Source: Candidatus Methylomirabilota bacterium
GTDB lineage: Bacteria > Methylomirabilota > Methylomirabilia > Rokubacteriales > CSP1-6
DNA length: 14,900 nt
Assembly: GCA_046726415.1 (NCBI GenBank)
Contig: JBKPAK010000170.1
Coordinates: 1-14,900 of the forward strand
Direction: 5' to 3'
Shown here: one piece after another, positions 1 through 14,900 of the stretch
Numbering within the stretch: the first letter of the stretch is position 1
Layout of the letters: each line of letters starts with the position of its first letter
Position numbers and translations under genes: made by a program
The notes under the pieces: model-generated
Told to the model about the DNA's origin: nothing
What the model saw: only the letters and a program-made list of their open reading frames with translations
Databases searched by the model: none

Positions 1-9
1 GGGTGTGAT

Positions 10-204
10 CCCGCATTTTCGTTTTGAAAGGTGAACAGACCAATTCATAATCGCTCGCAACGCTCGCACGAAATGAGGGTTCCTGGGTGCCTCGCTGCCG
101 CGGAGGTCATCATCCAGTGGGTGACACGCCAGCTGGCCCCATTCGCCTCACGTTCAATCCCAACTCGCGTCGAGTTCCGTGGAGCCACGGTGACCTCCGA
201 TGCT
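10..204 (+). mobile_element. IS1380-family remnant: probable left end and frameshifted transposase N-terminus (coding part 117-204)
   Basis: GTG at 117 reads VGDTPAGPIRLTFNP; after small deletions the sequence reads RVEFRGATVTSDA, the typical IS1380 transposase start (..F.G..VTSD.G). It breaks off at 204. CCCGCATTTTC at 10 is a candidate left end. Confidence 0.7.
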
Positions 205-209
205 CATCG

Positions 210-257
210 GTGGACACTTCAAAAGCCGGCCAAAGGTGGACGGATCAAAACCGGCCA
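210..257. repeat. IS21-family subterminal direct repeats (right end)
   Basis: GTGGACACTTCAAAAGCCGGCCA (210-232) and GTGGACGGATCAAAACCGGCCA (236-257) lie downstream of an istB 3' fragment. Multiple end repeats are characteristic of IS21. Confidence 0.75.
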
Positions 258-395
258 AGGGAACAAGCGCTCAAGCGGGGTCGTTGTAGCGCGCATCGTG
301 AGTGCAGCGCAAGCCCGTGTGGGAAAGGACCAAGAGAGCGGCCGCCTCCGAGTTCGTGGCGCTGTGAGCGCGAGTGCGGCGCGTCGTCGTCGCCA

Positions 396-593
396 TCACG
401 CTCCGGCGGCGGTGCGCTCGCCATGGAGGCGCGTGCGCCAGCTGCGCGGCCCACAGGGGGTGAGGACGTGGCCGTCATGCAGGAGGCGGCCGAGCATGGC
501 GCTGACGGCGGCGGTGTCGCCGAGCAGCTTCCCCCAGTCGCCCACGGGTCGGTTGGAAGTGATCAGCGTCGATGCCTTTTCGTAGCGTCGCAG
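396..593 (-). pseudogene. istB: IS21-family IstB ATPase, C-terminal fragment
   Basis: Minus strand reads LRRYEKASTLITSNRPVGDWGKLLGDTAAVSAMLGRLLHDGHVLTPCGPRSWRTRLHGERTAAGA*. This is the IstB C-terminus (TSN..W, RL.H, G.S.R). Walker A/B region is absent. Confidence 0.9.
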
Positions 594-1019
594 GTGCGTA
601 GAGTCGCCCTACACGAAAACGCGGCCGAAGCCGCAGTGGTGGAAAGGCCAGCTATGCACGTCATGGCGTCGACGTGCACAAGAGGGGAAGCCAGATCTCT
701 GGGAGAGCGAGGCACCGTGGCCCGGCCGCCCCGACTGTCTGCCTCGCGGGCCTCACGCTTGCCAGCATGCTCGCGCTTGCTCCAGAGGGCCCTTCAGAAG
801 GGCGGGACGCAATTCTTTCCCACGGCCAGGCCCCCGAAAGAAAGGAGGTTGCAGAAAGCACTGTGGTTGGACGACCATCAGGGCTCGTCCTGACGAGCGC
901 AGCGAGTGTCGAGAATCTCACCCGTGGAGGACGATGATGACCTGACCGGGCTGACCTCTCAGATTCTCTGGAAGCCGATCACCTTCTTGGCCGAATTCAC
1001 CTCGGAGGAGGAGATTACG

Positions 1020-2564
1020 ATGGCAAAGCGAATCCTCTCGATGTTGACGGCGGCGCTCACTGTTTTCTGGACGCTTTTTCCCGCGACTACAGGCTTCGCC
1101 CACTGCCCCGGTACAGTGGGTCCTCCGGCTTACCTCGAAACCTTCTTTGCCCCGATCAACGCCAGCGGCACGAAGATCAAACTCGAGATCGTGGCGGAGG
1201 GGCTGACCGCTCCTCTCAAAGGGACGGTGGCCCCGGGCTTGCCGAACTATCTCTTCGTCGTCGATCAGACCGGAATCCTCTGGGCGGTCAACCTGACCAC
1301 GGGCGCCAAGACGTCCTTCCTCAACGTGGCCAACCGGCTCGTGACGCTGGGGGTTCTCGGACCGAACACCTTCGACGAGCGCGGGCTCTTGGGCCTAGCG
1401 TTCCACCCCAACTATCAGCAGAACGGTCTCCTCTACACCTACACATCGGAGCCGACCGCGGGGGCGCCTACCTTCCCGACCACGATCCCAATGGGCTCGA
1501 CGCCCGACCACCAAAACGTGGTCGCCGAGTGGCGGGCCGTCAATCCTGCCAACCCCGCGGCGGGCGTCAACGCCGCGAGCCGTCGAGAGCTAATGCGGGT
1601 CGACTGGCCGCAGTTCAACCATGACGGCGGGGACCTGGCCTTCGGGCCCGACGGCTTTCTCTACATTTCGATGGGCGACGGCGGCGGGGCCGACGACACG
1701 GATGGGCAGCTCTTCGTCGTGGCTGACGGTGCGCTTCCCGCCAACGAGGCGCCGATCATCGGTCACCAGGGTGACGGCAACGCCCAGAAGCTCAATACGC
1801 CGCTAGGCAAGATCCTCCGCATCGATGTCAATGGCCGTAACTCGGCGAACGGGCAGTACGGAATTCCGGCCGATAACCCGTTCGTCGGCGCATCACCAGG
1901 CCTCGACGAGATCTTCGCCTTCGGCTTCCGCAACCCCTTCCGCTTCTCGTTCGACACGGCCACCGGAAAGCTCTATGTCGGCGACGTCGGGCAGAACGAC
2001 ATCGAGGAGGTCGACGTCGTCGTCAAGGGCGGCAACTACGGGTGGAACGCCAAAGAGGGCACGCTCTTCTTCCACGTCAACGGGAACGCGGAAGGCTTTG
2101 CCAGTGACGTTCTCGATAACGGCCGTACAACTCCCGACATGATCGACCCCATCGCCCAGTACGATACGCACGGCGAGGGCCACTCGGTCATTGGTGGGTT
2201 CGTGTACCACGGCAGCCGGATACCCCAGCTCCGGGACCGGTACGTCTTCGCGGAGTTCTCGCGGGTGTTTAACTTCCCCTCCGGTCCCCACAACTACGGA
2301 CGGCTTCTCTACCTGGCGCAGAGGCATACCGACAAGAAGCAGCTTCTCAACATCAACGAGTTCAACGACTTCTCCGGCGCTATCGCGGACGTCGGCCTCA
2401 GCGTGGGGCCGGCCGCCTGCGACGGAGCGGTTCCGCCCACCCTTGCCGTGCTGGGCATGGGTCAAGATGCTCAGGGCGAGGTCTACACGATGGGCAACAT
2501 CAATGGGGTCCCCTTCGGAACCGACGGCGTCGTCCTGAGGCTCGCCCCGCCTGGCAGGAGGTGA
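1020..2564 (+). CDS. Exported GSDH-family (PQQ-dependent sugar dehydrogenase/HHIP-like) beta-propeller, paralog 1 (514 aa)
   Basis: RBS GGAGGAGGAG precedes ATG 1020, which is preferred over 906. Signal peptide MAKRILSMLTAALTVFWTLFPATTGFA. Motifs ERGLLGLAFHP, NHDGGDLAFGPDG.LYISMGDGG, GKILRIDV, YGIPADNPF, GFRNPFRFSFD, GDVGQ, NYGW. Confidence 0.92.
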   Translation: MAKRILSMLTAALTVFWTLFPATTGFAHCPGTVGPPAYLETFFAPINASGTKIKLEIVAEGLTAPLKGTVAPGLPNYLFVVDQTGILWAVNLTTGAKTSFLNVANRLVTLGVLGPNTFDERGLLGLAFHPNYQQNGLLYTYTSEPTAGAPTFPTTIPMGSTPDHQNVVAEWRAVNPANPAAGVNAASRRELMRVDWPQFNHDGGDLAFGPDGFLYISMGDGGGADDTDGQLFVVADGALPANEAPIIGHQGDGNAQKLNTPLGKILRIDVNGRNSANGQYGIPADNPFVGASPGLDEIFAFGFRNPFRFSFDTATGKLYVGDVGQNDIEEVDVVVKGGNYGWNAKEGTLFFHVNGNAEGFASDVLDNGRTTPDMIDPIAQYDTHGEGHSVIGGFVYHGSRIPQLRDRYVFAEFSRVFNFPSGPHNYGRLLYLAQRHTDKKQLLNINEFNDFSGAIADVGLSVGPAACDGAVPPTLAVLGMGQDAQGEVYTMGNINGVPFGTDGVVLRLAPPGRR

Positions 2565-2594
2565 AGAGCTAACCGCGCTCACTGTTTCGAGCGT

Positions 2595-2627
2595 GCTGGC
2601 GGGGCGACGATGGGGCGCCCCGCCAGC
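2595..2627. terminator. GC-rich hairpin between convergent genes (possible bidirectional terminator)
   Basis: Perfect 12-bp stem GCTGGCGGGGCG / CGCCCCGCCAGC with a 9-nt loop. No U-tract on either side. Confidence 0.5.
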
Positions 2628-2656
2628 CGCTACTCCCGCGCTGAGGTCAGCGAGTG

Positions 2657-3955
2657 CTACGGCGTGCAGGGAGCGAAGCCCGCGTGACCCGGTACGGAGA
2701 ACTGGCAGCCGAACTTCGGGTCGGCGACCGCCACCGGGTTGAGAATATCGTCACCCGCGGGCCTGACGCCGCTGTCGACCCAGTTCACGAGATCGGCGAA
2801 CGCCGCCGCTTCCTCCGGCACCGCGAAGCCGCAGTGGCCGTGATCGCGGATCGCGCGTACCACGAGCAGATCCGATGCGCCTTCGGCGGCGGCGCGCCGC
2901 GCGTAGATCTGCTCCATCGAGAACGGCACGAAGAGATCGCCGATGGTGTGCAGGCTCAGCACGGGGATCGGCAGTCGCCCCGAGATCGGTGGGATATTCG
3001 CGATGCCGTTCGGGTGGCGGCCCTGCGGGTCCTGCGCGACGCGCAGCACGTCCGCGTTCAGCTTGATCTCGTCGGGCGAGAGCGCCAGGTCGGAGTCGAT
3101 CTGGTAGACGGTCTCAGCGTTGTCCTGCACGTTGCCCGGGGCGACGCCCAGGTCGCCCCCGCTCACGCCGACCGTGAACAGGAAGTCGCCCCACACGAAG
3201 AACGACGTGTCGAAGGCCGGTCGCTCGCCGCCGGAGATGTTCTGGGTGACGCCGCGGAGCTTCACCCCCTGCGAATTGAGTGCGGCGGGGTAGGCTGGGC
3301 CAAGCGCGGCCTTCACGCCGGGCACCACGGCCGTCTGGTAGTCGGCGGGGAAGGGAAACTCCGCCGGCACTCCGGCGAGCGCTTGCGCCACGAGATTGAA
3401 GTCGAGGAAGTAGTCGAACAGCTCGTTGTCGCCCATGACGCCGCACATGGGCAGCGCACCCGCGTAGGCGTTGGGGTACTGCTCGATGGCCACACCTGTG
3501 ATGTGCCCCCCCATGGAGTGGCCGGTGATCCACGTGCGTCGGGGATGGCCGACGAGGCCGTTGAAGCGCTGCCCAAGGGCGTGAGTGTCCTTCACGCCCT
3601 CCTTCACGTCATAACCGTTCTTGCTGTACGACGACGCTGCCCACGCGTACCCGTTTGCGATGAGGTATGGCCGGATGCGCGGGTTGCTGACCGTCAGCTC
3701 GAGGCCGGTGCCGCGAAAGCCATGGGCGTAGAGGACGAGCTCGCCGTTCCAGTTGTCCGGGACCTCGATCCGATACCCCGCTCCGCCATGGACGCCCCAG
3801 TAGCGCGTGGTCGAGGTTCCGGGCAGCGCCTCGAAGGGTAGCTTCGATTCGTCGACGAAGTACCGTGGGGGTGGCTCGGCCACCGCCTCGTTGGGGACTG
3901 CGGCCATGAGAGCCAGCAGTGCCCAGAACGCCACGACGGTGCTGCGCTGTGCCAT
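2657..3955 (-). CDS. Exported alpha/beta-fold serine hydrolase (phthalyl-amidase-like / esterase-peptidase), 432 aa
   Basis: RBS GAGGAGG and signal peptide ending AVA. LVLYAHGF oxyanion motif, GHSMGG nucleophile elbow, candidate Asp in HTIGDLFVP and candidate His in DHGHC. Confidence 0.88.
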   Translation of the reverse strand: MAQRSTVVAFWALLALMAAVPNEAVAEPPPRYFVDESKLPFEALPGTSTTRYWGVHGGAGYRIEVPDNWNGELVLYAHGFRGTGLELTVSNPRIRPYLIANGYAWAASSYSKNGYDVKEGVKDTHALGQRFNGLVGHPRRTWITGHSMGGHITGVAIEQYPNAYAGALPMCGVMGDNELFDYFLDFNLVAQALAGVPAEFPFPADYQTAVVPGVKAALGPAYPAALNSQGVKLRGVTQNISGGERPAFDTSFFVWGDFLFTVGVSGGDLGVAPGNVQDNAETVYQIDSDLALSPDEIKLNADVLRVAQDPQGRHPNGIANIPPISGRLPIPVLSLHTIGDLFVPFSMEQIYARRAAAEGASDLLVVRAIRDHGHCGFAVPEEAAAFADLVNWVDSGVRPAGDDILNPVAVADPKFGCQFSVPGHAGFAPCTP

Positions 3956-4016
3956 CGCATGCCTCCTCGTCGCTGAGTTGTCAGAGAGGCGCTTACCCCG
4001 TGTGAGCTTCCGGTAG

Positions 4017-4053
4017 TCACCCTACCCGAGAGGGTGAGCGAAACGCGCTTCGC
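4017..4053. other. Two small tandem hairpins between the CHRD and hydrolase genes
   Basis: TCACCCT-7nt-AGGGTGA (4017-4037) followed by GCGAA-6nt-TTCGC. Function unknown. Confidence 0.25.
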
Positions 4054-4072
4054 GGCGCCTGCAACCCGAGCG

Positions 4073-4498
4073 TCACTTGCCGAGCTGACCTCGGATTGCA
4101 CCTGCGGGAAAGGGCGCATTGTGAACGTTCGCGTAGAAACCCGAGGGATTCTGCCGAATCTCCTTGACGAGGTCGCGATCGACACTGACACAGCCACTCG
4201 AGAATCCAGTGGTCGGCGGGGGAAGTGGCACCACAACGGGGCCGGCCACCCCCTCGGGACCGCTGTGAATGTGCGCGGCCGTTGCGGGGGCGATGTCGGA
4301 GACAGCAAGCTGGAAGCAGATCTCGCCTTGGCCCTGGTTCAGAGTCAGGAAGACCTCCCCGCTTCCATCCGGATCGCCGGGTCCCGGCACCTCGGCGGCT
4401 CCAGTGAGGGAAGCTCCCAGTGGTCGTCCGTCAGCCTGGGCGGCTGTGACGAACACCAAGACGGCAAGGACTGAGGTGAGTGAGATGAGCGTCTTCAT
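4073..4498 (-). CDS. Exported stand-alone CHRD-domain protein (141 aa)
   Basis: AAGGAGG RBS before ATG 4498 (not 4804). Signal peptide ending AQA. CHRD motifs LTGAAEVP, AAHIHSG..G..GPVV and FYANVH...P.GAIRGQL. Confidence 0.93.
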   Translation of the reverse strand: MKTLISLTSVLAVLVFVTAAQADGRPLGASLTGAAEVPGPGDPDGSGEVFLTLNQGQGEICFQLAVSDIAPATAAHIHSGPEGVAGPVVVPLPPPTTGFSSGCVSVDRDLVKEIRQNPSGFYANVHNAPFPAGAIRGQLGK

Positions 4499-4548
4499 GG
4501 TGGGCCTCCTTGCGTCGAAGGATTTCGAGACGCGCCCTCGAGACACCG

Positions 4549-4557
4549 AGTCTAGCA
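4549..4557 (-). promoter_or_regulatory. Possible extended -10 promoter element for the CHRD-hydrolase unit
   Basis: Minus strand TGcTAGACT (TGn plus TAnnnT) lies about 50 nt upstream of the CHRD start. Motif match only. Confidence 0.3.
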
Positions 4558-4857
4558 CGCCGGCGGAACGCGACCGGCTCGCGGCTTCGCCGGCGTCCTG
4601 GCGCTGATCAGGCGCTTGCACGGCGAAGACGATTCTGCCGGACAATGACTCAGCAAACGCAGATGGCACCTCAAAGCTGGAGATGCCACCGGGCGCAGCC
4701 AGGAAGTTCCCGCTGATGCGAAGTGAACCCGTCCCGCGTGATGTGGAAAAAGAAAAGTAGCGCATTCTTCCGGTTGGCGAAGTACACGACCAGCTGGCCG
4801 CCATGGCAAGCGGCCACCGGAGGAACCGTTATGGCGAAGGGTATTGGCAACCCGGGT

Positions 4858-5286
4858 ATCAGGGGCAGACGCTTTCGATCCCTCTCCGTTGTCGGAGACG
4901 CACGCCAGGGCCGTACCTTCACTCGCACTCGGGAACCGCGGGTTCGTAGACCTGTACGCGACCTCGACCTCGATCAGCTCGTTGGCACAACCTGAAGAAG
5001 ACTGACAGGACCCCGCACTGCAGAGTTTCGCAGCCACGACGGAACCATTCATCTTGACTCCGCCCGGCTGGGACCCCGGGGCGTGCTTGTCGTGAAAGTT
5101 GAAGTGACCGGAGATGGGCCCTTCCCCAGCGCACTGGGCAGCATTGAAGCCGAAGTTAGCTTTATGCCCGGCGCCTCCCGACGACGACGGGAGGTGGCCG
5201 CCTCGCGTCACCTTTGTTCCGACGAAGACGGGGTTTGGGCCTGGCATCGTGCCACAACCGATCAACGCGACGAGGGCCTCCTTTCT
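4858..5286 (-). pseudogene. Decayed Cys-rich lipoprotein with a post-COAP-1-like beta domain
   Basis: Lipobox-like LVALIGC, then KVTRGG (cf. KVTGGG), ANFGFN, GHFNFHD, V.DNGEG....D. A strong RBS AGAAAGGAGG (5286-5277) is not followed by an ATG or n-region. Protein-like character ends near 4858. Confidence 0.5.
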
Positions 5287-5827
5287 GTGAGCGTCTTGAC
5301 GAGGGATCGGGGCGCCGGCGCCGCGAGTACAGCGACGGCGGGTCGGGCCGGCAGACAGTACCGCGCTGGCCACCCTCCTCCCATAGAATGGTCATCGGCC
5401 TGGAGTGGCCGAAGGAAGAGACCACAGATGAGCCAAGGCCCAGCCGGCGTGCCTCCCAGCCTGGAGGCCACTTGAGGTTTCAAGCAGAATCGCTCGTGCG
5501 CTCGAACCATCGGAGTTACGCGGCGATCGATACGCTGATCAGGACCGAGAAGGCGGGCGGCGCAACACTTGGCGCGATCCGCGCCTGATACGATGTGGCC
5601 GTTATGGATAGCGACGATGCCCCGCGAGGAACTGTTGGGATTCTCCCACGCGATGCCTGGGCGGATCGCAAACTCTGTTACGGTCTCCCCCTCAGCAGCG
5701 ACTCGCCCAATGGCCCAAGCCATGCGAGTGGCTATGACCGAGATCGTGCATCACCTTATCATCGGCGAGCGCGTTCCGATCCCCCGCGACTGCAAGGAAG
5801 GCCGCGAGGGAAGTGGCGGAAACGCCT

Positions 5828-5848
5828 GAGAGAGAGAGAGAGAGAGAG
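5828..5848. repeat. (GA)10G dinucleotide microsatellite
   Basis: Read directly from the sequence: ten perfect GA units at 5828-5847 plus G. Confidence 0.95.
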
Positions 5849-6168
5849 GAAGCCATGAAGGGTGCCAACCCCGCGGTTTGCGACCCACGTCTCAGTAGGT
5901 GTAGGAGACGAGATCGTGAACCGGTCACCGGGAGGGTGGCGGCGGCAGCTAACGGCGAAGGGGCACGTGGTGCATCCTGAAAGTTAAGTGGATTGCCGAG
6001 TCGAAGAAGAAGACCGATCAAACAGGAAGGGAAGGGAACGCCGCAAGCGTCAAGGGAGCGCGGGAGTCGGGATACCTCCAGCAGCGGGCGAGCCGCCATG
6101 GAAGGATGGACGGTGTATCCCAATTCATCGAGCTCGCTTGACCAGGCATCCTTCATGGGAGGCTCTTC

Positions 6169-7641
6169 ATGAAGACCGTCCGCTCGCTCGCCCTCGGCAT
6201 GCTCTTCACTGTCGCGTTGACCACCGACGTCCCTGGCCAGGGAGAGGGGCCGCAGCTCGACGTGAAGCTCGTGGCAGACGGGCTGGTCGCGCCCCTGGAT
6301 CTCACCTTCGCGCCCGACGGCAGTGCCCGTCGCTTCATCGTGGATCAAACCGGTCTGATCCTCATCCTCACGGCGGCCGGCCAGGTGCTTCCCACTCCAT
6401 TTCTGGACATCACCGACCGCGTGGTCCTGCAGTCTGCCTTCGACGAGCGCGGGCTGCTCGCAGTCGCCTTTCATCCTCGGTTCGCCACCAACGGCAAGCT
6501 CTACGTCCAGTACAGCGCTCGGAGAGAGGGTCCCAACATCTGCGTGGCCGAGGACGGCCGCGTTCCCATCGATCCGGGCGGCTGCCCCCTGCAGTACACG
6601 CGCCGAATTTCCGAGTTCATCGTGTCGTCGACAGATCCTAACCGGGCTGATCCGAACACCGAACGGGTCGTGTTCAACATTCAATGGCCCGGCCGGAAGC
6701 ACAATGGAGGTGGTCTGGCCTTCGGCCCGGACGGCATGCTCTACATCGGCCTCGGCGACGGGGGCTTCATTCATGGCCCGAGCGGCGCAGACGATCCCTT
6801 CAACGTCGATCCCGATCTCCTGTTCGGGGACTTGATCGCGCAGGACCTCACCTCGCTCTATGGGAAGATCCTCCGTATCGACGTCGATCGGGGGAGTCCC
6901 TATGGGATCCCCGCGGACAACCCGTTCGTGGGCCGCGACGGGATTCCGGGCGAGATCTACGCCTGGGGATTTCGCAACCCGTTCCGCATTTCTTTCGATC
7001 GGGGAGGCGATCGGGCCATGTACGTGAGCGCCCCCGCCGACACGTTCTTCGAAGCGACCTACAAGGTCACGCGGCCGGGGAACTACGGCTGGGCCATCAA
7101 GGAGGGCACCCACTGCATCGTCCGGAGCAGCGCCCTCGCCCCACCGGAGACCATCAGCTGCTCCAGCGACGCGCAGTGCCCGATCGGGCCACAGGTCTCG
7201 ACGTGTGGAAGCTTCGGTGTCTGCTCCTGCCCGAGCGTCGGATCACTCCGCGAACCGATTCACGAACCGATCATCGAGTACCTGAACTTCGCTGTGGAGG
7301 ATCCCCGGTCGCGGTTCCCCGGCCAGGGGTTCGGCCGAGCATCGCTGGGCGGGCACATGTACCGCGGCCAGGACATCAAGTGGCTGCGCGGCCGGTTCGT
7401 CCAGGGCGACTTCGCGCTGAACTTCCTCGATGGTCAGATCCTCGAGGCCAAGGAGATGCCCGGAGGGAAGCTGTGGAAGCTCCGGCGCGCCTTCGTGTTC
7501 GATCCTTCGGATCCGGTGAAGTCCGGATTCATGAAAAGCATCGGGCAGGATGCCCAGGGTGAACTCTATGCGGTCACCGGGAACTTCACGCCGACCGGCC
7601 TCGCCGGGCGGATCTGGAAGATCGTCGACGCGTCCGACTAG
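6169..7641 (+). CDS. Exported GSDH-family beta-propeller, paralog 2, with Cys-rich insertions (490 aa)
   Basis: GGGAGG RBS and signal peptide. Motifs DERGLLAVAFHP, KHNGGGLAFGPDGMLYIGLGDGG, GKILRIDVD, YGIPADNPF, AWGFRNPFRISFD, NYGW, GQDAQGELY. Eight Cys. Confidence 0.92.
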   Translation: MKTVRSLALGMLFTVALTTDVPGQGEGPQLDVKLVADGLVAPLDLTFAPDGSARRFIVDQTGLILILTAAGQVLPTPFLDITDRVVLQSAFDERGLLAVAFHPRFATNGKLYVQYSARREGPNICVAEDGRVPIDPGGCPLQYTRRISEFIVSSTDPNRADPNTERVVFNIQWPGRKHNGGGLAFGPDGMLYIGLGDGGFIHGPSGADDPFNVDPDLLFGDLIAQDLTSLYGKILRIDVDRGSPYGIPADNPFVGRDGIPGEIYAWGFRNPFRISFDRGGDRAMYVSAPADTFFEATYKVTRPGNYGWAIKEGTHCIVRSSALAPPETISCSSDAQCPIGPQVSTCGSFGVCSCPSVGSLREPIHEPIIEYLNFAVEDPRSRFPGQGFGRASLGGHMYRGQDIKWLRGRFVQGDFALNFLDGQILEAKEMPGGKLWKLRRAFVFDPSDPVKSGFMKSIGQDAQGELYAVTGNFTPTGLAGRIWKIVDASD

Positions 7642-7890
7642 CGACGAGGTCTTGCTTTATGTCCACTGTCGACGGGCCTTCGCGTGGGACATTGTAGTAG
7701 TTGCAAAGGGCCGCGGCTTTCATCGGGTCCCGTGTCGGCCCGCAATAGCGCACGAGCCTCTGGAACATTTTGACCCCGTGCGGCCTTCCTATCGCCGACG
7801 GCGCTGCGAACTCAAACGCCGTTCAGCTTGCGCCGGGGTGAAAGTCGAGAACTGGCCTGACCGCTTTCGCTGCGTTGGAGGTGAGACGCC

Positions 7891-9381
7891 ATGGAGCCTA
7901 CGCGTCACGTGTTAAGAAGCATGCTCCTGTTGACCCTCATTGGGGGGATGTTCGCCGCGAGCACGCCGGGGCCGGTGCTAGCGCAAGTTGGCCCCAGCTT
8001 GGTCGATCCGAACCTGGCGGTGAGAACAGTCGTGTCAGGTCTCGTCACCCCGACGACGATGGCCTTTCTCGGGTCTACGGATTTCCTGGTCCTTGAGAAG
8101 AACACCGGGCAAGTACGGCGAGTCGTGGATGGGACTATCCACAGTACCGTCTTGGACCTCCCCGTCAACTTTGGTTCGGAGCGTGGCCTGCTGGGTATCG
8201 CCCTCCACCCGGCCTTTCCCGCCAACCCCGGAGTGTATCTCTACTGGACGGAGAGCACTACGGGCGCGGACTCCGATGTTCTGGGCAATGTGCCGATCCT
8301 CGGCAACCGGGTCGACCGGTTCGTCTGGGATGGTTCGACGTTGACCTTCGATCACAATCTCATCAGACTGCGCTCGTTTCAGGCCGATGCTGGTCAGCCC
8401 CTGCGGGGTAACCACAACGGCGGTGTGCTGAAGTTCGGGCCGGATCGGAAGCTCTACATCGTTATCGGTGACAACGGCCGGCGCGGCTGGTTGCAGAACC
8501 TTTTTTGTGGGCCAACGGCGACCTGCCCGGGCCCGACAGTCCGCGACGACCAGTTCGGAGGCCCAGAGCCAGACAACGCGCATCTGACCGGCGTCATCCT
8601 CCGGCTCAACGATGACGGCAGCACTCCGACCGACAACCCCTTCTTCGCCGCCGGTGCCGCCATGGGTGGCGAGGTCGGCGCGAACATCCAGAAGGTCTTC
8701 GCCTACGGGATCCGCAACACCTTCGGCATGGCTTTCGATCCCGTGTCCGGCCAGCTCTGGCTCGAGGAGAACGGAGACGACTCGTTCAGTCAGCTGAGGC
8801 GCATCGAGCCCGGCCAGAATAGCGGGTGGGTTCAGATCCGGGGGCCGGTGTCGCGCATCGCAGAGTACAAAGCCATCGAGACCAGTCCCGGGATGGATCC
8901 ATGTGTTGGGGGAACCTATTTCGGGCTGCAGCAGGTCCGCTGGCCTCCCACGCTCATCGCCGACACGCCCGATGAGGCGCTGTCGCGCCTGTTCATGCTT
9001 CCCGGCGCCAGCTATCGGGACCCGGAGTTCAACTGGAAGTTCGAGGTCGCCCCGGCCGGGATCGGCTTCCTGAAGGGCCGGGCGCTCGGGCCGCAATACG
9101 CCAACGACCTCTTCATGGGCGGCGCCCGAACCTTCCTCGAGGGGGGCCATCTGTTCCACTTCAACCTCACCGGTAACCGAAGGAGGATTGGCGTCGACGA
9201 TGCCAGACTGGAGGATCGGGTGGCCGACAATCTGTGCAAGTTCGACATCACCGAGAGTGAGAGCCTGCTGTTCGGGCGGAACTTCGGCGTCGCCACCGAC
9301 ATCCAGACCGGTCCCAACGGCAACCTGTTCGTGGTCTCGTTATCGGACGGCGCTGTCTACGAGATCTTCCGTCGTCACTAG
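7891..9381 (+). CDS. Exported GSDH-family beta-propeller, paralog 3, divergent subfamily (496 aa)
   Basis: GGAGGTGA RBS and signal peptide ending VLA. Motifs ERGLLGIALHP, GNHNGG..KFGPD.KLYIVIGDNG, GVILRLNDDG..P.DNPF, YGIRNTFGMAFDP, NSGW, TDIQTGPNGNLFVVS. Confidence 0.92.
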   Translation: MEPTRHVLRSMLLLTLIGGMFAASTPGPVLAQVGPSLVDPNLAVRTVVSGLVTPTTMAFLGSTDFLVLEKNTGQVRRVVDGTIHSTVLDLPVNFGSERGLLGIALHPAFPANPGVYLYWTESTTGADSDVLGNVPILGNRVDRFVWDGSTLTFDHNLIRLRSFQADAGQPLRGNHNGGVLKFGPDRKLYIVIGDNGRRGWLQNLFCGPTATCPGPTVRDDQFGGPEPDNAHLTGVILRLNDDGSTPTDNPFFAAGAAMGGEVGANIQKVFAYGIRNTFGMAFDPVSGQLWLEENGDDSFSQLRRIEPGQNSGWVQIRGPVSRIAEYKAIETSPGMDPCVGGTYFGLQQVRWPPTLIADTPDEALSRLFMLPGASYRDPEFNWKFEVAPAGIGFLKGRALGPQYANDLFMGGARTFLEGGHLFHFNLTGNRRRIGVDDARLEDRVADNLCKFDITESESLLFGRNFGVATDIQTGPNGNLFVVSLSDGAVYEIFRRH

Positions 9382-9801
9382 GTCCTCGGCAAGGATGGGC
9401 GGGGCCGAACGGTCACCACCACACACGGCCAGGTGCAGGGCCACAGCGCCATACGTGAGCTTCTGACACCCCTGGCTCAGCGGGGAGGACAAGGACTTGG
9501 TCATGGGACACGCCCTCTGCGACTGGCTCGGCTGGCGGCCGCCCTCGTGAACGAGCTCCTACCGAAGGCCCTGTGCCGCCCATCTCCGCGGTGGAACTCG
9601 GCCCGCGTGACTGTTGTTGACAGACGGGGCTTCGGGTAAAGTGGGGCAAGTTTCGAAGGTCCCGCTCCGTCTGGCACAGGGAGGGGACAATGGCTCCGCG
9701 ACCATGACCGCACCAGATCGATGCTGCCGCGATAACGTTCAGCATCGATGCATCGTGAATCCTCCACCGACTTCTCGCCGAAGCACGTCGCTACTTGAGG
9801 G

Positions 9802-9897
9802 CAAGAAGCCAGCTACGATCCGCAGAAGCCGCTCTCCTTCGAACTGATGACCAACGCCGAGAAATCCGTGTTCAACGTGATCGGCCACGGTGATCAA
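9802..9897 (+). pseudogene. Short remnant resembling a family-5 (peptide/nickel) ABC substrate-binding protein
   Basis: Reads QEASYDPQKPLSFELMTNAEKSVFNVI, then after a frameshift ATVI. Resembles the EAGY....L.F.L........IA..I segment of SBP_bac_5. Short, judged by eye. Confidence 0.4.
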
Positions 9898-9925
9898 CCC
9901 CAAGGTCACCTGAGGAGGGAACCAG

Positions 9926-10468
9926 ATGAGACACTCGACTCTGTCGACGATTTGCCTTGTAGTTCTGCTGTTCCTCGGGTTCGCAGCTCTCTTCGCGATA
10001 GCTGATGATCGTCGCCCGACCAATGCCACCGTAAGCTTTGGCGCGTGGCAAACAGATCCACCGTTCGATAGGTTCCCCAGTAGTTCTCCGGGAGCCCGCA
10101 ACCAGCACCAAGTAATCCCTAAGGAGGTCAGAATAAAGGCAGGTGATGTGGTCAACTTCATTAATAGCGGAACTCATCAGCTCATCGTGTATGACGATGG
10201 GACGAAACCTCGCGACATCGATGCAGATCTGACTATTTTTTCGACGGGCGTGCCTGCGGATACCAGACTGATCGACGATCCTATGAACCGAATCTACAGG
10301 GGACCGGATCCGACCCTGTTCCCACGAGACCGTATTGAAGTCGTGCACTTTCCTAACCCTGGTACCTATCTCGTAATCTGTGGACTCCATGACCATTTTG
10401 TTTTAGATGGTATGTTCGGTTTCGTGAAAGTTCTCCCGGGATCAAAAAGAGAAAAAGACGACGACTAA
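9926..10468 (+). CDS. Exported cupredoxin (type-1 blue copper protein-like), 180 aa
   Basis: GAGGAGG RBS and signal peptide. P.EV.IKAGDVVNF.N..TH and F..PGTYLVIC.L..H....GM.G.V.V provide His/Cys/His/Met ligands. Confidence 0.85.
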   Translation: MRHSTLSTICLVVLLFLGFAALFAIADDRRPTNATVSFGAWQTDPPFDRFPSSSPGARNQHQVIPKEVRIKAGDVVNFINSGTHQLIVYDDGTKPRDIDADLTIFSTGVPADTRLIDDPMNRIYRGPDPTLFPRDRIEVVHFPNPGTYLVICGLHDHFVLDGMFGFVKVLPGSKREKDDD

Positions 10469-10629
10469 AGCAGGTCGGTTGCGCACACCCGGGGCACGCT
10501 CGAGCCTGTTGCGGCCTCGGATTGCTGATGGCGCGATGGCGATCGCCTCGCTTGCGTGTTCGGGCTGGGCATCGGCGGCTCCGCCACAGTGGGAGGTGAT
10601 GCGCCCCATGCCCTGAGCGTCGTCGACGA

Positions 10630-10740
10630 AGGCGAGGAGGGTCTGCCGCCGGCGGTCAAACAACCCGTCATAGCCTTCGTGTTTCAGCTTCCAGCGCAGG
10701 CGGCGAATGCTCCAGGGCTGTGGCCCAGGATGTCCGCGGC
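10630..10740 (-). pseudogene. ISNCY-like transposase N-terminal HTH fragment, frameshifted
   Basis: Minus strand AADILGHSP, frameshift, then SIRRLRWKLKHEGYDGLFDRRRQT. Matches the AA.ILG.S.R..RR.......GYDGL.DRR pattern of HTH plus integrase-core transposases. Confidence 0.7.
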
Positions 10741-10797
10741 GGAAGCGGTCATTTCACGTATCAATCCCGAGCGGCCACATCACGTATTTCCAACAGT

Positions 10798-10893
10798 GCG
10801 TGGCCCCACGGCGCTGACCTGGCCCCGGATGCGGCGTACGATGCGATCGCGGCGGAAAGACGCCGGGTGCTAGACGCATCGACGCTCGGTTAA
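10798..10893 (+). pseudogene. C-terminal remnant of a DUF2442-like protein
   Basis: Reads AWPHGADLAPDAAYDAIAAERRRVLDASTLG*. WP.G.D.AP...Y is the DUF2442 signature. No intact 5' part. Confidence 0.5.
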
Positions 10894-10973
10894 CTCGCCC
10901 AAGCGACACGGCCCGTCACCGCAGGGTATGACGTCTCCCCGCCGATCGGGCGCGGCCCGGTCGCGAGGACGGA

Positions 10974-10981
10974 GGTTGAGG
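10974..10981. repeat. IS66 target-site duplication, left copy (GGTTGAGG)
   Basis: Immediately precedes GTAAG at 10982 and is identical to 13613-13620. Eight bp is the established IS66 TSD length. Confidence 0.93.
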
Positions 10982-11026
10982 GTAAGTTCTCGCCCTTCCC
11001 CGTCTGGCGGGTGACCGGCCCGGCAG
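10982..11026 (+). repeat. IS66 left inverted repeat
   Basis: GTAAGTTCTCGCCCTTCCCCGTCTGG... matches the reverse complement of the right end at 24/26 and 38/45 positions. Confidence 0.93.
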
Positions 11027-11059
11027 GGCATCGTTGCGCTAGCAGGAGGAGGTGCAACG

Positions 11060-11412
11060 ATGGACAGTGCGATTCGTCACTTCCGCCCGCAGGTACGCCG
11101 GCTCGCCAAGGGGCGATCGCCGCGTAGCGTTCGGTATCCCGTCGCGGTGCGGGAGGCCGCGGTGGCGCTGGGACGCTCGCGACTGGGCCGAGGCCACTCC
11201 GTCCACCGCATCGCCCACGAGCTGGGGATTTCGGAACCGACGTTGGCCGGATGGCTTCGCCCCGGAGGGCCAGCCATGCTCCGGCCGGTCACCGTCGCCC
11301 CCGATCCGGAGCCGCGGCGCGTCGTGGGATTGTGTTGATCGCCGCCCACGGGGTGCGCGTCGAGGGGCTGGATCGCGAGACGCTCATCGCCGTGCTCCGC
11401 GCCTTGGCGTGA
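11060..11412 (+). pseudogene. tnpA: IS66 TnpA (HTH accessory protein), frameshifted near 11300-11330
   Basis: AGGAGGAGG RBS. RYP..VRE.AV and IAHELGISEPTLAGW HTH. The typical C-terminus VLIAAHGVRVEGLDRETLIAVLRALA* is in another frame and ends at 11412, overlapping the tnpB GTG. Confidence 0.8.
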
Positions 11413-11807
11413 TCGGCTCGACCCGGCAGGTGGCGGTCTGGGCCTACGGCGCCCCCGCGGATCTGCGGAAAGGGTTCGACGGGCTGAGCGCCCTGGTGAC
11501 GCAGGCCCTCGAACGGGATCCCCTCTCGGGGGATTGCTATCTCTTCGTGAACGCCACGCGCAAACGCGCCAAGGTGCTGCTGTGGGACGGCACCGGCCTG
11601 TGCATCTACGCCAAACGCCTGGAGCAGGGCCGCTTCGCGTGCCTGTGGCGGGAGGCGGGAGCCCGGGATGTGCGGCTGACCATGAGCGAGCTGCAACTCT
11701 TCCTCGAAGGCAGCGCCCTCGTCGGCCGCGTGGCGCTGTCGCCGGCGCCGTTCGTCGTCGGGCGCACGCAGAAAGAAACTTGCGGCGCGGCGAGCGCCGA
11801 TGATCTA
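11409..11807 (+). CDS. tnpB: IS66 TnpB accessory protein (no in-frame stop; reads through into tnpC)
   Basis: DLRKGFDGL, DPLSG...LF.N, KVLLWDGTGLCIYAKRLEQGRF. GTG start overlaps the tnpA stop (GTGA). Confidence 0.9.
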
Positions 11808-12401
11808 GTGCCTCCCGTGCGTAGCGTCGAGGAGGTCCGCGACCCCGAGATGTTGCGGCAGGTCGCCGTCCTCCTCGAACGCGAGAATGCGCAGCTGCAC
11901 GCCAAGCTGCACGAGCTCGCCAACGAACTGGCCCGCCTCCGGGGTGACACGCGGTCCACCGCGCAGCAGGAACTGGCCTTCCTGAAGGAACTGCTGGCGC
12001 AGCGCGAGCGCGCACTGTTCGGCGCCTCGTCTGAGCAACGGCCGCGGCCCGAGAGCCCCGGGCCCATGCCGGCCCCCGAACTGCGTCGGGGCCATGGCCC
12101 GACCGCCCAGCCCCGGCTGCCGATCATCGAGCGGGTCCACGCGCTCGACCCCGCGGACCGCACGTGCCCGCAGTGCGGGCGGCTGCTGCAGGAAATGAAG
12201 GGACAGACGGAGGACAGCGAAGAGATCACCGTCGTCGAGCGGCAGTTCGTGCTCGTCCAGCACCGGCGGCAGAAGTACCGCTGCGCGTGCAACGGCTGCG
12301 TGGACACGGCGCCGGGGCCGTTGCGGCTCGCGGCCCGGCCCGATGCGCGGGGGTATCGCTACGCCCCGGCCTTCGCCGTGGAGGTCGCCCTCGACAAGTA
12401 G
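11808..12401 (+). pseudogene. tnpC: IS66 TnpC transposase, N-terminal part only (leucine zipper and zinc finger)
   Basis: Coiled coil ending LFGASSEQ, then CPQCG...KYRCACNGC zinc finger. Stops at VALDK*, where KY..HLPL and the DDE core would follow. Confidence 0.9.
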
Positions 12402-12567
12402 GTTGAGAGCGATCCGCGTCTGCGACCGCGGGCTGATGCGCTGCGGGCTGCAGCCTTTCAGCTCGTCGTGCTCGGCAGGTCGAGGCGATCCTCGCAGTCG
12501 GTGCGTCGGAGACCCCCAATGCTGACGATCTCGAGCTACAAGGTGCCGCGCTCGATCTCCCTCGCCG

Positions 12568-13461
12568 TCAGTCGAGAAATCGGTCGAACCACCCGAGCAC
12601 GCGCCGGTAGGCCTCCGCGGCTGCGGCGACGTTGTAGCGGACGCCGGTGTCGTTAAAGAACGCGTGGTCCGCCGCCGTGAAGGTGAGGATCTGGTGGCGG
12701 AGGTGGGCAGCGTCCAGCGCAGCCTCGGCGGCGGGGCGGGTGGCGTTCACCCGAGTGTCGAGTCCTCCGTAGACGGCCAGCACCGCCGCCTTCGCTCCGC
12801 TCAGATCGCCCCCGGAAGGGAACGGTCCGTAGAACGGCGCCGCTGCAGCCAGCCGCCGCTCGCCCGCGGCCAGCAGCCGCCACACCATGCCGCCGCCGAA
12901 GCAGAAGCCAATGGCGCCGATGCGAGCGCGGGGCAGCCGGGTCTCTAGCTCGGTGACGGCTGCCATCATGTCGGCGTCGAAACGTTCCGGCGGGATCGCG
13001 GCCAGCGCCGCAGCCACGGCGGCCTCGTCCGGGAACGACCCGGTGCCGCCTTCTTGCGACAACAGATCGAGCGCGAGGGCGGAGTACCCGCTCGCCGCGA
13101 ACCGGCCGGCAACCGATCGGATGTGGTCATTGAGGCCGCGGTTCTCGTGCACGACGAGGACGCCGCCCAGTGGTCGAGGCTCGGCAGCCGGTGCCCACGC
13201 GGCCATCAGGGTACCGTTCGGGCCGGGGAAGGTGATGTCCTCGGTGGGCATGGGCGCCCAGTCGACGGCCGTTCCGTCGTGGCGCTGCGAACCCGCTGGG
13301 GCCACGGCCGCCGCATTCGCGGTTTCGGCCAACAATGCCGACGCGGCTGCCGCACTCAGGCCGAGCAGCCCGAGGCGCCGTACCGCCTCTCGGCGGGAGA
13401 TGATCCCATCGGCGTGGTCAACCGCGATTTCCTCGGCGATGTACCGCTGGTACTCAGTCAT
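12568..13461 (-). CDS. Dienelactone hydrolase family protein (YghX-like) with twin-arginine-like leader, 297 aa
   Basis: VVHENRGLN, GFCFGGG (Cys nucleophile), YGGLD.RVN, HAFFND. Leader SRREAVRRLGLLGLSAAAASALLA. AAGGGGG RBS. Confidence 0.93.
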   Translation of the reverse strand: MTEYQRYIAEEIAVDHADGIISRREAVRRLGLLGLSAAAASALLAETANAAAVAPAGSQRHDGTAVDWAPMPTEDITFPGPNGTLMAAWAPAAEPRPLGGVLVVHENRGLNDHIRSVAGRFAASGYSALALDLLSQEGGTGSFPDEAAVAAALAAIPPERFDADMMAAVTELETRLPRARIGAIGFCFGGGMVWRLLAAGERRLAAAAPFYGPFPSGGDLSGAKAAVLAVYGGLDTRVNATRPAAEAALDAAHLRHQILTFTAADHAFFNDTGVRYNVAAAAEAYRRVLGWFDRFLD

Positions 13462-13554
13462 AGGCTGATCCCCCTTAGCGTTCGCGCCAGCGTGCTCGTC
13501 TACGGGAGGCCGCGCTAATCTTTGCCAGAATTCTTCTCCATTTTCCTAAGTATT

Positions 13555-13583
13555 ATTATCACGCAATCTGCCAGCCGGGTCAG
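13555..13583 (-). promoter_or_regulatory. Possible sigma70-type promoter for the passenger gene, with -35 inside the IS right end
   Basis: Minus strand CTGACC-17 nt-GATAAT, followed by an AT-rich tract (about 13515-13560). Motif match only. Confidence 0.3.
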
Positions 13584-13612
13584 CCACCAGACGGGGAACG
13601 GCGAGTACTTAC
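13568..13612 (-). repeat. IS66 right inverted repeat
   Basis: ...CCAGACGGGGAACGGCGAGTACTTAC; the reverse complement begins GTAAGTACTCGCCGTTCCCCGTCTGG. Confidence 0.93.
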
Positions 13613-13620
13613 GGTTGAGG
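13613..13620. repeat. IS66 target-site duplication, right copy (GGTTGAGG)
   Basis: Immediately follows CTTAC and is identical to 10974-10981. Confidence 0.93.
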
Positions 13621-14085
13621 CTCGCCGGGCCAGAGGATGCATGACGTCGATCGCCCAACCCAGATCCAGGCGCTCGCCGACCCACCCGGGGATCGCCGTC
13701 CGAGCGTCCAGGCGAAGCCCCTGCGCGGCGTGGTGCGCTCGGAGAGCGTTGACGGGATCAGCGGGCACTGCGACCGGCGGCGGCACCTCGAGCAGGGGAC
13801 GGCCGTCCGGCCGCCGGAACTTTAGGGCACCGTCGGGCCCGCGAGCGACCTGGTAGCCCTCTTCGTGTACCGCGCGATGGTGCCGGCGACAGAGGAGCGC
13901 GAGGTTCGAGAGGGTCGTCGGGCCGCCCTGCGCCCAGTGACGGAGGTGGTGTCCCTGAGTGAAGCGGCTGCCGCAGCCCGGGAAGCGGCAGTGGCGATCC
14001 CGGTGGTGGAGCGCTCGCCGCAAAGCGGGGGAAATCGTCCGCGTCCGGGCCCCGACCTCGAGCAGGCGCCCGTCCGGGTCATGGC
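13613..14085 (-). pseudogene. DUF222-type HNH endonuclease, C-terminal fragment (5'-truncated, 3' end interrupted by IS66)
   Basis: VGARTRTISPALRRAL..RD..CRFPGC......HHLRHWAQGGPTTLSNLALLCRRHHRAVHEEG. No credible start; similarity stops upstream of HDPDG. Confidence 0.88.
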
Positions 14086-14089
14086 AGTC

Positions 14090-14420
14090 CCATGCCGCGG
14101 ATCTCCTCGACCAGCTGCGCCGCAATTTCAGCGCCAACCTGACGGCCGGTCGCGATCTGCGCGACGGTTTTGGCGAACGACAGGCTGCCCGAACCCTCAA
14201 CAAGCGGCAGGTGGATGCGTTGGGGGACCCGGCAAATCGCGACGCGATACTGAGAATCCGGAAGTGGCTCGATCCGGAAGGTACGTCGGACGACGACCTC
14301 GCATTCCACGCGGCTCAGACGTTGCTGAAAATCGATGCGACCGATCCGGAGATTGTTGCCGCGTGTATTGACGCAGAAGCGCGCGATGCGGTCATCGAAG
14401 CGTTCGACCATCACGATTAA
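14090..14420 (+). pseudogene. Possible 3' fragment of an alpha-helical (HEAT-repeat-like) protein
   Basis: ALGDPANRDAILRIRKWLD and DDDLAFHAAQTLLKID look like HEAT units. No start is visible, and the upstream frame is the shadow of the HNH gene. Confidence 0.3.
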
Positions 14421-14685
14421 ACCGCGTTCCAAGTTCCTACGCGTCTCGTCGCGGCACGATTCGGGAGCGTGCCGATCCGGCAGCACGCCGTGGCCTCGGT
14501 CCGCGGTTCGAGCTGCGTCGTCGTCGCGCGGGACGCACTGGGACTCGAACTTCCCGCGGCCGCGAGACCGCACGCAGCCGGTGGTGAAGCTCACTGACGA
14601 CCCTGACGGTCTTGGCGTTGAGCGCGGCAGAGCGCGCCGTAGTGCCGTGCTGCGCATGATTGTGATCGCCGCCTCCACTTGGCCT

Positions 14686-14900
14686 TGTCCCGGTCAAGAA
14701 CTCGACGCGGCATGCTTGTAGTTAGAATTGGGCGAGAGCCTTCATCCCTCACGACCGGAAGCTGTGATGATCCTCGTTTTCGGTGTCTGGCCTTCGTGCG
14801 TCAATTCGGCCGCTGTCTCGCTGGAGAATGTCGCCCTTCGGCATCAACTGGCGGTGCTCTGATTCGCAGGTGCCCGTCCGGACGGCTCGTCGGCCGCGAG
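14686..14900 (+). mobile_element. Remnant of an integrase-core (IS481/IS3-like) transposase element: possible left end and broken N-terminus
   Basis: 14767-14862 reads MILVFG..SAAVSLENVALRHQLAVL*, the ENxALRxQLxVL signature, with a premature stop. TGTCCCGGTCAAGAACTC at 14686 is a candidate end. Confidence 0.6.

Follow-up and report, generated by a model that had tools for sequence, protein, structure and literature searches.

How does a complete hydrolase gene come to lie between the ends of an IS66 element whose transposase core is missing, and does the resulting unit move? The question is raised by a window of 14,900 nucleotides (the whole stretch of DNA that was analysed) in which an IS66-family unit occupies positions 10982-13612 (2631 bp). 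Its terminal inverted repeats (IRs) start with GTAA, as is conserved in its relatives, and lie at 10982-11026 on the left (plus strand) and 13558-13612 on the right (minus strand). The terminal 26 bp of the left IR (10982-11007) read GTAAGTTCTCGCCCTTCCCCGTCTGG and, after reverse complementing, are matched at 24 of 26 positions by 13587-13612; both fit one IUPAC pattern with 0 mismatches, and BLAST stretches the similarity of the two arms to 45 bp at 84 %. Immediately outside, at 10974-10981 and 13613-13620, stands a perfect 8-bp repeat, GGTTGAGG, a target-site duplication of the length expected for IS66, so that the IRs and the duplication described in an earlier note on this DNA were both found. 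In a scan of the 7.6-Mb genome with a position weight matrix (PWM) built from the relatives' ends, the two ends ranked first and third of all sites (39.7 and 37.1 bits), rank 2 going to an IS66 remnant on contig C207 (38.5 bits), and nhmmer matched each element end with E-values of 1e-10 to 9.5e-10. Perfect 8-bp repeats also flank seven of the 12 relatives for which both ends are available, while one more has 7 of 8 letters matching.

The target belongs to a multi-copy family of HNH endonuclease genes (minus strand); its part at 13621-14203 lies to the right of the element and its last 29 codons to the left (10893-10981). Because the flanks are contiguous, with one copy of the duplicated target, in uninterrupted paralogous sites (C102 of the same genome and contig C14 of the same-genus genome G001), this is a true insertion into the multi-copy gene. 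The unit thus really did enter the chromosome, and it ends in an IS66 terminal repeat, with one copy of the 8-bp duplication on either side. A joint from 10962 to 13601, seen in contigs of the runs X2 and X4, was considered as an empty site and rejected; it skips 2638 letters, GCGAG (5 letters) fits either side, and the numbers better fit an allele in which a deletion via the short GCGAG repeat left just the final 12 nt of the element. Since the HNH target is multi-copy and the sides of the joint are short (25-30 letters), it was not counted as evidence.

Within the left part, tnpA and tnpB (PF05717) precede tnpC, as in IS66. The tnpA gene (11060-11412, plus strand; weak Pfam HTH matches only) is frameshifted in the window copy, its first frame covering 11060-11338 (92 aa) and its conserved C-terminus lying in frame 11251-11412; in contigs of X1 and X2, an additional C follows 11328. 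In the window copy, tnpB (IS66 Orf2, 11412-11798, plus strand; TnpB_IS66, 1.3e-28) continues in frame into the remainder of tnpC, giving a long frame of 11052-12401, and one base is missing at 11776 in the X1 and X2 contigs. What is left of tnpC is a stump of 198 codons (11805-12400, plus strand; zf-IS66, 8.4e-9) that ends in ...AFAVEVALDK at a stop created by the junction. Pfam finds no DDE_Tnp_IS66 domain (PF03050) in the stump, in agreement with the earlier description of tnpA, tnpB and a 5' part of tnpC that lacks the catalytic core, and a unit lacking this domain cannot catalyse its own transposition.

All five relatives that match in this region (L029, L030, L031, L119, and L120) lose similarity exactly at window position 12400, from where their tnpC continues into the DDE domain, and three of them have a complete tnpC (509-521 aa) that reads ...ALDKYLDHLPLERQ... 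across it; whatever is based on L031, here and below, depends on the unpublished genome G011. Moreover, the stump shows 99 % identity to two metagenome proteins that extend through the DDE domain, P0327 (425 aa) and P0328 (462 aa), which are encoded on contigs of 1651 and 2650 bp; soil metagenomes thus still contain the parent lineage in intact form. The source assembly holds no intact IS66 of this lineage: its sole DDE_Tnp_IS66 gene, on C252, is 34-36 % identical to the parent transposase. The remnant on C207 was rejected as a helper (71 % identical; another repeat cuts its tnpB after codon 54). Nor did this draft assembly, where absence weighs little, yield a parent IS that combines matching ends with a working transposase. 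The intact IS66 with the same IRs that had been proposed as a mark of mobility is missing from the assembly.

Beyond the break lies non-IS DNA from 12401 to about 13557 (~1.16 kb) and, as had been claimed, it holds a complete antisense hydrolase gene. This gene (12568-13461, minus strand; 297 aa) belongs to the dienelactone hydrolase (DLH) family by full-length matches to PF01738 (3.6e-38, spanning profile positions 10-216 of 217) and to solved members such as PDB 4zv9_A (E 4.2e-36), with GFCFGGG aligned to GFCYGGG, the Cys of which we take to be the nucleophile. A twin-arginine-like signal was recognised by eye at the N-terminus, and export of the product is predicted as probable. Over the module 12564-13501, identity to L039, the only close DLH locus among the 80 metagenome loci listed, is 94 %. 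By sequence comparison, the gene is foreign to the phylum, as the best match in 182 other genomes of the order reaches 43 % identity; 250 other genomes of the phylum gave no match at E<=1e-60. Relatives at 89-99 % occur only among metagenome proteins, the next best matches being at most 76 % identical.

The remaining 163 bp of the insert (12401-12563) are neither IS66 nor common to L039 and have no other match in the genome or the loci. Counted from 12400, they open with AGGTTGAG, an 8-mer that recurs exactly at 12400-12407 and 10973-10980, at the internal break and at the target; the 7-mer GGTTGAG has a frequency of 4.9e-5 per position. Three candidate explanations of this stretch or its opening found no support. 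A copy of the target flanks or of a paralogue was rejected, with local alignment scores of 17-21 as compared to shuffle means of 19-20. A strong target consensus behind the repeated GGTTGAG is not borne out by the duplications of eight relatives, which show no such motif (A at position 6 in 6 of 8). A third, degenerate IS66 end at 12398-12422 (16 of 25 by eye) was also rejected; it scores -4.1 bits with the PWM, as against 530 genome sites above 6 bits, and is not among the nhmmer matches at E<=100. GGTTGAG-like flanks are also seen in a few close relatives (GGCTGAGA in the unpublished G011, CGATGAGG at C294), which are too few to be informative.

The right end differs from what a shortened IS66 would be expected to keep. 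A classifier of left versus right termini, which assigns values above 0 to 13 of 14 known left ends and below 0 to 10 of 12 known right ends, gives it a log-odds of +8.6 (left type), whereas the right ends of the three closest relatives score -15.8, -14.6, and -1.9. The earlier statement that about 50 bp of the right end were kept therefore holds for the length (45-55 bp with IS66-end likeness) but apparently not for its identity as the element's own right end. As this arm is all that the right side offers, the unit is no composite transposon with two complete IS copies around the cargo. Two of 12 intact relatives (L120 and L148) also have right ends that classify as left-type, so this lineage might simply have symmetrical ends. 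Between the arm and the DLH gene lies an A+T-rich spacer (13502-13557), with a -10-like GATAAT at 13555-13560 and a -35-like CTGACC at 13578-13583, the latter inside the right terminal repeat (both on the minus strand, 17 nt apart). One such promoter-like site facing the gene was found against 0.1 expected, and the DLH gene is probably transcribed inward from a predicted promoter with its -35 in the terminal repeat and its -10 in the spacer.

Taken together, we consider it probable that the unit is a defective passenger-carrying IS66, namely a decayed tIS66 that lost its DDE domain. The DLH gene would have been trapped between an IS66 and the left end of a second IS66, as has been proposed for ISPa75-fosZ, yielding a transposon with its passenger between tnpC and the new end. 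This passenger-carrying unit could then have inserted here by its own TnpC or by a TnpC acting in trans, and an internal deletion, before or after the insertion, may have removed both the original right end and those two thirds of tnpC that code for the DDE domain. In the long ancestor, one would expect full tnpC to continue into GGTTGAGA, with the 163-bp sequence and the DLH module beyond it. A weak trace of such a long form is conceivably seen in one X1 contig with 22 other letters to the left of 12401, the best match of which stops, in both L031 and L119, precisely 16 nt short of the right end of these two elements; by alignment score alone, 5 % of random 2.5-kb chunks do as well. The decayed-tIS66 model does not account for the second occurrence of AGGTTGAG, at the internal break.

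Another scenario, less likely and yet to be taken seriously, is that the DDE-less short form itself transposes as a non-autonomous cargo cassette, in the manner of a mobile insertion cassette, which would have been truncated elsewhere and placed here by TnpC that an intact relative provided in trans. Each terminus is a good IS66 end with a perfect 8-bp duplication beside it, the 99 %-identical full-length TnpC occurs in soil metagenomes, and the ...ALDK end recurs in other data sets, where the 111-aa protein P0317 (on six JGI contigs) differs from the window in 3 of 111 residues. Against this, the unit is present as a single copy in the genome, all bridging contigs fit one site, the only DDE gene of the assembly is too distant to be a close helper, and vertical inheritance in diverging strains can explain the spread across samples. 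The cargo unit was found at no second site in the source genome or the runs examined, and BLAST of the genome did not return the further copies with different duplications that the earlier note had envisaged; with one insertion site only, mobility of the short form is unproven, and mobilisation in trans, as suggested there, is possible and unsupported. More doubtful still is the far-reaching version of this scenario, in which active mobilisation in trans would make the DDE-less form a cargo vector that spreads a secreted DLH-family hydrolase between soil-bacterial phyla. If so, tnpA, tnpB, and the zinc-finger N-terminus of TnpC would have been kept because they are needed in cis or serve as adaptors for the helper, and the recurrence of AGGTTGAG would reflect a target preference of this IS66 clade or the fossil of an earlier insertion.

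In-situ replacement, the other option of the earlier note, appears improbable. Here, an intact IS66 would have inserted first, and DLH DNA would have been swapped into its core by illegitimate recombination. Such a course would fit both joints lying inside the IS boundaries and a total length like that of an intact IS66 (2631 bp as compared to 2580 bp in L119); this similarity in size had been remarked on before and is real in so far as the relatives measure 2321-2580 bp, but the match is probably a coincidence. The swap would require two illegitimate joints in one event, and published tIS66 cases offer a simpler route. In addition, the right end groups with the relatives' left ends, although those closest to it, three in number, end on the right in the right type, which argues against a simple replacement of the core.

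The two junctions, at 12401 and about 13560, had also been proposed for checking with reads, and both are bridged by contigs of other runs. A 1227-bp contig of X2, an independent soil run, covers 11682-12909 and differs from the window by 5 substitutions and 9 gap letters, contigs of X2, X3, and X4 bridge the junction between the DLH upstream region and the IR, and one of X3 bridges 13567-13657; P0335, a cluster mate of P0317, is encoded on a 1227-bp Logan contig. Separately, P0001 occurs on 17 JGI contigs of up to 3830 bp. An assembly chimera, in which the contig of an IS66 copy was wrongly joined to that of a DLH locus, is largely refuted and hardly credible even for a 352-contig metagenome assembly, in which IS copies often break or mis-join contigs, because the bridging contigs come from other runs and differ in sequence from the window, the truncated protein with the same end lies on six JGI contigs, no k-mer is common to both sides of 12400/12401, and the only internal repeat found by BLAST is that of the inverted terminal arms.

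How does such a unit relate to known systems? Mobile insertion cassettes (MICs) and MITEs have IS ends without a working transposase, occur in multiple copies, and share the genome with their parent IS; passenger genes are a further feature of MICs. The present unit resembles them in its IS ends lacking a working transposase and, as in MICs, in its passenger, but it has retained tnpA and tnpB as well as the stump of tnpC, lacks a close parent in the assembly, and is found as a single genome copy and at one site in the runs rather than as several copies with different duplications. Both types have been named as non-autonomous IS derivatives (PMC3281130, PMC3189936). With a classic three-gene IS66, the 2580-bp element in L119 from a Gemmatimonadales MAG, the unit shares 80 % DNA identity over 10982-12400, the GTAA start of the IRs, the gene order, and the family-typical 8-bp duplication; in contrast to L119, it lacks DDE_Tnp_IS66 and a right-type end and holds 1.16 kb of foreign DNA.

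The closest likeness is to tIS66. Passenger-carrying IS66 derivatives, which the earlier note had held to be not commonly described, are in fact published under this name, for example ISPa75, in which fosZ lies downstream of tnpC and ahead of the right IR, and passengers are present in 7 of 25 Pseudomonas IS66 entries of ISfinder (PMC12888890). Like the present unit, ISPa75-fosZ is built on an IS66 framework that includes tnpA and tnpB, has its passenger inside the ends and next to the right IR after tnpC, closes on the right with a terminus akin to another element's IS66 left end, and has a promoter predicted to lie between right IR and passenger (PMC12888890). It differs in having a complete DDE transposase and in occurring with identical sequence in 159 strains (PMC12888890). 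In the present unit, the DDE domain is deleted, along with the autonomy of a tIS66, a single site is known, and the cargo of this soil Rokubacteria-like MAG is a hydrolase of the DLH family. A DDE-less cargo-carrying IS66 was not found described among the papers listed, including PMC12888890, PMC7371123, PMC3189936, and PMC3281130, although supplements such as the tIS66 list in Table S5 of PMC12888890 may bear on the matter. A decayed tIS66 adds no new mechanism. It would rather provide a clean natural example of gene transfer between phyla, in which an IS66 picks up a foreign enzyme gene and brings it, together with a promoter, into a new phylum, where the later loss of the transposase fixes the gene in place, and it would widen the published range of tIS66 from resistance genes in Pseudomonas to a metabolic hydrolase in an uncultured soil phylum.

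The contig of 14.9 kb is one of 352 in a draft genome of 7.6 Mb. The IS66-type unit with a dienelactone hydrolase (DLH) gene that the earlier note had read at 10982-13612 (2631 bp) was confirmed by its terminal inverted repeats (GTAAGTTCTCGCCCTTCCCCGTCTGG and an inverted copy, 24 of 26 positions identical, with arms 84% alike over 45 bp), by the direct repeats GGTTGAGG on both flanks and by Pfam domains. It contains tnpA (a weak HTH protein), tnpB (TnpB_IS66, 1.3e-28), a tnpC stump at 11805-12400 (198 codons) with the zf-IS66 domain alone and, on the strand opposite to these genes, a DLH-family gene of 297 aa (3.6e-38). Copies from two soil metagenome runs (X1 and X2) differ from the window by an additional base after 11328 and a missing base at 11776; in the window copy, accordingly, tnpA has a frameshift and tnpB reads in frame into the stump, as a result either of further decay or of assembly error. 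Upstream, 906-9381 holds three paralogous glucose/sorbosone dehydrogenase (GSDH) genes, a CHRD-domain gene and an alpha/beta-hydrolase-like frame; at 10000-10500 the G+C content is 0.49-0.52 as compared to ~0.70 in the surroundings, and a 180-aa frame at 9926-10468 gave no match in a Pfam search.

The interrupted gene encodes an HNH endonuclease, and in silico removal of the element extends its frame by 29 codons. In a paralogue on contig C102 and in a copy from the same-genus genome G001, the left and right flanks are contiguous and the target is present once; judged by these uninterrupted copies, 10982-13612 is a true insertion into the HNH gene. The gene family (window 13580-14203, minus strand; also G000:C102:11403-11872, C54, C348 and C300) is multi-copy (5 matches in the source genome, as many as 12 in a relative's genome) and may in its own right belong to a mobile or selfish element. 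Perfect 8-bp repeats flank 7 of 12 related two-ended IS66 elements, and one more has 7/8. No strong target consensus emerged from the duplications of such related elements. In 6 of 8 of them (loci L123-L151, where the pairs L123/L124 and L148/L149 are each a single element present at two sites in its genome), as in the window, position 6 is A, which may mark a weak target preference.

Region 10500-14100 was compared with contigs of four soil metagenome runs (X1-X4) from four studies. An X2 contig of 1227 bp covers 11682-12909 and differs from the window by 5 substitutions and 9 gap letters; the passage from the DLH-upstream region to the right repeat is bridged by contigs of X2 (13000-13593), X4 (12880-13599) and X3 (13450-13576), and that through right repeat, duplication and flank by an X3 contig (13567-13657). 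The metagenome protein P0317 (111 aa, ending ...ALDK) is encoded on six JGI contigs, with a cluster mate on a 1227-bp Logan contig. An assembly chimera is ruled out by the bridging contigs of other runs and by these six occurrences of P0317. All bridging contigs of the runs are compatible with this one insertion site.

Related IS66 elements were sought in relatives of the source genome and in public genomes, and three were complete: L119 from a Gemmatimonadales MAG (2580 bp, tnpC of 521 aa), L029 from G015 (510 aa) and L031 from the unpublished G011 (509 aa). In all five relatives reaching the region (these three, L030 and L120) the DNA match ends at window 12400, and the relatives' TnpC reads ...AFAVEVALDKYLDHLPLERQ... 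where the window has ...AFAVEVALDK, ended by a stop codon that arises from the junction; this places the break to one base pair. The part of tnpC coding for the DDE domain is wholly absent. The 8-mer AGGTTGAG at 10973-10980, which takes in one base of the flank and all but the last base of the duplication, recurs at 12400-12407, precisely at this break; the 7-mer GGTTGAG has a genomic frequency of 4.9e-5 per position and strand. A third IS end concealed at the break was tested for and rejected, and the origin proposed below leaves the recurrence unexplained.

A metagenome protein search confined to proteins of similar length returned P0273, 99% identical to the stump, whose cluster includes P0327 (425 aa) and P0328 (462 aa). 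Both show 99% identity over the part common with the stump and then run on through the DDE domain, P0327 reaching the usual TnpC C-terminus; at the protein level, a full-length parent lineage exists outside this assembly. P0273 (JGI, 948-bp contig) continues for 30 residues beyond the window's break before leaving the family (…WDQL then VPFQVNRPN), and may represent a second, independent truncation of the same lineage. The sole DDE_Tnp_IS66 gene of the source assembly, on C252, is 34-36% identical to P0327/P0328. A second IS66 remnant (G000:C207:141-742, minus strand, 71% DNA identity) retains the left end, tnpA and 54 tnpB codons and breaks off within tnpB at a sequence that recurs on C27, C225 and C326. 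No plausible helper IS66 was found among the assembled contigs, C252 being distant and C207 cut, which for a draft MAG is weak evidence of absence. Solo IS66-like terminal repeats lie at G000:C294:8264-8296 and G000:C310:7685-7719 (nhmmer E 4e-4 and 0.009) with no IS66 genes alongside; the former sits after a gene and has the flanks CGATGAGG.

Alignment of the DLH protein with family members of solved structure (4zv9_A, 4.2e-36) covers the domain in full; read by eye, the protein carries a twin-arginine-like motif at its N-terminus. Its closest match in the order reaches 43% identity (182 other genomes), and the phylum (250 other genomes) gave none at E<=1e-60; by sequence similarity, the gene is foreign to the host group. 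Globally, metagenome proteins match at 99, 94, 91, 89 and 89% identity, followed by a fall to 76% or lower; one named match (73%) is from an actinobacterium. Contigs carrying the 94% group reach 58.7 kb, so this relative probably resides in an ordinary chromosomal context somewhere. With the close DLH locus L039 (94% DNA identity) the window has 12564-13501 alone in common; 12401-12563 (163 bp) and the A+T-rich 13502-13557 both fall outside this segment. The gene looks like a compact module found in more than one context. At L039:1010-1520, window similarity stops 4 bp past the stop codon and 40 bp ahead of the start codon, and downstream of the gene come a very A+T-rich spacer and a glutamate-synthase-like start.

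Element ends were classified with weight matrices built on the known ends of relatives (14 left, 12 right). The window right end was favoured as 'left' by +8.6 bits (window left end +5.9), and the right ends of the three closest relatives scored -15.8, -14.6 and -1.9; in leave-one-out, 13 of 14 known left ends scored above 0 and 10 of 12 known right ends below 0, the right-end exceptions being L120 and L148, both with symmetrical ends. The window right end has the motif CCCCGTCTGGnnnnTGACC in common with left ends and matches best the left end of the C207 remnant; its left-end similarity tails off beyond ~45-52 nt. A promoter-like site towards the DLH gene (1 observed vs 0.1 expected) combines a -35 (CTGACC) within this motif with a -10 (GATAAT) from the A+T-rich spacer.

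The simplest and most likely reading, by analogy with the passenger-carrying IS66 element ISPa75, is that the DLH gene would have been trapped in the same way as fosZ, whereafter an internal deletion, either before or after insertion at this site, would have taken the DDE part of tnpC. An X1 contig matches rightwards from 12401 and has 22 different letters on its left side, the best match of which in L031 and L119 ends exactly 16 nt from the elements' right ends, at a score reached by 5% of random chunks; these letters hint at an undeleted form. Taken together, the defective cargo-carrying IS66 at 10982-13612 is real and verified, and is a variant of an already known kind. In the published ISPa75 (PMC12888890), fosZ lies between tnpC and IRR, the IRR looks like a left end from another IS66, a promoter is predicted between IRR and passenger, and passengers are counted by the authors in 7/25 Pseudomonas IS66 entries of ISfinder. 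ISPa75 thus has the layout of the window element, with the passenger before a left-type right end and a predicted promoter in between.
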